The translations under genes and the position numbers were made by a program. The notes below the pieces were generated by a model. It did not search any database. It was given only the letters and a program-made list of their open reading frames with translations, and was not told the DNA's origin. DNA of 64,000 nucleotides from an uncultured virus (IMG/VR IMGVR_UViG_3300035180_003568) (Duplodnaviria; Heunggongvirae; Uroviricota; Caudoviricetes). Location: IMG/VR virus record IMGVR_UViG_3300035180_003568, one strand, 5' to 3'. Shown piece by piece: positions 1 to 64,000 of the stretch (within the stretch, counting starts at the first letter, position 1; each line of letters begins with the position of its first letter).

Positions 1-1751
1 TTATCATATTCAATAGCTAAAGCGCCATCTTTATCTTTTCTGAGCGGGATTAATCCAGTCAACGATCTTGCAGAGATAATAATGCCTCCTGCGTGAGTAG
101 ACCATGCCCTATACTTCCCACAAATATCTTTGTACTTAATGAACTCGGGATATTTCTTACAATATTCTCCGAATAAAGGCACTTTTTTAAGTGCCTCATC
201 AATAGAATGGATATCTGCCGGAATACAATCAGCAACATCATTACCAATCTTAACTGCATCTTCTCTGGAGCCGCCAAGCTCACAAGCTCTAGCAATATCT
301 CTAACGAATACCTTAGGAGTAATGGTATTTACATTAGAAACGTGAGCTACATGGTCATCACCATATTTCTTTCGCAAATAATTCTGTACTTTTTCACGAC
401 CTGAAGGCGCAAAGTCTGTATCAATATCTGGAAAGCTTGACTTTTCCTTGTTATGAAAACGAGCAAAAATCAAATTATACTTGAGTGGATCTGCTTGGTG
501 GATATCCAATAAAAATGCAACCAGTGATCCGCCAACTGATCCGCGACCCTCTCCCACTGCAATTCCGTTTTTTCTTGCCCAACCAATGAAATCAGCAACA
601 ATTAGCATATAGCTAGAGAATCCGTGATATTCTAGAACATCAAGTTCTTCTTCAATACGTTTATGATAATCCACCATTCGTTCTGGTTCAACATTTTTTA
701 CACGCTGAGGCAGCTTAACATAACACATAAAACGAAGATATAATTTATCTTCGTCTAGTTTTCTTATATTTTCTGGCTGATCTTTTACCCATTCCAAAAA
801 TTCAGGATAATTTACCTCATCTTTAACTGGAAAGATGGGAAGTTCTTTGCCTGATGGATTGGAGAATTTTGGATCTATCCAATCTGGATTCTCACACATG
901 TCGGCAAAATATAAACTATTGGTACAGAATTCAGTCGCCAAATCCTCGCCATAATTTCTTGTAAAGAAGTTTTTTACCTCATCACCAGATTTTAGATAAA
1001 ACTCTGGTACATTATATTTAATTCTATAATTGGAATGAATAGGCTGGCGCGCACCAATTGCCAAAAGCACATCATGTGTTTCATGTTCTTCTTTACGAAG
1101 ATAATGTGCATTACAAGCCGCAACAACTTTTATGTTGTGCTTTTTCCCCAGATTAACCATCTGCCTATTCAAAAATGTCTGATCAATTTCATCATTGTAG
1201 ATGTTTGATCCGCGCTTCATATTATTTGGCTGAACTTCAAGCCCAAGATTATCGCCAAAAATAGATTTCAATCGAAGAAGTGTTTTTTCTGCCTCATCAC
1301 TTCTTTTATTCATCAGTAGCTGAGAAATTATTCCATTGCCACATGCGGTAAGACAAATTAAACCATCGGAGTATTTCTCTAACAATTTCCAATCAATAAT
1401 AGAATACACGCGCTTACCCAAAAGAGAGTCGTGATCAAATCCTAGTTTATTAAGAGTTAATAAGTTTCTATATCCTATTGCGTTCTTTGCAATAAGAACG
1501 ATATGTCGTAATTTTTCATCACGATTATTAATGTCGTCAACGAAATAACACTCGCACCCAATAATAAGTTTAACTTTAGTATCTTTGGAGGCTTTTAAAG
1601 CTTCCCAAGCGCCAGCCAAAGAACCATGATCCGTGACAGCTACTGCCGTTTGCCCCAATTCTTTGGCTCTTAAGAAGAGCTCTTTGGGTGAAATTAAAGA
1701 GTCGAGAATAGAAAAATGCGTTTGATTATGTAAAGACACAAAATCAGTCAT
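1..1751 (-). CDS. dnaE: DNA polymerase III alpha subunit, N-terminal part (runs off window start)
   Basis: Not in ORF track; manual translation from ATG at 1751 gives MTDFVSLHNQTHFSILDS...AVTDHG (PHP domain), GRGSVGGSLVAFLL and FPDIDTDF (catalytic palm). Confidence 0.95.
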   Translation of the reverse strand, partial: MTDFVSLHNQTHFSILDSLISPKELFLRAKELGQTAVAVTDHGSLAGAWEALKASKDTKVKLIIGCECYFVDDINNRDEKLRHIVLIAKNAIGYRNLLTLNKLGFDHDSLLGKRVYSIIDWKLLEKYSDGLICLTACGNGIISQLLMNKRSDEAEKTLLRLKSIFGDNLGLEVQPNNMKRGSNIYNDEIDQTFLNRQMVNLGKKHNIKVVAACNAHYLRKEEHETHDVLLAIGARQPIHSNYRIKYNVPEFYLKSGDEVKNFFTRNYGEDLATEFCTNSLYFADMCENPDWIDPKFSNPSGKELPIFPVKDEVNYPEFLEWVKDQPENIRKLDEDKLYLRFMCYVKLPQRVKNVEPERMVDYHKRIEEELDVLEYHGFSSYMLIVADFIGWARKNGIAVGEGRGSVGGSLVAFLLDIHQADPLKYNLIFARFHNKEKSSFPDIDTDFAPSGREKVQNYLRKKYGDDHVAHVSNVNTITPKVFVRDIARACELGGSREDAVKIGNDVADCIPADIHSIDEALKKVPLFGEYCKKYPEFIKYKDICGKYRAWSTHAGGIIISARSLTGLIPLRKDKDGALAIEYD

Positions 1752-1858
1752 AACTTACCTTTGTATTGTGAGGTATTGTGACACCAATGCAGCCGGCTTA
1801 TAATAAAGCGCTATCTCTCTAATAAGTAGAGAGAGTGCATTATGTCAGGGAATACAGG

Positions 1859-2527
1859 TCAGGGTAACAATATAGATTTTAATTTGTTTTCGTCAAGCCC
1901 CTCAGAATTTTCATAAATATGAGAAATATTGTTAAATTGCTTTTTCCAATATTTCTTATCTTGTGCATTTTTAGTTAGTACTTTACGTAAATCCTGAAAA
2001 CTTAAACTTTTCTTTTTGAAAAGAGCATGGGCAACAACAGTAATTGCATCCCAGTTATTTTCAATCACTTCTTGTGTTTCTCTTATTAATTTCTTTTTGT
2101 AAGAGTATCTTTTCCTGCCAGGAGCTGCTAAATTATATGTTTTTATAAGCGCCGCAGCAGATAAAGTGTCATCTGAAGAACCATCTCTTAAGAAGAGAGG
2201 GAATTTGTCAGATCCTGACATTTTCTTGAAATGACACTTTTCGGCAACAAGTCCGGCATATTTTAAACAAATTTCTGATACCAGAAAATATTGAAAAGCC
2301 TCAGAATCCTTAGAGTTCGTAAGGCATGGAGGTTCAGAATAATGGGTAAATCCATTTATTCTTTTATTTTTTTTTAATTCAAAAATGCTAACAGACTCTA
2401 TTTTAAAGCCTTTTACTAATCCATAAATGACATGACCAGCTTCATGGTACGATGTGAAGATAGATTCGTGATTCTGAGTAATTTTTTTCCTTAAATCCGA
2501 AAGGCTTCCCACTCCATGATTTGCCAT
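1859..2527 (-). CDS. Peptidase M41-like (FtsH protease-domain-like) protein
   Basis: YHEAGH zinc motif and downstream AGLVAE; no AAA or TM domain. Confidence 0.7.
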   Translation of the reverse strand: MANHGVGSLSDLRKKITQNHESIFTSYHEAGHVIYGLVKGFKIESVSIFELKKNKRINGFTHYSEPPCLTNSKDSEAFQYFLVSEICLKYAGLVAEKCHFKKMSGSDKFPLFLRDGSSDDTLSAAALIKTYNLAAPGRKRYSYKKKLIRETQEVIENNWDAITVVAHALFKKKSLSFQDLRKVLTKNAQDKKYWKKQFNNISHIYENSEGLDENKLKSILLP

Positions 2528-2530
2528 AAA

Positions 2531-2809
2531 TCACTCCATTTGTTGCAATAAACATTCAAAATCATTAAGTAATTTGGCACAATCTGCCCGCTTACACCTG
2601 ACCTGAAGTCTATCAGAGCCGATAGGACCCGTTACATATAATTCCGGACTATCGGCATATAAGATTCCAACTTTTGTAAAATGTACAAACTCAACAAAAC
2701 CATGAGAAATCAGAAATTGTAGTAATTTTGAATCGATGGGTCTATCAGTTTTAAACATCAAGCTGGTCATCTTGCAACAAGATTGGACTGTATGTCTAGT
2801 AACTTTCAT
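2531..2809 (-). CDS. Hypothetical protein
   Basis: ORF packed between neighbours with ATGA overlap. Confidence 0.6.
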   Translation of the reverse strand: MKVTRHTVQSCCKMTSLMFKTDRPIDSKLLQFLISHGFVEFVHFTKVGILYADSPELYVTGPIGSDRLQVRCKRADCAKLLNDFECLLQQME

Positions 2810-3132
2810 TCGTCCTTATTATCTAACTCTTCGCCTTTAGCCTCTAATAGAAATAGGGCATATTTAAGCTTAGCCGTCTGTACCTTTATTGAATCACGAT
2901 ATGGAAGAGAAATATCTTTCACCACCTCTTTAGCAGCATTCAACTTAATATCTTCAGATTTTTCTTTTTCTAGTGTATAGATGTTTCCTTCACAGGTAAC
3001 AATAATTTTCTTAAGTTCATCCACATCTGCAGCATCAGCGGTATCTTTAAATTCTGGAATTTCTTTTAGAACCTTTGCCCACTTCTCTGGGAATTCTGTG
3101 CCTACTGAGTTGTCGTCTTTCTTATCACTCAT
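2806..3132 (-). CDS. Hypothetical coiled-coil protein
   Basis: GGAG SD before ATG at 3132; operon packing. Confidence 0.6.
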   Translation of the reverse strand: MSDKKDDNSVGTEFPEKWAKVLKEIPEFKDTADAADVDELKKIIVTCEGNIYTLEKEKSEDIKLNAAKEVVKDISLPYRDSIKVQTAKLKYALFLLEAKGEELDNKDE

Positions 3133-3144
3133 TTTAATCTCCAA

Positions 3145-4392
3145 TTACTCTATAATTCTAACTGATTTAGATACGAAATCTAATGTGTACTCATCTCTGA
3201 TTCTAGAGAACAAAATCTGTAAATATCCAGTTCTGTTCATTTCCTTAATAACATCATCTAGTGATGCGGTGGTTCTTGATTTGGCAAGATTTTGTTTTAC
3301 AATTTCAAATACTTCTTGATCAGATAACTGCGCCTCTGGCTCTAGCTCTCTAACTCTATCTAAAACAAGAGAAACAGTAACATTACGTTTGGCTAATGTT
3401 AAGAATCTCTCCTTGTCCGCATCTTCTAATTTATCCCAATCTAGCTTAGCCTGATAAGCCAAATATTTTGCCTCAGATAAAGACATCCAGTTTGGAACAT
3501 CCACTTTATTCAAATCTGCAAGCTTATTTGAAAGAGCTTCATTAATAGCCATCTTATTATTATTCGCTATACGAGCTGCTGCCGACGCATTAACGAACTC
3601 TTTTAATTCTGAAAAATCCTTTTTGTTCATTTTTTGAGCCAAAGTATCATCTAAAGGATGGGGCTCGGTTTTAGAACCCATATTCACGGTAACTTTAAAA
3701 TGAACTTTTTTACCAGCCAATGAAGGTAATCCATTTTCTGGAACTAGAACATCAAACTCTCTGGTCTCTCCGACTTTCATGCCCAATAAAGCATCATCAA
3801 ATTCTTTAATTGGACTCGCCCCTACGTTCAACATTTCGCCTTCTGCCGAAGCAGAATCAATTTTAACGCCATCCACCAAGCCTTCATAATCTACAATGAC
3901 ATTATCTCCCTTTTGGATAAAATCATCCTCTCCATACGGAGAGGTTTCTCCAAAACGCACTCTAAGTTCCTGCATCATTTTTTCTGATAGATCAATCACA
4001 GATATAGTTTCAACTGGCTTTGGAAGCTCTAGCCCTTGATATGAAGCCAGTTCAAACGCTGGCTTTGTAAATAAATCAAAATCACAGGTAAATTTACCAC
4101 CAATAAATAACATGGCGGTAAAAAATGGAGCCCCATGAGGCTTAATCTTTTTTTCAAAAAGCGTATTATGATATGCATCTTCTGCTAAAGCTCTTTTTAG
4201 AGCATCATCGATTTGCTGACGGTAATGCATATTGATTGCATCAGGAGTTGCCTTACCAGGTCTAAACCCAGGCACTGGAGCCTTTTTGAAGGCGCCAATT
4301 ACTTCCGCGCGCTTGCTTAAAATTTCTGAGGCATCCGCCTCATAATGAACTGATAATTTGCAGGGTTCTATTTCTTTTACTTCAATTTGCAT
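3145..4392 (-). CDS. tig: Trigger factor
   Basis: Ribosome-binding signature VPGFRPGKA, FKBP domain (GDNVIVDYEG), 415 aa. Confidence 0.93.
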   Translation of the reverse strand: MQIEVKEIEPCKLSVHYEADASEILSKRAEVIGAFKKAPVPGFRPGKATPDAINMHYRQQIDDALKRALAEDAYHNTLFEKKIKPHGAPFFTAMLFIGGKFTCDFDLFTKPAFELASYQGLELPKPVETISVIDLSEKMMQELRVRFGETSPYGEDDFIQKGDNVIVDYEGLVDGVKIDSASAEGEMLNVGASPIKEFDDALLGMKVGETREFDVLVPENGLPSLAGKKVHFKVTVNMGSKTEPHPLDDTLAQKMNKKDFSELKEFVNASAAARIANNNKMAINEALSNKLADLNKVDVPNWMSLSEAKYLAYQAKLDWDKLEDADKERFLTLAKRNVTVSLVLDRVRELEPEAQLSDQEVFEIVKQNLAKSRTTASLDDVIKEMNRTGYLQILFSRIRDEYTLDFVSKSVRIIE

Positions 4393-4401
4393 TGTATCCT
4401 C

Positions 4402-5187
4402 TTACCAAGCTACTTCACCATATATATGCTGATCAAAAACTTTACTTTTACCTTGTGGACAAAGATTCAAATAATCACAATACCCACATAAGGGAGTCGG
4501 GTTTGGTGGGTATTCTTTTTCTTCCAAAATTTGTTGTGCATAATCTAAGTATTTATCTTTGATCTGATTAATCTCTGATGCTGAAAACTCAGCAGTAATG
4601 TACTCAAAATCATGTCTCAGCAATATGTAAGAAGCTCTAATTTTTTGAATTGACGGATCTTCATTAATCATAATGTATGCGTACGTTAACAATTGGAAAA
4701 AATCGTTTTTCAGATATTTTTTATTTTTGACGGTTTTGTAGTCGCACACATGGACTACATTATCAGCATCAAGCTGCACTCTGTCAATCATCCCGTTTAA
4801 AGAAACTTTTTCGCTCAGCGGAATGTCAAAACTTTTTTCGCACGCCAAAACATTTGGCAAAGAATTGTCTTTTTTTGCTTGCGTGATATTTCGTAAATAC
4901 TGATCAATAATTTTCCAGCAATCCTTTTTCATTTCCGGAGTCATTTTATCATTATACTCAACGATAGCATCTTTATAAGCTTGAGACATTGTTTTATTGA
5001 ACGGTTCAGTAGAACCATTAATGTAGGCGTTATGAAAATCTTCTAATACTTTATGACAAAATTTTCCAAATGTATGATGTTCCCAATCTTTTCTAGGAAG
5101 CTTTTCTATGTAGGCATATTGAAATTTTTTCTTGCAATCAATAAATGTTTTTGTTTTACTCACAGACAGTCTTAATTCGTCGGACAT
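4402..5187 (-). CDS. PD-(D/E)XK RecB/Cas4-like exonuclease
   Basis: GMIDRV...DYKT, QLLTYA, one N-terminal Cys plus C-terminal CxxCxxxxxC (Fe-S staple). Confidence 0.85.
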   Translation of the reverse strand: MSDELRLSVSKTKTFIDCKKKFQYAYIEKLPRKDWEHHTFGKFCHKVLEDFHNAYINGSTEPFNKTMSQAYKDAIVEYNDKMTPEMKKDCWKIIDQYLRNITQAKKDNSLPNVLACEKSFDIPLSEKVSLNGMIDRVQLDADNVVHVCDYKTVKNKKYLKNDFFQLLTYAYIMINEDPSIQKIRASYILLRHDFEYITAEFSASEINQIKDKYLDYAQQILEEKEYPPNPTPLCGYCDYLNLCPQGKSKVFDQHIYGEVAW

Positions 5188-5236
5188 AATATCTTACTTT
5201 CGATTATGATAATGTATAAATCTATATACCAACTAA

Positions 5237-6223
5237 TTAGAATAACACTCTTCTAGTGAATGGCATCCAAGAAAAGACATATCTGCTACCCGGCTCTCTA
5301 GTAGATAATATTCCAGACAAATTACCATTATAATTATCAGTAGGCTGGTACGGCGCTTTAGATATAATCCATTTATTGATGGTTGTATCTAAATAATAAT
5401 ATGTAATAGTATTATCTCTAGGATTATAATATGATTTAAGAAATGATCCACTTACAGGTGGTGAGTCCATGCCGGAATTGAAATAATTATTACCATCTCG
5501 GGCTCGTTCGGCATTTTCTAGAGAAAAAAATTGACGATTAATTAGGGGAGGATCGTTAGGATTCTCTTTGGAGACATCATGGAATATAACCATGGCGCGT
5601 GGATCGAAAATCTTACTAAATTGATCAGAGGTCTCTGGTGGGGCAGGCTCTGTTTGAATTGTTACCTTAGCTGGTAAATTACCAATACCCCTACCAGTCT
5701 GACCTTCACTATCAGTAGTGGAATATTTAATACTATAATTTTCTAGATCATATGGAGCATTGGTAAATCCAGTTGGATTTCGCGCTCCATCGAACCCTGT
5801 TGGAATTTCTGTTTTTGTAGGATCATCTACCGTAACACCCGCATCACCAGGATTTAAAAACATGGTTGTTGGTTGTATTGGTGGAGTTCCAAAAGGATAT
5901 AAGGAAGGAATGTTTTCTTGTGCCTGCGCATCGGTGGCGGCATGTGCCAAGCGAGCATTATTTAGAATATTAGTTTCATAAATCTCGGTAATTATTGTAG
6001 AGTAATCTACTCCATTAGTAGCTAGAATTTTTAATGTTACTACTAAGGCGTCCATTGGCAATATAATTGCCGAAGTATAAATATTAGAGAATAATGTAGG
6101 ATCGCTTCCATCTAAAGTGTAAAAAATCGTGGCAGGAATATTAGTCTCAACCGACACACTTCTTGGTATGCCCGACACAATTTGTTCACTAGATTCTGTA
6201 ATTGTTACACTAATAACTGACAT
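5237..6223 (-). CDS. Protein with N-terminal Fn3-associated/chitobiase-C-like domain, possibly virion-associated
   Basis: IFYTLDGSDPT motif. Confidence 0.6.
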   Translation of the reverse strand: MSVISVTITESSEQIVSGIPRSVSVETNIPATIFYTLDGSDPTLFSNIYTSAIILPMDALVVTLKILATNGVDYSTIITEIYETNILNNARLAHAATDAQAQENIPSLYPFGTPPIQPTTMFLNPGDAGVTVDDPTKTEIPTGFDGARNPTGFTNAPYDLENYSIKYSTTDSEGQTGRGIGNLPAKVTIQTEPAPPETSDQFSKIFDPRAMVIFHDVSKENPNDPPLINRQFFSLENAERARDGNNYFNSGMDSPPVSGSFLKSYYNPRDNTITYYYLDTTINKWIISKAPYQPTDNYNGNLSGILSTREPGSRYVFSWMPFTRRVLF

Positions 6224-6224
6224 T

Positions 6225-6542
6225 TTATACCGCGTTTAAGAATTTTGCATTTGGCACGGTCATAGACTTTTTAAGCATAATTCTATAGACCCTATGAGCC
6301 GCTCTTCTGAAGATTTTGGCAAGTTTTAAAAATAATTCATCACCTTCTCTTCTATACAAAATTATGAATCTATCACTATAATTTAGATATTCTAATTCTG
6401 GAGGAGTTCCTTTGTATGAGCCGCCTTCTATAGAGACTAATTTAGAGATGGCTTGTATGAGAAGGAACTTATAGAACCGTTCCTCTCCAACAGCCTTATA
6501 TTTGGCTAAAAACTCAGATTTAAACAGATCATTGTCCATCAT
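6225..6542 (-). CDS. Hypothetical protein
   Basis: ORF, tight packing. Confidence 0.6.
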   Translation of the reverse strand: MMDNDLFKSEFLAKYKAVGEERFYKFLLIQAISKLVSIEGGSYKGTPPELEYLNYSDRFIILYRREGDELFLKLAKIFRRAAHRVYRIMLKKSMTVPNAKFLNAV

Positions 6543-6560
6543 TATTATGCAATTATATAC

Positions 6561-7142
6561 TTATGCCTCTTGTAAATCAACCACTTTTTGGTAGATTTGA
6601 ATTATCTTATCATTCAATTCGTCCTTGGTCTCATTATTTTCTAATATGCAATCAAATTCACTATCTAGAATTCCATCCTGATTTGTTTCGCTAATATCAT
6701 TAATGGCAGTGAATTCATTTCTCTTCAATCTGATCATAAAAAACCCTTTGCTTTTCAAATGATCAAATTCATTTCTAAATCTAACATCAGTGACTATAAC
6801 TAGATTTACATCATTTTTTTCTGCTTTATTCAAAGCAAAATCAAATGCATCTAACCAAGTATTTTCATAATACTGACGACCTAAACCAGTTCCTATATCT
6901 ATGAGGAGCTGTCTAACTGTAAGCGGCTGTCCATTTTTGAAAGCTTTAGGGATAATAGTGGCTCGATATTTTGAGTCTCCATAAAAACATTTTCTAGGGA
7001 CATATGGAAACATGGTCCTAGCAATCTCTTTAATTGGGTCTGCAAAAGCAATTTTCGTACTTACCGTTGTTAGATCTCTAAAATACTGTCCCGCAGTGTC
7101 CTTACCCGACCCAGCTTTTCCACAAATAGCTATTTTAATCAT
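6561..7142 (-). CDS. Deoxynucleoside monophosphate kinase
   Basis: GKAGSGKDT, FADPIKE, RQLL..GT, VTDVRFRNE, SE motif. Confidence 0.88.
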   Translation of the reverse strand: MIKIAICGKAGSGKDTAGQYFRDLTTVSTKIAFADPIKEIARTMFPYVPRKCFYGDSKYRATIIPKAFKNGQPLTVRQLLIDIGTGLGRQYYENTWLDAFDFALNKAEKNDVNLVIVTDVRFRNEFDHLKSKGFFMIRLKRNEFTAINDISETNQDGILDSEFDCILENNETKDELNDKIIQIYQKVVDLQEA

Positions 7143-7148
7143 TATCCT

Positions 7149-9350
7149 TCACCAAGATGAAACTACTTTTGCACGAGATACGGCATTTATATCTTGCTCA
7201 ACCAAAATTGCATGAGAAAATTTATCTTTCAATCGATCATTATGAGTAATGATAAGTATCATAAAGTCCTTTTGGAAAAACTTCACAATATCTGCAAATG
7301 CATCCACATTTGCTTTATCTAGTGATTGATCAATTTCATCTAATAATAAAAACTTAATGTCTGTGCCAATCATTTTCTGCAACAAAAAAGATAACCCTAA
7401 TTTCAAACTAAACATCACCGATAATTTCATTGCACCGGATAATTGCTCATAATCTCTTTCCTTACCATTAATATAGTAAATGATATCTAGTGTGTCATCT
7501 TGCGCCCCATCGTCTTTAGTTTTTTCAATGACAAAAGATAGCTGTAGTCCAGAAAATAGCTGGCTAAGTAAATTATTAGCCTCTATCTGAAGATCATCTA
7601 ATACATTTTGAATAATTAAATTTGGTATGCCTGAAGAAGAAAAAGCTTGTAAAATTGATGGATATAATTCAAACTTCTTGTTCAGTTCCTGAAGAGATTT
7701 TTTAATCTCTACTTTTTGCAGTAGCTGAGATTTTTTAGATTCAATCGAGTGCTTGATTACCGCCGACTCATTGCTTAATGTAAGCAGTTCTTTGTTTAGA
7801 GTGTTGCTTAACTGCAAAATATTATTATGTTCAGTTTTTTTATCTATAATGCTTTGCTTAATTTTATTTTCTTCTTCAATAGAAGAATTTTCTAAATCTA
7901 TTTTAATTTGATCCAATTCAGCTTGCTTATCTGACAATTCTTGAGAATATTTGCTTATTAGAGAAACATACTCTTCATAAATGCTCTTTTTATCTTGAAC
8001 CTCTTTGTTTTTTGAAGATATTTGAGAGTTTATAGACTCTAATTTTTGTTTAGAAATCTGTAAGCTATTAATGTCTCTTTGAATATTAGCAATACTTAAG
8101 TTATTACTTGATATAACCCTTTTATATTCTGCAATTAAAACTTCACATTCTTTTATTTCTTTTTGTATTTGATCCTGGCAGGATTGTCTATGACTATCAG
8201 ATAGTGGTTGACGACAATACTTACACGAAGCCTTATCTGGCATTGGTATTCTTAACTCTTCTAACTTAGAAGAAATGTTTTGAATATTAGCATTATAAGC
8301 CGATGATTGATCTTTTATTGTTTGCAAAGACTCGCTCATAATTTCAATCTGAGAGAAATCCAAAGCAATTAACTCTAACTGTCTTTCTTTAAGCTCTTTT
8401 ATCTCATCAAGCAAGATGCGGGCAGCCTTGCTGATATTCGTCTTTTTGGAATGATATTCTTTGATTGATGTTTCAATTCTAGTTTTAAGACTAAGAACCT
8501 CTTTCTCTTTATTTCTAAGAACAGAATTTTTATTAACTAAAACATTGTATTGAGAGTTTAAATCGTTTAATGAGGTAGCAGCTTCTTGTAATTGAAGAGT
8601 TATTTTATCAATTTCTTCAGTTTTTAAAGAAATATTAGCATCTAAATCTGATAATCGTTTTTCTAGATTAGAAAGGTCTTCTTGCGGGTTACCCAAACTT
8701 TCTAGTAAAATATTATCTTTCTCAATTTGTTTAGATAAAGTTCCAGCCTCTTCTTTCGCCATCTTTTCTAATTTAGAGTAGATTCCTAAACTAAGAGCTT
8801 CTTTAAGAATGCCTTTTCTTTTTTCTGGAGTAACAGTAGTTAAACCAGTAAAATCATGCTGAATAAAATGTATTGTATTTCGGAAAGCTTTAAAATTCAA
8901 CTTGATCAATTTAAGAAGTTCTTTCTCTGTGTCTGCGGCTCGACGTCCAGAGATGTCCTTCCAGAATTTTTTATCTATCACTGGTTTATTTCTACCATAG
9001 ACATCATCGAACTCGCCTGCCTCGGCAGTGCGCTGATACAGCGACAAATCAGAACTTCCCTTTTTTGTTCTTTTCCTAAATATTCTGTATTCTTGATTAT
9101 CTAATTCGACATCTAGAATTACGGCACAGGCAGTAGAATCATCACGAATTAATCTTTCCAATACCACATCAGACTGATTAAACAAAACATATTCAATTGC
9201 TTTAAATATGGAAGTTTTACCTGCTCCATTAGATTTTTCATCATTATTAGCGATCTTAGCCACCACAAGAGCCGAGCTAAATTGAGTGAAATCAATAAAA
9301 CTTTGTTCGTGGCAAATAAAGTTCTCTAAATATAATCTGAGGGGCTTCAT
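7149..9350 (-). CDS. sbcC: SbcC/Rad50-like ATPase
   Basis: Walker A NGAGKTS, long coiled coil with CKYC hook, LSG signature, LLLDE, IITH. Confidence 0.92.
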   Translation of the reverse strand: MKPLRLYLENFICHEQSFIDFTQFSSALVVAKIANNDEKSNGAGKTSIFKAIEYVLFNQSDVVLERLIRDDSTACAVILDVELDNQEYRIFRKRTKKGSSDLSLYQRTAEAGEFDDVYGRNKPVIDKKFWKDISGRRAADTEKELLKLIKLNFKAFRNTIHFIQHDFTGLTTVTPEKRKGILKEALSLGIYSKLEKMAKEEAGTLSKQIEKDNILLESLGNPQEDLSNLEKRLSDLDANISLKTEEIDKITLQLQEAATSLNDLNSQYNVLVNKNSVLRNKEKEVLSLKTRIETSIKEYHSKKTNISKAARILLDEIKELKERQLELIALDFSQIEIMSESLQTIKDQSSAYNANIQNISSKLEELRIPMPDKASCKYCRQPLSDSHRQSCQDQIQKEIKECEVLIAEYKRVISSNNLSIANIQRDINSLQISKQKLESINSQISSKNKEVQDKKSIYEEYVSLISKYSQELSDKQAELDQIKIDLENSSIEEENKIKQSIIDKKTEHNNILQLSNTLNKELLTLSNESAVIKHSIESKKSQLLQKVEIKKSLQELNKKFELYPSILQAFSSSGIPNLIIQNVLDDLQIEANNLLSQLFSGLQLSFVIEKTKDDGAQDDTLDIIYYINGKERDYEQLSGAMKLSVMFSLKLGLSFLLQKMIGTDIKFLLLDEIDQSLDKANVDAFADIVKFFQKDFMILIITHNDRLKDKFSHAILVEQDINAVSRAKVVSSW

Positions 9351-10540
9351 TCTTTACTTTCTGACTTGAACTTATTAAATATAGAAACACCCAGCTCAAT
9401 AAAAGCTGATCTCTTAGACTCTTCAATATTATTTTTGGCAAATATTTTAAGAGCAGAAACTACGTCCATCTTAGTGTCCATAGCTTTATTAGACTCTTTT
9501 TTAAGCAGAGTGGTCTTTTTTGATTCAGTAATCCCTGCGACATTAAACACGCCAGCTTGTTGAAGTGCCTTATCAATAGCAGTTTTATTGATTGATTTCA
9601 ACTCAGCGTCTTCTAAAGACACTTCTACTCGAACTATTGATTTATCTAAATCATCAAATTCGGCAAACTTATCGATAACAAACTGAGTAGTGTCTTTTGT
9701 GTCTTTAGGAATAACTATATTAATTTTTTTTAATCTTCTGGTGGGAAGATATTCAATTTGAAATTGACCAGAGTCGCAATCAAAAATTACTATATGTTTC
9801 TTGTGGTCAGTTTCTCCGAAATTAGAAATATCCATACTACCAACATGGGCAACATATGGAGATTTTTTATTCATGACCTGTGGCTTATGAACATGTCCCA
9901 TCCATACATAATCATAACCATTAAACATGGAAACTGGACAAAAAATCTCATTGGTTATATCATCGATTTCATCGCCAATAGGAATTGACCCCTCAATCGC
10001 TAGATGCCCTACTAAAACTTTATGATAGGTCACTGGAGCTCCAGCCAATTCATATATTAGAGAATCCTTTAAAAGAGCCATAGCTTCTGCATTAGAAGGG
10101 GAGGCATAAGATTTTCTATCCCTAAAGGGGACAAAAGTAAAGGACGTATATCCCACTAAGATTGTGTCAATTTGTTTATAAATTGACATGGCATCCATGT
10201 CCACTTCGCTAATAATATCAAGCGGCGAAGAATAAACAAATCCGCTTCGCAAAATATCATGATTACCAATTATGATGTGGCAATGAATATTATGCGCCTG
10301 ACATTTTTTTAGCCATGAAATAAAAAGTGTAATCAATGAAGGGTGTGGTCTAGGCTCTTCAAATACATCCCCCGTAATAATAATATGACCGGATGTATGT
10401 TCAATAGCCTGCTCTAATGTCCAATCTAAAAGATTTAACTGATCTTCTATTCGACTATTAAGCCCGGCGCCAATATTAGATTTACCTAGATTTACGCCTT
10501 TTCCTAAATGGACATCCCCTAAGATAATAGCATTATTCAT
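9347..10540 (-). CDS. sbcD: SbcD/Mre11-like nuclease
   Basis: GDVHLG, GDVFE, GNHD, GHVH metallophosphoesterase motifs; adjacent to sbcC. Confidence 0.92.
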   Translation of the reverse strand: MNNAIILGDVHLGKGVNLGKSNIGAGLNSRIEDQLNLLDWTLEQAIEHTSGHIIITGDVFEEPRPHPSLITLFISWLKKCQAHNIHCHIIIGNHDILRSGFVYSSPLDIISEVDMDAMSIYKQIDTILVGYTSFTFVPFRDRKSYASPSNAEAMALLKDSLIYELAGAPVTYHKVLVGHLAIEGSIPIGDEIDDITNEIFCPVSMFNGYDYVWMGHVHKPQVMNKKSPYVAHVGSMDISNFGETDHKKHIVIFDCDSGQFQIEYLPTRRLKKINIVIPKDTKDTTQFVIDKFAEFDDLDKSIVRVEVSLEDAELKSINKTAIDKALQQAGVFNVAGITESKKTTLLKKESNKAMDTKMDVVSALKIFAKNNIEESKRSAFIELGVSIFNKFKSESKE

Positions 10541-11150
10541 CGTATGCCTGAATCCTCATTTTTAGGAGATCAACAATCCATTTTAAAGCTTCATTATCCA
10601 TATTTCGTCTCAAGTTAAGGTCGTCAAACATTTTGCACACTTCCTCGATATACAGAAATGCTTCTGGGCTCTTAAATTTTTCACGAAACTCTCGCACATG
10701 GGTTGAGAAATCTGCCATAATTTCCAGCGTTTCTGATGAATTTTCATATTCAAAAACGATGCCCTCATCTATATCCTCCGAAAATTCTTCTACAATTTTC
10801 CGCGCGGCACGAGAATAAGATATATTTTCCATATTCATTACAAATGAAACAGGATCTACCCCAGCTTTGCACCCAAAACAATGATAGGTATTTGTAGGCG
10901 CATAATATTTAAAGGAGGCAGAATTTTCTCTACCTCCCTTGTGAGATTTAAAGGGGCACACTATATATTGGTTACTCTCACTAAGTCTTAATCCATAGTA
11001 TTTGAACAGGCGGGTTAATGGAACTGAATTGGCTTTACTAACTATGGCTTTATAATCGTCTTGTCCTGCAATATCTTCTGTAAAGCTTCCAGCCTCCCCA
11101 AGTGTTTTGCTACTGCTTGTGGATCGGGTTGAATTTGGTATTGAGCGCAT
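10533..11150 (-). CDS. Stand-alone CHC2 zinc-finger (primase zinc-binding domain) protein; start uncertain
   Basis: CPFKSH...SF...YHCFGC; no TOPRIM domain. Confidence 0.8.
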   Translation of the reverse strand: MRSIPNSTRSTSSSKTLGEAGSFTEDIAGQDDYKAIVSKANSVPLTRLFKYYGLRLSESNQYIVCPFKSHKGGRENSASFKYYAPTNTYHCFGCKAGVDPVSFVMNMENISYSRAARKIVEEFSEDIDEGIVFEYENSSETLEIMADFSTHVREFREKFKSPEAFLYIEEVCKMFDDLNLRRNMDNEALKWIVDLLKMRIQAYDE

Positions 11151-11254
11151 AGTTGTGAATACTTGCTGAAAATCTCTTTTTCCTCAGAAATATAAGAGAG
11201 TATGATTTCTTTAATCGTCATGTCCAACTTATTCACTATTTTTTTTCTTGTCAA
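11042..11254 (-). CDS. Hypothetical protein
   Basis: Helical-looking ORF overlapping both neighbours; start uncertain. Confidence 0.45.
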   Translation of the reverse strand: MTRKKIVNKLDMTIKEIILSYISEEKEIFSKYSQLCAQYQIQPDPQAVAKHLGRLEALQKILQDKTIIKP

Positions 11255-11726
11255 CCCCTAGGGAATCTATTTTTTTATCTAGGAGCGTCATCGCGTATTC
11301 TAGTTTATTCACCCTATCTCTTTGAGATAAACAAGTTGTGAAAAGCAATGTGATCCATGTTAATGACCCCATACCTTCTTGTTCATTAGGGTCATTATTA
11401 ATATCAACTGCCAGCTGAACCATTTTGGTCAACACTTCTCTTTCTGAGTCTTGAATAAAGACATTTTTATTTTGGGGAAGCGTTTTGTCTTGCATCATCT
11501 TTTTGAATTGAGATGCTAGCTCCGCAGCCCTTCCTTTGTAATCCATGCTGCGATCAACAGCATGTTTAACGTCCTCTTCAAATTGCTCTTGAGCCTGCCT
11601 GCTAGGCAAGGGTTTGGAAAACATGGACTTTTGTGATCCAACATTTTTTACCGTCACCTTGGGCTCTAGTATTTGCTCATTATCATCGTCCTCACCAAAT
11701 GGTTTTTTAGATTTACCAGAAGACAT
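11229..11726 (-). CDS. Hypothetical protein
   Basis: ORF with AGGA SD. Confidence 0.65.
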   Translation of the reverse strand: MSSGKSKKPFGEDDDNEQILEPKVTVKNVGSQKSMFSKPLPSRQAQEQFEEDVKHAVDRSMDYKGRAAELASQFKKMMQDKTLPQNKNVFIQDSEREVLTKMVQLAVDINNDPNEQEGMGSLTWITLLFTTCLSQRDRVNKLEYAMTLLDKKIDSLGVDKKKNSE

Positions 11727-11735
11727 TGAGATTCC

Positions 11736-12002
11736 TTATTTTTTTGCTACAACGATAAACTTATCAACACGTTCAACAGAATATTTATTCCCTACAGCCA
11801 CCTCTAATGAAGGTAGTACGGCAGATGCGGTAAATCTTAAATATAATTTACTGGGCTCAACATCTACGGGAGAAACATACATACTCACTACCTGATTTGG
11901 TAGTGCGAACATCTCAATTCCCTTATCTTTAATATCCTCCCAAATATCATTAGCGATAGATGGGACGGTGACTTTTGTAGCCTTTTCTGATTTCTTTTCC
12001 AT
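11736..12002 (-). CDS. Hypothetical protein
   Basis: ORF with GGAG SD. Confidence 0.65.
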   Translation of the reverse strand: MEKKSEKATKVTVPSIANDIWEDIKDKGIEMFALPNQVVSMYVSPVDVEPSKLYLRFTASAVLPSLEVAVGNKYSVERVDKFIVVAKK

Positions 12003-12025
12003 AATTTATCTCCAAATTTACCAAA

Positions 12026-12322
12026 TTATATATCGGCGTATGCACTTCTCATTGCGCTCGTTAATACTATACCCACAATTCTCTTTTTTTCTCGACCATC
12101 TTTAAAAAGTAAAATCGTTGGAATAGAAGAGATATTAAATCTTTTTAATACAGATTTAAACTGGTCTATATCAATAGCCATATGTTGAATATCTTTATTT
12201 TCTTCTTCCATTTTTGATAAAATGGACAACATTTTTTTATTGTGAGGCATCCAATTAGAATAGAAATATAAAGAACACTTATTCTGTAATTGTATTTCTT
12301 TTTCCTCTGTAATAAAAATCAT
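12026..12322 (-). CDS. Thioredoxin-fold protein lacking CxxC
   Basis: FYSNWMPHNK at the WCxxC position; FNISSIPTILLFKDG cis-Pro region conserved. Confidence 0.75.
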   Translation of the reverse strand: MIFITEEKEIQLQNKCSLYFYSNWMPHNKKMLSILSKMEEENKDIQHMAIDIDQFKSVLKRFNISSIPTILLFKDGREKKRIVGIVLTSAMRSAYADI

Positions 12323-12516
12323 TGTTTATTTTCTTTAATTTTCTTAATATTTTCCAAAACCATAGCGGTAATCTTTTCTGTCATGTCAGATGAAATGGAA
12401 TTTAATTTTTCTCTTGACGTTAGTTTTAAATCAATTAAAACGTTTTCAATAGCAGAAACTCTCACTAAAAGATTCGTAAGTAATACTTCTATAGACACAT
12501 CATCTGATTTCATCAT
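12319..12516 (-). CDS. Hypothetical protein
   Basis: GAGG SD before ATG 12516. Confidence 0.5.
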   Translation of the reverse strand: MMKSDDVSIEVLLTNLLVRVSAIENVLIDLKLTSREKLNSISSDMTEKITAMVLENIKKIKENKQ

Positions 12517-12520
12517 GACC

Positions 12521-13057
12521 TCATTTGCCGCAACATTTTTTGTATTTTTTACCAGACCCACAAAAACATGGCTGATTAGGTCCTGGTTTTACTGCAATAG
12601 TTACTGATTTTGGTTTAGGTATAGATCTGTCCATAAATAGTTTTTGTGTTAAATGATCTATTTCATGTTGACAAACCACCGCCAATAATCCAGTAGCTAC
12701 AAATTTATAAGGGTAAACAAGATTGTCAGAAATATGAATTTCTTGAAATCTTGTAGTATCTTCAACTCTACCAGGAAAAGATAAACACCCCTCTTGTCGG
12801 TGAATAATTGGATCAAACCCCGCAATAATTCTACAATTTACAAGATTAAAATTCATATCACTAGACTTATTTAATCTAACAATTGCAATATCTTTTGCGA
12901 TACCAATTTGTGGGGCTGCTAATCCTATACCGGAACGCCCCATTTTTGTGGAATATTCTAGCTCACGCTCTAATATTTCCACTAATGAACCGATCTCTTC
13001 AGGCAGCACCGGCTCACACGCCACTCGTAAAAGAGTCTCATCGTTTGTTATAATCAT
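12521..13057 (-). CDS. def: Peptide deformylase with C-terminal SEC-C motif
   Basis: GIGLAAPQIG, EGCLS, QHEIDH; C-terminus GPNQPCFCGSGKKYKKCC. Confidence 0.93.
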   Translation of the reverse strand: MIITNDETLLRVACEPVLPEEIGSLVEILERELEYSTKMGRSGIGLAAPQIGIAKDIAIVRLNKSSDMNFNLVNCRIIAGFDPIIHRQEGCLSFPGRVEDTTRFQEIHISDNLVYPYKFVATGLLAVVCQHEIDHLTQKLFMDRSIPKPKSVTIAVKPGPNQPCFCGSGKKYKKCCGK

Positions 13058-13078
13058 AACTATACCATATATCAGTGC

Positions 13079-13285
13079 TTATTTGCCGCATGCGCGGCAA
13101 CCGGCATACGCATATTTCTTAGTAAATGAATTGTCAATATGCTTAATACATACGGAGCATACTTTATTTGTTGTGGAGCAAGACTCACACAGAACAGATA
13201 GAGAATTTAGGACATCCGCCTGGCATTTTATACATTTTTTGCGTGTAACTTGATAGGCTAACTTTGTACATGTACTACACATCAT
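13079..13285 (-). CDS. Cys-rich zinc-binding protein (CRIPT-like spacing)
   Basis: Five CxxC pairs. Confidence 0.65.
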   Translation of the reverse strand: MMCSTCTKLAYQVTRKKCIKCQADVLNSLSVLCESCSTTNKVCSVCIKHIDNSFTKKYAYAGCRACGK

Positions 13286-13316
13286 AATAATATTCTAGTA
13301 TATTAGTGGAGGCGAT

Positions 13317-13469
13317 ATGGATTCTTTTATCCCCTTTGTTTATAAAAAGGAAGAGAAAGCCGCTCCTGAGCAAATACAATTAGAACTTGATGTTCAAGTT
13401 GAACACATACCTTCATCTAAGGAAGAAGATGAAGATACGTCAAGGGTTATAATCATAGATGTATTATGA
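13317..13469 (+). CDS. Small acidic hypothetical protein (50 aa)
   Basis: Below ORF-track cutoff; GGAGG SD; MDSFIPFVYKKEEKAAPEQIQLEL...RVIIIDVL. Confidence 0.6.
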   Translation: MDSFIPFVYKKEEKAAPEQIQLELDVQVEHIPSSKEEDEDTSRVIIIDVL

Positions 13470-13718
13470 TTTCTTGGCGATAGAATCAATCAATGCCTGA
13501 GCTTCTTTGAATAAAGATTTAGTTTCGGCAAATCTTAAATAACTATTAACAATATCTCTAGCTACACGATAATCATCGGCAGGATCACATTGATCAAGAC
13601 AAGCTTGGCAAACCTTAAAACGGGTATAATTGACACGCAAAGATGCCGATGTTTCCATCTCATCATTTGTTTCAAATTCACTTGCGCATACTATACAGTT
13701 GTGTGATACTATTGCCAT
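13464..13718 (-). CDS. Zinc-finger hypothetical protein
   Basis: Two CxxC pairs, AGGA SD. Confidence 0.6.
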   Translation of the reverse strand: MAIVSHNCIVCASEFETNDEMETSASLRVNYTRFKVCQACLDQCDPADDYRVARDIVNSYLRFAETKSLFKEAQALIDSIAKKS

Positions 13719-13776
13719 AGTGCTTCCTATATATCAGGGATACTGTATAATATTCTATAATATTGAATGACTAAAA

Positions 13777-13801
13777 GGGGTAATACCCAAAATATTACCC
13801 C
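13777..13801 (-). terminator. Probable intrinsic terminator
   Basis: GGGGTAATA/TATTACCCC hairpin followed by T-run on minus strand after HNH gene. Confidence 0.55.
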
Positions 13802-13824
13802 ATTTAGCAGATTTTTTATTATTT

Positions 13825-14337
13825 TTATGAATTTCCAAGGAAATCATCCCAATCTTTATGCCAATGTTCCTGTGGATCAGCCACATAATGGGCTGCCGAA
13901 AAGGATGGGTGGGTAGGTCTTTTCAATAAAACCATACTTGCCTGTTCCGGAGTTCTGTCTGCTTTTTTGTTATTACAGATCTGACAACACACAACACAGT
14001 TGGTAAATGAAGTAATACCTCCTTGTGCTCTTGGCAAAACGTGATCAATAGTAATCTGTGATGCTGTCAGTTTCTTGCCACAATACTGACAAGAGCTTCT
14101 ATCTCTTTTAACCAAAGCTTTTCTGCTAAAATTAGAATTGAAAAAATTTCTCTTAACGTGATTTTTCAATCTCAAAATAGAAGGGTGCTTAACTCTTCCA
14201 GAGCTCCAAGTAATATTGTCTTCCCAGGTTGAAATAACCTCAACCTTATCCTTAAACAATAACTTGAATACCTTTCTTTCTGGAATAAAAGAAAGCACTT
14301 CATAACTAGCATTCAACAATAGAGTTTTCTTCGACAT
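13825..14337 (-). CDS. HNH endonuclease
   Basis: LLLNASYE, RD..CQYCG...TIDHVLPRAQGG...N.V.CC..CN..K. Confidence 0.9.
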   Translation of the reverse strand: MSKKTLLLNASYEVLSFIPERKVFKLLFKDKVEVISTWEDNITWSSGRVKHPSILRLKNHVKRNFFNSNFSRKALVKRDRSSCQYCGKKLTASQITIDHVLPRAQGGITSFTNCVVCCQICNNKKADRTPEQASMVLLKRPTHPSFSAAHYVADPQEHWHKDWDDFLGNS

Positions 14338-14357
14338 ATCACAATTAAACCTCCAAT

Positions 14358-15059
14358 TTATAATAGTTTTTTGAGAGAATCTCTTATATCCTCCCCATTA
14401 CACACTTCATTTCCAATGCAAGTCCATCCTGCTCTGGAACGTCGAGCAAATAATTCAATCATCTTTGTTCCTGGAAACATAATTTCCAATGAATCTTGAA
14501 GATGCTCCGGCTTTGCAGAATGCTTTAAATTCTCACCAAATGAGATTGAACGCTGAGATTTATTCTTTAATAATTTATATATTCCATTATTATTAGTGCC
14601 AATTAAACAAATCTCGTGCGTTTGTCTAAACAAACGACCCATTCCAAATGCCAATAAATTATTCATATTAAACATATCGAACGCGGCATTTAACCCATCT
14701 AAATAATCTTTATTACTAAAGCTTTTTAACTTTAATGCAAGTTTAACAAACTTCACTGCATGAGTTCTTAATAATGATATTGGATCTTTTTTATTTTTAA
14801 CCCAAATATAAGTCTGCTTATGTTTAAAGCCCCAAGCCTTCATAGTATCAAGACCCTCTTGAAGTAATGAAGATGGTACCCATAAGGCAAGTATTGCGCC
14901 AGTTGGATCTGAAATTTCTTTAACTGGTAATTCTTTTATATTACCAATAGTCATGGTACTATAATTTGCTGCCGCACCTCTTTTTACATCTGACTGTTGC
15001 AATTTATCAGAAAAAGACCAGGCAGGATCTGCGACTATTACTTGAAATTTATCTGACAT
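14358..15059 (-). CDS. MT-A70 family N6-adenine methyltransferase
   Basis: ADPAW, LALWV, WGF, HSAKP, ELFARR motifs. Confidence 0.88.
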   Translation of the reverse strand: MSDKFQVIVADPAWSFSDKLQQSDVKRGAAANYSTMTIGNIKELPVKEISDPTGAILALWVPSSLLQEGLDTMKAWGFKHKQTYIWVKNKKDPISLLRTHAVKFVKLALKLKSFSNKDYLDGLNAAFDMFNMNNLLAFGMGRLFRQTHEICLIGTNNNGIYKLLKNKSQRSISFGENLKHSAKPEHLQDSLEIMFPGTKMIELFARRSRAGWTCIGNEVCNGEDIRDSLKKLL

Positions 15060-15069
15060 AATTTACCTA

Positions 15070-15816
15070 TTACTTAACAATAACCATTGGTAGCTCTAGT
15101 GGTGATGTTGTGCCATCAACCACTATCTCTTGAATAGCTTCTAACTTTTGGTTGGAAAGCTTTTCCTGATGTTTCATATGAACTTTATATCTGCCTGGAG
15201 CCAAAGACGCCATCCATTTACCAGCGCCAGTAGTTCTTCCCCTATATACAACTTCACCATTTGTTACATTAGTAACTTCAACATTGGCAAAAAAGATGGA
15301 TTTACCAGTCTTATCTACCATTCTTTGTTGAACCGGAATGACATTTGTCATTGGTGTTTTATTTTCCGGTCTTTCTTGTCTTTTTATTTGTTCTTGCTTT
15401 TTCGGCTGCACTATTACTTCGGCAGGTTTTTCATTTGCCGATTGTTTTCTTTCAGGTAAATATGAGTCATCACCAGAATAAGTTTCTGGTCTAGAAGTTC
15501 TCCGAAATCCTTTCGGAGACTCATCTACTTTAAAAGTAGATTCCGAGTTTACCGGAATATTCTTTTCATCTGACTCATAATCTCTAAAAATACTTGCAGT
15601 CGGAAGAGGTGCATCAGCGACTTCCGCTTTAAATCGCGGCGCAATGGAAGTGGGTTGTGTTTGCACGGCATTCAATTTTTCAGACAAAAGATTTACTTTG
15701 TTTGAAAGTATTTTTATATTTAGATCTTGAGATCTAGCAAGATTTAGGAGGGCATCAATTTTGACCTCTAAATCTAGAATAACATCACTGGCTTTCCTTG
15801 GTTCTCCGCTGCTCAT
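15070..15816 (-). CDS. Hypothetical protein with C-terminal Ig/prealbumin-like domain
   Basis: LAPGRYKV-type beta-sandwich C-terminus. Confidence 0.55.
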   Translation of the reverse strand: MSSGEPRKASDVILDLEVKIDALLNLARSQDLNIKILSNKVNLLSEKLNAVQTQPTSIAPRFKAEVADAPLPTASIFRDYESDEKNIPVNSESTFKVDESPKGFRRTSRPETYSGDDSYLPERKQSANEKPAEVIVQPKKQEQIKRQERPENKTPMTNVIPVQQRMVDKTGKSIFFANVEVTNVTNGEVVYRGRTTGAGKWMASLAPGRYKVHMKHQEKLSNQKLEAIQEIVVDGTTSPLELPMVIVK

Positions 15817-15825
15817 TATAACTCC

Positions 15826-16503
15826 TTATTCCAAGAATAAACCAACTTTAATTTTCACTCGTCTAAAAACAAGTAAACTGTCCACTGACACAGACTTGTC
15901 TTTAAACATATCATGATCGCCAAATATCAGCTTATTAGCCTCTTCCTGCACCGCATCCAACGGTCCAATATTAACTATCATGCCATCAACCAATAGAACA
16001 TATTCATCTTCAGGTATCGAGGACGGATCTATTCCTTTTAATTCTTTGGAAATTGCATCTTTAAGATCTTGCTCCGTTAAAAATTTCTTATCCTCTATAG
16101 TTTCGGAACTAGGGGGAGCTACTTGATTTAATGATTCCACGTCAACAAAATCGTTATTATCAATCATGGATTGATTTGAATCAATTGTAATAGACGATAC
16201 ATCATCAAAAATTTCATCATCCATGCCAGACCAAGTATAATCTTTATTATTTCCAACATTGGGCAAGCCGCCAGCCGGAATTTGGCGGGCTGCCTCAGTA
16301 TCTACTCTAATGCCAGGGATTCTTGTACGTGGGTTTTCATCTCCCTCTACTTTAGCAACATGAACCGTATATGCAACGGATGGGGGAATTTTTCTAAATT
16401 CCGGCACAATTCCCATTTGTTTATATTGCGGCTGATAGGGTTGACTCACTTCCTCTTCGGAACGAAGAGGATTTTTGTACAATTTAACTGAATCACTAGA
16501 CAT
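15826..16503 (-). CDS. Hypothetical protein
   Basis: ORF with GGAG SD. Confidence 0.65.
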   Translation of the reverse strand: MSSDSVKLYKNPLRSEEEVSQPYQPQYKQMGIVPEFRKIPPSVAYTVHVAKVEGDENPRTRIPGIRVDTEAARQIPAGGLPNVGNNKDYTWSGMDDEIFDDVSSITIDSNQSMIDNNDFVDVESLNQVAPPSSETIEDKKFLTEQDLKDAISKELKGIDPSSIPEDEYVLLVDGMIVNIGPLDAVQEEANKLIFGDHDMFKDKSVSVDSLLVFRRVKIKVGLFLE

Positions 16504-16514
16504 AATTACTCCAT

Positions 16515-16868
16515 TTATTCAGAGTCTTTAGTTTTCACACGACTGGTTTTTCTTACCAAATCATCATTAAAATCTAAAGATTTTCTCTTGGCTTCGTTTC
16601 TTTTGCGACGACGTTTATCAGATGGTTTCTCATAAGTTTGCCTCTCTTTATAAGAGGAGAGAATTCTCTCTTTTTGAACTAAAGCTCGAAAAGCTCTAAT
16701 TGCCTTATCGAAATTATTATTATAAACAATAACTTCTAGCGGCTTTGCTTGAACTGGCTCAATATGAGCAAATTCAGATGGTGTAACCGCTACATCTGGC
16801 TTAAACGTATCACCTCCCTTCACGACCTTCTTGGAGTTTCTTTTATTCTTTTTAAACTGTTCTTTCAT
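16515..16868 (-). CDS. rpsU: Ribosomal protein bS21 with N-terminal extension
   Basis: EVIVYNNNFDKAIRAFR...YEKPSDKRRRK. Confidence 0.85.
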   Translation of the reverse strand: MKEQFKKNKRNSKKVVKGGDTFKPDVAVTPSEFAHIEPVQAKPLEVIVYNNNFDKAIRAFRALVQKERILSSYKERQTYEKPSDKRRRKRNEAKRKSLDFNDDLVRKTSRVKTKDSE

Positions 16869-16895
16869 AAACCTAAACTAACCTATATTTAACTT

Positions 16896-18203
16896 TCACT
16901 TAAAGTATTTGTCAGTGTTAATTGCACGATCATTATTTAAGATATTTTTGTCTTTTACTAAGCGATTAAGAGCATTTTGTATATCTTTTTCTGTTGGAGC
17001 CTTTCTATTATGTGAAAGAGCTTCGAACATGGAAGATATATATAGCTCCTTAAGATAAGCGTACGAAAACTCGTACTTTTCCGCATACTTAGCCAATTCT
17101 CGACATTTAGGAACTGAAATAAGTGTGCCAAACCATCTCTTAAGATATATATAAGCCATTTCGTGATTTGGTAAAGGAATTTCAAATTTTCGATCAAACC
17201 TTGACGGTCTATCAGTAATATTGGCTTTTAATTTTTTAACTTCATTTGCGGTTGCTACGACCAACAGCCCATTCTTGGCTGAAATTCCATCCATCAAATT
17301 CAAAAATGAGGAAATATCAACCCCTTTTTCAAAAAGGGAATCTAAGTCTTCAAAATATAATAGTGAGGGGCTTTGCTCTTCAGCATATGAGAAGGCTTCC
17401 CTAATAGCATCGTTATTAGCTTCAGGAACAATAGTAACTGGTTTGAAATTGTACATCGACATTATAGTTCTAATAATAGATGTTTTTCCATTTCCCGGTT
17501 TACCATATAACAGAATCCCTCGTTTCCATGGAATATGATTCTTTACGTAGAAATCCTTGGATGCCAAGAAATTCTCCACTAAACCGCGCAAATCTTTCTT
17601 AATATCCTCTGGCAAGAAAAGATCGTCCCAAGTTGTATCCCTAGTATACGGAATATCTTCTCCGTCCATAACTCTAATATGGAGATTGCTCCTATCACGT
17701 TGTGATACCCAAGCATCAAACTTATTTCTTAAAGAGAGATACTCTTTGTATGAAGAGTCACTAACGATAGTGAAGAAACTAATCTCGTCTTCGTTTTGGT
17801 TTCCCTTATGAAATAAGGCAGCGTGAAGAAAATCAAACCCATTACCTTGAATTAGGAAAACTCCTTGCATGAAAAACTTTTCATAATTATGATCTGTTTT
17901 CCAAGAAACAACAGAATCTCTATAAAGACAAGTGATTTTTATTTTGTTCTCTGAACAAAACTCAAAAAACTGCCCATCAATAATAATTCTGTTATGAACA
18001 AACTTGTTTGTTGATTCTGGGTTTTTCAAAACATTTTTGAAGTTTGTATCGACCCAATTCATCAGATCAATAAAATTGGCTGATGGTCTTCCTGACAGGT
18101 CCGTGTCTTTATACTTAGGGGATAGTAGTTTCAATGTTTCCAAAGAGAGTGTTTCCTGTTTTTCCACTTCTACTGGAGATAAGCTATCTTTCTTTTGATC
18201 CAT
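16896..18203 (-). CDS. AAA+ ATPase
   Basis: WKRGILLYGKPGNGKT, FEDLD, MDG, RPSRFD. Confidence 0.9.
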   Translation of the reverse strand: MDQKKDSLSPVEVEKQETLSLETLKLLSPKYKDTDLSGRPSANFIDLMNWVDTNFKNVLKNPESTNKFVHNRIIIDGQFFEFCSENKIKITCLYRDSVVSWKTDHNYEKFFMQGVFLIQGNGFDFLHAALFHKGNQNEDEISFFTIVSDSSYKEYLSLRNKFDAWVSQRDRSNLHIRVMDGEDIPYTRDTTWDDLFLPEDIKKDLRGLVENFLASKDFYVKNHIPWKRGILLYGKPGNGKTSIIRTIMSMYNFKPVTIVPEANNDAIREAFSYAEEQSPSLLYFEDLDSLFEKGVDISSFLNLMDGISAKNGLLVVATANEVKKLKANITDRPSRFDRKFEIPLPNHEMAYIYLKRWFGTLISVPKCRELAKYAEKYEFSYAYLKELYISSMFEALSHNRKAPTEKDIQNALNRLVKDKNILNNDRAINTDKYFK

Positions 18204-18237
18204 TATGGAATACTCGTTCTTTCAATTAGAAGATTCA

Positions 18238-20025
18238 TTAAGCGGAATTTACTGGTTTAGTAAACTTACATTTTGGATAAGCAGAACATGCCAGAAATTT
18301 TCCCCCATTTGATGTAGCCGTTCTAACTGACATTGGACTGCCGCACTTATCGCAAAGTGTCCCTCCGCACTCAATATATGCCTTGTCTATTTCAGATTTA
18401 AAGGAAGGATAAAACTTTTTTAACATATCGATATGATTAACTTTTCCAGACTCAATTTCGTCTAGGTTTTGCTCCATTATAGCGGTATAATCATAGTCCA
18501 TGAATGTAAAGTATTTTACTAGCACGTCAGTAATTTTCTTACCTAACTCAGTTGCATGATATACGTTACCTTTCTTTTCTACATAATTACGCGCAGTAAT
18601 CTTACTTAAAAGATCGGCATAGGTTGCCGGTCTACCAATATTCTTTTTAACCAGCTCTTTGATTAATTTATCTTCTGAATATCTACCAGGCGGCTGTGTT
18701 TGTTTCTTTTCCATTCTTACTGGAAGATTATCAAAATGATATAATATGTCTCCAACCAAGAGATTAGGAATATCTATTTTACTGTCATCGGTAAGACCGA
18801 GAACCTTCAAAAACCCCGGATCTTTCAAAGCCTTACCAGAAGCCTTTACTTCTGCCGTTGGGTCTCCTTTTACATTAGCAGTAATTTTTAATGTATTATA
18901 GATTGCCGGTGTCATCTGGCTTGCTACGAAATAGTTCCAAATAGTTTCATAGACCAACTTTTCATCAGGATCAATCATAGCGAAATTGTCTTTAGGCAAA
19001 AGAGAAAGATCTGAAGGTCTGATACATTCATGTGCGTCTTGAGCGGCATCTTTATTTTTATAAACGTTTGGTTTTTTGGGAACATCATAATTATTCGTCT
19101 TCAACCAATCTCGGACTTCCTGAACTGCTTCATCGCCCACACGTACAGAGTCTGTACGAATATATGTACAATAACCATTTTCATAAAGCGATTGAGCGGC
19201 TTTCATGGTTCTTTCGGCGCCAAACCCATGAACTCTGGACATAATTTGCTGCAATGTCGAGGTCACCAATGGTGCCACGGGTGATTTCTTTTCCTCTTCT
19301 GCCGTTACATCAGTAACTACAAACTCAGCCTTATTGATAGCCAATTTATCTCGCATGGCGGCTGCTGATTTAGCCTCAGTTAGTTTTCCGGAGTACTTCG
19401 TGGTAAAACCAGTTTTACCATCTTTGGATAATCGAACCTCAATTGTCCAATAATTTTCTGGAACGAAAACCTCAATTTCTCGCTCACGATCTACGACCAT
19501 ACGCGTAACTACGGATTGCACTCTGCCAGCAGAGAGCTTTGGACCAAAGAAATTCATCAAAAATGGAGATGCGGTAAAACCTACCAAACGATCTAATATT
19601 CTTCGAGCCTCTTGAGAATGGAAGAGGTTCATATCTATCTCTCTTACGTCTTTGACAGCTTTAAGCAGTTTGTCTTTTTTAATTTCGTTAAAAACCATCC
19701 TTTTAATTGGCTTGTCAAAATCTTCTAATCTTTTAGCTAGATGCCAAGCAATAGCCTCGCCTTCTCGATCGGGGTCGCTGGCTACAAAAATCTGATCACA
19801 GGTTTTTGCAGCTTTCATTAACATATCTAGTGTATCAACTTTATCATCCATTAAAACATAATGTGGTTTAAAATCATTAACAATATCTACACCAATACCA
19901 TGCTTACCTCCTTTAGCAAGGTCAGTAATATGACCCTTACTGGCAAGCACCACATAATCTTTTCCAAGATATCCTTGAATCTTATCGGCTTTCGATGGAG
20001 ATTCTACAATAACTAGTGTTTTCAT
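18238..20025 (-). CDS. topA: DNA topoisomerase I (type IA)
   Basis: IVESPSKA, DPDREGE, SAGRVQS, TYIRTD, AHECIRP, GRPATY, C-terminal Zn ribbon. Confidence 0.96.
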   Translation of the reverse strand: MKTLVIVESPSKADKIQGYLGKDYVVLASKGHITDLAKGGKHGIGVDIVNDFKPHYVLMDDKVDTLDMLMKAAKTCDQIFVASDPDREGEAIAWHLAKRLEDFDKPIKRMVFNEIKKDKLLKAVKDVREIDMNLFHSQEARRILDRLVGFTASPFLMNFFGPKLSAGRVQSVVTRMVVDREREIEVFVPENYWTIEVRLSKDGKTGFTTKYSGKLTEAKSAAAMRDKLAINKAEFVVTDVTAEEEKKSPVAPLVTSTLQQIMSRVHGFGAERTMKAAQSLYENGYCTYIRTDSVRVGDEAVQEVRDWLKTNNYDVPKKPNVYKNKDAAQDAHECIRPSDLSLLPKDNFAMIDPDEKLVYETIWNYFVASQMTPAIYNTLKITANVKGDPTAEVKASGKALKDPGFLKVLGLTDDSKIDIPNLLVGDILYHFDNLPVRMEKKQTQPPGRYSEDKLIKELVKKNIGRPATYADLLSKITARNYVEKKGNVYHATELGKKITDVLVKYFTFMDYDYTAIMEQNLDEIESGKVNHIDMLKKFYPSFKSEIDKAYIECGGTLCDKCGSPMSVRTATSNGGKFLACSAYPKCKFTKPVNSA

Positions 20026-20061
20026 TCAAAAACCAATCTTTCAATAATTTGAAATATTATT

Positions 20062-20493
20062 ATGGGTAAAACCGAATTCAATAAACTATTTGAAGAAGTA
20101 TTATCGGACTTACCGTGTCAGAACGACACGAAAGCATATATTGTGAGTATTTACAGCAAATACTTAACATCGCGGCACGACCTCTCTAAAGATAGTATCA
20201 CCTTGTTGTTTGCGCAAGCCCGCGACAATCATGATTTTTTGATCTACCAAAATTTAGGAGATTGGATATTTTTTCAAAATACCATTCATAATAATCCTCC
20301 CAAACATGTAAGCAAAGACTATTATGATACAATCGCCAGACTATCCTACTACTCTTGTTATAAGCTTATAAATCGTCAATGGAAATTATTTGAGGAACTT
20401 TCAGACAATTTTATGGTTATTGAGCATAGCGCTAAAGAGCGATTAACTAATCTAGGTATTGCTTTGGGTAAAACGATCTACCACAGCGATTAA
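20062..20493 (+). CDS. Hypothetical protein
   Basis: 143-aa ORF filling the gap on the opposite strand. Confidence 0.6.
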   Translation: MGKTEFNKLFEEVLSDLPCQNDTKAYIVSIYSKYLTSRHDLSKDSITLLFAQARDNHDFLIYQNLGDWIFFQNTIHNNPPKHVSKDYYDTIARLSYYSCYKLINRQWKLFEELSDNFMVIEHSAKERLTNLGIALGKTIYHSD

Positions 20494-20854
20494 TGCTGCT
20501 AAACTTATTTTTTCTCGCTTTTACCTGTATTGCTATTTTAGATAAGAAGCATTTTCCACAATATAAAAATTCTTGCTCCCAATATATTTCTTGCTTTTTA
20601 TGATGTTTATGATAGCTGGCATTATAATTTAATCCATCTATTCTAATAGTACAATCAAAAGGAACTACCTTACTGTCAGGGTAACGCATCTTGACTCTAA
20701 AAATATCAGATTTCAGAGGTTTGGTGGGCTGTTTAGTCACAAAATGACCCGGAGTACCCAGATAATACTCATAAAACGACCCACATAACTTACATCTAGA
20801 TTTTATAACAGAGGTATTAGAGTAGTTTGTTTTAATATAGTTCTTTTTACTCAT
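20447..20854 (-). CDS. Hypothetical basic zinc-finger protein
   Basis: Two CxxC pairs. Confidence 0.5.
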   Translation of the reverse strand: MSKKNYIKTNYSNTSVIKSRCKLCGSFYEYYLGTPGHFVTKQPTKPLKSDIFRVKMRYPDSKVVPFDCTIRIDGLNYNASYHKHHKKQEIYWEQEFLYCGKCFLSKIAIQVKARKNKFSSINRCGRSFYPKQYLD

Positions 20855-22196
20855 TTATAGATTTTTGTAGTGAGGACTTGGCTTTATCAACAATCTTTTT
20901 TCTTATTCTATTTATATAGACCATTCCGCCCATCTGATAATGGGGAGGAATTCTCAAATGAGAAACCGTAACATCTAAACCTGGAGATACTCCAGACATT
21001 TTTATCTTGGAGAAAGAATACTCTTTTATAAGATGAGTAATTGGTTGCTTATTAGTATTATCTATAATAGATAATATCTTGCCAATATAACAGGGCTTGG
21101 CAATGGCTCCCTTTCTTCCACCAATATAAAACTCTTCTGTGCGATTTTTGATTTCAAGTTTCTCATTGATAATTGCATCAAATGAACTTATCCCTTGAAA
21201 TAAATCTAGATTCTCATCCAGCAACGACTCTATCCTATAGACTTTGCCGTTCTTTTTAAAAACGATCGGTAACTCGCCTTCTAATAATGAAATGTAATTT
21301 TGAAATATTTTATGCTGAAACCCACCAGACCTACTATCAAAAATTAGATAGTTAACCATTTCTTCTGGATATTTTATTAAATTATTCCTGAACGCTTGAT
21401 AAACAAGTATTTTATGTTTGATTGTAAAGTCAGAAGAGCTATAATGGATAGAGTTTGATTGGCTGTCAATAATTGACAGTATCATTTTAACTGTAGAAGC
21501 CAACTCTTGTTTTTTACTAAACAACTCAAACGAATCATCCGACTTATCAGCAATCATATCCTTTATAGTCGCCCCCTCAATTTTTGAGGTATCAAGAACT
21601 AAAGATTCTGGATTGTATTGATTGTTTGGATGGTGCATCTTCTTTAAAAGAGAAGAGCTGCCATAAAATGAACAATCAAAATATGGACACGATACATTAG
21701 TAGATCCGTCTAGTGGGGCTGGAATAAATCTTTGGCAATCATTGCAGTGATATCCAGATTTATTATGAGTGGCAAAAGTTTTGTATAATTGTATATATTT
21801 AGGATCTTTTTCTGATTTCAAAAGATCTAAACATTCGCCACATTGTAATGTTTTGTATTGGTTTAATACACTTTCTTTACCTAGAAAAAGACAACCAGGG
21901 CACAAATACTCAGTTTCTTTTTTTACTTTTATAACTGCATGCTTTTTACAATATGCATTTACAATGTAAAAAAGATATGGATATATTTCTTTTACATCTT
22001 TGTTTCCGTTAATATATGCAATGGCGCCAGTTTTCAATTCCTCTTTAAGCTCTTCTATTAAAGAACGCAAAGAAACCGTATTATCAGTTTTGTAAAACAG
22101 CTTATGTAAATAAGCAACCCCCTGCTGAGAATCAACAAGAAATTTATTCACAAGCTCTTCTATATCTAGAATATTTATCTGATCATTCATTACCAA
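20847..22196 (-). CDS. Hypothetical protein with multiple CxxC zinc ribbons
   Basis: CPGC, CGEC, CNDC, CPYFDC. Confidence 0.7.
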   Translation of the reverse strand: MVMNDQINILDIEELVNKFLVDSQQGVAYLHKLFYKTDNTVSLRSLIEELKEELKTGAIAYINGNKDVKEIYPYLFYIVNAYCKKHAVIKVKKETEYLCPGCLFLGKESVLNQYKTLQCGECLDLLKSEKDPKYIQLYKTFATHNKSGYHCNDCQRFIPAPLDGSTNVSCPYFDCSFYGSSSLLKKMHHPNNQYNPESLVLDTSKIEGATIKDMIADKSDDSFELFSKKQELASTVKMILSIIDSQSNSIHYSSSDFTIKHKILVYQAFRNNLIKYPEEMVNYLIFDSRSGGFQHKIFQNYISLLEGELPIVFKKNGKVYRIESLLDENLDLFQGISSFDAIINEKLEIKNRTEEFYIGGRKGAIAKPCYIGKILSIIDNTNKQPITHLIKEYSFSKIKMSGVSPGLDVTVSHLRIPPHYQMGGMVYINRIRKKIVDKAKSSLQKSINE

Positions 22197-23181
22197 AATA
22201 ATCGCAAACTTCTTTTGGAGTAGTATATGCTACCTGGAATCTTTCCATATAGCGGGAATTGTCTCGCAAAAACGCATCGCCTTTACCAAGGAGATTTTCA
22301 GCGCCAGAAGCATCAAGGATGACTTTAGAATCAACATGGCTGGCAACACGACAAGCGATGCGAGCCGGAAAATTAGCCTTGATAGTTCCGTTGATGACGT
22401 TTACGGAAGGTCTCTGAGTCGAGAGAATTAAATGTATTTTAGCAGCCCTACATTTTTGTGCTAAACGACATAATCTATTATAGAATAATCCATCGCTGTC
22501 TTGCATAATGAGATCGGCAAACTCATCAATAATAAAAACTACACTAGGAAGTGTTCGAGCGTCCAGCCCATTTCTAATATCCTTATATCTATCTTCCATG
22601 AGCCCAATCATCTCTCCCAATAAACTTACAGTGTCTGAATATGAATAGACTACCTGTAAGTTTGGAGATTTAATTCTTTGATCATATTCAGAGAATTCGA
22701 TATTTTTAGGATCTGAAAGAAACAAAATAACATCATTATAGTTAAATAAGTTTGCAATAATATTGTGAACCAATGTACTCTTTCCTGAGCCGGTAGTGCC
22801 CGCAATAATCATATGTGGATTTTGCGATAAATCCATCCATACTTTTTGCCCGTCGGCTCTCTGACCCAAAAGACAAGGAATGTTAACATTAGGCACGTTG
22901 TCATTAGTAAAATAATCAAACAGCTTTAGAACCTTATCACGGGGTGTAATAAATTCTAAGCGAACAACGCCCAAATTATGCAATACCTTAATGCTCGGCT
23001 TACAAGGTGACTTGATAGCCAGAGAAATTTCATCAGAAAACTTCTGGATGTCTTTAACTTTAGCGTTAGCTTTTAGTTGTAGGTCATAAAAAAAGTAGCT
23101 ATCTACTTTCTTATAATCTACACACGAAGCTTGAATGTTAAATGAATTTAGAATTGAATTGAATTGTTGAATGGTTTCCAT
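22183..23181 (-). CDS. ftsK: FtsK/SpoIIIE motor-domain protein (no TM or gamma domain)
   Basis: PHMIIAGTTGSGKS, IIDEFADL, TQRPS, GAENLLGKGD. Confidence 0.9.
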   Translation of the reverse strand: METIQQFNSILNSFNIQASCVDYKKVDSYFFYDLQLKANAKVKDIQKFSDEISLAIKSPCKPSIKVLHNLGVVRLEFITPRDKVLKLFDYFTNDNVPNVNIPCLLGQRADGQKVWMDLSQNPHMIIAGTTGSGKSTLVHNIIANLFNYNDVILFLSDPKNIEFSEYDQRIKSPNLQVVYSYSDTVSLLGEMIGLMEDRYKDIRNGLDARTLPSVVFIIDEFADLIMQDSDGLFYNRLCRLAQKCRAAKIHLILSTQRPSVNVINGTIKANFPARIACRVASHVDSKVILDASGAENLLGKGDAFLRDNSRYMERFQVAYTTPKEVCDYFGNE

Positions 23182-23193
23182 GTTCCCATATAC

Positions 23194-23221
23194 AACATAA
23201 TCACGAAATTCCTCGGCGCAA
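23194..23221 (-). promoter_or_regulatory. Sigma70-like promoter (16-nt spacer family)
   Basis: TTGCGC-N16-TATGTT upstream of ftsK. Confidence 0.45.
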
Positions 23222-23234
23222 GGCGTCAGAATTT

Positions 23235-23630
23235 TTATAAATAACGGACATTTTCCGATATTATTTTTTTAAGTTCGTCGCCATTTGGACGAACTAAACC
23301 TACCTTATGACCAACTCTAATACCTAATGATTCCGCTGTTCCGAACGGAAGTTCAATAACAAGATCACTTTCTACGTCTCCAATTACAGAGGTAGAAAAT
23401 GGTTCGCCCTTATGTATTTGTTTAACTACACCACCACAGCAAAAAATAATATCAAGTGGGCTTGGCGTATTTTTCATCCAAAATCTATTATGTTGCGGAG
23501 TCGAATACACAAAAGACATTACTGGAGGTGGCCATTCTTGGTACATTAAACCCAGAGATTGCTCTTCTTGGGAAATTGCTAGAAGGGTAGGGAAAACATT
23601 ATTGTGTATAAAAATGTATCCAGAATTCAT
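23235..23630 (-). CDS. DUF192 family protein
   Basis: GLM...FWMKNTPSPLDIIF...VIELP.G. Confidence 0.85.
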   Translation of the reverse strand: MNSGYIFIHNNVFPTLLAISQEEQSLGLMYQEWPPPVMSFVYSTPQHNRFWMKNTPSPLDIIFCCGGVVKQIHKGEPFSTSVIGDVESDLVIELPFGTAESLGIRVGHKVGLVRPNGDELKKIISENVRYL

Positions 23631-23631
23631 G

Positions 23632-25203
23632 TTACTTCTTCCTACGATGCATTTCTACAAGATCTCGCAATCTAGATTGCTCTAATCTTTTTTGTAGTAA
23701 CTCTTTCTGATCTTTTGGAAGATCAATATCGTAATCTAAAACCCTCTTACCTTCCAACAAATCAATAAATGGCTTATCAAAACGCAATCCTTTAATAGAT
23801 GTTAGAAGCGGAGAAATAATATTTTTTATTGACTCACATTCGGACTTAAATTGAGTAATTTCTTTTTCAAGAAAATCTGTTTTAATATCCTCTTCCAAGG
23901 AATCTGCCATCAATTCTGCCCTATCCTTAAGCCTTTCAAGGATGTCTAATATATCATGTCTCTTTGCCGTAGTTTCATCAGAAGCCAAGAAATGTCTTAA
24001 TTGACCGATCCACTTTTTTAAAGTGCGCTGAGCGTACTTATTCATTTTATCAGTGGATGTTGCAGCTTCTGCTTTTCTATTTTTTTTCAATTCTTCAAAA
24101 GAAGAACCTTCAACCTGAAGTTTGGACTTCAAATCCAGCAATAACATATTGTACGTATTAACAATATTTGTTAATAAAACAGGATTAACTCTATTGAGTT
24201 TTTCAGAAATTCCGAACTCAATAGCGAGTCCTTTCATTTTCACAAACAAAGCATGATCGAAATTAGTGAAATTATATCTATTTTTATTAAAATCTCTAAC
24301 TAGAGACGCTACATAATCCATGGAATGCCCAGCAGCCGGAGCAGCAGGAGCTGCAGCAGGAGCAGCAGCAGGAGCAGGACCCTCTTGTGCGGCGGGGGGC
24401 GCTGCTAAAGGAGTAGGTTCTGAAGTTTCTGTCATCGGGGTAGTTTTACGTCTCTGTGTAATTGGTTCCCCTTTTTCTGAAGGTGGAGCGGTCGTTTCCT
24501 CGTCAGGTTTCTTTTTAGAGTCTTCAAAAGTTTGTTGGAGAATAGCTTCAGGTCTTGGTCCCGCCATATAAATGGCGAAATCAGATTCTAACTTTTTAAT
24601 ATCATCTTCTAAAGCAAAGAAAATCTGCCCGGACCTAAAAAGAGATTGTGGACTCTTGCCCATTATCTCGGCTTCTAATAATTCTAATTTTTTAGAAATC
24701 TTAACAACCAAATCAAGCATAGATAATCTATAGCGGCGGGCTCTTCTTTCCGGGCTTTTCCCAAACCAAGGACCTTTCATTTTGGAAAGGAATCTAGATA
24801 CGGGGGAAGTTCCCTCTACAATTAAATCATAATTTGAACTTGCTAATTGCTCTTTTAATGTAGGAGCCGTAGTTGGTGAAATAACTGGAATTGTGCTAGG
24901 AGCTTTCTTTTTACGTCTTGTTTTGGAATAAGATAGCTGTTCTGAAATTATAGAATTACCTTTAACTGCAATATCCCTATATGTTTCAGCCAAACCAGCT
25001 ATAATTTCAGCTGTGTTAGCAGGTAAAGGATCTTGAATTAGAGACTTTTCCATATGAAATTTTGACGGAAAGCCATTAATCATTTTTTTCAAATGTTTGA
25101 TTCCATCAATAAATTCAGATACTTCTTTGTTCCATTCGTCCTTGTCCTGTCTCAATTTTTCTTGCACAGGATCATTAGAACGCTTTCTAGCTTCTTTTTC
25201 CAT
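23632..25203 (-). CDS. Large hypothetical protein with Pro/Ala-rich linker, possibly virion-internal
   Basis: 523-aa ORF with PAAAP low-complexity segment. Confidence 0.65.
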   Translation of the reverse strand: MEKEARKRSNDPVQEKLRQDKDEWNKEVSEFIDGIKHLKKMINGFPSKFHMEKSLIQDPLPANTAEIIAGLAETYRDIAVKGNSIISEQLSYSKTRRKKKAPSTIPVISPTTAPTLKEQLASSNYDLIVEGTSPVSRFLSKMKGPWFGKSPERRARRYRLSMLDLVVKISKKLELLEAEIMGKSPQSLFRSGQIFFALEDDIKKLESDFAIYMAGPRPEAILQQTFEDSKKKPDEETTAPPSEKGEPITQRRKTTPMTETSEPTPLAAPPAAQEGPAPAAAPAAAPAAPAAGHSMDYVASLVRDFNKNRYNFTNFDHALFVKMKGLAIEFGISEKLNRVNPVLLTNIVNTYNMLLLDLKSKLQVEGSSFEELKKNRKAEAATSTDKMNKYAQRTLKKWIGQLRHFLASDETTAKRHDILDILERLKDRAELMADSLEEDIKTDFLEKEITQFKSECESIKNIISPLLTSIKGLRFDKPFIDLLEGKRVLDYDIDLPKDQKELLQKRLEQSRLRDLVEMHRRKK

Positions 25204-25241
25204 ACAGTTATGCTAATTATTTAGTAGCAAATAAAACAAAA

Positions 25242-25273
25242 ATGGGGAGGTGACTACCACATCACCTCCCCAT
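25242..25273 (-). terminator. Intrinsic terminator after clpP pair
   Basis: 12-bp perfect stem ATGGGGAGGTGA/TCACCTCCCCAT followed by TTTTGTTTT on minus strand. Confidence 0.85.
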
Positions 25274-25288
25274 ACTCCACAAAACAGA

Positions 25289-25879
25289 TTAACCAATAAT
25301 TTTATCGATTAATCCATATTCCAACGCTTGTTTGGCATCCATCCATACATCCTGCTTACAATCTTCTTTTACTTTCTCTAAAGTATGCCCCGTATGTTTC
25401 GCTAAAATTTTCATGATATTATCATTATTTTCTTTAATGAAATCATAATAATTCTTACTATTAATAAGATCTGTTCCGGGAATTGGAAACATAAATTGAA
25501 TTCCATGAATCATTATTTTAGAACTTTTTAAGGCGCATCTTTCTCCATGAGACCCAGATGCTAGAATAACTGCTCCGGCGGAATAGCATTTGCCAAGACA
25601 AATTGTCTTGACGGGGGCGCTTATCATTTGCATGACATCGTATATATTTGCTAATGCATAAGCGTCTCCACCATTAGAATTTACGTATAAAGTAATTGGA
25701 GACTCATGATCTTCATTATCATAATACAACAATAATGCTGATAACTCCGTGGCAGTGTCCTTAGTAACATCTTCTGATAAAAAGATTGCTCGATCTTTCG
25801 AGCATTTTACATAAGTTTCGGCATACCGAGCCAATTTTTGAAAAGATGTAACATCATGACTTAATCGATTTTTCATCAT
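25289..25879 (-). CDS. clpP: ClpP protease subunit (catalytic residues present)
   Basis: YVNSNGG, GKCYSAG (Ser), IMIHG (His), D in QDVWMDA, YGLIDKI. Confidence 0.9.
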   Translation of the reverse strand: MMKNRLSHDVTSFQKLARYAETYVKCSKDRAIFLSEDVTKDTATELSALLLYYDNEDHESPITLYVNSNGGDAYALANIYDVMQMISAPVKTICLGKCYSAGAVILASGSHGERCALKSSKIMIHGIQFMFPIPGTDLINSKNYYDFIKENNDNIMKILAKHTGHTLEKVKEDCKQDVWMDAKQALEYGLIDKIIG

Positions 25880-26466
25880 TTTCCCTTGCTGAAAGTAACG
25901 ACACGATCAATGATACCATATCTCACTGCTTGTGCAGCATTCATAAATACTCTTCTTTCAAAATCATCCATAACATTTTTTATGGTCTTTTTAGATGCTT
26001 TGGCAATGATTTCCATCATTCTTTTATTGTCTGAAGTAAATTGATCTAAGAGTTTCTTAGCGTCTGTTAAATTGGTATGTGTATACCAATCGTGAGACAA
26101 TTGACTTACCGCAATAACAGAATTTTTAGTCGCAAATCGGTTGCCAGGAGTCCCGCCCGCCAAAATAATTGCCGCTTCATCCATCGCGCTACCAATACAT
26201 ACGGTTTCTATAGGTGCGGAAATAATGCTCATTATATCATAGATCATAAGTGCATTTCTAATGTCTCCACCGCTAGAATTGATGAATAATGTTATTTTCT
26301 TGGAGGGGTCTTCTGAGTCTTTTAGCAAAAGACTTGCAACCAAATAAGTTGCAAGATCATCGCTGATCCTATCAGATACGAATAGGATTCTATCATCAGA
26401 CAGTTTCTGATAAACGTCAACTGGAATATCGCCGCGTTCTGTTGTTTCCATGACTAATGTGTTCAA
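25876..26466 (-). CDS. ClpP paralog lacking catalytic Ser/His (ClpR-like)
   Basis: DRILF, FINSSGG, YGIIDRV present; GSAMDEAA and IAVSQL replace the Ser and His motifs. Confidence 0.85.
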   Translation of the reverse strand: MNTLVMETTERGDIPVDVYQKLSDDRILFVSDRISDDLATYLVASLLLKDSEDPSKKITLFINSSGGDIRNALMIYDIMSIISAPIETVCIGSAMDEAAIILAGGTPGNRFATKNSVIAVSQLSHDWYTHTNLTDAKKLLDQFTSDNKRMMEIIAKASKKTIKNVMDDFERRVFMNAAQAVRYGIIDRVVTFSKGK

Positions 26467-26468
26467 AA

Positions 26469-26819
26469 TTATGACCTCTTCTTCTGACGAGCTTCAAACT
26501 CTCTCTCTTCTGCACAAGAGACACAGGTTAAGAAATATGGATTAACCGCTAATCTCTTTTCCGGAATTGGCTCCTCGCAGTCTTCACATATGCCGTATGT
26601 TGATTCGGAAATTCTTTTTAATGCGCTATCAATTTCTGCTAATTTGATAAAATCACGGGTCCCTAATTGATTATGCATTTCAATTAATTGATTGGCTTGA
26701 ATCTCATCGGTTTCGTCACCATCCGAGTCTATATCATGCTCCTGACGACTCTTGACTAAGATAGCAGATTTCTGCGCCATCAATGTTTCTTTCATCTTCT
26801 CAATAAATACCTTATTCAT
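26469..26819 (-). CDS. dksA: DksA/TraR family C4 zinc-finger protein
   Basis: DETD coiled-coil tip, ALKRI..TYGICEDCEEPIPEKRL...CVSC. Confidence 0.9.
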   Translation of the reverse strand: MNKVFIEKMKETLMAQKSAILVKSRQEHDIDSDGDETDEIQANQLIEMHNQLGTRDFIKLAEIDSALKRISESTYGICEDCEEPIPEKRLAVNPYFLTCVSCAEEREFEARQKKRS

Positions 26820-27192
26820 TTACAAACCTCAAATTACTAATAGGAACAGTTATTGTGCCCTTGGGCATTGGAATCTTTTTCCCGTCGGCACGCTTAAGAA
26901 ATACTAAATATGCATAGTTATTCGGCTCTTCCAAAGTAAAAGCATCTACTACCCATTCGTTGTAAATAGCTCTCTTGGGAAGTCCATAAATTTTTAATGA
27001 TCTATTTGTCTCAAGTTCTTGAGTGCGTTTTTTGTAAAACGGACCTAATACTTCCTGTGGTCGCATCTCAAACTCTTTTGAGAAAAGATCTGCAGCCTCA
27101 TTTGGAGAGGCTGCTGGTAAAATCTTGTTAGTCAACATTCCTTTAACGATCGCGCTACAAACGTACACGATCTCGCGGGCACCTTTTCTCAT
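26812..27192 (-). CDS. Hypothetical protein
   Basis: Tightly packed ORF. Confidence 0.6.
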   Translation of the reverse strand: MRKGAREIVYVCSAIVKGMLTNKILPAASPNEAADLFSKEFEMRPQEVLGPFYKKRTQELETNRSLKIYGLPKRAIYNEWVVDAFTLEEPNNYAYLVFLKRADGKKIPMPKGTITVPISNLRFVNE

Positions 27193-27531
27193 TTAATCAT
27201 CCCCAAACGTCCTGTCAATGTCTAGTTTTTTTACGAAATTTTTTCGGAATTTAGGAGAAAGAACGAATTTCAAAACTTTGCTTCCAGAAGAAAGCATTAT
27301 TTTTTGGAATCTAAAATCAAAATACGATCTAGGTTTAGTGTTTTGTAAGAAGATAGTTCCGAGATTAAATATAGAAATCTCTTTGCCAGCTTTTAAATCC
27401 GAAATCATTTCATCAAACAAAATATTGATTACACTAATAACATGCCACGCCTGAATACTCCTATTAAGCTTCTTATTAACATATTTCCAGAAAGTTCTTT
27501 TATCAATATTGGATGGTATCTTATCGCTCAT
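27193..27531 (-). CDS. HU/IHF-family DNA-binding protein
   Basis: GKEISIFNLGTIFL...KPR...LKFVLSPKFR. Confidence 0.75.
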   Translation of the reverse strand: MSDKIPSNIDKRTFWKYVNKKLNRSIQAWHVISVINILFDEMISDLKAGKEISIFNLGTIFLQNTKPRSYFDFRFQKIMLSSGSKVLKFVLSPKFRKNFVKKLDIDRTFGDD

Positions 27532-27992
27532 GATTCTCGCAACACTATTTTAACATACGTTTCGTAAAAATCTCCCTTACTCAGTATGTCACCAACTCTA
27601 TGTATGATTTTATTTTCCAACAATTGCTTTATTGAATATGTAACGTCCAATTTAGAAAAACTACCAGTATATAGTTCCGAAAGCACAATTGGACTTTCCT
27701 TTATTTTATCACAAATAAATTTACAAATATTCTGATTCGGGATTTCGAACAAAGGCAAAAGTTTCGCATCTTCAGTTTTCATAACGCTTTTTGGTTTATC
27801 AAAATTATGAATTACATCTAATAGTTTTGATCTAATAATTTTCAGTCTTTCAGCCTCAATAATTTTATCATCAATAGATTTTATTTGAAATCTAGCCTCT
27901 TCAACTATTTGTTCCGTAGTATTTTTGTTTCTAGAAACACATTCACTAATAAAAGAACTTAAAAATTCTGAATCTATTCTTTTACCTTTCAT
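27528..27992 (-). CDS. Hypothetical protein (possible C-terminal winged helix)
   Basis: Tightly packed ORF. Confidence 0.55.
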   Translation of the reverse strand: MKGKRIDSEFLSSFISECVSRNKNTTEQIVEEARFQIKSIDDKIIEAERLKIIRSKLLDVIHNFDKPKSVMKTEDAKLLPLFEIPNQNICKFICDKIKESPIVLSELYTGSFSKLDVTYSIKQLLENKIIHRVGDILSKGDFYETYVKIVLRES

Positions 27993-28506
27993 TAGCAGCC
28001 TCTTGATAAGAGTCGTAATGTTTAATAAAAGATTTTAGAAGTTCAAATTGCTGTTTTGAATTTTTCATCTTATGAAATGGCAATCCAGACTCTCTAAGTT
28101 GTTCCATAGCGGCAAGAAATGTCGCCTCAAGATATGTGGTACATATCATCCAATTATTATTGTCTGTCGTACAACATATCATGGCGGTATTGTCGACGAC
28201 ATCCAAGAAGATGGCATATGCTGGAGCATCCTGCATCTGTACCACTGCACAATAGCTGTTTTGATTGTCGTAACCAATATCTCCTAATATAATAGAAATA
28301 GTTTTCCCACTAACAGTTAATTCGCATCCCCAAACGTTTTTCTTCACCTCCTTACCAAAATCATCTTCGAACACTAATGTCTGGTCGATCAGAAATTCAT
28401 CTGTATTGAGAGAATTATAAGCTTGCGAATCAAAAAATACCGATTTTATCACCCCAAAATTAGATAATATATATTTGCATATTGCGGTAGTTAACTGTAA
28501 CTTCAT
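27982..28506 (-). CDS. Hypothetical protein
   Basis: Tightly packed ORF. Confidence 0.6.
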   Translation of the reverse strand: MKLQLTTAICKYILSNFGVIKSVFFDSQAYNSLNTDEFLIDQTLVFEDDFGKEVKKNVWGCELTVSGKTISIILGDIGYDNQNSYCAVVQMQDAPAYAIFLDVVDNTAMICCTTDNNNWMICTTYLEATFLAAMEQLRESGLPFHKMKNSKQQFELLKSFIKHYDSYQEAANER

Positions 28507-28835
28507 TTGTTTCTCACAATATTTGAAAGCTGACCTAATATTGATCTAAGATCTGGAAGCGCTGCATCTAATGGTGGTAACTCTTTTTGCTTATCAGCAA
28601 TTACAGATTCAAATGTAAAAATATCTCCATTTTGTCTTCGACGAGCCAATTCTTCCATGCATAATACTGCAACTTCTTCATTGAAGTTTAAATATCGATT
28701 TGAAACAACAATCTCACAGAGTTTGTCCGAAGAAAACTCTGTAATATTTTTCTTAACCTTTTCTAAGTCAAGAACGAGCCCTTCTGAAAGGTCATCACCA
28801 TAATCATCTTTTAATAAATCATCAAGTTCGCTCAT
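28503..28835 (-). CDS. Hypothetical protein
   Basis: Tightly packed ORF. Confidence 0.6.
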   Translation of the reverse strand: MSELDDLLKDDYGDDLSEGLVLDLEKVKKNITEFSSDKLCEIVVSNRYLNFNEEVAVLCMEELARRRQNGDIFTFESVIADKQKELPPLDAALPDLRSILGQLSNIVRNK

Positions 28836-29178
28836 TATTTTTCACCATTGTTGGAGGTGTCGAAATCTTCGCCTTAAGCGAAGGAAATATATGACCGCCT
28901 TTCCGGTGGTCAAAAACAAATAATTTTGTGTCAAAAAATAACTTATTAAAATTGAGAATTTTTCCGAGCACGAGTAGATCTCGAAAACTTTGAAAAACAG
29001 CGCGTATGATAAGGCTAATTTGAGTTTTATCCAAGAACGGATATCTTCTATGAACTCTATCTACTAAATCTTCATTATACTTTAAGTTAACTGGTATAGA
29101 AGAATTTAACTCATCTACTACTTGTTGATGAGTCTTATCTTGAAAGTAATACTGTCTGGTAGTTTTTTCTTTTTTCAT
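28822..29178 (-). CDS. Divergent HU/IHF-like protein
   Basis: EDLVDRVHRRYPFLDKTQISLIIRAVFQSFRDLLVLG resembles the IHF-beta N-terminal helices. Confidence 0.5.
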   Translation of the reverse strand: MKKEKTTRQYYFQDKTHQQVVDELNSSIPVNLKYNEDLVDRVHRRYPFLDKTQISLIIRAVFQSFRDLLVLGKILNFNKLFFDTKLFVFDHRKGGHIFPSLKAKISTPPTMVKNNERT

Positions 29179-29369
29179 GGCTGGCGGTCTATAATACCCA
29201 CTCCCCCTATATATCCCCCTCTGCTTTTGTCGAGAGAGACCTCAAAAATTAAATTAATAACCTGCCAATATTTGGAAATTTAGGGCAGGTTATAGTGTAG
29301 GTGCGGATTTGTGAGTCAAATGTCAATAAAAACGTATTATGGTAAATTGTATCAACCCGAGAGTTAATA

Positions 29370-29813
29370 ATGGATAAATGCTGTAAAGTTGCCGCACTGT
29401 ACATTGCTTCATTAAAAGCAATGTCGATCATTCACCAACATAATCACTGGACCGCAAAAGGAAGTGATTCCTATGGTGGTCATTTATTGTTTGAAAGGCT
29501 CTATGATTCTGTATTAGAAAATCTAGATACTGCTGCAGAAAAATTCATGGGAATATTCGGAGCCGAATGTTTAGATTATACCTTTCAGGTCGAATTGCTA
29601 AACAAAGTTCTACTAAAATATAAAGCTTTGGTCGGCACGCCCGCTGAGATGTCCCTCAGTGTCGAGAAAGATTTTATTAAGTTCTCCCAGGATGCGTATA
29701 AGTGCTTTGAAGACGAGGGTAAGATGACGCTTGGCTTGGACGACATGATTATGTCCATTTCGGGCAAGAGAGAAGAAGCCGTTTATTTACTTCAACAAAC
29801 TTTACAAGGATAA
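29370..29813 (+). CDS. Dps/ferritin-like protein
   Basis: HQHNHWTAKG...HLLFERLY...DTAAE ferroxidase-type motifs. Confidence 0.75.
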   Translation: MDKCCKVAALYIASLKAMSIIHQHNHWTAKGSDSYGGHLLFERLYDSVLENLDTAAEKFMGIFGAECLDYTFQVELLNKVLLKYKALVGTPAEMSLSVEKDFIKFSQDAYKCFEDEGKMTLGLDDMIMSISGKREEAVYLLQQTLQG

Positions 29814-29815
29814 TC

Positions 29816-30226
29816 ATGGACAAAGAAATCATCAAAAAATTAGCCGAGCTTGTTTTCAAGCAGCAAAAAATCATCAATAAATTAGCCCAAGCACAATCTT
29901 CACCCAAAGAAGTATTAAATCAGCTTGCCGGCGCGGCAGCCGGTCCCGTAACCGTCTGGTTACAGGAACACAACTACCAAACCTCTAATATAAAAGTTAT
30001 ATTTACTGGAGTTTCAGTAGATGACTTGGGTAATGGTAAATATGGTTTTGATATTAGCGGAATAAATGTTGTTGGTCCAAGCGAAGCTCAAAAAGCGGTG
30101 GAAGCAGATAAGGCAAATCTTATGACCAAGATGATTGAGGCTATAAATCTAGCCGTTAAAAACGAGCCATTAGTTGGAACGAAAGCAACATTTAATCCGC
30201 CAAGTTTTACATATACAGGACTATGA
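29816..30226 (+). CDS. Hypothetical protein
   Basis: ORF directly after the ferritin-like gene with AGGA SD. Confidence 0.6.
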   Translation: MDKEIIKKLAELVFKQQKIINKLAQAQSSPKEVLNQLAGAAAGPVTVWLQEHNYQTSNIKVIFTGVSVDDLGNGKYGFDISGINVVGPSEAQKAVEADKANLMTKMIEAINLAVKNEPLVGTKATFNPPSFTYTGL

Positions 30227-30499
30227 TTTTGTTTTCAGCGCCTCTAATAAGGCATTAAAAACATCAATATTATCCTTAATGGATATGTTAGTTAGAAAGA
30301 ATAAAATCTCGCCCATAATGCGAGATTTTGCTTTTTGCAAATCTTCAATAGGTAGATTGATTTTGTTTGATGATAAAGATTGATAAAGACCAAGTTTTAG
30401 AATTAATTCGTCCATATCAATGGGGGCGGCAAAGCCTTCCGATTTTTGATGGAAGGCTTCGCACATTTCCCACAAATTTTCAAAATGAGTTTTACTCAT
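30221..30499 (-). CDS. Hypothetical protein (possible MazG-like fold)
   Basis: GEILFFLTNI...DNID resembles a MazG helix. Confidence 0.45.
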   Translation of the reverse strand: MSKTHFENLWEMCEAFHQKSEGFAAPIDMDELILKLGLYQSLSSNKINLPIEDLQKAKSRIMGEILFFLTNISIKDNIDVFNALLEALKTKS

Positions 30500-30686
30500 C
30501 CAAATCCTTTTTGTCCATCATAGCGATTTGTAATTGTTCGCCGCCCTTATCAGAAACGAAAATAAGAAAAACGGCACCTTTTGATAAGTCAATCACAGCC
30601 GGAGCTTTGATTTTCCCAACATAAAAAATTTCGCCGTCAACGTCTTTACGGGCTTTTAAATCAATCGTTAAATTAGTATTAGACAT
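30492..30686 (-). CDS. Hypothetical protein
   Basis: ORF with GGAG SD. Confidence 0.6.
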   Translation of the reverse strand: MSNTNLTIDLKARKDVDGEIFYVGKIKAPAVIDLSKGAVFLIFVSDKGGEQLQIAMMDKKDLDE

Positions 30687-30764
30687 TTAATCTCCAAATA
30701 TAAATCCGGCGCATTTTGACGCCGATCAATCCGTAAGATCTATATCATGTCTTAATAAAATTTG

Positions 30765-30836
30765 TATCCCAGATAGGACTCGAACCTACATAATCCGGTT
30801 TAGGAAACTGGCGCCCTTCCATTGGACCACTGGGAC
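30765..30836 (-). tRNA. tRNA-Arg (CCT)
   Basis: Cloverleaf GTCCCAG/CTGGGAT, anticodon loop TTCCTAA, GTTCGAG T-loop. Confidence 0.88.
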
Positions 30837-30837
30837 A

Positions 30838-31299
30838 TTACTTATTTATTTTATGCGTATCTATGCCGTAAGATTCTAATAGAGAAATATCTATTTTATA
30901 TCTTTTCTGGCTCCTTTCAGCCCATAGCTCAAAAGCTTTTTGTACTATTTTCTCTGCGTCTTTTCTTTTTAGTTTATTTATCGCAATAAAATGATTCATT
31001 GCCACACACCGTTTACCAGATACGGTCGCAAAGCCAATATGTTTAACCAAGTGGCAATTTGGACAAAGAGCAATCATCCCGGTTAATGTTTGTGTTAGTT
31101 TTTTGTCATCAAACTCCCAAATTTCATGACATTCTACGGGATGGTTTGGTCCAACATCCCCGCAAATTTGGCAAACATGATAAGCTTGATCATATACTTG
31201 TTTTCTAATCTTATCCCACTCTTTCCGTGAAACGGCAGAGCGTACGTTAGAAAACCAAGATGTACTAGGAATTAGTTCTAAATCCAGCAATAACTTCAT
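30838..31299 (-). CDS. HNH-like nuclease
   Basis: CQICG...ECHEIW...ALCPNCHLVKH. Confidence 0.75.
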   Translation of the reverse strand: MKLLLDLELIPSTSWFSNVRSAVSRKEWDKIRKQVYDQAYHVCQICGDVGPNHPVECHEIWEFDDKKLTQTLTGMIALCPNCHLVKHIGFATVSGKRCVAMNHFIAINKLKRKDAEKIVQKAFELWAERSQKRYKIDISLLESYGIDTHKINK

Positions 31300-31776
31300 T
31301 ATTGTTCCACAAGCACAAATACTCGATCTGAACCGCCAGAACCTTCAACTTCAATAATTTTACCCTCTGCAATTAAAGAGTCAGCAGCTTCATGTACAAA
31401 AACTGTCACCTATGTCTTTAGTTACCCTAAGATATAAAATGAGTTGTAATTTTGGGTCGAGAGTTACCACATTTTGGATAATCTATATATCAGAGAATAT
31501 AATTCACTCTGAAGATTTTCTACGGGAATTGGATCCCCATTTGGACTGGCTATTTTAACTGTCCCATATTTGTGACGAGTTTCTAGTTCGTCTTTAAGAA
31601 TCCTGATTCTGGCTTGTATTTCTGAACGAGTCATAATATGAATATATCAGTTATTTACTAGACCTGCGGGAGATATATTTGCCAAGATAAACCAGACCCC
31701 AGTATATTCCATAAAAGGAAGAATATACAATATTAGAACAAGTATAAATGGTCAGAGAAAAACTACCGTTGTAAAC

Positions 31777-32422
31777 TTGCCAAACTCTTGTTCATCTTGC
31801 CAGTTATTTTCAAGACCATTTTCTTCCATTTATAAGAAAATTAGAATGTTCAATATTAATATTGAACATTTTCTTGGGAAAAAACATTGGCTAGGTTCTA
31901 TTAAATCTAGCAAATCTTTAGATGAGATATTAATTGAAAATAGCGACTATTCATGTACTTCAAGATTAAAGGATATTTTAATTAAAAATAATATTCTTTA
32001 TAATTCTTGTTACGAATGTAAGCTTGGTACAACATGGAATGGTAAAAAAAATATCACTTCAAATTGATCATATCAATGGTATTAGATCTGACAATAGAAT
32101 TGAAAATTTAAGAATTTTATGCCCTAATTGTCATTCTCAAACAGAAACATTCTCTGGTAAAAATGCCAGAAAAATTAAATTTTGTAGCTGTGGAGAAACT
32201 ATAAATAGAAGGCAAAATAAATGTAAATCTTGTTCTAGCATATGTAAAGAGAAAATAATTTGGCCAACAACTAAAGAACTTATAGAAATGATCCTAAATA
32301 TGGGATATCGACCAACTTGTCGAAAATTAGGAGTTAGTGATCCATCAATAAGGCGAAGATTAGAAAATCAAGGAATTGATCCCAAATTAAATAATCTAAA
32401 AATTTATTTCAAAACATTGTGA
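31777..32422 (+). pseudogene. tRNA-adjacent HNH homing endonuclease, frameshifted
   Basis: LDEILIENS...CYEC...WNGKK joins ISLQIDHING...NLRILCPNCHSQT across an A8 run at about 32044-32051. Confidence 0.75.
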
Positions 32423-32490
32423 TCTTTATGAGATTCGAACTCATCTCTTTCCTTTTAGAGAGGAAGGCACCACCACTATACCAAAAGATC
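32420..32490 (-). tRNA. Amber suppressor tRNA (anticodon CTA), copy 2
   Basis: Acceptor GATCTTT/AAAGATC, anticodon arm TTCCT-CTCTAAA-AGGAA, T-arm ATGAG-TTCGAAT-CTCAT; CCA not encoded. Confidence 0.85.
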
Positions 32491-32533
32491 TTTTATGTTA
32501 CTTTATAGGGGCAATCTATAAAGATAGATTGCT

Positions 32534-32609
32534 TGGTTCTTCCGGTGGGACTCGAACCCACGACCAAGATATTTAGAGGATCCTGCTCTAACCACTGAGC
32601 TACAGAAGA
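32534..32609 (-). tRNA. Amber suppressor tRNA (anticodon CTA), copy 1
   Basis: 76 nt; acceptor TCTTCTG/CGGAAGA, D-arm GCTC/GAGC, loop CTCTAAA, GTGGG-TTCGAGT-CCCAC, encoded CCA. Confidence 0.9.
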
Positions 32610-32887
32610 AAATAGACTATTTAGTCTTTATTGGTTTAGGACATTCGACCTCATCAAGAAGTGAAATTTCTTGTGCAAGAGATTCAGATAATCCTTGCAA
32701 TTTGTAAAACAATTTGAATTGTTCATCAGCCCAATCACCATCTAATAAAATATGATTGTCATTTACAACATGATAAAGTTTAATAGCTTTTTATAGATAT
32801 CTTTTCTTATTTTATTGAATGATTTATTTACAACAAGTCCCATAATAGTCTTTCTTAAAAGGTCCCCTGGGATGCATAATTCCAAAA

Positions 32888-33229
32888 TTATGTTTTGAAT
32901 GCCAATTTAATTTGTGAGACCATTTTTTTTGTTAAAGGGCTGGGCGCTATACATATAGCAGTTAGCTCGCCATTAAGATCTGGTTCATAAAAATTAGAAT
33001 AAGGTATATCTAAATTATTAGCTTTTTCACACAATTCATTTAATTCATTTTCCGTTTTTACACAAAGTAAGCATATATAATTTGAATTATTATACCAATC
33101 TCTATCAATCTCGGGATGATCGTTTGCGAATTCTCTTAATGCATGGCATAATTGTGAAGCTTGCTGACCAAATGTTAAATCTTCTCTGGTGATAACATAC
33201 AACTTATCACCTTCTTTAATCTACGTCAT
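32888..33229 (-). CDS. Peptidyl-tRNA hydrolase (Pth2-like) with in-frame TAG at codon 3
   Basis: KLYVITREDL..GQQASQLCHA...FYEPDLNGELTAICIAP; reading frame begins ATG ACG TAG ATT AAA at 33229. Confidence 0.82.
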
Positions 33230-33231
33230 AA

Positions 33232-33606
33232 TCATTCCCCTTTCAACCAGTTTTCGATCTTTTCCAAAGACCACCAACCATTCTTTATTTCATATTCCGG
33301 CACATGCTGATGCACAATCTCAAGAATTAATTTAGCCTTGGGCTTGTTATCTTCTCGGCAACGTTTTTCCAAAAGCAAATACGAATCGCCACGTAAAAAC
33401 GCATAAGCTAACAAGTGATGGCGCGCATCAATACTCACCAAGCGCTTGCGATGAGATAAACTCCAAACGACTTTATCCGACTTACTTTTCAGTAGTCGGA
33501 CTCTAGCTCGCTTGGCTTCAACCGCCAAGCCCTTAATCTTACCAATCAAACAGAATTTTGAATTATTACCGTAGATTTCATGACGAGCAAAAACATTAGT
33601 ATTCAT
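33232..33606 (-). CDS. Conserved-looking basic phage protein of unknown function
   Basis: GAGGTG SD before ATG 33606; KIKGLAVEA...ARHHLLAYAFLRG. Confidence 0.75.
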   Translation of the reverse strand: MNTNVFARHEIYGNNSKFCLIGKIKGLAVEAKRARVRLLKSKSDKVVWSLSHRKRLVSIDARHHLLAYAFLRGDSYLLLEKRCREDNKPKAKLILEIVHQHVPEYEIKNGWWSLEKIENWLKGE

Positions 33607-33632
33607 AATACACCTCATAAAAAGTCAAAACA

Positions 33633-33704
33633 TCAAACAATAGATTGAAGATAACTTTTACAAGGCGGAGCCCGTGAACGGTTCTATAAGAAATTATTTT
33701 TCAT
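33633..33704 (-). promoter_or_regulatory. Leader peptide MKNNFL[TAG]NRSRAPPCKSYLQSIV with SD-sequestering hairpin
   Basis: GAGGA SD 8 nt before ATG 33704; TAG 33686-33684; RAPP 33674-33663; stem 33667-33652 pairs with 33627-33611. Confidence 0.7.
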
Positions 33705-33879
33705 TCAATACTTCCTCAAAATGATTTTCTAGTTCTTCTTTTAACTCGGCTATTTCAGCCTCTTTTTTACAGTCACATTTTTTGTTAATTACTACGGTTG
33801 TAGGCGCCCACTCATCATTTGAGTAGTAGTTACAATCATGGCAATTCCCGTTACATTTTTCGTATTTTACATACCACAT
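33694..33879 (-). CDS. Small Cys-rich hypothetical protein
   Basis: 61-aa ORF. Confidence 0.5.
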   Translation of the reverse strand: MWYVKYEKCNGNCHDCNYYSNDEWAPTTVVINKKCDCKKEAEIAELKEELENHFEEVLNEK

Positions 33880-33897
33880 ATCTAATGATATGTGGCA

Positions 33898-34211
33898 TTA
33901 TTCCTTGCTGGTTAATTTTTCTAATAATGCGCGAGGATTTAAGAGTTCTTTTGGTTTTTCATCATCTAACACCTAGGTTACATGATCTGTAGTCCCCGGC
34001 AAATAATGTTCAAAATGTAACATCGTGGTTCCATTACCTTTATCTTTTTTAAGAACAGGAACAATGGTTGCAATGACATCACCTTCTTTTACTCGCACGC
34101 CTTCAGTAAGGTATGAAACAGGCATAAGTTCACAATAACCTAAAGCTCCTGATGCCCCTCAATAATAATTGAGAATGTTTCATTCCACCAAGGAGAGGGT
34201 GGTGTTGCCAT
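33898..34211 (-). pseudogene. M23-family peptidase remnant
   Basis: SPWWNET...GVRVKEGDVIA...MLHFE...LLNP; 5' truncated, one frameshift and an internal TAG at 33975-33973. Confidence 0.6.
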
Positions 34212-34274
34212 AATATTATGGGTAGATCTCACCAGCGTCAATGTCTGTAGATAATATCATTTTGTTCTTTGAAC

Positions 34275-34346
34275 AGAAACTGCTTTGCAAAAAGAAACTG
34301 CTTTGCAAAAAGAAACTGCTTTGCAAAAAGAAACTGCTTTGCAAAA
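34275..34346. repeat. Perfect tandem repeat, 4 x 18 bp (AGAAACTGCTTTGCAAAA)
   Basis: Direct reading; no spacers. Confidence 0.95.
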
Positions 34347-34417
34347 TTCAATTAATTGTCAGAAAAAGATTGCCATACTGACTGCATATCAGTGGTGGAG
34401 CTGTTGGTAAAAATTTG

Positions 34418-34771
34418 TGGAGCTGTGCGGTACTGCCCCGCAGTCCAAAACAGTCTAAATTAATATTCTTTCACAGATATAGTCAATTTCAATGTAATTG
34501 ACAACATTTCATATGATTTGCCATATGATAGCTAGATTCTGTTAATTTCATTTTCATGCCCGAAACCAGCATGAAAACTATCTTTGGTGAATTATACCCT
34601 GAGAGTTACTAAAGATACCTTACGTCAGGATATCCATTAAGCAGCTAGTGCTACTGGAGCAAATGCATTATCGTTAGCATTTATACGTTGATTGTGTTTT
34701 TAACCCGGTGATACAACCATCCGGAATCTGCATATTAACTCTTCGTGCTCTGTCGAATCTGTGTCAACCCC
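34418..34771 (-). ncRNA. ssrA: tmRNA (one-piece), tag ANDNAFAPVALAA
   Basis: 5' GGGGTTGACACAGATTCGAC, acceptor GGGGTTG/CAGCTCC with G3:U, resume context ATAAAT-GCT AAC GAT AAT..., tag ending LAA-TAA. Confidence 0.93.
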
Positions 34772-34783
34772 ATAGTTAAATGT

Positions 34784-35023
34784 TTAGTTAGCGATATACT
34801 TATAGTAATATTGTTCAGTTACCTCAAATGCCTTCTCAAGATTTTCTAAAGTTTTTGAATCCATGTTCGTAAGATCCGGATCGGTCTTTTCAAGAATTTT
34901 TACTGAAACATCTATGAAGTTAACTAGTTCAAGAATCTTTGCATGATTAGGGTGATTCTTTAGTAGTTTAGATGCTTCCTTGGCATGTTGTAATGCTTTT
35001 TTAATCTTTTCAAGATTTAACAT
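34784..35023 (-). CDS. Hypothetical protein
   Basis: 79-aa ORF. Confidence 0.55.
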   Translation of the reverse strand: MLNLEKIKKALQHAKEASKLLKNHPNHAKILELVNFIDVSVKILEKTDPDLTNMDSKTLENLEKAFEVTEQYYYKYIAN

Positions 35024-35278
35024 TTGGTAACTTGAAGCAGTTTTGCGCGCAATGGTTTGTGCGCGTGAGTTTCATAACACTGAAAATAATAGGTGAATAT
35101 ACTATTGCTTTATTTGTCGCGCGTTATCATAACAACATGATCATGTTTTGAAATTTTATAATGAAAAATGGGTTTATTCGTTACGTCCTGAAGGACATAA
35201 TAACCATCTTTTGAATCGCCCTGACTTCTTAGTAGTCCTCTTAAGAAGATTTGACCAATCATAATCTCCTAATAAAAA

Positions 35279-35352
35279 TGGAGCCCACAATCAGAATCGA
35301 ACTGATGTGATCGCGTTACGAGGGCGACATAATACCACTATATGATATGGGC
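35279..35352 (-). tRNA. tRNA-Thr (CGT)
   Basis: GCCCATA/TGTGGGC-T-CCA, loop CTCGTAA. Confidence 0.85.
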
Positions 35353-35364
35353 AAATACTTAATT

Positions 35365-35438
35365 TGGAGCCCTATTCAGGAATCAAACCTGAGCCTCATT
35401 CGTACCAAGAACGTGTACTATCACTATACTAAAAGGGC
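35365..35438 (-). tRNA. tRNA-Thr (GGT)
   Basis: GCCCTTT/ATAGGGC-T-CCA, loop TTGGTAC. Confidence 0.82.
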
Positions 35439-35498
35439 TTAATGATGGTTTCAGCTTTAAATTAGATTGCTAATTTCACCAACAACTATTGCAATCTT

Positions 35499-35573
35499 TG
35501 GAGCCCTATGCCTGGAGTCGCACCGGCATCTGCTGATTACAAAACAGCTATTCTGCTCTTGAACTAAGAGGGC
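35499..35573 (-). tRNA. tRNA-Thr (TGT), irregular T-arm
   Basis: GCCCT.../...AGGGC-T-CCA, loop TTTGTAA; T-arm has a bulge and TGCGA loop. Confidence 0.75.
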
Positions 35574-35613
35574 TAATAAATTAATGTGAGATTATTCCCT
35601 CATTCTCTACAAT

Positions 35614-35641
35614 AATATAACACCGAAAATTGTGGCGTCAA
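35614..35641 (-). promoter_or_regulatory. Sigma70-like promoter upstream of tRNA-Thr cluster
   Basis: TTGACG-N16-TATATT with TGn extension. Confidence 0.6.
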
Positions 35642-35660
35642 GGGGCGCCATTATAAAAAA

Positions 35661-36050
35661 TTACGGCATCTGTCCTTTTACATTACCAATGGCAATATGA
35701 AATCTATGTCTTCCATCTGGAGATTTTGTATATGGACAAGCCCAATTCTAGCCTGATTTTTTTCTAAATCTGCCGCATAAACATTTAACTAATAATATAT
35801 TTTGCCATTATAAACTACATCTTCATATTCAAATTCTATAGGATTTCCATCATATTTCTTCCAAAATTCCAATTTTATTGGAACTTAGTTTCTGATAACA
35901 GAAATATGAGCTAAGTATTTTTGCTTTGCTACATTAAAATATTTTGGTATTAGTGACCTATATAGGTCAGATAATGATTGATCTACTTCCATAATTAATT
36001 TGTGTTGATTGTCATAATATCTTAAAGTTCCGATAGATTTATAAAATATA
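35661..36050 (-). pseudogene. Degraded 2H-phosphoesterase-like gene (5' boundary approximate)
   Basis: YRSLIPKY...AHISVIR...RLELGL...FHIAIG, interrupted by TAA, TAG and frameshifts. Confidence 0.5.
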
Positions 36051-36199
36051 TTATTTTGGTTTAGAAGTTAAGTGTCACCCTTTACAAGTTTCACATTTAT
36101 AAACTCTTAGTGGTTTACCAGAGCTTAAAGCTACCGCCTCAGCACTTTTAAGAGTATTATATCTAATTTTATTAGGGAATTCAAAACACACTTTCATTG

Positions 36200-36991
36200 T
36201 TAAAAACTTTCATGTCTAAAAATATCCGCCCCATTCTTAAATATATTAGATAAGAATGATTGGTCTTTGGTAAAGATTGGTAAATCATGATTAACAAACC
36301 ATTTATTTTTCATGGTACCGTTAACAACTTTTGGAATCTTATAGCAAGCCGATCCTCGCTTATATGAAGCTGAATAGTCATTAAAATCAATATTACACTC
36401 TTGCCGCAACAGATCTACCTTTTCATCTATGCTTAATCCGGATAACATTTCTTTGATGGCGTTTTTGTCGTAATTTTTCTTTAGAAGCTCATAAAAACAC
36501 GCAAATTGAATTGATGTTTGAAAATTTTGCTGTTGCTTGAAAACCAATGCATTAGTAGCCTCTGCAATATTTGGGACTGCAAATACTTGTGTAATAAAAA
36601 TAGGCTCTCCAAGCAAATTCAGATCAATTGCATTAGAACAAGTATTAAAATGCATTGTGGCAATAGCTGATACTGCGGAACATATTTTTTGAATTTTATT
36701 ATCATACCAAGGGCTGGTATCAATACTCTGATCGTTACGGATGGCTAAAGTAATTTCATCATTATGCTGATACGCAAAAACCGCACCATCAATATCTGAA
36801 CAAAGCTTAAGCATGGTTGAAAACATACATTCGGCAAATTTTGGACAAAATGGCTTATCCAAAAGAGAAGTATTTTTGGAAAAAGAGCGCCCATTAACAT
36901 TGATAATTAATGGAACTTTGGGCAAAAGTCTAGTATTTGACGATTCTGAATAAGAATCGATTCTGTCTTTTAAAGATATAGCCATGTACAC
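36200..36991 (-). CDS. tRNA(His) guanylyltransferase Thg1-like protein
   Basis: PLIINVNGRSFSK, AYQHNDEIT, WYDNKIQK, YKRG. Confidence 0.85.
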   Translation of the reverse strand: MYMAISLKDRIDSYSESSNTRLLPKVPLIINVNGRSFSKNTSLLDKPFCPKFAECMFSTMLKLCSDIDGAVFAYQHNDEITLAIRNDQSIDTSPWYDNKIQKICSAVSAIATMHFNTCSNAIDLNLLGEPIFITQVFAVPNIAEATNALVFKQQQNFQTSIQFACFYELLKKNYDKNAIKEMLSGLSIDEKVDLLRQECNIDFNDYSASYKRGSACYKIPKVVNGTMKNKWFVNHDLPIFTKDQSFLSNIFKNGADIFRHESF

Positions 36992-37002
36992 TGATATAAC
37001 TC

Positions 37003-37500
37003 TTACTTAATTTCTCGCAATTTAGTCTTAATTAATTCTTTTAAATTACCATGAATTTTAGTTGATAGTTGTCCAGTAGGATTGGTTGATGGTAAATTAT
37101 TTAATGGCATACTGCCTATTAATAAATCTATTCTTCTTTTAATTTCTTGTGGGGATAATTGTTTTTCAAATTTCGCGCCAGCATCCGTAAGTAGATTATT
37201 GTATATCAATTGTGAAAATAAAATAAGATTTCTTAAATCGGGTATTTCTCCAGAAACATCTTTTATGAAACTTGAATTCTTAAGATCCATTAAATCAAAT
37301 TTGCCATTACTAGAATAGTAAATAGCTTGATTAATGTTAGACATAACTAATGTTAGTTTATCTGTATTTGCAGGCGTCAGCCCAGTTACTGCAGTTGGAT
37401 ATAGCTCTGCTACTATAAATCTTTGAGGCGTACCAGAAACAGAATTCGGTGCAGTTATAGCAATCTTTTTTAATATACTTATTCTATGTTTTATGTTCAT
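37003..37500 (-). CDS. Hypothetical protein
   Basis: 165-aa ORF. Confidence 0.6.
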   Translation of the reverse strand: MNIKHRISILKKIAITAPNSVSGTPQRFIVAELYPTAVTGLTPANTDKLTLVMSNINQAIYYSSNGKFDLMDLKNSSFIKDVSGEIPDLRNLILFSQLIYNNLLTDAGAKFEKQLSPQEIKRRIDLLIGSMPLNNLPSTNPTGQLSTKIHGNLKELIKTKLREIK

Positions 37501-37504
37501 ATTA

Positions 37505-38053
37505 TTATGCCTTAATAATAAGCATTATATCATCCCATCTATTATTAATGGGTCTTAGATCTACTGGATAACTATTATTTGTCAAATGTGTAGGCAACGT
37601 AGCTTTAATAGTATTTGTCCAATCAAATACTGGAATATCTTCAATTACCATAATTCCATTTGGCGCAAGTAATGAAGAATAATGTTTTGCAAAAAACAAC
37701 ATTGAATCAAGTGTATGCGGACCATCATCTATAAGAACGTCAAATTCAATATTCGCATAATGCGCATTCATAAAAGCGATATCATAAGCATTACCACAAG
37801 CAACAGAAATTCTGTCTTGATTTCTGTCAATCACCAATGGTGATAAATCAATGTCTGCTCCATATATTTTAGCACGAGGGAATAAATCTTTCCAGCAAAG
37901 AAGAGATTCTCCTTTTTGAATTCCTATTTCAAGTACATTTGAAACTTTATTCTCTAAAGGAGAGAATAAATTATCATATGTATCTAAATACTGGTGACCG
38001 CCAAATTTATCAGTTTGATAATTTTTTGCTAAAACTAGATCTTTTAATTTCAT
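37505..38053 (-). CDS. Class I SAM-dependent methyltransferase
   Basis: TDK..H.Y, VLEIGI..G.S, FDVLIDDGPH, VIEDI. Confidence 0.85.
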   Translation of the reverse strand: MKLKDLVLAKNYQTDKFGGHQYLDTYDNLFSPLENKVSNVLEIGIQKGESLLCWKDLFPRAKIYGADIDLSPLVIDRNQDRISVACGNAYDIAFMNAHYANIEFDVLIDDGPHTLDSMLFFAKHYSSLLAPNGIMVIEDIPVFDWTNTIKATLPTHLTNNSYPVDLRPINNRWDDIMLIIKA

Positions 38054-38060
38054 GTTATCC

Positions 38061-38765
38061 TTATAATATATCTATTAGGCTTGGAAGCAATGAATTATAT
38101 ACTTCTGTTAATCTCTCTTTAGTCCAATAATATTGGATGCCCCAGCCATTTCTTTTATTCGTTTGACTTATTCTTTGAGCATACATATTATGTCTATTCA
38201 TTACATATTCTAATGAAATCCACTTATAATGTAATGTGCGATATTTTTTCTGAGAATATTTGACATTTCCGGCTGGATTTGCGGTATGTGCTCCTGGACC
38301 ATAATTCATTTCTTTAATCAATCTTCTATTAAAGATATGTTTTTTATCATGCCCACCATCTCTAATACCACGTTTTAATGATGACAAATCACATCCAGTA
38401 GTTCCGCCAACAAAAGTAAATCCCTCAAAAGATAATATGGAAGTTTGGGTTTTATCTTCTTCTAAGAGATCAGCTTCTGTTACACATGGCAATTCATCTA
38501 AATCTGCAGTTAAAACCCAATTATTTTGAGAATCTTCTTTCCAGCAATTATTTTTTAATTGCATGTGTCTAGCATCATCAAATGTATTTCCAGTATCAAA
38601 TTTACGAATCTTATATCCGCTATCTAATATGATTTTTTCAGAATTATCCGTGCTCATATTATCATAAAATATGACGTTTGCATTTGGCATATACTTTTTA
38701 TAATGTTCTATTACAAATGGTAATATTTTTTCTTCATTAAAACATAATAGATAGACATCAATCAT
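38061..38765 (-). CDS. Glycosyltransferase family 2
   Basis: FNEEKILP, YDNMSTDNS, WVLTADLDE. Confidence 0.85.
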   Translation of the reverse strand: MIDVYLLCFNEEKILPFVIEHYKKYMPNANVIFYDNMSTDNSEKIILDSGYKIRKFDTGNTFDDARHMQLKNNCWKEDSQNNWVLTADLDELPCVTEADLLEEDKTQTSILSFEGFTFVGGTTGCDLSSLKRGIRDGGHDKKHIFNRRLIKEMNYGPGAHTANPAGNVKYSQKKYRTLHYKWISLEYVMNRHNMYAQRISQTNKRNGWGIQYYWTKERLTEVYNSLLPSLIDIL

Positions 38766-38768
38766 AAA

Positions 38769-39467
38769 TCACCTATATGTAGTTTCATTGTGTTTGGTTT
38801 CGCAACATCCATTTATTAATTGAGCCGATCTTAAATTGAACTTATATTTAGCATGATCGCTGCATGCTTTCTCTCCCAAGACTCCAATTTTATCTGCAGA
38901 TATTTCAAAATATCCATTTGGGAACATAGATCTATAATCAGCGGTTCTTTCAACATGAGTCATAAATGTAAACCCGCTCCAATCACCACAATGATTTGGA
39001 GTTAACATTTTGTATTGTGTTTTGTTTGGAGTCTGCAATACTGCTGGCTCAAAAAGCATTTCCATATAGCCAGGACCATGACTTACTGCATAATTTTTTA
39101 GATGTCGAAGCCATACATGATGCACCTGTGGGACACTCTCCAAAATATCTACTGATTCATTTAAGAAGTTAGCATTTCCACTAAACACATAATCATCTTC
39201 AACTTTTAATATGTATTTTGATGAAACTTGTGAATAAGCTTTATCTATTGATTTTATTTGTCCGATATTTGTTTCATTAAAAATGAAATTTACCTTATTG
39301 CCAAAATGTGTTTCAATATTGGCTTTCATATGTGGGTGAGCAGAGTCTTCAATTAGTGTAATTTTATAATCACTACCAATTAAAGCTATTAAAGATTCAA
39401 CGCATGGTTTTAGTAAATGCCAGCGATTATATGATGTTATTACCACTTCTAAATCTAATTTGCTCAT
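38769..39467 (-). CDS. Glycosyltransferase (GT-A fold)
   Basis: VVITSYNR, IEDS, NIGQIKSIDKAY, VEDDY. Confidence 0.8.
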   Translation of the reverse strand: MSKLDLEVVITSYNRWHLLKPCVESLIALIGSDYKITLIEDSAHPHMKANIETHFGNKVNFIFNETNIGQIKSIDKAYSQVSSKYILKVEDDYVFSGNANFLNESVDILESVPQVHHVWLRHLKNYAVSHGPGYMEMLFEPAVLQTPNKTQYKMLTPNHCGDWSGFTFMTHVERTADYRSMFPNGYFEISADKIGVLGEKACSDHAKYKFNLRSAQLINGCCETKHNETTYR

Positions 39468-40102
39468 GAAATCCTTTTTAAGAAACCTTTTGGGTTCCAG
39501 GTTATAAAAAATGATTCCTTATCTCTATCACATACAAAATTCTTATTTTCTTTTAAGAAATCATTTATAGCTTCATATGGTCCAGGATTAGGTCCAACAT
39601 CAAGTCCATGATGACAAATGCTATCTTCAACTATAAAATAATCGCCAGATTTTATAAATGATGAATAGGTCCTTAATACATTTAAGGTATTTTCATATGT
39701 ATGAGAACTATCTTCTATTACCAATACTTTATCTTCTGGTTTAATTAAATTCTTAACTTTATCTAAAGATGAGCATGCGTCACCTTCAATGAAAGTTATT
39801 CTATTATGAGCTTTTGATAAAGGACTAATATTTTTATGAGATATATCTAAGCCTATAATTTTACCATGACCGATATTATCGCATAAATGCGCCAATGCTA
39901 AAGCACTTCCACCAAAAGCATTTCCTATCTCTAAAATTACATCTGGTTTATGTTGAAAGATAATTTCTTGATATACCCAATAATCTATTGGGCTTTTCCA
40001 GGTAGTTATTCCAAAATATGTCGTCTTAGTCATAATACGATTTTGCATTATGTCCAATATTTTATATAATGGAAATGAAGAGTTTTGCTCCAAATATGTC
40101 AT
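39464..40102 (-). CDS. CmcI-family (sugar O-)methyltransferase
   Basis: KSPIDYWVYQEII..KPDVILEIG..GGS, EDSSH, YFIVED, NPKGFL. Confidence 0.88.
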   Translation of the reverse strand: MTYLEQNSSFPLYKILDIMQNRIMTKTTYFGITTWKSPIDYWVYQEIIFQHKPDVILEIGNAFGGSALALAHLCDNIGHGKIIGLDISHKNISPLSKAHNRITFIEGDACSSLDKVKNLIKPEDKVLVIEDSSHTYENTLNVLRTYSSFIKSGDYFIVEDSICHHGLDVGPNPGPYEAINDFLKENKNFVCDRDKESFFITWNPKGFLKRIS

Positions 40103-40803
40103 GCAATGATCCTTATAGCATTATTTCTATGTGTTTGAAAGTTTTTTCTTATTTCTTCTTCCGATAAGAAATAATGTGCTCCCCAACCATTTTTTATATT
40201 TTCTTTACTCATTCTTGCGGCATTCTGCTTATATCTTGCAACCATAAAATCAGGATTTATTAAAGCATAATGTAGTGCTAAGTATGATTTACTGCTATAT
40301 TTTATAGTTCCAATTGGATTGGAGGTATGACATCCTGGAGCATAATTAATCTCTTTAATAAATTTCTTATTAAAAAGATACTGCTTGCTATATAGCTCAA
40401 ACTTTGATCCAAATTTAATATTCGATAAATCAAAATTATCTTCCATATTAACCATATTGCATCCGTCAGATGTAATTATTGTTGAATTTAATTTTTCTTC
40501 TTCAATTAATTGCTCTTCTGAAATATCTAACATTTCATCTGTATCACACATTAGCACCCAATCTGTACTTGATTCTTTCCAGCAATTATTTTTAATTTCA
40601 AGATGTTTTGAATCGCTAAAAGTGTTCCCTGTTTGAAACTTTATAATTTCAGCGCCATTATCTTTGGCTATCTGCGCAGTATTATCTGAACTATAATTAT
40701 CGTATACGATAATTTTACATTTAGGAAATCTATGTCTATAATGATCAATCATAAATTTTATAATATGAGATTCATTATAAGCAACTGCATACACAGTAAT
40801 CAT
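40099..40803 (-). CDS. Glycosyltransferase family 2 (paralog of 38061-38765)
   Basis: YNESHII, YDNYSSDNT, KNNCWK, CDTDE. Confidence 0.85.
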   Translation of the reverse strand: MITVYAVAYNESHIIKFMIDHYRHRFPKCKIIVYDNYSSDNTAQIAKDNGAEIIKFQTGNTFSDSKHLEIKNNCWKESSTDWVLMCDTDEMLDISEEQLIEEEKLNSTIITSDGCNMVNMEDNFDLSNIKFGSKFELYSKQYLFNKKFIKEINYAPGCHTSNPIGTIKYSSKSYLALHYALINPDFMVARYKQNAARMSKENIKNGWGAHYFLSEEEIRKNFQTHRNNAIRIIA

Positions 40804-40804
40804 A

Positions 40805-41410
40805 TTAGCCCATTTTAGTTAAAAGATATTTCTCAAACATAGTAAGTAATTTTTTATAATCTCCCGGCTTCATATATACAATGCCAATACCAGCAAGACC
40901 ACCAGTATTAGTTGGGCTCTGTATTTCTTTAGTTTGATATGTTCCATCTTGTTGGACAAGACGCCAGAAATTACGTGGGAACCAATCATCTTGAGTCCTT
41001 GTTCTCCACTGATTAATATCATGAACTGCCACTACTTTCCCCATACATGCATAATTTTTAAAGTCTGTATATTGGGAAAAATCTGTATGGTCCGCATCAA
41101 TTAAAACTAAATCATAATCGTCTTGAACTTTTGGAGGAGTATACCAAGGTCTAGAGTCTGCGCATACAAATCTTATTTTTGCATTTGGAAATTCTTTTTT
41201 ATAATCTTCATGTTCCCATGGATATGTTCCAGAGCCGTCAACGATATCCATCGTTGTTACCTCTGCTCCAGTAGATGCCATTGCTGCAGCAGTGCCCCCG
41301 CCACAAGTACCAATCTCAAGAATCTTTTTGGCACCAATATCTCTAATTACTTGTAAAAACTCTTCTAACTCTTGTGCGTCTTGCATTGCTCCTGGCCAAA
41401 CTCTTGTCAT
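40805..41410 (-). CDS. Class I SAM-dependent methyltransferase
   Basis: ILEIGTCGGGT, YDLVLIDADH, AVHDI. Confidence 0.85.
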   Translation of the reverse strand: MTRVWPGAMQDAQELEEFLQVIRDIGAKKILEIGTCGGGTAAAMASTGAEVTTMDIVDGSGTYPWEHEDYKKEFPNAKIRFVCADSRPWYTPPKVQDDYDLVLIDADHTDFSQYTDFKNYACMGKVVAVHDINQWRTRTQDDWFPRNFWRLVQQDGTYQTKEIQSPTNTGGLAGIGIVYMKPGDYKKLLTMFEKYLLTKMG

Positions 41411-41411
41411 A

Positions 41412-41966
41412 TTATCTCCGTTTTATTCCATAGAAAAATAAATCATTATAGTTATCTACTTGATAACATATTTCAAATTTATATTCAGAAAATATTGCGT
41501 CAACATCAATTGCTTCTCTTATATCATCTTCAGTAAGATTTTTATAGTAGTCTTCCCAATCTGGATTGGAAGTTAATAGTGGAGCGTCTTCTGGCTTAAT
41601 TCTTCTTGTGCCATGCTCTGGATATCCAGTAGTAGGCACAGAACATAAAAATATTCCACCTGGCTTAAGCATTCTGACGATCTGTTTTAAAGAATCTTTA
41701 TAAAAACGATCATGCTCAAAACATGATCCAGAAATTATTGCTCCATATTCTCCATCTAAAGCTTTATGCTCATGTACATAACAGATTATATCTACATTTG
41801 GTCCGGGAGCCACATCTAATCCGTAATATTCACAATTATCAAAAAACATTCTATTATTGCCATTAATATCTAATGATCCAACATCTAGAACTTTTTGATT
41901 TCTAAAAAGATTTGGAAATTTATTTTTAATTTTAAAAAAATAATCTCGTTGTGATTGGTGTGCCAT
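41412..41966 (-). CDS. Class I SAM-dependent methyltransferase
   Basis: VLDVGSLDING, CFEHD, LKPGG. Confidence 0.85.
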   Translation of the reverse strand: MAHQSQRDYFFKIKNKFPNLFRNQKVLDVGSLDINGNNRMFFDNCEYYGLDVAPGPNVDIICYVHEHKALDGEYGAIISGSCFEHDRFYKDSLKQIVRMLKPGGIFLCSVPTTGYPEHGTRRIKPEDAPLLTSNPDWEDYYKNLTEDDIREAIDVDAIFSEYKFEICYQVDNYNDLFFYGIKRR

Positions 41967-41978
41967 AACTGATCCTTA

Positions 41979-42665
41979 CTAAAGCTTTAATTGCCAAACA
42001 AATTGATATATATCTGCAAATTCTCTATCCTTGAGAGAAGATACAATTTCCTCTGGAACATCATCAAATGAATTGTTAAATTCAGTATTTTCAACTGCAT
42101 TTCTCAAATTAATTTCTTTAGAAACACGAAAACCTGAATCAATAACCATTTTTCTCAAACTTGGTTCTGTAAAAAATCTTATATGAGTATCATCAAGTAA
42201 GCCAACGCTTCTATATTCAAATTTATTATTCCACAAATCAATTAAAACCGAATTATGACCAATATTTGGAATTGATATCCAAATTGAGCCATGTGGTTTT
42301 AATAATAATTTTGAATCTTGTAAAACTGACTTTGGATTATATAAATGCTCTAATACATCTGCAAATATGATATAATCATATCTAGTAGCATACTTTTCGT
42401 ATAAATACGGTAAAAGTTCTTTTTCAACATCACCTGTTTTATTACCAATAAAATTGGATGCTGCCCATTGTGAAGCAATGCCGCCTGCATACGCATCTTT
42501 TTCAATAATAGTAATTTCGCAATTAAGTGTTTCTTTTAGATATTTTGTCATTCTTCCATGAGCGCATCCAATCTCTAATACTTTAGAATTTGGTTTGATA
42601 TTATGCAATATGACAGAATTTGAATTCTTGGAATCCATATCAAGATCAAAATTATATTTACTCAT
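41979..42665 (-). CDS. Class I SAM-dependent methyltransferase
   Basis: VLEIGCAHG, DYIIFADVLEHL, GLLDDTHIRFF; ATG 42665 overlaps upstream stop. Confidence 0.85.
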   Translation of the reverse strand: MSKYNFDLDMDSKNSNSVILHNIKPNSKVLEIGCAHGRMTKYLKETLNCEITIIEKDAYAGGIASQWAASNFIGNKTGDVEKELLPYLYEKYATRYDYIIFADVLEHLYNPKSVLQDSKLLLKPHGSIWISIPNIGHNSVLIDLWNNKFEYRSVGLLDDTHIRFFTEPSLRKMVIDSGFRVSKEINLRNAVENTEFNNSFDDVPEEIVSSLKDREFADIYQFVWQLKL

Positions 42666-43569
42666 GCTCAATATCTCCTTTTGCGCGGTGAGAAGAATAT
42701 GCTGTAAGGATTTTTGAAAATTTCCACCTATCAACAGATATTGAAATAAAAGTATTACTACTTTCTTTTAATTTGGAGCCCCATTCGCCTTTTTGACGAT
42801 ATACCTCTACTTCTGCAAAATTACAAACAGACTCATCTATTGCTACACAGGCAGCAAGAGAGTCGTGAAAAGCCTTTCCATTTGGATGATCTTCAAGATA
42901 TCTTGACATTCCTAAATAAAGAAGAGATAATCCCGTATATGCATTTTTATCTGGAGCAATTTGATAATGCATTGCTTGATCATATACTACACCATGACAA
43001 ACATTTTTTGAAACAAAAATCTTCTTTTTAATTAAATTGGTTTCTGCGACATGCAAAGCCGCTTTAACATCGCCATTTAAGTTAAATGTGGGGCAGGTTT
43101 CTTTTCCTTTAAACTTTTCTAATCTGTTCTCTTCCGGCACCACAGAGTCTCCAGCAAAGCCGCCCTGGACTACGATGCGCTCCAATATATGACCTTTGTC
43201 AAGGAATTTAGAAATATTGCCAAGAGACGCCCCGCACACAATAGTTAGCTTATTATTTTTAAGGTAAGCCTTCTCTATAATATCTCCACCAATTCCATCA
43301 GGCTCAGATGGACTAATTTGTCCAAGCCATTTATAATGAAATGCTGATACACATTGCTTTGGATGATCTGGATTTTTAGATCCAACAAGAACATCTTTTC
43401 TATCTAAAGAATTAAGAATATGTCTAACAACACCAACTTGATCTTTAGTACCGGGAGTGATAGTTACTGATAATAAATCAACAGCTGGATGCGTGGCGAG
43501 AATACATAATGTAAATACATCATCAGGATCGGAAGTTTCCATATCCCATGATATAGGAATTTTATTCAT
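42658..43569 (-). CDS. Nucleoside hydrolase family protein
   Basis: DMETSDPDD, QGG, TFNL.GD, FHDSLA. Confidence 0.8.
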   Translation of the reverse strand: MNKIPISWDMETSDPDDVFTLCILATHPAVDLLSVTITPGTKDQVGVVRHILNSLDRKDVLVGSKNPDHPKQCVSAFHYKWLGQISPSEPDGIGGDIIEKAYLKNNKLTIVCGASLGNISKFLDKGHILERIVVQGGFAGDSVVPEENRLEKFKGKETCPTFNLNGDVKAALHVAETNLIKKKIFVSKNVCHGVVYDQAMHYQIAPDKNAYTGLSLLYLGMSRYLEDHPNGKAFHDSLAACVAIDESVCNFAEVEVYRQKGEWGSKLKESSNTFISISVDRWKFSKILTAYSSHRAKGDIEHE

Positions 43570-43726
43570 GTGAACGCCTCCTAATAACTAATACTTCAGG
43601 AGTTTTAGGCTGAGATTCAATATTAGTAAATCCACAAGATTTACATTTCACTTTTTTATTTACACTTCGATCACTGTTTATGATATCTATTTCGCCATCA
43701 CAAACAATACACTGTAATAACTTCAT
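43562..43726 (-). CDS. Small zinc-ribbon protein (54 aa)
   Basis: Below ORF-track cutoff; MKLLQCIVCDG...KCKSCG; AGGA SD. Confidence 0.6.
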   Translation of the reverse strand: MKLLQCIVCDGEIDIINSDRSVNKKVKCKSCGFTNIESQPKTPEVLVIRRRSHE

Positions 43727-43737
43727 TTAAGAATCCT

Positions 43738-44079
43738 TTAATAATCTTTTAAGATATCCTCTGCATATAATTTTAGAGCAGGGGAAGGGTCATTTTTAGC
43801 AATGTCCCGCACTCTTTCTAATATATCTGAAGGTAGCCGTCTATCAAAAAATAAAGTCATAAGTCCTATTAGAGCTCCCTCTCTAACAGTTGCATTTATG
43901 TGCCTTAGCAGTTTCCTAAAAACTGGTAAGGAGATTGCCTCATCGGTAATCTCCTCTCCAAGAATCTCTGCTCCAAATGTAAGCACATATGTTTCTGTGC
44001 TTGGGTTATTTAATATCTTAATGAATTTGGCGGCATCACTTTGAGCTAATTTTCGTAGCTGGTCATTTGAGTAACTCAT
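43738..44079 (-). CDS. HEAT-repeat-like protein
   Basis: LLRHINATVREGALIGL...DPSPALK. Confidence 0.65.
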   Translation of the reverse strand: MSYSNDQLRKLAQSDAAKFIKILNNPSTETYVLTFGAEILGEEITDEAISLPVFRKLLRHINATVREGALIGLMTLFFDRRLPSDILERVRDIAKNDPSPALKLYAEDILKDY

Positions 44080-44149
44080 GTATATATTCCAAATCTGTAG
44101 TAAGTTTATAAACTAATTAGATGTTATCATATAACATATCCAGTGATAT

Positions 44150-44590
44150 GATGTTTAGACATGTTTTATTCTATCAATTTCATGATGTAATCAGTACTAA
44201 TGGTCATGAATTTTCTTCATTTTTATAGGAAGCAAAAGCTATCCAATTAATTAATAAAATTAGGGTGGTTCCTAAAAAACTTTTATTGTTAAATTCCCTA
44301 CATTAAATGAAAATTTAATATCACATTTTATACGAGGGTATTTTGATGGAGATGGATGCATATATTCTAATGGTAAATATCATACATGGAGGATATATTC
44401 GGCATCTTGTGAATTTGTAAAATCATTAATTGATATTATTTCTAAACAGACTAATTTGTATTTTAATATATCTAAAAATGTGAATACAATTTTTATAAAA
44501 AGGCAAAGATATTATAATTCTTGAAAAATATTTATATGATAACTCACCAATTTATCTTGAAAGAAAAAGAGATAGTTTTATGAAAGCTAT
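44150..44590 (+). pseudogene. LAGLIDADG endonuclease remnant (boundaries approximate)
   Basis: HFIRGYFDGDGCI at about 44323-44361, later YLYDNSPIYLERK; multiple stops/frameshifts. Confidence 0.65.
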
Positions 44591-45255
44591 TTCTTATATA
44601 AATGGTTTTTAACAACATCTTTATGAATCCAGTGATCATTATTTAGGCTAACATGATTAGCTCTAACCATTTTTGCCACATGCGTTGAGAATTCAGAATC
44701 TAAAAATCCCGAAGCAACGCGTACAACAACGCCCTCTCTTATACCTCCGCACTTAGATGGCTCAATCATAAAAGATTCGGTCAATTCTTTTAATTCTTCT
44801 TCGGAAGAAACTATTCCCTTAAACAATACGGGAACAGTTGGCACTTCAATTTCCTCCGCCCACATTTCAACTTCTTCCCAAGAAGACCAAAATGGAGTTC
44901 TAGAAGTTAGATCTCGTACATTGAAAAGCAAAAAATATCCAGGCAAAGCATCATAAGCAATAGAATGCTTGGCAAATACCCACTCTCCAAATAATTGAAT
45001 TCCCTCAGGAATTTTATATTTAACAGATGCGTGCAATGCTTTTAGCCCGTCAAAAGATTGATGAGTCGGAGGTCCAGAATGCGTTCTAGCAAAACATCCA
45101 TTGTATTCTAGCGAGGTGTTGGAGCCGTCAATTTTCTCTGTAATAATGATGGGTGATTTTATCAAATAGCTAATGTCTGTAGCAATCTTATCATCATTGG
45201 TCGCTCCCTTGCTCCATGGGAGGTGGTATGTTCTATTATATTTGGGAGAGTCCAT
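44587..45255 (-). CDS. ATP-dependent RNA ligase family protein
   Basis: KYNRTYHLPWS.G...ITEKIDGSN, FGE, EGVVVR, KMVR. Confidence 0.85.
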   Translation of the reverse strand: MDSPKYNRTYHLPWSKGATNDDKIATDISYLIKSPIIITEKIDGSNTSLEYNGCFARTHSGPPTHQSFDGLKALHASVKYKIPEGIQLFGEWVFAKHSIAYDALPGYFLLFNVRDLTSRTPFWSSWEEVEMWAEEIEVPTVPVLFKGIVSSEEELKELTESFMIEPSKCGGIREGVVVRVASGFLDSEFSTHVAKMVRANHVSLNNDHWIHKDVVKNHLYKK

Positions 45256-45320
45256 AATCGGTAATATCCTGGCATATCTATTAAGGGAGTCGGGGCGCTC
45301 CATGCGCACCATATTTTTAT

Positions 45321-45923
45321 ATGAGAATCAGCTTCATAAGATTCTGGTTATCACAGCTACTTACAATAGTGGTAATACTATTTACCTATCAACAATTAAA
45401 CAAGCCCCTAGAAAAACCGCAGTATAATTATAAACAACACTCTCATAGAATATTATATGTAGATAATGGTTTTTCAGATGAAAAAAAAGAAATTATCACT
45501 CATGCAGCTTTGAATTGGAATACGCGCACTAAAGGAATCATTCAATTCGATGTGGTGATGTTACCAACTCAAGAACCACTAGATGTTGTTAATGGAATTG
45601 TCATTGAAGAGGTATCAGAATATGATCCTGATATTTTATCTTTAGATGAAAAAAATCAAGCGATAACATTGGGTTATTATTCTGGACACGGGCATATTCC
45701 ATCAATAAGTCTAGTAGCAGCTAGGATAGATAAAGATGATTATCACTCCGTCATTTTGCATGAGCTAGGTCATTCTTTGGGTTTAAATCATAAAATTGGG
45801 CATGATGGAATAGGAACTTTAATGTATCCTTCCATTGAAATGAGCGCCGAAAATATTACAGATACTGACATTGAAGATCTCTGCAAGATTTACGAATGTG
45901 ATCCCAACAAGTTAAACAACTAA
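45321..45923 (+). CDS. Matrixin-family metalloprotease with N-terminal membrane anchor
   Basis: HELGHSLGLNH, Met-turn LMYP, hydrophobic N-terminus. Confidence 0.85.
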   Translation: MRISFIRFWLSQLLTIVVILFTYQQLNKPLEKPQYNYKQHSHRILYVDNGFSDEKKEIITHAALNWNTRTKGIIQFDVVMLPTQEPLDVVNGIVIEEVSEYDPDILSLDEKNQAITLGYYSGHGHIPSISLVAARIDKDDYHSVILHELGHSLGLNHKIGHDGIGTLMYPSIEMSAENITDTDIEDLCKIYECDPNKLNN

Positions 45924-46646
45924 TAAAAATTTCTTCATCTTTGATTTTTTGACATATTTCGCAAATTTTTTTATTTCTTTTAGATTTTCAGTGTCTAAAA
46001 CTGCTTGTTCTAATTTATCAATATTAGAGCCTTTTATCTTTTCTGCCAACATGCGCATGTAGGTGAAGGACTTGACTTCAATAATTAGGTCTTCTATTTT
46101 GGAGAGATCTTCTTTGGAACAATGTTTGGCTAATTCAAATAAATAACTAGGTTTTTTAGATTTTAAGATTATATTTTTGAATTTACTAACATTTGCCTCT
46201 CTCACATATTTAATATACATGTGGCAATATTTTGCTTCTCCAGATTTGATAATCAGTTCCTCAAGCGGAGTTTTGTTCGCCCGCTTAACAAAACAAGCGA
46301 ATTTACAAATGTATTTAATATTTTTAGAATCTATCACAATATTCTGTAAAGCTTTTACATCGCAGCCCTGAATATTTTGAGCAAACAATAAAGCATATCT
46401 AGGATCCTTTCTGTCTAAAACAACTTTTTGCATCCTATATATTTTGTATGGAAATTCATTGGCGCAAAAATAAGCCAAAGCCGCATCATTATCTTTAATT
46501 ATTTCTTCGTGAATATCTTCCAATTCTTCTATTCTCGAAGCGTTATTAATTTTGGACCGATGAATTTTTAGACCTTTTTCTTGGACTTTTGTGATCCATC
46601 TCCAAGAGTCTGCGCTAAAGTCATTCTCAAACAAATGTTTATTCAT
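45912..46646 (-). CDS. Hypothetical helical-repeat protein
   Basis: Repeated Y...FA..V......LE..II.S pattern. Confidence 0.65.
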   Translation of the reverse strand: MNKHLFENDFSADSWRWITKVQEKGLKIHRSKINNASRIEELEDIHEEIIKDNDAALAYFCANEFPYKIYRMQKVVLDRKDPRYALLFAQNIQGCDVKALQNIVIDSKNIKYICKFACFVKRANKTPLEELIIKSGEAKYCHMYIKYVREANVSKFKNIILKSKKPSYLFELAKHCSKEDLSKIEDLIIEVKSFTYMRMLAEKIKGSNIDKLEQAVLDTENLKEIKKFAKYVKKSKMKKFLLVV

Positions 46647-46669
46647 GTATAATGATATATCAAAATATC

Positions 46670-46702
46670 AAGCGCCAGGAGAAATAAATCCTCCTGGCGC
46701 TT
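46670..46702. terminator. Strong hairpin, probable terminator after RNA ligase gene
   Basis: AAGCGCCAGGAG/CTCCTGGCGCTT 12-bp stem. Confidence 0.65.
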
Positions 46703-46749
46703 CCCTAATAATGAATATTGAATTAACAATATTCATATTACATATATCA

Positions 46750-48117
46750 TCAATAGCTATTTTTGATAAGCTCTAAGAACTTATCCAAGAAACTATTAGA
46801 CCAAGTTCCATCCTTTTTATTCTGAACGATGAAGTCTTTCATATTCTGAACTTTTCCATCGAACATTTGGAAGAACGGCGCTTGCCAAAGCGGTTTCCCA
46901 TTCTCTTGCGAGGACTTAAGTACCTTTTGAGCCAAAAGCGCAAAAGTCTTCTTATCACCTGCTTGAGTTAGGTCAGCCGCACCCTTGACTACTGTATAGG
47001 TCATATCATGATATTCAATCACTTTTCGCAAGCCGTCCTTGATTTTCAGCAAATTCTTTACAATTTCTTCCGGCAAGAATGGGATAACATCGTCATCCTT
47101 TTCTTGAAAGATTAATTCCAAACAATTTCGTTCTGAAGTGCCAAGAACTTCTCGTGTCCTATTGTACGCCACATAAGCCGCATTCTTGACTTTAACTCGA
47201 TTAAAATTAGAGTCTCGAACAACTACACCTTCATGTTCCATTGGATTTAGTGAGGACACCAAATCAATAAGTTCGCTGACAGACGTGTACGTGTACGCGT
47301 GTGCGATTGGAACACCAATTAGATTAAATGGAGCATCAACAAGTGCCGCCCCCACGTTTTCCTTGGTTTTGCCAAGAGAAACTAGATGATCTTTGATGTT
47401 TTTATCCAAATCATCATAAGCGACCCACTTCTTGGAAGTGCTAAGAAGCTGAAGATCAATTTCCTTAAAATCACCATACATGGATCGTGCTGCCAATAGA
47501 GTTACACGATTTTCAGTATAGTTAACAACAATTCTATTGTATGGAGTGGTGAGTTCGAAACAATACGTAACATTTTTGTTAAGCAATCCCGTATACGTGT
47601 CGAAATCTTTTCCAGAAGTATCTTTAAGAGCCTTTTCGAACAAAGTTCTGAACGTAAAGATACCATTATCCATGATAAGATCTGCTTCCGGTACAGATCT
47701 TGTTGCCACGCACCAAGCGTTAGTAAACCAATCATAATAAACAATACAAAGAGTTCCGTCCAACTTTTCCAATACGGCAAGGTTCGGATCAGACCAATTT
47801 ACATTAGCTGCTGCGCCCTGACCATAATTAAAGAACCTCTTCATTGGATAAGCCAAAACTTTAGTCTTGCCAGGAATTACGTCGTCAAAGTTTCTTTTAC
47901 CATCAACTTCGACGTGAGGATAAATGGAACCATCTTCCGATGAAAGGATAAGACCTCGGCATTCCTGCGCAAGAGGATCTGATTCTTGTGCTTCAAGTTG
48001 GTCGTAGTTTAGAGAGAACTTGTGACCTGACTTGGAAAAGGAAGCATACACACCGTGTTGCTCTCGCAATTCGCGTAACGAATGAGTTGCCAAAAAATCT
48101 TGAACTAAAAGGGACAT
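46750..48117 (-). CDS. T4 Rnl1-like RNA ligase
   Basis: ECRGLIL, RFFNYG, EKLDGT, FEL..P.NRIVV.Y, EGVVV, KVKN. Confidence 0.88.
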   Translation of the reverse strand: MSLLVQDFLATHSLRELREQHGVYASFSKSGHKFSLNYDQLEAQESDPLAQECRGLILSSEDGSIYPHVEVDGKRNFDDVIPGKTKVLAYPMKRFFNYGQGAAANVNWSDPNLAVLEKLDGTLCIVYYDWFTNAWCVATRSVPEADLIMDNGIFTFRTLFEKALKDTSGKDFDTYTGLLNKNVTYCFELTTPYNRIVVNYTENRVTLLAARSMYGDFKEIDLQLLSTSKKWVAYDDLDKNIKDHLVSLGKTKENVGAALVDAPFNLIGVPIAHAYTYTSVSELIDLVSSLNPMEHEGVVVRDSNFNRVKVKNAAYVAYNRTREVLGTSERNCLELIFQEKDDDVIPFLPEEIVKNLLKIKDGLRKVIEYHDMTYTVVKGAADLTQAGDKKTFALLAQKVLKSSQENGKPLWQAPFFQMFDGKVQNMKDFIVQNKKDGTWSNSFLDKFLELIKNSY

Positions 48118-48359
48118 TACCTTCCTCGCGTATAAAAGGACGCCATCAAAATTACAAATGCCGGGATAACCGACGCATAACTAAACGTTGAATCTCCAAA
48201 AGAGAAGCAAGTAGCCGCTGTAATTGGAAGAGAAGAAATCAAAAAGGCATGCATTCCTAGAAATGCAAACACCCCAACCAAAATCTTCCAGATTACTCCA
48301 CGAACCAGCAGTACATATAATCCTGTGGTTGCCAAAATCAAACTAATTCCCAGTGCCAT
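48117..48359 (-). CDS. Small membrane protein
   Basis: Three hydrophobic stretches; AGGA SD. Confidence 0.6.
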   Translation of the reverse strand: MALGISLILATTGLYVLLVRGVIWKILVGVFAFLGMHAFLISSLPITAATCFSFGDSTFSYASVIPAFVILMASFYTRGR

Positions 48360-48733
48360 GATTGATCCTCGGGACTTGCGCCCCTCCTATGAATGTTAAA
48401 AGTTCCCAGAGGGAATTTATGAGATTGTTTGGCGACTCTTACGAGTCGGGCTGCGGAGCGTTTGGGCTCAATTTACCGAGCAATAACAGCCGCTCTTTCT
48501 TACAAGATAATCATTGGCGCAAGGTTGTCAAACAGAAAAATGGCGGACAATTTTGAAAATTGTCGCCATATTCATCATTCATATCTGCGCAATACAAACT
48601 CTTCTGTGTGAGTTTCTTGGGCATGATTCACATGACCCATCATCACGGTCACTTGGAGTTTTTTTGATAAGCGTTCTCCTATGGACGCATATAATTATCT
48701 TTGAGCATTGTATTCATAAATGGTTCTTTCATA

Positions 48734-49114
48734 TTACTTCTTTCGTTTTATCTTAATATTCTCAATTTTAGCCGCCAAATCTCTCATCAATTCTTCTTGA
48801 GGAGAAATCTTTGGAGGTAAAACAATATCATCATAATATAAATCTATAATATCAACAACATCAAGCTTTCTGAATATTGCCCTAATTTCATCTTCCTTTT
48901 CATCATACTCGATATCAACCTCATTAGTTTGAGGCTTTTCTTCAAGAATTTTAAGTCTTTTAGAGTCAATAAGATCTTTTATTCCAACTTTAAGTTCTTT
49001 AAGAGCTTTTTGAAAATTTTTCTTTTTAAGAGACAAAATCTCATCTTTTGATAATTTTGTCTCTTTAAGATTTATATATTCTACTTTTAATATAAGAGTG
49101 CTTCTCATGTCCAT
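48734..49114 (-). CDS. Hypothetical protein
   Basis: 126-aa ORF. Confidence 0.55.
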   Translation of the reverse strand: MDMRSTLILKVEYINLKETKLSKDEILSLKKKNFQKALKELKVGIKDLIDSKRLKILEEKPQTNEVDIEYDEKEDEIRAIFRKLDVVDIIDLYYDDIVLPPKISPQEELMRDLAAKIENIKIKRKK

Positions 49115-49284
49115 GTTCTTTTTCTTTTTCTATTCATGCATAGAATAAATTAATATTTGTTCTTGTTCATAAGAAAATTTACTAGGTATTTGATTTGATC
49201 TACAATTCTTACATATAGAATTTTGTTCTATAGCACGTTCTTTTGAAGATGGAGATTGGTAAGTAATCTCCATATATTGATATA

Positions 49285-50220
49285 TTAGAAACTAGCTTCG
49301 GGATTATTTACTCTAAATAATGGAAGTCCATTTTCATATACCCATTTACATACTTGTAGCCTGTCATCAAACCAACCTGCAATATAATATTTATCCATAA
49401 TTTTATTTAGAAAAATTTCTTCTTTAATAATTACATCTTTTCTTTTATCTCCAGTTTTGCGCATGAATAATTCATATTTAACTTCTGGAAAGAATTTTTG
49501 ATAAAAACGTTCTGTTGGTTCACGATCTTTTTCTTCACGACCAGAAACAAAAAGTATTTTATATCCTGCATTAAAATATAATTTCATACATTCAATAACA
49601 TGTTCATGAGGAAGATCCTCATCACACGTACTTGCATCATATGGGTTTCTGCCCGAATGTATTAATGATATAGTTCCGTCATTATCAAATACAACTGCTC
49701 GCGGCAAAGAAATATTCTGTTTAATCTGCCGCATATTATTTACATTACCAAAATGTTTGCTAAATATCTCAACGCGCGGTTTGTAGAACTTAAACTGCTT
49801 TCCTCCAGATTCCTTCCACCACTTCTTGATAACATCTTCGCCAACCTTTGCCTTACCTTCTCTTTGAGCATCACGAGCTATTGCTTCGTCAATTTCAATA
49901 TAGAAAGCTTTTTCTAGTACTTGAGCCTCAACGTTTGCCGATTTAACGATATCACAAACCGTATCGAAATGTCTGCGGTTAAGATTGAGGTTATCAATAA
50001 TGACATTTTTGCCGCGCTTCAAAGCGTCTCGAAGAAGATAATTACGAGCATCCGTAATCATCTTTTCATAGTCAGCAGACCAAACAGATCCATTCATCAT
50101 CGCGCGCAAATCATCATTATTGATGCGAACCCAGTTATTTGGATCTTTAGCAACTTCTAATTTGGCATATGAACTCTTCCCAGAGGCAGGAATACCAACT
50201 AATAAAATAACTTTCAGCAT
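49285..50220 (-). CDS. Polynucleotide 5'-kinase/3'-phosphatase (T4 PseT-like)
   Basis: GIPASGKS, RINNDDLR, HAD FDNDGT, SGRE, FDDR. Confidence 0.9.
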   Translation of the reverse strand: MLKVILLVGIPASGKSSYAKLEVAKDPNNWVRINNDDLRAMMNGSVWSADYEKMITDARNYLLRDALKRGKNVIIDNLNLNRRHFDTVCDIVKSANVEAQVLEKAFYIEIDEAIARDAQREGKAKVGEDVIKKWWKESGGKQFKFYKPRVEIFSKHFGNVNNMRQIKQNISLPRAVVFDNDGTISLIHSGRNPYDASTCDEDLPHEHVIECMKLYFNAGYKILFVSGREEKDREPTERFYQKFFPEVKYELFMRKTGDKRKDVIIKEEIFLNKIMDKYYIAGWFDDRLQVCKWVYENGLPLFRVNNPEASF

Positions 50221-51202
50221 AATTTTTCCTCGATTTTTATCTTAATAAGACTTTTTACATAGTTAATTGATGGAATATCTGTTCTTACAATTTTTATATT
50301 ATTTTTTATTAATTCTTTTTCTATAAAAGAAAAAAGATCATTATATTCTACTGAATATGGTATGCGAATTAATTTTACATTATTATTAATACAATTAGTA
50401 TCTTTTAGCCTATCTAAGTTTTGTCGAATCGCTAATCTATTTTTAGATTTGTCAAAGCGCATTACTTGAGAATGTTGTGGTCCATCATACTCAAAAGCAG
50501 TGCATAATTTACTACAATATCCGTCTAACTGTAATTTCCTATTAGTTATTGGGTTAATATTCCAATCTTCTCTACTTTGCGCCCATATTTCTGATGTAAA
50601 AAATTCAAATATAAATCTGCAAATCTCTTCTTTAAGAGAAGAGAAACATTTAGAGCATCCATGACCTTTTAATAAAGAAAATGGAGCGATTTTAAATAGT
50701 CCGTGCGCCTTACATATTACAGATATCTTAGTTTTGCTATTAATATAGTTAACTAAACTAAAATCATATTTTGGAAAAATAATTTTTACCTTTGCAATAA
50801 ACTCTTCTGTTGTAGGTTTATATACATTTTTACATTTTGAACATCCATGACCAGATAGTAAATCTTGTGGAGAAATATGAAAATCTCCATGAATATTACA
50901 TGTAATTTTAACTTTGGTTTTATTATTAACAAATAATGTATATTCGTACGAATACAATGGAAAAACAATTTTAGCTAAGTCAATAAACTCGCTATTTGTT
51001 TTTCTATATTTTTTGGAACATTTAGGGCAGCCGCGCCCTTTTAGTAAATCATGTGGCGTAATAAAGAAATTATCATGAAGTTGACAACCAACATTTATTT
51101 TTACAAACGCATTTACATAATTTACATTATCGTAAGATAATGCTGGTTTCACTAATTTTGCTTTTTCTATGAATTGTTCTGTTGTTAATTTTTTTTACTC
51201 AT
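50214..51202 (-). mobile_element. Free-standing homing-endonuclease-like gene (zinc-ribbon repeats + PD-(D/E)XK domain); N-terminus frameshifted at A8
   Basis: Three T.EFI...Y....Y......I.C..HG.F...P..LL.G.GC.KC repeats; LQLDGY...AFEYDGPQH; ATG 51202 is out of frame with the long ORF. Confidence 0.75.
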
Positions 51203-51212
51203 ACCTATATGT

Positions 51213-51296
51213 CTAGATATGTATATTAATCTCTGCCTTTGCCCAGGTCGATTTGCCGGACCCAGGAATTCCAACAGTTAAAAATACTTTAATCAT
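51213..51296 (-). pseudogene. Orphaned 5' end of a PNK gene (MIKVFLTVGIPGSGKSTWAKAE...)
   Basis: Walker A fragment matching the N-terminus of 49285-50220, cut off by the endonuclease gene. Confidence 0.8.
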
Positions 51297-51358
51297 TTTC
51301 TTTCTCGTTTTCTGATGTTCTTGGAGGCTTAATTATTATTGGAAATTCCAATTATCTG

Positions 51359-52294
51359 TCATTTAAAGAACCACGATTGATCATAATACTGAATACCTGC
51401 TCGTGCCGCAAAAGTCTTATCAGTCGTCATATCCCCGACGAAAATCGAGTCTTTGCGAGATAGTTTATGTTTGATCATAAAATCAACGAAGAGACCAGTT
51501 TGTGGTTTGCGACAATAACAACTGATTGGAGCTGATTGATGAGGACAGAACTTATATTCAATATCCAAACCAATTAACTTATTGGTATGCTGAAATAGTT
51601 GGTGACATTTATCAAGCGTTAACTCTCCTTTATGCACGCCGCTTTGATTTGAAATGCCTAACAAAAGATACCCCTGACTCTTATAATAATCAAGGACTTT
51701 TTTTACATTAGGTTTAATCTCGATCTGATCTTCGGAAACAGGAAATTTACCATTTCCATTAATGCACTCGCGCAACGTTCCGTCGTAATCTACGATTAAA
51801 GCCTTTTGAGTGAAGGTTGGATCGTCTTTACGAACAAACTTGAATGTCTCAACCTTGGAGAAGCCTTCTGCCACATCAGGCTTCTGAAACTCTTTCTTGT
51901 ACTTAAAGAGAACTGTCGGCGGGAAGATGTTGGTATGTTTCGCCTTTTTGATTTCTTCGGGAGAAGGAAACTTTCCAATTAAGGAGAAGGCTCGCTGCAC
52001 AACGTTGAAAGTGCAATCTTCAATCGACGTCCCCATCAATTTACAATCTACCTCGGCGCCGTTTGCCTTCGCCATGTCAAGGAACGGCTTGCGAACTTCT
52101 ACAGTTGGGAATAGATTATCTAAAACTACATCCTTGCCACTTTTTAGCAGTGCTTCGAATTTAGGGAGTAGCCCTGCAATAGTTCCACCTTCTGTGTCCC
52201 TATTAAGAGCGATAAATCCTTGATCTGTAAGTTTCTTAGTAAATGTAGACTTTCCAGAAGCAGGCGCCCCACATACCATCGTTACTTTTGCCAT
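51359..52294 (-). CDS. Kinase + HAD-IIIA phosphatase (PNKP-like)
   Basis: GAPASGKST, LNRD, DYDGTL, SNQSG, CRKP, GDMTTD. Confidence 0.88.
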   Translation of the reverse strand: MAKVTMVCGAPASGKSTFTKKLTDQGFIALNRDTEGGTIAGLLPKFEALLKSGKDVVLDNLFPTVEVRKPFLDMAKANGAEVDCKLMGTSIEDCTFNVVQRAFSLIGKFPSPEEIKKAKHTNIFPPTVLFKYKKEFQKPDVAEGFSKVETFKFVRKDDPTFTQKALIVDYDGTLRECINGNGKFPVSEDQIEIKPNVKKVLDYYKSQGYLLLGISNQSGVHKGELTLDKCHQLFQHTNKLIGLDIEYKFCPHQSAPISCYCRKPQTGLFVDFMIKHKLSRKDSIFVGDMTTDKTFAARAGIQYYDQSWFFK

Positions 52295-52313
52295 TTACTT
52301 TAACCTTTAAACT

Positions 52314-52613
52314 TTAAACTTTAAACTTTAACATCTTTTTATTATATTTTGAAATTTCTGATGTATATCTAGTATTTAGTACTTTTTCTTTCCAAGTGAT
52401 GTTTAAAGAAACAATACAATCATCATATTCCCAATACTCATTTAATTCTAAAGTTACGTCTTTAGCATTCTTGGGCACTTCTTTTTTACACCATTCAATG
52501 AAGTAATCTAATGATACTTTTTTAGATACATAATTAAAATCAAAAGTCCTATAATTATTTTGCCAAATATATTTGGTTGGTCGTTTAGGTTTTTGAATTT
52601 TAACCATTATCAA
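52314..52613 (-). CDS. Hypothetical protein
   Basis: ORF; start uncertain. Confidence 0.5.
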   Translation of the reverse strand: MIMVKIQKPKRPTKYIWQNNYRTFDFNYVSKKVSLDYFIEWCKKEVPKNAKDVTLELNEYWEYDDCIVSLNITWKEKVLNTRYTSEISKYNKKMLKFKV

Positions 52614-52812
52614 CCTTCAAATCTTTAAAGTCAACTACCAATTGACCAAATTCTTCCCATTTACCTAGAAATTTAACTGAGTATGAGTTGGTAACTTCAT
52701 ATATCTTCTCCACAACGCATGCGGCGTTCTCTGGAATCCTTCGCTGAAGCGAACGATCAAACCACCCATATACCGGATTCTTAATGTAAACAATCTGACC
52801 AATTTCGAACAT
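52600..52812 (-). CDS. Hypothetical SH3-like small protein
   Basis: MFEIGQIVY start, GAGG SD. Confidence 0.55.
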   Translation of the reverse strand: MFEIGQIVYIKNPVYGWFDRSLQRRIPENAACVVEKIYEVTNSYSVKFLGKWEEFGQLVVDFKDLKVDNG

Positions 52813-52830
52813 ATTGCCTCAAATAATAAA

Positions 52831-52847
52831 AGCCGGCATTGCCGGCT
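52831..52847 (-). terminator. Probable intrinsic terminator after thioredoxin
   Basis: AGCCGGC/GCCGGCT stem followed by TTTTATT on minus strand. Confidence 0.55.
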
Positions 52848-52874
52848 CTCAATTAAAAATGATATTAAATAAAA

Positions 52875-53201
52875 TTAATCGCTTAACTTTTCGCTGACAA
52901 AAGCGTCAAGCGCCGACAACCCAACTAAGCCAATTTTATTGGCAACTGGCACTCCATTTTTGAATAAAATTATTGTTGGTACTCCCCTAATACCAAATTT
53001 AGAAGTAATGGATGGAGAATCATCTATGTCTAGCTTGAGAACCTTAACTGCTGGATTCTTTTCGGCAAATTGATCTAGAATAGGACTCATCCTATGGCAT
53101 GGACCACACCACTCCGCGCCAAACTCTACCAATACAGGCGTGTTTGATTTCAAAACTTCTGATTCAAAGGTTTTGTCGTTTACTGATTTTACGTTGCTCA
53201 T
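52875..53201 (-). CDS. trxA: Thioredoxin
   Basis: WCGPC, GVPT. Confidence 0.93.
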   Translation of the reverse strand: MSNVKSVNDKTFESEVLKSNTPVLVEFGAEWCGPCHRMSPILDQFAEKNPAVKVLKLDIDDSPSITSKFGIRGVPTIILFKNGVPVANKIGLVGLSALDAFVSEKLSD

Positions 53202-53216
53202 TGTTCCTCGTCCTAT

Positions 53217-53244
53217 AAGTTATATCTTAAAAAATTGCTGTCAA
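53217..53244 (-). promoter_or_regulatory. Sigma70-like promoter (16-nt spacer family)
   Basis: TTGACA-N16-TAACTT. Confidence 0.5.
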
Positions 53245-53258
53245 GGGTTCCGCATCAA

Positions 53259-54371
53259 TTATTTATTGATTGATACATCTTCGTTAAGATGTTTGAAGTA
53301 ATCAAAGAATAATTGGTAGGTGTATAGTTTATGCTTAACTATCATCTCCATATTGAAAGAGTTATAAAGTCCCATCACCTGCATTTCTTTGTCAACTTTG
53401 TTTTGTTGAAAAAAACCAATCAGATTTTCGAGGGCTTGCAATTTTGATTTTGTTTTTGACAACTCAGTCAGAACTTTTAATTTTGCAAAGTAGCAAGCAG
53501 TTATCACAAAAACCAATTGCTCTGTTGGTTTTAGACCCGCAAAATCCAGAGTAAGGTTTCCTTGTTCAATTAATGACTTTACGTGAGGTTCGAATTGACG
53601 ATAATGCTTGTACCATATCTTGAAATTAATTCCAGCCTCTTCTCCCACAAATCCAGAAATTATTTGCGTTACCGATTCAATATCAGTAATCTTCAACTCT
53701 TTTGCTTTTAACAAAGCTTCGGAAGCTTGAGTCCAGCCTCTAGGTGAGGGAGATGCATAACATGAAGAATCTATTTTGCCACAGGCAAATTCTGAATTTG
53801 CTCGCAGAAAACCCATAACCAGGTCATGAACATCATGACTTTTCGCCCAATCAATCCACTTCTCAAAATTAAATGATAATATATATTTAGCCCCTCTATC
53901 TAAAAGAGCGGGGCTAATTATATTAGAATAAGCGCCTTCATTAACCAAGTTGCCCGTTAATATGCAGCTTTTTATATTAATGGGGTTCCCGTTAATTTTT
54001 CGGAATTGTAGAATTTCTAATAACGGAGCTGTTACTTCTGGCGCTGCTTTATCTACCTCATCAAAAAGTAATATATATTTATCATTTTTATTTTGATTTA
54101 ATGTTGGTAAATAATAAGGTGATTTGAAGGTAATCACGTCGCCATTACTATTGAGGTCTGGATATCCCGCCAAATCTGGTCGTTCTATAACACTAAGATT
54201 AATATAGCTAATCTTATGATCTAACTCTTGAGCAGCTTGCATAGCAATATGCGTTTTGCCAACTCCTCGCCTACCAAATAGAAAAATGTTTTGCTCCGAT
54301 TTAATAAAAAACTTACTAAGATTAAGAGCTTGTTCCTGATTAATTTCTGGCAAATTCAATGGATTGTTCAT
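53259..54371 (-). CDS. MoxR-like AAA+ ATPase
   Basis: GRRGVGKT, DLAGYP, LFDE, TGN, ALLDR, SPRGW. Confidence 0.82.
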   Translation of the reverse strand: MNNPLNLPEINQEQALNLSKFFIKSEQNIFLFGRRGVGKTHIAMQAAQELDHKISYINLSVIERPDLAGYPDLNSNGDVITFKSPYYLPTLNQNKNDKYILLFDEVDKAAPEVTAPLLEILQFRKINGNPINIKSCILTGNLVNEGAYSNIISPALLDRGAKYILSFNFEKWIDWAKSHDVHDLVMGFLRANSEFACGKIDSSCYASPSPRGWTQASEALLKAKELKITDIESVTQIISGFVGEEAGINFKIWYKHYRQFEPHVKSLIEQGNLTLDFAGLKPTEQLVFVITACYFAKLKVLTELSKTKSKLQALENLIGFFQQNKVDKEMQVMGLYNSFNMEMIVKHKLYTYQLFFDYFKHLNEDVSINK

Positions 54372-54417
54372 GTGTTACTCAAAGATATCACTATCTATAT
54401 AACACACAAACATCCAA

Positions 54418-54924
54418 CTAAATAAAGGGAATCAGGCGTTTAATCTCAGGATCTTCTTTGTATCTCACAATAAATGTTGTTATCATGTGTTTATGAGGGC
54501 ATTTTGTCAATGTTTTGAGAATTTCCTTTTTGGGGAAAATTTCCCCCAAATCGATAAGCAAATCCCAACATTCTTCTTTTATCGCATTTTGCAACAAAAA
54601 TGCGGCTGTTAATGGTATGTGCGCACCATTAGATAACAATAGTTTCATTAATGGATTCATACGCAATAATACAGATATGGGAAGAATCCCTTCCCTAACT
54701 TTAATAGTTAAAGGTGCTTGGTCTCCTTGATTTATAATCGTAGATGACAAAATATTATGCACCTCATCCTGATCAATGACATATTGGAAACTGTCCAATA
54801 AGCTGGGGAAATTAAATGAATGAATAATCAAATCTATCTTATCCGAAACCTCTAAAGAGTCCATTAATTTGTCTGCTTGTAATGACATGGCATCTTTTCT
54901 TAACGCCGCCATGCTTAAAAGCAT
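54418..54924 (-). CDS. Hypothetical protein
   Basis: 168-aa ORF. Confidence 0.55.
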   Translation of the reverse strand: MLLSMAALRKDAMSLQADKLMDSLEVSDKIDLIIHSFNFPSLLDSFQYVIDQDEVHNILSSTIINQGDQAPLTIKVREGILPISVLLRMNPLMKLLLSNGAHIPLTAAFLLQNAIKEECWDLLIDLGEIFPKKEILKTLTKCPHKHMITTFIVRYKEDPEIKRLIPFI

Positions 54925-54940
54925 GTTATTTTTGGCTTCA

Positions 54941-55351
54941 TTATCTCCTTTGGAGATTTTTTTTAATCATTTCTGCCGCATCCCCAAGAGGGATGGAATT
55001 GGCAATATATCGAAGAAAATCATCTTTAAAAAGAGATCTATGTGACTTTTCGCAATAGTCTAAACAAAGAAAGAAATAATTATCATGTTTCTTTCTAAAG
55101 ACAAATGACGTGACTACGACTGTATTAAATATTCTTTGATAGATATAAAGATCTAAAAGATCTAAATTAGACAATATGTTTAAAACTTCCAACTCTGGAA
55201 TTTTATTAGAAAATTGTTTCTCAATGAAGTCTTTAAACATCCCTTCAACAAAGGGCATGTATTTAATACCCAATTTTAGGGTATTCAACTCCTCTTGCGA
55301 AATATTTTTATTGCGTAATGCCGAGAATGCTTCATAAATTTTATTGAACAT
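54941..55351 (-). CDS. Hypothetical protein
   Basis: 136-aa ORF. Confidence 0.55.
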   Translation of the reverse strand: MFNKIYEAFSALRNKNISQEELNTLKLGIKYMPFVEGMFKDFIEKQFSNKIPELEVLNILSNLDLLDLYIYQRIFNTVVVTSFVFRKKHDNYFFLCLDYCEKSHRSLFKDDFLRYIANSIPLGDAAEMIKKNLQRR

Positions 55352-55578
55352 TAGTTAAACATTGGTTTTTCTTCTTGAATGTCAGATAAAAATTCTGGAA
55401 TATAGAAAGACGAATTAAAAGTTTTGATAGCAACTTGCATCTTGTCATTGCCATCCAGCTTGGCTTGATGAAGAATATTATTCTTATCTTTTACTGCAAT
55501 TTCGGCAGAAACAGAAGTTGACACCAAATGCCAAGTTCCTTTGGGACGTGACTTAATATATAGTCCATGAATCATCAA
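55351..55578 (-). CDS. Hypothetical protein
   Basis: GAGG SD, stop/start overlap. Confidence 0.6.
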   Translation of the reverse strand: MMIHGLYIKSRPKGTWHLVSTSVSAEIAVKDKNNILHQAKLDGNDKMQVAIKTFNSSFYIPEFLSDIQEEKPMFN

Positions 55579-55930
55579 AATACCTCTCCATTATATGCTA
55601 AATAATTAGTCCAAACCGATAATCGCATTATTTTTCGTTTAATAGAAATTTGTCTACTTTTAATTCCTCCAGACGGGCTGCTAATTGAGCAATATCTTTT
55701 TTTTGATAGGAGAAGTACGTTTTCATGAATGAAACTTTCGATATCTTTTGAGCAATCTGATAAAAGTTTAATGGGAACAAGCTTTTTCGCACTTTCTCGG
55801 CGGCGAGAAAGATCCTGATGTCTTTCCACCAATATGAATAGGAGAAAATACATCTAATACATAAGTCATAAAACACAATATTATTGTGCTAACAATAATA
55901 ACAAAAAGATCATTCTTTATTGTTTGGCTT

Positions 55931-57058
55931 TCATTTGATCAATGACTGTTCAATCAAATTAATGCATAATTTATCTATCTTCTCGCGATCAGGAGAATGT
56001 GGGAGAATTTTGCAAGAATTGTAAAGTTCATTCAACTGAGCGTCTTCAGTATCAGCAAATTCGATTAGACGATCATATGTCCACGCCCCGTTTCTAATGG
56101 CAAGTAGCTCTTCTCTGTCTGGTCGTTTTACAATAACTTTCCCAGTCGTTAAAATTTCTCGACACATTCTGATTAATCGAACTAAATGATAAGCATGCTT
56201 GGTGTCATATCCAAACTTAGCTTCAAGAGCGGCTCTTTTTTCATTACGATTTTTCCTCCACTCTTGATATTTATCCCACTCTTTCTTGGAGTTAACATAA
56301 GCTCGTTCTTTCTGCATAATCTCCACAAAATTATCGTTTAGACCAATTTTGCGAGCCGCCGCCATCCAGTGTTCATCCGAAGTGATTTTTAGTTCACCCA
56401 ACATATCTGACATAACAGAACGAATGTTAATCTTGGCAGATTCTTCTAATCCTTCCATAAAGTCAAATTGAAATCTATCTAATTCCTTCTGGATCTCGGC
56501 TTGAGCCGCCAATAACTGATCTTTTGGAATCTCCGGTTGCTTTGGGAGCCCTAAACTTTCTCTGGTTGGAAGTTCAGTTGGAGGATTTAATAACCATCTA
56601 CGATGGAGCTTGATTCTATGCAACTGAGAAACTGCATAACCAGTAAATGTATGTTTTATTTTTTTAGATAGGAAAATATCTTTATTCTCTAATAGGGTCC
56701 TACCCAAAGGTGAAACTACAAAATGATCATCATCTGATGTATGCAATACCTCAATGATATTAGGATTGCAGTCTGATGCAAGGTTAATGAATTTTCTAAC
56801 ATCATAAACTACTGCGTCTGGATCTGGTGCTTTTAATTCTGCTTGCTCGAAACGCTTAAAACTGCTAAAAAAATATTCTTTAGGAGGAATAGTTACTCCT
56901 TTAAAGTCTTCGTCAGAAGTATCTGTGTTCGTACCATAAGCGTGGGATCCATGACGGACCAAAAGAATAGTTCGGTCCGTAATCCATGAAATGTTTTGGC
57001 TGCGCTTAGCCATCAAGTCTAATACTGGGTGTGACATAATAATTAATCTTTCTGACAA
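55931..57058 (-). CDS. Pol-beta-superfamily nucleotidyltransferase (RlaP/YcgL-like); start uncertain
   Basis: HGSHAYG..T.TSDEDFKG, NPNIIE, YDTKHAYHLVRL, LLAIRNG. Confidence 0.85.
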   Translation of the reverse strand: MSERLIIMSHPVLDLMAKRSQNISWITDRTILLVRHGSHAYGTNTDTSDEDFKGVTIPPKEYFFSSFKRFEQAELKAPDPDAVVYDVRKFINLASDCNPNIIEVLHTSDDDHFVVSPLGRTLLENKDIFLSKKIKHTFTGYAVSQLHRIKLHRRWLLNPPTELPTRESLGLPKQPEIPKDQLLAAQAEIQKELDRFQFDFMEGLEESAKINIRSVMSDMLGELKITSDEHWMAAARKIGLNDNFVEIMQKERAYVNSKKEWDKYQEWRKNRNEKRAALEAKFGYDTKHAYHLVRLIRMCREILTTGKVIVKRPDREELLAIRNGAWTYDRLIEFADTEDAQLNELYNSCKILPHSPDREKIDKLCINLIEQSLIK

Positions 57059-57220
57059 GAATCCCTATGAATGTGACTATATTTGAATTGAATATTCTTT
57101 TTACAAATATTACATTTGCGACAACAGGGCATAAAATGCAACACACGCATACCAGGGTGATGACAATGACATTTACACTCTTCTTCTGTTAATTGTGCAA
57201 CGTATTCTTCTTTAGTCATA

Positions 57221-57544
57221 TTAAACTCCAAAACTAGATCCGCAACCACAAGCACTAGAAAAATTTGGATTAATAAACTTAAATCCAGAACTCATTAGTC
57301 CATCTAGATAATCTATCTCAACACCATCAAGGTATTGCATTGATAATGGGTCAATAACTACGGTTATGCCGTTAATATCAATTAATTCATCGATGTCTGT
57401 CGGTACGTCCTCAAATGCTATATCGTACTGGAAACCAGAGCAGCCCCCACCGATCACTTGAAGTCTGACCTTCAAATGACCAATTCCTTCTGCCTCAGAA
57501 ATTTCTTTAAACTTCTCAATAGCTTTTTCTGTAATAGTAATCAT
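57221..57544 (-). CDS. A-type Fe-S cluster carrier (IscA/HesB family)
   Basis: GGGCSGFQY, IDY, NPN, CGCGSSF. Confidence 0.92.
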   Translation of the reverse strand: MITITEKAIEKFKEISEAEGIGHLKVRLQVIGGGCSGFQYDIAFEDVPTDIDELIDINGITVVIDPLSMQYLDGVEIDYLDGLMSSGFKFINPNFSSACGCGSSFGV

Positions 57545-57561
57545 ATACGACCTCTCATAGA

Positions 57562-57589
57562 ATCATAATTCTATGAAATTGGATGTCAA
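57562..57589 (-). promoter_or_regulatory. Sigma70-like promoter (16-nt spacer family)
   Basis: TTGACA-N16-TATGAT. Confidence 0.65.
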
Positions 57590-57602
57590 GGGCGCCCGAA
57601 TT

Positions 57603-58640
57603 TTACACGAACGCTGATAATTTTTTTAATTCCGGAAATGACTTCAATAAGTGTTTGATGTCTCCCATTTTACCTTTATTGGCAAGAAGTACTAACATTT
57701 TTTTAGAAGAAATCTGCGGACATTTTTTTATGAGGCGAATAATTTTGTCAGCATAAGCCTTCTTATGATCATAATATTCTGAGTACATTTTTTGTACGTA
57801 AATAGCTGCCACTTCGTCGGCAAGATCTGGAGCTACGTCCAATATATTGATAATATTTCTAAGCCATCTATCTTCTAACAACCAAAAATCGCAACTACTC
57901 ACAAATTTAAGTATGTTTTCTTTATATGCTGGCTTGTATTCAGACTTAAGTGCCAACCTAATTTCATCATCTACTAATGATGACATGATGGTAAAATGTA
58001 CACTTAAATCATTTACTTCAAACAGTGCAGATTTTATCTTTGCATGAATTGCTTTTTGATTATACTTAAACCCATGCAGTCTTAGCTCTTTTAGGAGCGA
58101 CAAATATCTCCAGTCTTGCAATATTCGGTCCATAACATGATTTCCAAAATCATGGACATCTTTAAACAAATACGGTATTAGAAACTGTGTTACTTTGATT
58201 GTTTTTTGCATAGATGAGAATGGAATTATCTCCAAATAAGCCTCTTTAGTTGCCTTTAGAGGATCTCGTCTATGTCGTTTAATCTTACAATATTCTAAAA
58301 ATTGAGAGAATTCCGTGTCATATTTGGGGTCAGGCGATGCTTTTACCCTAATAAGGTTGATGAACCTTTTCTCTAAATAGTTTTGTATTTTTGCTGTAAG
58401 AGTCTTCTCTTTGAGAGAAAAGATTACATTGAGACGAAACGACCAAACTTTTTGGCTGTTTTCCCAAAAAATAACCGAGGATTTTTCAAACTGAGCAAAC
58501 AAATACTCCAAATGATGTTTCGAGTTTAATCTCAATAGAGATTTATAATTTGTTAAATTAACATCAGTGCGCTCGGATAGAAAAATCTGATCTGTTAATT
58601 GTCTAAATTTTGGATGAATTTTTTCCAGCTTTAAGAACAT
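57603..58640 (-). CDS. Hypothetical protein
   Basis: 345-aa ORF. Confidence 0.65.
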   Translation of the reverse strand: MFLKLEKIHPKFRQLTDQIFLSERTDVNLTNYKSLLRLNSKHHLEYLFAQFEKSSVIFWENSQKVWSFRLNVIFSLKEKTLTAKIQNYLEKRFINLIRVKASPDPKYDTEFSQFLEYCKIKRHRRDPLKATKEAYLEIIPFSSMQKTIKVTQFLIPYLFKDVHDFGNHVMDRILQDWRYLSLLKELRLHGFKYNQKAIHAKIKSALFEVNDLSVHFTIMSSLVDDEIRLALKSEYKPAYKENILKFVSSCDFWLLEDRWLRNIINILDVAPDLADEVAAIYVQKMYSEYYDHKKAYADKIIRLIKKCPQISSKKMLVLLANKGKMGDIKHLLKSFPELKKLSAFV

Positions 58641-58658
58641 ATTACATATGTTCTTATA

Positions 58659-58933
58659 TCACCACTTGATTATATCATCGGGATTTACGCCATTTGTAAT
58701 GAACTCAACCGGAACGCCCGTAAAATTCTGCACAGAATCCACAAATGGTTTCAATTCACTCTTATTTGCAGAGTCTTTCCAACCAGGAACTTTTATATAC
58801 TGTGATTTAGCATAGAAAAATCTTCGGAAGAAACTGGAGGCTTCCCATATGAAGCACATACTGGAACCTCTGACATTTTTTCTAGAATATCAAATTTTGT
58901 CAAAATTAAACCATTGATACCGCCAACCTTGCA
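58659..58933 (-). pseudogene. purA: Adenylosuccinate synthetase C-terminal remnant
   Basis: GINGLILTKFDIL..VPVC..Y then (frameshift) YIKVPGW...TGVPVEFITNG. Confidence 0.7.
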
Positions 58934-58954
58934 ATCGTAAAACAAAAAGCATCA

Positions 58955-59385
58955 GTGCGTAATTATGGCATTGGTAACCCAATGTGTGGAATTAAATTAT
59001 TAGGCGAAGCTAATGGTAATTTCGGAAAAGAAATGAAACCTCATGTAAAAGAAATTCTCATTAAGATTCGTCGAAAACTATCTGACGAACAAATAAAAGA
59101 GACCATTTCTCTTTATTCATCAGGAGATCATTCCCAAACATTATTATCACAACAATACGGCATGTCATTGACACAAATACACCGTATTATTAAATGGCAA
59201 TAGTTGGAGAAATAAAAACACGATGAAGTTACGACTAAAAAGAATCTTACTGCCAATGACATTATCATTATCAGACAATTATATTCTTCTGGGAAATATG
59301 CTCAAAAGAATTGTCTATACGATTCAATTGTTCATTAGCTCACATGAATAGAATTATCAATTGTAAAAAGTGGAAAACACTTTAA
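58955..59385 (+). pseudogene. Homing-endonuclease DNA-binding (NUMOD3/HTH) remnant
   Basis: GEANGNFGK, two KL...I...LYSSG..SQ..L.....I.RII..W repeats, frameshifted, no nuclease domain. Confidence 0.55.
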
Positions 59386-59401
59386 CTCCAGAGCAAAAAG
59401 A

Positions 59402-59435
59402 AAGACCGGGATGGTCTATAACGCATCCCGGTCTT
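59402..59435 (-). terminator. Intrinsic terminator after rIIB
   Basis: AAGACCGGGATG/CATCCCGGTCTT stem followed by T-rich tract on minus strand. Confidence 0.8.
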
Positions 59436-59452
59436 ATCTAAACTTATTTCAA

Positions 59453-60307
59453 TTAAAGAATCTCATCGTGGTAAGGATATTCATCCTCACACTCTCCGCT
59501 GCAATCCTCATCGCCACAATATTGACAGAAAGTCTCGTCTTCTTCCTCGTCTTTAGGAAAGTCAGTATAGCGAAGGCTATCATCAGATGCCCTATCTACT
59601 ACACCAAGTACTTTATATCTACAGGTCCTCATCTTTGCCTGATTGTAGTCAACGGGCACCGCAACAACATCAGCCGGATCAACCTCAACCTCTAACATAA
59701 CGCCACCACCGTAGAAATTGGCAGCATAATCCCAGTTAGCTACATGTAAACCATTGCTGCATGTCTGGTTTGGGTCCTCATTCACCTGATTGCGAGGCAT
59801 CTCGACCACTTTGCCAGGCGAGTTATCAAATGTTCCAGAATGGACATCCTTAAAATCCTCACGTACCTTTTTATACGCGATGAAATTACCACTCTCAGTA
59901 ATTGGGTGATCATTCTTCTCCAAGAATTGGAAGAGCTGATTTACAGAGCGATATGATGGATTTTTTTGTAACTTCTCAGCGAACCTAACCAAAGGTTCGT
60001 ATGGAAGACCTTCGTTTGAAAACTTCAAAATCTTATTGCCAAGAACCTCTGGGGCGGGCGTTCCATTTACCAAAATCTGACCATCACGCACCATGAATGC
60101 GCCATCAGAATACTTCTCAATCCTCTTGGAAGTTGAGATGAGCATCGGGATTTCGTCCATCCGCTTCTCTTTAAGAGCCTTGATTAACTTATTGGCTAAC
60201 TCGCCCGTTCTAGCAACGATATGAGTCTGCCCTTCATAATTGACTGTGATATTGTGGTCTGTGACTAACCAATTAACTTTTTTCTCTGACATCTGTCTCT
60301 CCTTCAT
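59453..60307 (-). CDS. rIIB: RIIB-like protein
   Basis: NPS..SV.QL..FL, FIAYKKV, MPRNQV..DP..TCS.GLH, VP.DY...K.R.C.Y; follows rIIA. Confidence 0.9.
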   Translation of the reverse strand: MKERQMSEKKVNWLVTDHNITVNYEGQTHIVARTGELANKLIKALKEKRMDEIPMLISTSKRIEKYSDGAFMVRDGQILVNGTPAPEVLGNKILKFSNEGLPYEPLVRFAEKLQKNPSYRSVNQLFQFLEKNDHPITESGNFIAYKKVREDFKDVHSGTFDNSPGKVVEMPRNQVNEDPNQTCSNGLHVANWDYAANFYGGGVMLEVEVDPADVVAVPVDYNQAKMRTCRYKVLGVVDRASDDSLRYTDFPKDEEEDETFCQYCGDEDCSGECEDEYPYHDEIL

Positions 60308-60316
60308 TAAATCTTA

Positions 60317-62389
60317 TTAAGCCTTATCAATTAAGTTTACATATTGTGCAATACTGCTACATAGTTGTTCGTAATTATACACACTAATTGCACTTAACAG
60401 CGGATATTTTTCATCAATCTTTTTTTGGAGTTTTGGTAGGTTTCTATCTGGATTGGAATTTTCATAATCCGCCATATCCTTTTTTGAAATCTCTCCAGCT
60501 ACTAATTCATATAAATCTAACATCGAGTCATGCTGTTGAGCGAGTTTACTTATAGTGTTATGTAATTCAATCTTTTTAAGGAAGAGTGAATTCTTATCTT
60601 CAATCATTGGAGATAGTTTTTTTGCTACAGAAATTAATCTGGCTTCAACATAATGACTCTGTGTCGCTGCAAACTTTATCTCGACAAAATTCGTTTTCTT
60701 GGCATCAGAAAAATTCTCTTTTAGAAAATCTTCTAAATTGCCAAAATCCTCGGCAATCCTATCGTCTGAAATGTCGCTATCAATGCCATAAAATGAAACT
60801 TTGGGATGAAGTTCTTGTAATCCCTTAAATATATGTGCAGAAATAAGTTTCTTGTTTTCCAAGATGGCACTTCTATTGGCAGAAGCGTCCCTGGTTAGTT
60901 TGCAAAGAATTTTGTCCTGAGAATCTACGTCAATTGACGAATATGATACCTGCCTAAAAGCCGCAGCCTTGGGATCAAACTTGAAGACTAATAGTCTGGA
61001 AGTTGCTGGAGTATAATTACGAGCAGTCGCCGTTGCAACGGATGACAGTAGCTTATATCCCATTTTATCAAAATGGTACTTCTTTTTCAAGACATCTAAG
61101 GTTACCTTGTCATTTGCGCAAACCACCTGAACAGATGTTAAATTTGAATCTGTATCGAAAATCTTTCGCACATGCTTAGGTGTTGGTTCCTTAAGAGGAA
61201 GGTCATTGAAATATAGCGCGGAATTATTTTGGAAAACTAAATGGTTATTCAGTCCCCTCCTAATCTTATTAGAATCATATCCTTTACCACGGGGATAGCC
61301 TCCTTTCTGGAAGTAATACACGGAACAATCCACAGAATCGTGTCGATTACGAAGCTCAATTCCTTGCCAAGTCAATTTGCCCAAAAATGTAATATTACTA
61401 AAGCTATTGGTAAGCTCGGACTGGAAGAAGATATTTGCTGACCATAGATCAGGCAGGGATGCTATTTTATCTTCCACACGTTTCTTAAGTTCTTTTACAA
61501 CTAATTCAATTCGTTTAGAAATCTTTGCCTGCGTCGGCTTATCAAGGTAAACCGCTTCACGGCTGGCTGAAAGACTCAATTCCCCAATACCAAAGTAAAG
61601 ATACAAATTACCATAAAGCGCGCCGATCACGGCGCTGTCAGCATAGGTCTTGAGAGCGTTTAGGTCAACGGGATACTCAATCCCGTCAATAATAATCTTA
61701 ACAGTGCGGTTATAATCGTTAGACGCCATGACCGCCCAGCCAGTACCCGAGATGGTTTTCGTAGGAGTTTTATAGTCAAATTTCCCGCCTCGAATAATAG
61801 GAAGAACATCCCAGTGGCGGGTTGCAAACTCTGTCCATTCCGCAAAATTACGGAAATCCGCAGGTTTGACAGGAACGATAATCTCGGTCCCGTTTTTCTC
61901 GGTGGTTGGAGACTCTCCAAGAGTCATTAGTTTGCCGACCTTTGTCTCATCAATTACGCAAGCGTAATTGTACTCAATGCCATTAAATACTGTCTTAATA
62001 GTAAATGTATCGCTATACGAGAATGGAGTTTTAGCACCCAATCCAAAACCTCCGGTCTGGATATTGTCCTCTCTCTTGGTACTCGCTGTATACTTAATAA
62101 AAATGTTAGACATGCGATCGGGACTAATCCCCGGACCAAAATCTCTGACTTTATAGAAAGGCTCTAGAGCGTTTGGGATAGTGATTTCCACCGGAACATC
62201 TTCCATTCCGACTTCTCGATGCGCGTCGCGCGCATTACACGAAATTTCTCGGCAAATAGCGAGAATGGGATTTGAATACATCTTATTGCGTAAGATGTCG
62301 AAAATCATTCCCTGATCTTGAATTGAGAAGAACTGCTCCTGCAACTCACCCGATGTTTCTACTGTAGGACGAATATCACTAAATTTCAT
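60317..62389 (-). CDS. rIIA: RIIA-like protein
   Basis: MYSNPILAICREISCNARDAH, VRDFGPG, STKR, GGFGLGAKTPFSY (GHKL domain). Confidence 0.9.
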   Translation of the reverse strand: MKFSDIRPTVETSGELQEQFFSIQDQGMIFDILRNKMYSNPILAICREISCNARDAHREVGMEDVPVEITIPNALEPFYKVRDFGPGISPDRMSNIFIKYTASTKREDNIQTGGFGLGAKTPFSYSDTFTIKTVFNGIEYNYACVIDETKVGKLMTLGESPTTEKNGTEIIVPVKPADFRNFAEWTEFATRHWDVLPIIRGGKFDYKTPTKTISGTGWAVMASNDYNRTVKIIIDGIEYPVDLNALKTYADSAVIGALYGNLYLYFGIGELSLSASREAVYLDKPTQAKISKRIELVVKELKKRVEDKIASLPDLWSANIFFQSELTNSFSNITFLGKLTWQGIELRNRHDSVDCSVYYFQKGGYPRGKGYDSNKIRRGLNNHLVFQNNSALYFNDLPLKEPTPKHVRKIFDTDSNLTSVQVVCANDKVTLDVLKKKYHFDKMGYKLLSSVATATARNYTPATSRLLVFKFDPKAAAFRQVSYSSIDVDSQDKILCKLTRDASANRSAILENKKLISAHIFKGLQELHPKVSFYGIDSDISDDRIAEDFGNLEDFLKENFSDAKKTNFVEIKFAATQSHYVEARLISVAKKLSPMIEDKNSLFLKKIELHNTISKLAQQHDSMLDLYELVAGEISKKDMADYENSNPDRNLPKLQKKIDEKYPLLSAISVYNYEQLCSSIAQYVNLIDKA

Positions 62390-62397
62390 TTATTTCC

Positions 62398-62871
62398 CTA
62401 AATTGAAAATTGGCGAGCAACAGCCATTGGCGCCCGCCTCCTATAAGAGTTTAAATCGTAAAAAATTGCCGTCAAGGGGGTCTTATTTTTTAAATTTGAC
62501 CACGTTTTGCTTTCCGCGATCTTCTTTAATAAAATTCGCGTGCGCTTGCTCGGATCTTTAGTTAAGAACCCTTTGCCAATTCCTTTGGAATAATCAAGTT
62601 TTGATTTGAATTGATGCTTAGTAATATCAAGAATAAAACCTGATGAATGTTTCAAAAAACAATGATTGGTTGAATTAACTTTCATACAATATGGTGTCCA
62701 ACCAGCATCTTTACCACCAAGTAAATGATAAGCCGCCTCACTAACAACATAACAATGCCCGTAAGTCGTGTCAAGTAGCGGGTGTAATTTTTTATATTTG
62801 TGGCGCTTGCTATCTAATAAATCATCAGATAGATTCTATATAAATAGCTCTTTAAATTCAAACCACTCCAT
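62398..62871 (-). pseudogene. Hypothetical protein (GHCYVVSEA motif), frameshifted near its start
   Basis: ATG 62871 MEWFEFKELFI is out of frame with LSDDLL...GHCYVVSEAAYHLLGG...ILDIT..QF. Confidence 0.5.
62448..62475 (-). promoter_or_regulatory. Sigma70-like promoter upstream of rIIA
   Basis: TTGACG-N16-TAAACT. Confidence 0.55.
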
Positions 62872-63126
62872 TTATTTATCATTATAATTAAGTCGCTTTA
62901 ATAAGCCCTTAAGAGCCGCATCAAATGACTTGAATGATGAAAATACATTTCGTACGACCCATTTGCCATTATTGCATTCAATAATGCCCGATATCTGGTA
63001 TCTTCCAATACATATTTTGTATGCTTTATTACTAAGATCATGACCGCCATTACGGTATACGTATGGATAATCGCTATAGCAAAAGCTCATCTTGTCAGAT
63101 ATTATTAAATCTTCTTTTTTAATCAT
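62872..63126 (-). CDS. Hypothetical protein
   Basis: ATGA overlap with upstream gene stop. Confidence 0.45.
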   Translation of the reverse strand: MIKKEDLIISDKMSFCYSDYPYVYRNGGHDLSNKAYKICIGRYQISGIIECNNGKWVVRNVFSSFKSFDAALKGLLKRLNYNDK

Positions 63127-63569
63127 TTGCCACACATCGCCAAGAAAACTATAGCCCATAAAAATGTAAGGTGAATAATTTGGTCAACTGCAATCATTAA
63201 TATCTTTCCAAGAGGAGTTGAAATGAATTCAATGAATCCTTTCTTTGGATCATTAGGCGCTTGCATCTCGGCAGGTTTTCTAATATATTTTGCCCAAAAG
63301 AAAACTGGTAAATATGTATCCTCAATAAAGTGAGACCAAAATAGGACATTCAAGCCAATTAACCATGCCCACCAAGAAAATCCTAATGCCCACATGGCAG
63401 GAACAAAACCAGCAGTATAGATTAAACAATGACGGGCGCGAACCTTGGGATTATTATGCTTTGCCATCGCCTCCGCGTGAGTTTGACAAATCCAGTCCAC
63501 AAAAAAGTGAATGAAAGTGAACAGGGCAAATAAACCGCCAGCTAACGCCAACTTATGTAACATATCCAT
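63123..63569 (-). CDS. DUF3307-family membrane protein
   Basis: HFFVDW..QT..A..K, HC.IY, SHFIED, DQIIH. Confidence 0.8.
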   Translation of the reverse strand: MDMLHKLALAGGLFALFTFIHFFVDWICQTHAEAMAKHNNPKVRARHCLIYTAGFVPAMWALGFSWWAWLIGLNVLFWSHFIEDTYLPVFFWAKYIRKPAEMQAPNDPKKGFIEFISTPLGKILMIAVDQIIHLTFLWAIVFLAMCGK

Positions 63570-63661
63570 TATGACTTCCTCCAGAATTTTGTCTTATCCT
63601 TTTAGTTTGATAAGCTTGCAAAATTCCATCATACATATCTTGTAAGTCTTCAAATTCCATT

Positions 63662-63862
63662 TTATATCAATTTTATTGAAAATATAATTTTATCCTTATT
63701 GAAGACCCTTTTAACTACCTGGAAAGTAGTTCCTAAGTATTCTGCGGCAAGTTTAATTGCCTCCCTAATGGAATTAGAGCGTTTATTGAAAACAATAAAA
63801 TGTTCGCTCTTTAGCCCCATAATATGATATTGTAGAATATTAATTTTGAATGGTTTCACCAT
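63662..63862 (-). CDS. Hypothetical protein
   Basis: 66-aa ORF. Confidence 0.4.
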   Translation of the reverse strand: MVKPFKINILQYHIMGLKSEHFIVFNKRSNSIREAIKLAAEYLGTTFQVVKRVFNKDKIIFSIKLI

Positions 63863-64000
63863 AAATTACCTACTCAAATTAAAAAATAAACCAGAAGATA
63901 AAATTATCCACATAATAAAAAACTCAGTTAAACTCATAACTTCTCCAACATTTGGTTATTGTATATCCAAATATTGTTAAGAAAATATTGTATACAATTT

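Follow-up and report, generated by a model that had tools for sequence, protein, structure and literature searches.

Genes and RNAs of the locus

The window, by which we mean the whole stretch of 64,000 nucleotides analysed here, belongs to an uncultured virus (IMG/VR IMGVR_UViG_3300035180_003568), a huge phage, and presents on its minus strand a module of about 1.3 kb with a short leader reading frame, two protein genes and two tRNA genes. A sequence-only reading had singled out this module and described a leader with a TAG followed by RAPP, a basic protein of no known family, a Pth2-like gene with TAG at codon 3 and two dissimilar tRNAs sharing the anticodon CUA; all four were found where it had placed them. 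The features are the following.

34415..34771, minus strand: phage tmRNA (Rfam RF00023, 88.2 bits, E 7e-34)
33633..33704, minus strand: leader ORF MKNNFL-TAG-NRS-RAPP-CKSYLQSIV-TGA (direct reading and 39/39 related loci)
33684..33686, minus strand: in-frame amber codon of the leader, preceded by TTA (Leu), next base A
33663..33674, minus strand: RAPP arrest motif, CGG GCT CCG CCT (variation of the x and Arg codons among 34 distinct leaders)
33611..33667, minus strand: predicted SD-sequestering helix, 5' arm CCGCCUUGUAAAAGUU, 3' arm GACUUUUUAUGAGGUG (computed fold)
33232..33606, minus strand: gene of a basic protein of no known family, 124 aa, pI 9.88 (alignments and AF2 model)
32888..33229, minus strand: Pth2-like gene with an amber at codon 3 (PF01981 match; early TAG in relatives)
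32534..32609, minus strand: tRNA(CUA) no. 2, 76 nt, U1:A72, A73, CCA encoded (ARAGORN; Rfam 61.0 bits)
32419..32490, minus strand: tRNA(CUA) no. 1, 72 nt, G1:C72, A73, CCA not encoded (ARAGORN; Rfam 55.4 bits)

The leader starts at an ATG (33704-33702) which overlaps the end of an upstream small ORF, continues through AAA AAT AAT TTC TTA to the TAG (33686-33684) and, after AAC CGT TCA, reaches the four RAPP codons (33674-33663) before ending at TGA 33635-33633; its translation is MKNNFL#NRSRAPPCKSYLQSIV*, where # denotes the in-frame TAG. A promoter scan gave 12 hits versus 11.2 in shuffled sequences, i.e., not above shuffles, and no terminator was found on the minus strand in the locus. The tmRNA, also on the minus strand, is located about 700 nt upstream of the leader and occupies the same position in three related loci (L002, L005 and L008); we treat it as context, its place in a switch being putative at most.

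The basic protein (ATG 33606, stop 33234-33232) contains 25 K+R versus 14 D+E, and alignments of its relatives revealed the conserved core R-H-H-L-L-A-Y-A-F-L-R-G-x-x-Y-x-x-x-E. Its AF2 model, with a pLDDT of 88.1 and a pTM of 0.80, consists of a long helical hairpin and a small helical domain. The family comprises 1756 cluster representatives at E<=1e-3, and the cluster names are all 'hypothetical'. No informative match was obtained against Pfam, PHROGs, NCBIfam or PDB sequences, none at E<=0.001 when the model was compared with the PDB by Foldseek, no usable one in the ESM Atlas and none by tblastn against cultured and deposited phages. The BFVD search returned uncharacterised relatives only, and the best VIA-align wide score for the model (Z 7.1) concerned generic helical hairpins, below the noise level for helical models.

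The Pth2-like gene starts with ATG ACG TAG (33229-33221), followed by ATT, and stops at 32890-32888. Its product matches PF01981 (E 3.3e-9, 37.4 bits versus a cut-off of 23), with residues 9-109 of the protein covering positions 2-110 of the 115 in the profile, and it aligns distantly, over the full length, to the archaeal Pth2 structures 2zv3 and 1wn2; in this alignment the Lys-rich GKGK loop becomes G-QQ and an acidic residue in EPD aligns near RDAG. The scores are below the NCBIfam equivalog cut-offs (NF003314, 28.8 versus 126 bits; TIGR00283, 24.1 versus 82). The earlier label of a peptidyl-tRNA rescue module depends on this divergent protein of Pth2 fold, which fails the equivalog cut-off, and is tentative.

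The early amber is shared by most relatives of this gene. The pattern start-x(1-4)-TAG, with the amber at codon 3-5, was found in 88 of 102 distinct N-termini, and in one set an early TAG was present in 37 of 38; the N-termini which do not have it are that of L082 and 13 others. An SD precedes the ATG in all nine sequences inspected (the window and eight relatives), and no usable start was found downstream of the TAG in these same genes. A TTG at 33202 with a GAAGGTGA box, feasible as a Pth2 start in the window alone, was rejected because relatives have CTT, CTG or TTA there. Peptidyl-tRNA drop-off classically arises from two- or three-codon ORFs (ATG-x-stop) with a good SD, which are toxic in a Pth-dependent manner. 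The lambda bar minigenes have this same ATG-x-stop form; here, ATG-x-TAG opens a Pth-like gene beside suppressor tRNAs, whereas the bar minigene is free-standing and has no suppressor tRNA.

Many relatives carry a third gene of about 190 aa, which begins with M-x(-x)-TAG in 22/22 loci with a full-length match. No family was found for it in Pfam or NCBIfam, and its YHDCGKP motif gives at most an HD-like impression.

The two tRNA(CUA) genes have the same anticodon loop of 7 nt, CUCUAAA, with U33 and a purine at position 37, on dissimilar scaffolds (U1:A72/A73 versus G1:C72/A73); the variable loop of no. 1 has 4 nt. Several jumbo-phage records contain stretches 80-87% identical to tRNA no. 2 that are marked tRNA-Sup-CTA. 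Other jumbo-phage records mark such stretches as tRNA-Met. Among 25 tRNAs, the acceptor end was U1:A72 in 11 (9 with G73), G1:C72/A73 in 6 and G1:C72/C73 in 5; the U1:A72 ends with G73 are here presumably Gln-like. Two TAGs aligned to Trp, which had given the idea of a Trp-inserting suppressor, were rejected as evidence on the inserted residue: the one at 33973 falls in an M23-like remnant that is frameshifted and has lost its N-terminus, and the one at 35789 relies on a single weak pair.

The leader peptide and the predicted helix

The basic-protein gene was found complete in 42 loci, 39 of which include the upstream DNA and provide 34 distinct leaders. All 39 present ATG-x(1-9)-TAG-x(1-6)-R-x-P in a single frame, on the same strand as the downstream gene and with 79-104 nt between the two ATGs; conserved TAG..R[AG]PP leaders were what the sequence-only reading had proposed to look for. 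The motif is RxPP with x = A, G or S in 38 of them, the sole exception being L063 with a degenerate RDPT. In the alignment of the 34 distinct leaders the TAG column is invariant, the codon directly before it is Leu in 26 (four Leu codons are used) and the base 3' of it is A 26 times, G 7 times, C once and never T; in ten leaders RxPP is immediately followed by a stop codon. Scanning both strands of 541,429 bp (the window and contigs of five relatives), we found ATG..TAG..R[AGS]PP five times, each time just upstream of a basic-protein gene, and no version with TAA or TGA.

The codons of the motif are informative. Among the 34 leaders, Arg is encoded by CGT (21), CGC (4), AGA (4), CGG (2), CGA (2) and AGG (1), while at x there are 21 Ala and 9 Gly, each with four different codons, and 3 Ser (TCT, TCG and AGC). 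These synonymous differences show, as far as codon comparison reaches, that RxPP is selected at the amino-acid level. The accessible texts of two papers describe RAPP and RGPP as robust arrest motifs (PMC10951233, PMC12992588), refractory to EF-P and placed close to the end of small ORFs that precede diverse genes (PMC12992588). The arrested ribosome has RAP in its P site with Pro in the A site, and as little as RxPP can be enough (PMC10951233). Because the arrest and its species specificity are modulated by the residues N-terminal to RAPP (PMC10951233), stalling on the ribosome of this phage's host cannot be assumed. The leaders have 5-8 residues before the TAG and about 11-16 before the predicted stall point, which leaves no room for a signal sequence, and no signal or TM segment of the monitoring-substrate type is present. 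Judged from these properties, this is a leader of the arrest type and not a monitoring substrate for Sec or YidC.

A second layer of constraint was found in the RNA. A 16-bp helix is predicted to pair the SD GAGGTG of the basic-protein gene with the leader segment CCGCCUUGUAAAAGUU, whose first nucleotides fall in the first Pro codon; the opposite arm GACUUUUUAUGAGGUG contains the SD (GAGGUG, 33616-33611). Taken alone, the fold in the window is unexceptional (MFE -20.7 kcal/mol, z -1.65, with 11/200 shuffles equally stable), and support for the helix therefore rests on the relatives: in 33/34 distinct leaders the SD is predicted to pair with the RxPP codons at a probability above 0.5 (median 0.97), which agrees with the base-paired SD proposed earlier. 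A ribosome footprint placed at the TAG leaves the median SD pairing probability unchanged (0.975), while a footprint at RxP|P lowers it to 0.57, the SD being still partly paired in the prediction. RNAalifold found no consensus structure in a MAFFT alignment of the 34 leaders; with an outer helix that hardly varies (CCUCC with GGAG), little true covariation is available. Pro-Pro codons are anti-SD-like by nature. The first Pro codon is CCT in 32/34 distinct leaders and the second in 28/34, against a CCT share of 33% among 6591 Pro codons in the genes of these phages (binomial p about 1e-13 for the first and 1e-9 for the second). This extreme bias shows, by the measure of codon usage, that selection at the RNA level acts on the Pro codons of RxPP.

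Such selection is also what one would expect if the leader were a short uORF truly ending at the TAG, its RxPP stretch being conserved as untranslated anti-SD RNA and any regulation passing through translation of the uORF or through another factor. The CCT bias and the helix predicted in nearly all leaders fit this explanation, as does the natural complementarity of CCUCC to GGAGG. We nevertheless consider it unlikely, since the motif is in frame with the ATG and the TAG at all 39 loci and its Arg and x positions are outside the helix or at its edge. For Arg, six codons drawn from both codon families occur, and x is limited to A, G or S, the Ser codons being non-adjacent ones. Moreover, the leader stop varies together with the anticodon of the neighbouring tRNA, as described below, which an untranslated element would not need.

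TAG use and the linked tRNAs

The earlier statement that long genes of the window are intact under code 11 holds: the N-terminal part of dnaE, the SbcC-like gene, topA (18241-20025) and rIIA/rIIB are all open. TAG terminates 18/614 ORFs of at least 100 aa, and the TAG stops of the window are backed by a TAA or TGA 2-16 codons later. A flank-homology test over the 541 kb detected a conserved in-frame TAG in the Pth2-like gene only (the leader TAG and the early TAG of the third gene come from other searches), plus two cases in the window that are not conserved. One is the TAG at 35789, where the homolog has Trp, and the other is at codon 12 of the gene 62389-62871, for which the single homolog found has no TAG and no homolog was found in the contigs of the five relatives. 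Short frames of the form ATG-x(1-12)-TAG before long open frames are not generally enriched (60 with TAG, 77 with TAA and 65 with TGA), and by these counts the early-stop signal is specific to particular gene families and not genome-wide. In the partial genomes covered, TAG is thus, from its distribution, rare and not broadly recoded, in agreement with the earlier claim that there is no global recoding; TAG is almost absent inside other genes of the 541 kb, which represent part of each genome. An M23-like remnant and a frameshifted HNH gene show that genes have decayed nearby.

That TAG is a plain sense codon throughout infection, as in code 15, and has no switching role appears quite improbable to us. 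The suppressor tRNAs and the rarity of TAG stops do correspond to the route to recoding proposed in the accessible text of Borges et al. (10.1101/2021.08.26.457843), and only part of each genome of roughly 430 kb was covered (CheckV gives 34% completeness for 145 kb). However, of the traits of a code 15 phage, a suppressor tRNA is present and many TAG-interrupted genes were not seen in these partial genomes. Barring the two unconserved cases, the in-frame TAGs are confined to the leader and to codon 3-5 of two gene families, where their positions are kept across 40-68% protein identity. Furthermore, TAG still terminates genes, with its backup stops in the window, and the other nearby in-frame TAG belongs to a decayed gene.

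The linkage to suppressor tRNAs, which had been noted for the window, extends to the relatives: 19 of the 22 loci with enough DNA have a tRNA(CUA) downstream on the same strand, and in the other three no tRNA(CUA) is present within about 2 kb. Moreover, the leader stop codon was shown, by comparison of loci, to covary with the anticodon of the linked tRNA. For the 29 distinct leaders whose fetched locus includes a suppressor tRNA, the combinations were TAG/CUA in 25, TAA/UUA in 3, TAG/UUA in 1 and TAA/CUA in 0 (Fisher p = 0.0011, a value which takes no account of how related the 25 TAG/CUA loci are to each other). The three leaders that use TAA (L089, L114 and L119) have dissimilar sequences and different neighbouring tRNA scaffolds, and in their loci the Pth2-like gene has no early stop. 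The UUA anticodon also reads UAG by wobble, which would fit the single TAG/UUA locus. No TGA leader or tRNA(UCA) was found in any locus fetched, and a search with the L089 protein for further ochre or opal variants returned the same phage only. These data bear on the trigger, for which the earlier proposal had named a charged suppressor tRNA and/or limiting RF1. Limiting RF1 is less likely than the tRNA, because TAA, which is read by both release factors, still tracks the tRNA anticodon.

A candidate readthrough switch and its relatives among known systems

Combining these observations, we consider it quite probable that the locus is best read as an arrest-peptide switch dependent on suppressor tRNAs. 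The basic and the Pth2-like proteins would probably be made only when the stop-reading tRNA of the phage works, and the proposal that they depend on UAG readthrough by the linked tRNA is supported by all the comparative tests run. Ribosomes would initiate on the short leader and reach the UAG, where two outcomes are possible. In the OFF state, RF1 would free a hexapeptide, the downstream helix would remain closed and the SD of the basic-protein gene would stay hidden. In the ON state, tRNA(CUA) would insert an amino acid and the ribosome would advance six codons to the arrest site, to stall once R-A-P occupies the P site and Pro the A site; we infer that such a stall occurs on the host ribosome and that its footprint, covering the CCG CCU... 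arm of the helix, would release the SD. The Pth2-like gene would be gated directly by its amber at codon 3-5, where any inserted residue may be harmless, and the additional gene of about 190 aa in many relatives would be gated likewise. The suppressor tRNA would thus serve as the trans-activator of a very small regulon, the phage keeping to the standard code elsewhere. As to purpose, our guess is a coupling of translation-rescue or tRNA-recycling factors to the timing and the level of suppression, as the tmRNA next to the locus and the Pth2 fold suggest.

The same parts could be wired with the opposite sign, readthrough and stalling repressing the operon through blocking, mRNA cleavage or the action of tmRNA, so that the leader would limit expression at high suppression. 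The phage tmRNA adjoining the locus and the SD still partly paired in the predicted stalled state (median 0.57) are compatible with such a design, which would not require the three gene families to be co-regulated. We think it has little chance of being right: as the Pth2-like and third genes depend on readthrough for their expression, the simpler arrangement is one in which the same signal activates, and the helix arm lies entirely within the stalled footprint, as in secM-secA (PMC10951233). Finally, sequencing errors, nonsense mutations, pseudogenes or mis-called starts, a concern which the sequence-only reading had itself raised for the raw reads and to which the decayed M23-like and HNH genes and the TTG at 33202 of the window lend some colour, are refuted by comparative data, given that contigs of two further public runs span both TAGs with no differences, that the TAGs recur in over 100 independent loci and in dozens of independent assemblies and that the TTG is not kept in relatives.

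The proposed suppressor-tRNA-dependent switch shares its elements with several known systems. Like the RAPP/RGPP arrest peptides (ApdA, ApdP, ApcA and the SecM-like RAGP), the leader is a small ORF that immediately precedes the gene it would regulate, with R-[A/G]-P-P at or near its end, and an mRNA helix, predicted in the present case, hides the RBS and would be opened by a stalled ribosome (PMC10951233, PMC12992588). Those peptides, in the accessible descriptions, are longer secretory or membrane monitoring substrates whose stall is relieved by the pulling of Sec or YidC. This leader differs in its 11-16 residues before the stall and in having no signal sequence, in the gating of the arrest motif by a stop codon 2-7 codons upstream and in being encoded by a phage beside suppressor tRNAs, its input being readthrough and not protein export. 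The use by phages of recoded stop codons to regulate late genes (Ivanova 2014, cited in PMC7162821; Borges et al., 10.1101/2021.08.26.457843) is also comparable, in that a phage suppressor tRNA is needed by the genes which carry the stop and TAG stops are depleted. As far as these sources could be accessed, recoded phages have codons scattered over many structural and lysis genes; here the genome reads as standard code and the TAGs are at fixed regulatory sites, a leader and codon 3-5, in two or three genes related to translation. Neither leader nor arrest nor readthrough occurs as a word in the accessible text of the Borges preprint.

Attenuation in the trp, his and tna operons likewise uses the translation of a leader to report on charged tRNA and to set downstream expression, and a switch with UAG in the leader, whose expression needs an amber suppressor, was engineered by Liu, Qi, Yanofsky and Arkin in 2011 (described in the accessible part of PMC6412442). 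Both the attenuators and the synthetic switch act on the termination of transcription (attenuator or rut site), whereas the present one is natural and appears to act on SD accessibility via an RxPP stall. The archaeo-eukaryotic type of PTH2 was reported across jumbo phages, with a suggested role in ribosome rescue, by Iyer et al. (2021, PMC7824862), to whose set the Pth2-like gene of the window belongs; in the accessible text of this survey, suppressor tRNA and tmRNA have 0 occurrences and no early stop codon is mentioned. The sequence-only reading had not recognised the system as a described one, and the literature search, which covered the accessible texts, found no published description of such a switch. 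It looks like a natural genetic switch not described before.

If true, this would be the first natural arrest peptide armed by stop-codon readthrough, and it would join nascent-chain arrest with phage suppressor tRNAs and code change, fields which have been studied apart. It would also give a testable purpose to the suppressor tRNAs of standard-code huge phages, whose role there is an open question, and a natural counterpart to the engineered UAG-in-leader switches. We hold more tentatively, as a possibility that we would not yet favour, that the suppressor tRNA is a dedicated trans-acting activator of translation, not a means of recoding the proteome, and the basic protein a new factor directed at the ribosome or at tRNA, the whole forming an amber and ochre controller. 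With the same reserve, the charged tRNA, by beating the release factor, may open the RBS via the stop-gated RxPP leader, and, as doubtfully, the basic protein might for example tune termination, rescue or the recycling of the suppressor within a self-contained controller of stop-codon meaning. The large uncharacterised family of the basic protein and the divergent Pth2 clade are likely players in translation control during infection. Being compact and present at over 100 loci, in an amber as well as an ochre form, the module can be transferred directly into reporter systems. Lastly, the locus carries a warning for annotation, because gene calling under code 11 overlooks these genes or gets them wrong, as exemplified by the Pth of Mycobacterium phage ScoobyDoobyDoo, whose annotated start lies directly 3' of a TAG.

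Anatomy of the locus and its surroundings

The observation behind the sequence-only reading is confirmed: the leader with its TAG and RAPP, the basic protein, the Pth2-like gene with its TAG and the two tRNA(CUA) genes that it had listed were all found on the minus strand.

Features of the locus and of its surroundings (in peptides, # marks TAG and @ marks TAA)
33704-33633, minus: leader ORF, MKNNFL#NRSRAPPCKSYLQSIV*
33606-33232, minus: basic protein, 124 aa, pI 9.88
start ATG ACG TAG at 33229-33221, minus: Pth2-like gene, PF01981 above threshold
32609-32534 and 32490-32419, minus: two dissimilar tRNA(CUA) genes
34771-34415, minus: phage tmRNA (Rfam 88 bits; missed by ARAGORN)
34257-34340: 18-nt unit (AAAGAAACTGCTTTGCAA-like), four copies in tandem, flanked by the tmRNA and a peptidase remnant
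31642-32422, plus: HNH homing-endonuclease gene, adjoining the tRNAs on the other strand
3148-4392, minus: trigger-factor homolog, all three Pfam domains
12524-13057, minus: peptide deformylase with a SEC-C zinc motif at its end
16518-16868, minus: ribosomal protein S21 with an N-terminal extension
36203-36991, minus: Thg1-like tRNA-His guanylyltransferase

The leader codons read ATG AAA AAT AAT TTC TTA TAG AAC CGT TCA CGG GCT CCG CCT ... TGA. Both TAGs, that of the leader and that of the Pth2-like gene, are covered without difference by contigs from two other public runs, which speaks against their being errors. The window (G+C 35%; 85 of the 95 greedy ORFs in its 64 kb on the minus strand) belongs to a phage with a very large genome; CheckV rates contigs of relatives, 145-153 kb long, as 34-35% complete, and a 430-kb contig carries one related protein. 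Its translation and RNA-repair genes comprise two RNA ligases, a polynucleotide kinase-phosphatase, an RlaP-type nucleotidyltransferase and the trigger-factor, deformylase, S21 and Thg1-like genes of the table. Every one of them is open when read with the standard code, as are DNA polymerase III alpha (N-terminal part), the SbcCD-like proteins, topoisomerase I and rIIA/rIIB, and the earlier claim of intact core genes holds. The tmRNA occupies the same place in three related loci (L002, L005 and L008), with tag peptides ANDNAFAPLALAA or ANDNAFAPVAQAA. The HNH gene is broken at a stretch of eight A (~32046-32053), its two frames overlapping, and both halves match phrog_10822.

The basic protein gave no match in family searches, and its family counts 1756 cluster representatives at E<=1e-3, none of them named. 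A confident model (pLDDT 88, pTM 0.80) predicts a long basic helical hairpin followed by a small helical domain, with which searches of PDB, BFVD and Atlas returned nothing informative. The Pth2-like protein can be aligned over its whole length with structures of archaeal Pth2, at weak E-values; the Lys-rich loop of these structures is missing from it, and it falls below the NCBIfam equivalog thresholds; it is therefore filed as Pth2-fold only, putative as an enzyme.

Early amber codons and the question of global recoding

Using the basic protein as query, eight related viral contigs were found in which the order basic-protein gene, Pth2-like gene, tRNA(CUA) is kept wherever their DNA extends, and in all eight the Pth2-like gene opens with SD-ATG-x(-x)-TAG. 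A TTG Leu codon considered as an alternative start in the window was rejected, the relatives having CTT, CTG or TTA. A metagenome scan added 41 loci, and 37 of the 38 distinct Pth2 N-termini of this first set carry the early amber. After a Pth2-alignment scan of IMG/VR, from which the best 80 of 377 relatives were retained, start-x(1-4)-TAG was present in 88 of 102 distinct N-termini over all loci, as the sequence-only reading would have it, and an early TAA or TGA in none of the 102. The published huge-phage records LR756500, LR756501 and LR756504 share this start. Many relatives also have, between the two genes, an extra gene of ~190 aa that is absent from the window (L002 4368-4946; L003 4379-4954; 20 further loci); it starts with GGAGG-N8-ATG-x(-x)-TAG in 22/22 loci with a full-length match, contains a YHDCGKP motif and has no match in Pfam or NCBIfam.

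Global recoding would make in-frame TAGs commonplace. TAG terminates 6 of the 95 ORFs of the window, each backed by a TAA or TGA 2-16 codons on, and 18 of 614 ORFs of 100 aa or more on six contigs; TAGs flanked by homology on both sides were found, besides Pth2, in only two cases, both window-specific, one of them in the M23-like peptidase remnant listed below. The genes that still end in TAG and the restriction of conserved, flanked in-frame TAGs to Pth2 indicate, from sequence comparison, that TAG use here is not global recoding, in agreement with the earlier claim.

Other in-frame TAGs in the window
33898-34241, minus: M23-like peptidase remnant
35678-35884, minus: short ORF, TAG at 35789, between the Thr tRNAs and the Thg1-like gene
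62871-62389, minus: phrog_12251 gene, TAG at codon 12

Compared with the intact homolog on the relative's contig G3, the peptidase remnant has lost residues 1-61 and carries a frameshift at ...IIEG|ASGA..., and its TAG aligns to a Trp (TGG) of three homologs; the TAG of the short ORF likewise corresponds to Trp in the G3 homolog. For gene 62871-62389 the next start codon comes only at codon 63 and the TAG is missing in the sole homolog found (L085); this could be a further amber-gated gene or a fresh nonsense mutation. In the 735-kb phage LR756501 (L087), the Pth2-like gene (3001-3291) starts with ATG TCG TAG and has a further internal stop codon; a pair of tRNA(CUA) genes follows after 2.1 kb, and TAG may be in wider use in this phage.

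Leader peptide, predicted RNA helix and stop/anticodon match

Leaders were scored at 39 of the 42 loci with a complete basic-protein gene, three having no upstream DNA. The upstream TAG..R[AG]PP leader that the earlier reading described is conserved: an in-frame ATG..TAG..R-x-P lies upstream in 39/39 loci, 79-104 nt before the downstream ATG, and the full RxPP in 38/39. In the window and five relatives' contigs (541,429 bp) the ATG..TAG..R[AGS]PP pattern occurs five times, exclusively at this locus, and its TAA or TGA versions do not occur. In the 34 distinct leaders x stands for Ala (21), Gly (nine) or Ser (three), one motif having degenerated to RDPT. The motif Arg is spelled by six codons and the Ser by TCT, TCG and AGC, while Leu precedes TAG in 26 of the 34 via four codons; such synonymous variation is what selection on a translated peptide leaves behind, here both before and after the stop. 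A purine directly follows the TAG in 33/34, and a purine after a stop codon favours suppression. RF1 recognition is affected by the base 3' of the stop codon (PMC6412442). RAPP and RGPP are reported as the most robust arrest sequences, refractory to EF-P; proteomes avoid them, and they occur close to the C-termini of small ORFs that precede diverse genes (PMC12992588). In the RAPP-type stall R-A-P is on the P-site tRNA and Pro-tRNA occupies the A site; as little as RxPP can be enough for arrest, which upstream residues modulate (PMC10951233).

The same codons are also constrained as RNA. CCT is the first Pro codon in 32 and the second in 28 of the 34 leaders (background 33%), and CCUCCU can base-pair with the downstream gene's AGGAG. 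In ensemble prediction, the probability that this SD pairs with the RxPP codons exceeds 0.5 for 33/34 leaders (median 0.97); a ribosome footprint at the TAG leaves the predicted pairing unchanged (median 0.975), and one at the stall site lowers SD pairing to a median of 0.57. In the window, the first Pro codon starts the 5' arm of a predicted 16-bp helix, so that the entire arm would lie within a ribosome stalled there. The window fold is without unusual stability (z -1.65), RNAalifold on a MAFFT alignment of the leaders gave no consensus structure, and the core helix pairs, since they hardly vary, prove little on their own.

A (T)GATATATAA-like box that may be the -10 element of a phage promoter is conserved 8-25 nt before the leader ATG in eight loci (L002, L005, L008, L003, L043, L063, L072 and L075); at this site the window and the L001 clade have an inserted small Cys-rich ORF (33879-33694), the end of which overlaps the leader ATG.

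Three leaders from dissimilar loci have TAA in place of TAG.

Leaders with TAA
L089 (LR745208): MHH@LPYCRGPP
L114: MTHFL@MPRGPP
L119: MICYMLGYS@IRARSPP

Downstream of each come a gene for a recognisable relative of the basic protein (core motif LAYAFLR..PY), a Pth2-like gene and a tRNA(UUA) gene, and tRNA(CUA) is absent from all three loci as examined. Of the distinct leaders, the 25 that have a tRNA(CUA) in the DNA examined around the locus use TAG without exception, and a single TAG leader is paired with tRNA(UUA), whose anticodon can read UAG too, by wobble. Fisher's exact p is 0.0011, the TAG/CUA loci being counted as independent despite their relatedness. Such a match is expected of a leader decoded by the tRNA next to it, but not of an element that is never translated or of a code change that is fixed. 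The tRNA(UUA) genes beside ochre-type or mixed loci measure 91 nt (L114 3107-3197) and 95 nt (L097 4231-4325), those for tRNA(CUA) 72-80 nt; the extra length may come from an insertion or from a long, class II-like variable arm.

The 25 distinct tRNA(CUA) fall into several acceptor classes: U1:A72 in 11 (nine with G73), G1:C72/C73 in five, G1:C72/A73 in six, and others. In two-copy loci, the window included, one tRNA is usually of the U1:A72 type and the other of the G1:C72 type. The combination of U1:A72 and G73 is reminiscent of glutamine identity, and the C73 discriminator is a histidine identity feature; our guess is that the C73 of five tRNA(CUA) genes of relatives is linked to the phage Thg1-like enzyme.

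Candidate mechanism and standing

Expression dependent on readthrough by a linked suppressor tRNA, the interpretation given by the sequence-only reading, is supported by the comparative evidence (conservation, stop/anticodon match). Building on the anatomy, conservation, peptide- and RNA-level constraints, geometry and stop/anticodon match of the locus, we propose that the suppressor tRNA would compete with the release factor at the leader stop; RxPP would be reached solely after readthrough, and the stall there would free the SD of the basic-protein gene. The Pth2-like and extra genes would be gated directly by their early amber, which at codon 3-5 would tolerate any inserted residue and whose aborted product would cost nothing. 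The tmRNA close by, the Pth2 fold of one product and the translation genes of the window suggest that the products may be factors needed during stop readthrough, or recyclers of suppressor or short peptidyl-tRNAs, the latter presumably generated by such early-stop starts and stalls. By analogy, a SecM-like negative feedback, in which the product relieves the stall, is possible.

The literature covered by full-text searches yielded neither the combination of stop codon, RxPP leader and suppressor tRNA nor an early amber in phage Pth2, in line with the earlier remark that it was not recognised as a described system. In the parts consulted, the huge-phage paper contains neither "suppressor" nor "peptidyl", the recoding preprint (10.1101/2021.08.26.457843) none of "leader", "arrest" and "readthrough", a jumbo-phage survey notes PTH2 solely as a likely rescue enzyme (PMC7824862) and a 2026 jumbo-phage analysis covers suppressor tRNAs solely in recoded genomes. 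The nearest idea in the texts consulted is an engineered switch with UAG in a leader peptide (Liu et al. 2011, PMC6412442); two known kinds, arrest-peptide leaders and phage suppressor-tRNA-dependent expression, are joined here. The candidate switch module is widespread and directly testable.

The Pth2-like protein matches 206 Mycobacterium phage records. In the cultured Mycobacterium phage ScoobyDoobyDoo (MZ820085, 29416-30026; L090), an annotated peptidyl-tRNA hydrolase is followed by a tRNA(cta), and its annotated GTG start comes directly after GTG TAG.

Follow-up and report, generated by a model that had tools for sequence, protein, structure and literature searches.

A conserved amber-gated R-x-P-P leader as a candidate switch reporting stop-codon read-through in large phages

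Results

Gene content and features of the locus

The window analyzed here is the whole 64,000-nucleotide stretch of DNA available from an uncultured virus (IMG/VR record IMGVR_UViG_3300035180_003568; Caudoviricetes). Its gene content includes DNA polymerase, a gp46/47-like nuclease, rIIA/rIIB, polynucleotide kinase, RNA ligase, and Thg1, and we read the stretch as belonging to a large T4-like or jumbo phage, in its early or replication region. Within the window, a translation island on the minus strand carries, in order, two tRNA-Thr genes, a tmRNA gene, an M23-peptidase-like remnant, a short leader open reading frame (ORF), a gene that we call gene A, a PTH2-like gene, and two tRNA(CUA) genes, with a tRNA-Arg(CCU) gene further on, beyond the two tRNA(CUA) genes. 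The features on which the analysis turns are as follows.

34771-34415, minus strand: tmRNA gene (found with Rfam; missed by ARAGORN)
33879-33694, minus strand: ORF of 61 amino acids (MWYVKYEKC...), whose terminal codons overlap the leader start
33717-33713, minus strand: GAGGA, Shine-Dalgarno (SD)-like, 8 nt 5' of the leader ATG (read from the sequence)
33704-33633, minus strand: leader ORF, MKNNFL-UAG-NRSRAPPCKSYLQSIV-UGA (read from the sequence)
33686-33684, minus strand: in-frame amber codon, the putative gate, with Leu (TTA) before it and A after it (TAG in 35 of 35 upstream regions)
33674-33663, minus strand: CGG GCT CCG CCT, Arg-Ala-Pro-Pro, the putative arrest core (sequence and published mechanism)
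33667-33652, minus strand: 5' arm of the predicted stem (anti-SD), starting inside the Pro-Pro codons (folding)
33627-33611, minus strand: 3' arm of the predicted stem, holding the GAGGUG SD (33616-33611) of gene A (folding)
33606-33232, minus strand: gene A, 124 amino acids, pI 9.9, with an invariant RHHLLAYA motif (ORF; start ATG at 33606 behind GAGGUG)
33229-32888, minus strand: PTH2-like gene, beginning ATG ACG TAG ATT (Pfam PF01981; score, 37.3 bits; cut-off, 23)
33223-33221, minus strand: in-frame amber codon, codon 3 of the PTH2-like gene (sequence)
32609-32534, minus strand: 76-nt amber suppressor tRNA (anticodon CUA) with an encoded CCA and, in the ARAGORN drawing, discriminator A
32490-32419, minus strand: the other tRNA(CUA) gene, 72 nt

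An initial annotation of this DNA had described a leader ORF with a TAG 5' of an RAPP motif and a GAGGA SD, and the minus-strand sequence reads as claimed: the codons are ATG AAA AAT AAT TTC TTA TAG AAC CGT TCA CGG GCT CCG CCT TGT and so on to TGA. The leader is 6 codons long if UAG terminates. With UAG read, the stall would be expected at codons 13/14, with the P site holding RAP-tRNA on CCG and the A site holding Pro-tRNA on CCT, following the mechanism given in the available text of PMC10951233. The same annotation had called the RAPP codons a GC-rich island, which they are, at 10 of 12 G+C in surrounding DNA of ∼34% G+C.

The leader ATG lies out of frame within the final codons of the 61-amino-acid ORF. 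A homolog of this ORF stands at the same place in one relative (L001). It is absent from most relatives, and there a promoter-like motif lies directly 5' of the leader. The window has no repeats of this motif (2 loose matches, where 0.52 would be expected), and no terminator-like site was found near the leader on the minus strand. Rfam gave no family on the leader, and a blastn search with 4 kb around it returned only HNH and tRNA fragments. Positions 33465 to 33879 are covered by contigs of two public runs with zero differences; one of these runs may be the source sample.

The window contains a single frame of the form ATG..TAG..RxPP; Markov-shuffled sequence gave an expectation of 0.15 per window (maximum, 3). 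Taken alone, the window pattern is thus close to chance, and we take the leader as real because it is conserved in relatives.

Conservation of the amber codon and the R-x-P-P core

We searched viral and metagenome contigs with gene A and found 59 loci, several of which represent one contig fetched twice. Together with the window, these gave 51 sequences with at least 120 nt 5' of gene A, which reduced to 35 distinct upstream regions, one from the window and 34 from relatives. The gene A proteins of these 35 regions had a median pairwise identity of 46%; clustering them at 70% identity gave 22 groups, and clustering at 55% gave 10.

The arrangement M-x(2-7)-TAG-x(3-6)-R-x-P-P, in a single frame and with no TAA or TGA between, was present in 34 of the 35 regions. 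Leader length was counted from the nearest in-frame ATG; seven regions have an earlier in-frame ATG, which places up to 13 codons before the TAG. The in-frame TAG itself was found in all 35 distinct upstream regions, including the single exception to the full pattern (L038), which has R-D-P-T and keeps the TAG.

Within the core, Arg was kept in all 35 regions through six different codons (CGT, 21; AGA, 5; CGC, 4; CGG, 2; CGA, 2; AGG, 1), and Pro-Pro was kept in 34. The residue between Arg and Pro-Pro, here x, was Ala in 22 regions, Gly in 9, Asp in 2, and Ser in 2 (n = 35). Entropy at the third position was 1.57 bits for the Arg codon and 1.99 bits for the x codon, against 0 to 1.1 bits at positions 1 and 2. 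This pattern of codon use points to selection on Arg and x at the peptide level. Moreover, base pairing does not account for the conservation of these two codons, which for the most part are not included in the predicted helix. There was no conservation 3' of Pro-Pro, and a stop codon follows Pro-Pro immediately in 10 of the 35 regions.

The spacing of the elements varied within narrow bounds. The TAG is separated from the Arg codon by 3 codons in 26 regions, 4 in 7, 5 in 1, and 6 in 1, and the end of Pro-Pro lies 46 to 57 nt from the gene A start in 33 of 35. At the expected stall, the nascent chain would have 10 to 15 residues.

Leu stands 5' of the leader TAG in 27 of 35 regions. A purine 3' of a stop codon favors its suppression; a purine follows the leader TAG in 32 of 35 regions and T never does, whereas in a related phage contig 11 of 30 long ORFs ending at an ordinary TAG have a purine after it (Fisher's test, 3.7e-6). 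We rejected re-initiation at a start-like codon after the TAG, since ATT is found there in only 20 of the 35 regions and the codons in the others are not start codons.

Predicted pairing of the Pro-Pro codons with the SD of gene A

The stem that the initial annotation had drawn between 33667-33652 and 33627-33611 was recovered as the minimum-free-energy structure (16 pairs, one bulge), and the GAGGUG SD of the downstream gene is buried in this predicted stem, as had been proposed. In the window, a 76-nt fold had an energy of -16.9 kcal/mol (z, -2.2; 4 of 200 shuffles as stable), the 126-nt segment suggested earlier as a check gave -25.5 kcal/mol (z, -1.86; 11 of 200 shuffles as stable), and a 71-nt segment that begins at the Arg codon and runs to the ATG gave a z value of -3.14.

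Across the leaders, the first proline is encoded by CCT in 33 of 35 and the second in 28 of 35. The resulting CCUCCU is the complement of the gene A ribosome-binding site, AGGAG(G), and the Pro-Pro codons themselves thus form the predicted anti-SD. We folded the leaders individually, each over the stretch that begins at its Arg codon and ends at the start codon of gene A, leaving out one (L020) whose SD was cut off by the start coordinate used. The predicted pairing probability between the SD and the Ala-Pro-Pro codons exceeded 0.5 in all 34 folded leaders (median, 0.99), the mean z value was -3.0, and z was below -2 in 27 of 34. The parts of the arrangement first described in the window recur in its relatives, as TAG (35/35), R-x-P-P (34/35), and predicted SD pairing with the Ala-Pro-Pro codons (34/34).

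For 11 alignable leaders, RNAalifold returned exactly the CCUCCU:AGGAGG helix. Its five core pairs are invariant in this alignment, which, lacking variation in them, gives no covariation support. RNAalifold on a MAFFT alignment of 34 sequences returned no structure, because the middle of the region is unalignable and the inner stem-loop is different in every lineage. In the subclade of the window the SD is AGGUG. It pairs with CGCCU in the window, where the CCG that encodes the first proline is unique among the 35 regions, and with CACCU in L008 and L020, where the partner is shifted onto the Ala codon GCA. The search for covariation that had been suggested for homologous leaders was thus answered in part: the altered SD of the window subclade comes with a matching change in its partner, but the five core pairs of the 11-sequence alignment do not vary. 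Conservation of CCUCCU is itself ambiguous, as it fits both selection on the peptide and an anti-SD acting only as RNA.

Amber codons in neighboring genes and adjacent suppressor tRNA genes

The initial annotation had not noticed that the PTH2-like gene is also amber-gated, that two tRNA(CUA) genes lie ∼1 kb downstream, or that the Pro-Pro codons form the anti-SD. The gene following gene A falls in the PTH2 (peptidyl-tRNA hydrolase 2) family by the Pfam cut-off, as do its counterparts in two relatives (PF01981; 48.8 bits in L016 and 43.5 bits in L003). A phmmer search of the protein against PDB sequences found nothing. The PTH2-like gene has a TAG at codon 3 or 4 in 34 of 35 distinct relatives, and this M-x-(x)-TAG opening stands 2 to 6 codons (once 9) before a conserved KLY(I/V)(I/V)xRxDL motif. 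No other canonical start is available in 13 of 34. The window copy has an internal TTG at 33202 behind AAGGTG, from which amber-independent synthesis of the PTH2-like protein is possible.

A third gene, found in many relatives and absent from the window, carries a TAG at codon 3 or 4 in 17 of 17 cases. The amber opening of the PTH2-like gene also extends beyond loci with gene A: in three GenBank "huge phage" assemblies that do not have gene A, the PTH2-like gene begins M-x-TAG, and in two of these assemblies the flank examined contains a tRNA(CUA).

Neither of the two tRNA(CUA) genes in the window encodes a long variable arm, and both have discriminator A as drawn by ARAGORN. Of the 21 distinct loci for which 2.5 kb or more of sequence was available, 17 have one or two tRNA(CUA) genes downstream on the same strand, and there is none in the examined span of the other 4. 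In the L016/L017 lineage, which keeps the leader (as RDPP) and the amber-gated PTH2-like gene, ARAGORN found no tRNA(CUA) on a 472-kb contig and Rfam found no tRNA in 140 kb around the module. The G+C content of this contig is uneven (0.38 to 0.55), and it may be chimeric. Loci of this kind suggest that the reader of UAG need not always be phage encoded. In our reading, the leader belongs to a small set of putatively amber-dependent genes beside suppressor tRNA and tmRNA genes.

Use of TAG elsewhere in the genome

We looked for ORFs that continue in the same frame past each type of stop codon. In the window, TAG ends five ORFs of at least 100 amino acids, and no ORF pair continues across a TAG (0/5); ATG-x-TAG starts were not enriched there. 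In the related 472-kb contig there was no excess of continuation across TAG (13/222) relative to TAA (33/329) and TGA (28/468). We also sought the Gp23 capsid family in three related records, with recoded late genes in mind, and obtained no match there or in the controls. The genome uses the standard code, and TAG is otherwise a stop. Given that no excess of continuation across TAG was seen, read-through would be confined to the module around the leader.

Gene A

The proteins of the gene A family are uniformly very basic (pI, 9.6 to 10.4; net charge, about +12). An AlphaFold model of gene A (pLDDT, 87.5) is all helical, with a long helical hairpin and small helices. Gene A had no match in Pfam or PHROG and no usable match in the protein Atlas, and a profile of the family had none among PDB sequences. 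Foldseek with the model returned nothing at an E value of ≤0.001, and VIA-align returned only generic helical hairpins (best Z, 7.3). There are 368 homologous gene A clusters, all of them unnamed. A tblastn search of 50,697 GenBank phage records gave no match, and hence we found no cultured phage with gene A. Being very basic and predicted to be helical, gene A may bind RNA.

Discussion

A model for the leader

We propose that the leader is probably a translational switch that reports read-through of UAG, in which a ribosome stalled at R-x-P-P would unmask the ribosome-binding site of gene A. Ribosomes would initiate on the leader, where an ORF with an SD-like site is present. When release factor 1 (RF1) wins at the UAG, the 6-residue peptide would be released and the SD of gene A would stay paired. 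From the geometry and the folding, with 3 or more codons between the UAG and the Arg codon, the terminating ribosome should remain short of the stem. When a suppressor reads the UAG, most likely the phage's own tRNA(CUA) encoded ∼1 kb downstream, the ribosome would advance 6 codons and arrest at RAP|P, where it would occupy the Pro-Pro codons that make up the anti-SD. Given the known footprint of ribosomes, one waiting at the UAG would not reach the leader anti-SD, and one stalled on the leader Pro-Pro would hold the anti-SD with space left for a 30S subunit to bind the SD. With the SD, 40 to 50 nt downstream, set free, gene A would be translated, possibly many times per stall. Because so short a peptide could not be pulled on from outside the tunnel, the stall may be long-lived, and a single read-through event could then allow many initiations, which would make the leader a sensitive latch. 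The PTH2-like gene, being gated directly, would for its part respond in proportion to read-through.

The published properties of R-x-P-P motifs bear on this model in both directions. In the available text of PMC12992588, RAPP and RGPP are the strongest arrest cores, tolerant of context and refractory to EF-P, and RDPP and RSPP are partially permissive for arrest and are also depleted from proteomes. The set of residues found at x in the leaders (A, G, S, and D) matches the arrest-competent set given there. A minimal RxPP motif is reported to be sufficient for arrest, with upstream residues modulating it, in what is available of PMC10951233; the same text also has residues N-terminal to RxPP that can abolish stalling. 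The short chain of 10 to 15 residues counts as a point against the model.

Alternative readings of the amber codon and the hairpin

The alternative that holds up best leaves the rest of the mechanism unchanged and differs in what is sensed: the switch would read RF1 activity or read-through by a host tRNA in place of a phage suppressor, for example, in an infected cell in a state of weak UAG termination or in a host that carries a suppressor. We consider this unlikely. One argument for it is the L016/L017 lineage, in which the leader and the gated PTH2-like gene persist and no tRNA(CUA) was detected on the 472-kb contig, and the 4 of 21 loci with none in the span examined point the same way. 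Against this, the contig in question is possibly chimeric or may carry an atypical tRNA, and a tRNA(CUA) lies just downstream and on the same strand at 17 of 21 loci, with two copies in the window. The phage-tRNA and RF1/host readings are not exclusive, in that the output would always depend on the ratio of suppressor to RF1.

The hairpin might instead act purely as RNA, sequestering the SD with an anti-SD that reads Pro-Pro by chance, next to a short upstream ORF that always ends at its TAG. The nearly invariant CCUCCU complements AGGAGG exactly, and such a helix would sequester the SD in any frame. What makes this reading quite improbable to us is that the parts of the leader mostly outside the helix are kept as amino acids, Arg through six codons and across the CGN/AGR divide and x as A, G, S, or D. 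Further, the TAG is in frame with RxPP in 35 of 35 regions despite a spacer of 3 to 6 codons, with no TAA or TGA interrupting. An RNA-only device also leaves unexplained why the stop is always TAG and why the neighboring genes have a TAG at codon 3 or 4.

If UAG had been fully reassigned to sense, the leader would be a constitutively translated RAPP arrest peptide that is released in some other way. The phage tRNA(CUA) genes and the in-frame TAGs in three genes of the module would be expected under such a code, yet we judge this explanation very improbable on several grounds. A mere sense codon would exchange with its synonyms, whereas TAG is invariant in 35 of 35 leaders while the neighboring codons vary; the in-frame TAGs are confined to the leader or to codon 3 or 4 and are not spread through genes; and TAG ends five ORFs of at least 100 amino acids in the window, with no excess of continuation across it there or in the 472-kb relative. 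In this the window also differs from stop-codon-recoded phage genomes, where in-frame TAG is spread through many genes and gene models improve once TAG is taken as sense.

Finally, that the leader is a chance co-occurrence without function, as the single ATG..TAG..RxPP frame in 64 kb with 0.15 expected might suggest, has next to no probability given that the design recurs in 34 of 35 distinct regions whose downstream proteins form 22 clusters at 70% identity.

Comparison with known systems

The reading that we favor, a switch reporting UAG read-through, places the leader close to several known systems. It resembles the RAPP/RGPP arrest peptides (ApdA, ApdP, and ApcA; SecM with its RAGP; and Streptomyces lividans upstream ORFs) as they appear in the available parts of PMC7897499, PMC10951233, and PMC12992588 in that R-x-P-P ends a small upstream ORF. 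As with those peptides, its expected output is the expression of a downstream gene, and, as with RAPP-like arrest ORFs, it runs in the same direction as, and lies 5' of, a gene whose ribosome-binding site is predicted to be held in a stem. Unlike them, its core stands behind an in-frame UAG and would be reached only by nonsense suppression, it is phage encoded, and its Pro-Pro codons double as the anti-SD. The leader also differs from the substrates that monitor Sec/YidC (SecM, MifM, VemP, ApdA, ApdP, and ApcA): it has no signal or membrane segment, it would have only 10 to 15 residues at the stall, and no localization gene lies downstream. Because it has no signal or membrane segment, pulling by Sec/YidC could not release the stall.

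The nearest engineered counterpart is that of Liu, Qi, Yanofsky, and Arkin (2011), who placed a TAG in a leader peptide and obtained expression dependent on an amber suppressor, as summarized in the available text of a review (PMC6412442). According to that text, their switches used the tna and trp leaders and acted through transcription termination; the phage leader is natural, would use an RxPP stall, and would most likely act on translation initiation. Like tnaC and the trpL and hisL attenuators, which sense charged tRNA, the phage leader would use a few sensor codons to report one decoding activity and to alter downstream RNA structure. The trpL and hisL attenuators do this through a choice between alternative hairpins. 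Unlike in trpL, hisL, and tnaC, the sensor in the phage leader is a stop codon, and passing it would turn the gene on through a programmed arrest.

Early in-frame stop codons also gauge termination in prfB, the gene for release factor 2, which is autoregulated through an in-frame UGA and a +1 frameshift. The phage leader would likewise use an early in-frame stop to gauge termination efficiency, but its RxPP is in the zero frame, with no frameshift, and a separate gene would be controlled through unmasking of its SD. The bar minigenes of phage lambda, ORFs of two or three codons, are linked to peptidyl-tRNA hydrolase biology, and the ATG ACG TAG that opens the PTH2-like gene resembles them. Unlike in the bar minigenes, the residues past this TAG are conserved as protein and continue into a PTH2-like enzyme, which makes read-through, rather than drop-off, the likely purpose.

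In the full-text literature outside subscription journals, we found no natural amber-gated arrest leader and no amber-gated PTH2-like genes, and the words "phage" and "stop codon" do not occur in the available text of PMC12992588.

Implications for phage suppressor tRNAs

The side-by-side placement of suppressor tRNA, tmRNA, and peptidyl-tRNA hydrolase genes leads us to conjecture that the island manages the side effects of read-through. More tentatively still, and with doubts that outweigh our confidence, the module could be a closed-loop controller of nonsense suppression in large phages, whose products, namely the leader, the PTH2-like enzyme, and in relatives that of a third gene, scale with read-through and act back on it. 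Feedback might run through hydrolysis or deacylation of the products of the suppressor tRNA, through binding of tRNA or the ribosome (by the basic gene A protein), or through opposition to RF1. A controller of this kind would set a safe level of read-through while TAG remains a stop in the genome.

The known inputs of arrest peptides are protein export, antibiotics, and metabolites, and a natural arrest peptide that responds to stop-codon read-through would add a new class of input. The system would be compact, comprising about 100 nt plus one tRNA, and the leader could serve, as a part taken from nature, in synthetic circuits built to report amber suppression. Its conservation suggests that the RxPP core works, or at least is selected, in a peptide of 10 to 15 residues. 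For the phages themselves, the leader bears on how their suppressor tRNAs are controlled and why phages with a standard code carry them. It also bears on how a stop codon can be reassigned in evolution without ruining the proteome; if the closed-loop reading is true, the module would be the kind of regulatory intermediate that a phage needs in evolving toward full stop-codon reassignment.

In-frame amber codons

The gene downstream of gene A (the gene for a 124-aa basic protein behind the leader mini-ORF) is PTH2-like and opens ATG ACG TAG ATT AAA GAA GGT GAT AAG.

32888-33229, minus strand, PTH2-like gene
33223-33221, minus strand, its in-frame TAG

An amber at codon 3-4, in frame, was present in 34 of the 35 distinct relatives (related loci found via gene A), and three assemblies deposited in GenBank as "huge phage" (LR756500, LR756501, and LR756504) share the early in-frame amber. 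Standard annotation of the window would report a truncated gene starting at the internal TTG at 33202.

In related loci, gene A and the PTH2-like gene flank a third gene with an amber near its start, which is absent from the window.

L002 3380-3946, L003 3388-3954, and 15 other loci, third gene of ∼189 aa

All distinct copies (17/17) start M-x-(x)-TAG. The product carries an HD-like motif, YHDCGKP, and had no match in Pfam.

A further TAG lies in an M23-peptidase-like gene upstream of the leader.

33898-34158, minus strand, M23-peptidase-like gene, with TAG at 33975-33973
34216-34344, tandem repeat preceding this copy

In 11 of 11 relatives this position is Trp, within HVTW(V/I/L)LD, and in the window copy conservation continues past the TAG. 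With a frameshift further upstream and the tandem repeat before it, this copy could be a pseudogene and not a further read-through gene.

Promoter-like motif and strain variation

Most relatives share a conserved promoter-like motif, AATAAC-N-GGATATATAA, 5 to 25 nt 5' of the leader ATG, a position that would make some leaders nearly leaderless.

L002 ∼2870-2890 and most other loci, promoter-like motif just upstream of the leader ATG

In the window the motif appears only as a degenerate version before a 61-aa ORF, with no repeat elsewhere within the window.

In one contig from X1, a public sequencing run, 33223 is joined to 33389 with 464 other letters between them. The contig comes from a co-occurring strain, where other sequence either replaces the 3' part of gene A and the start of the PTH2-like gene or separates them.

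Genomic surroundings

On the related contig G003 (L060-L083; 472,749 bases), G+C is 0.38 at first and climbs to 0.55. The six tRNA genes are all located in the G+C-rich part, and ARAGORN found no tRNA(CUA) anywhere in the contig. The record may be chimeric, though it is rated 100% complete.

The window encodes a tmRNA (Rfam RF00023, 88 bits), which ARAGORN missed, and a tRNA repair and maturation set comprising an RNA ligase, two polynucleotide-kinase-like genes, a nucleotidyltransferase, and Thg1.

34415-34771, minus strand, phage-encoded tmRNA gene
46750-52294, 55931-57058, and 36200-36991, minus strand, tRNA repair and maturation gene set

A tmRNA lies upstream of the module in relatives too. 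The leader is located inside a wider tRNA-centered part of the genome.
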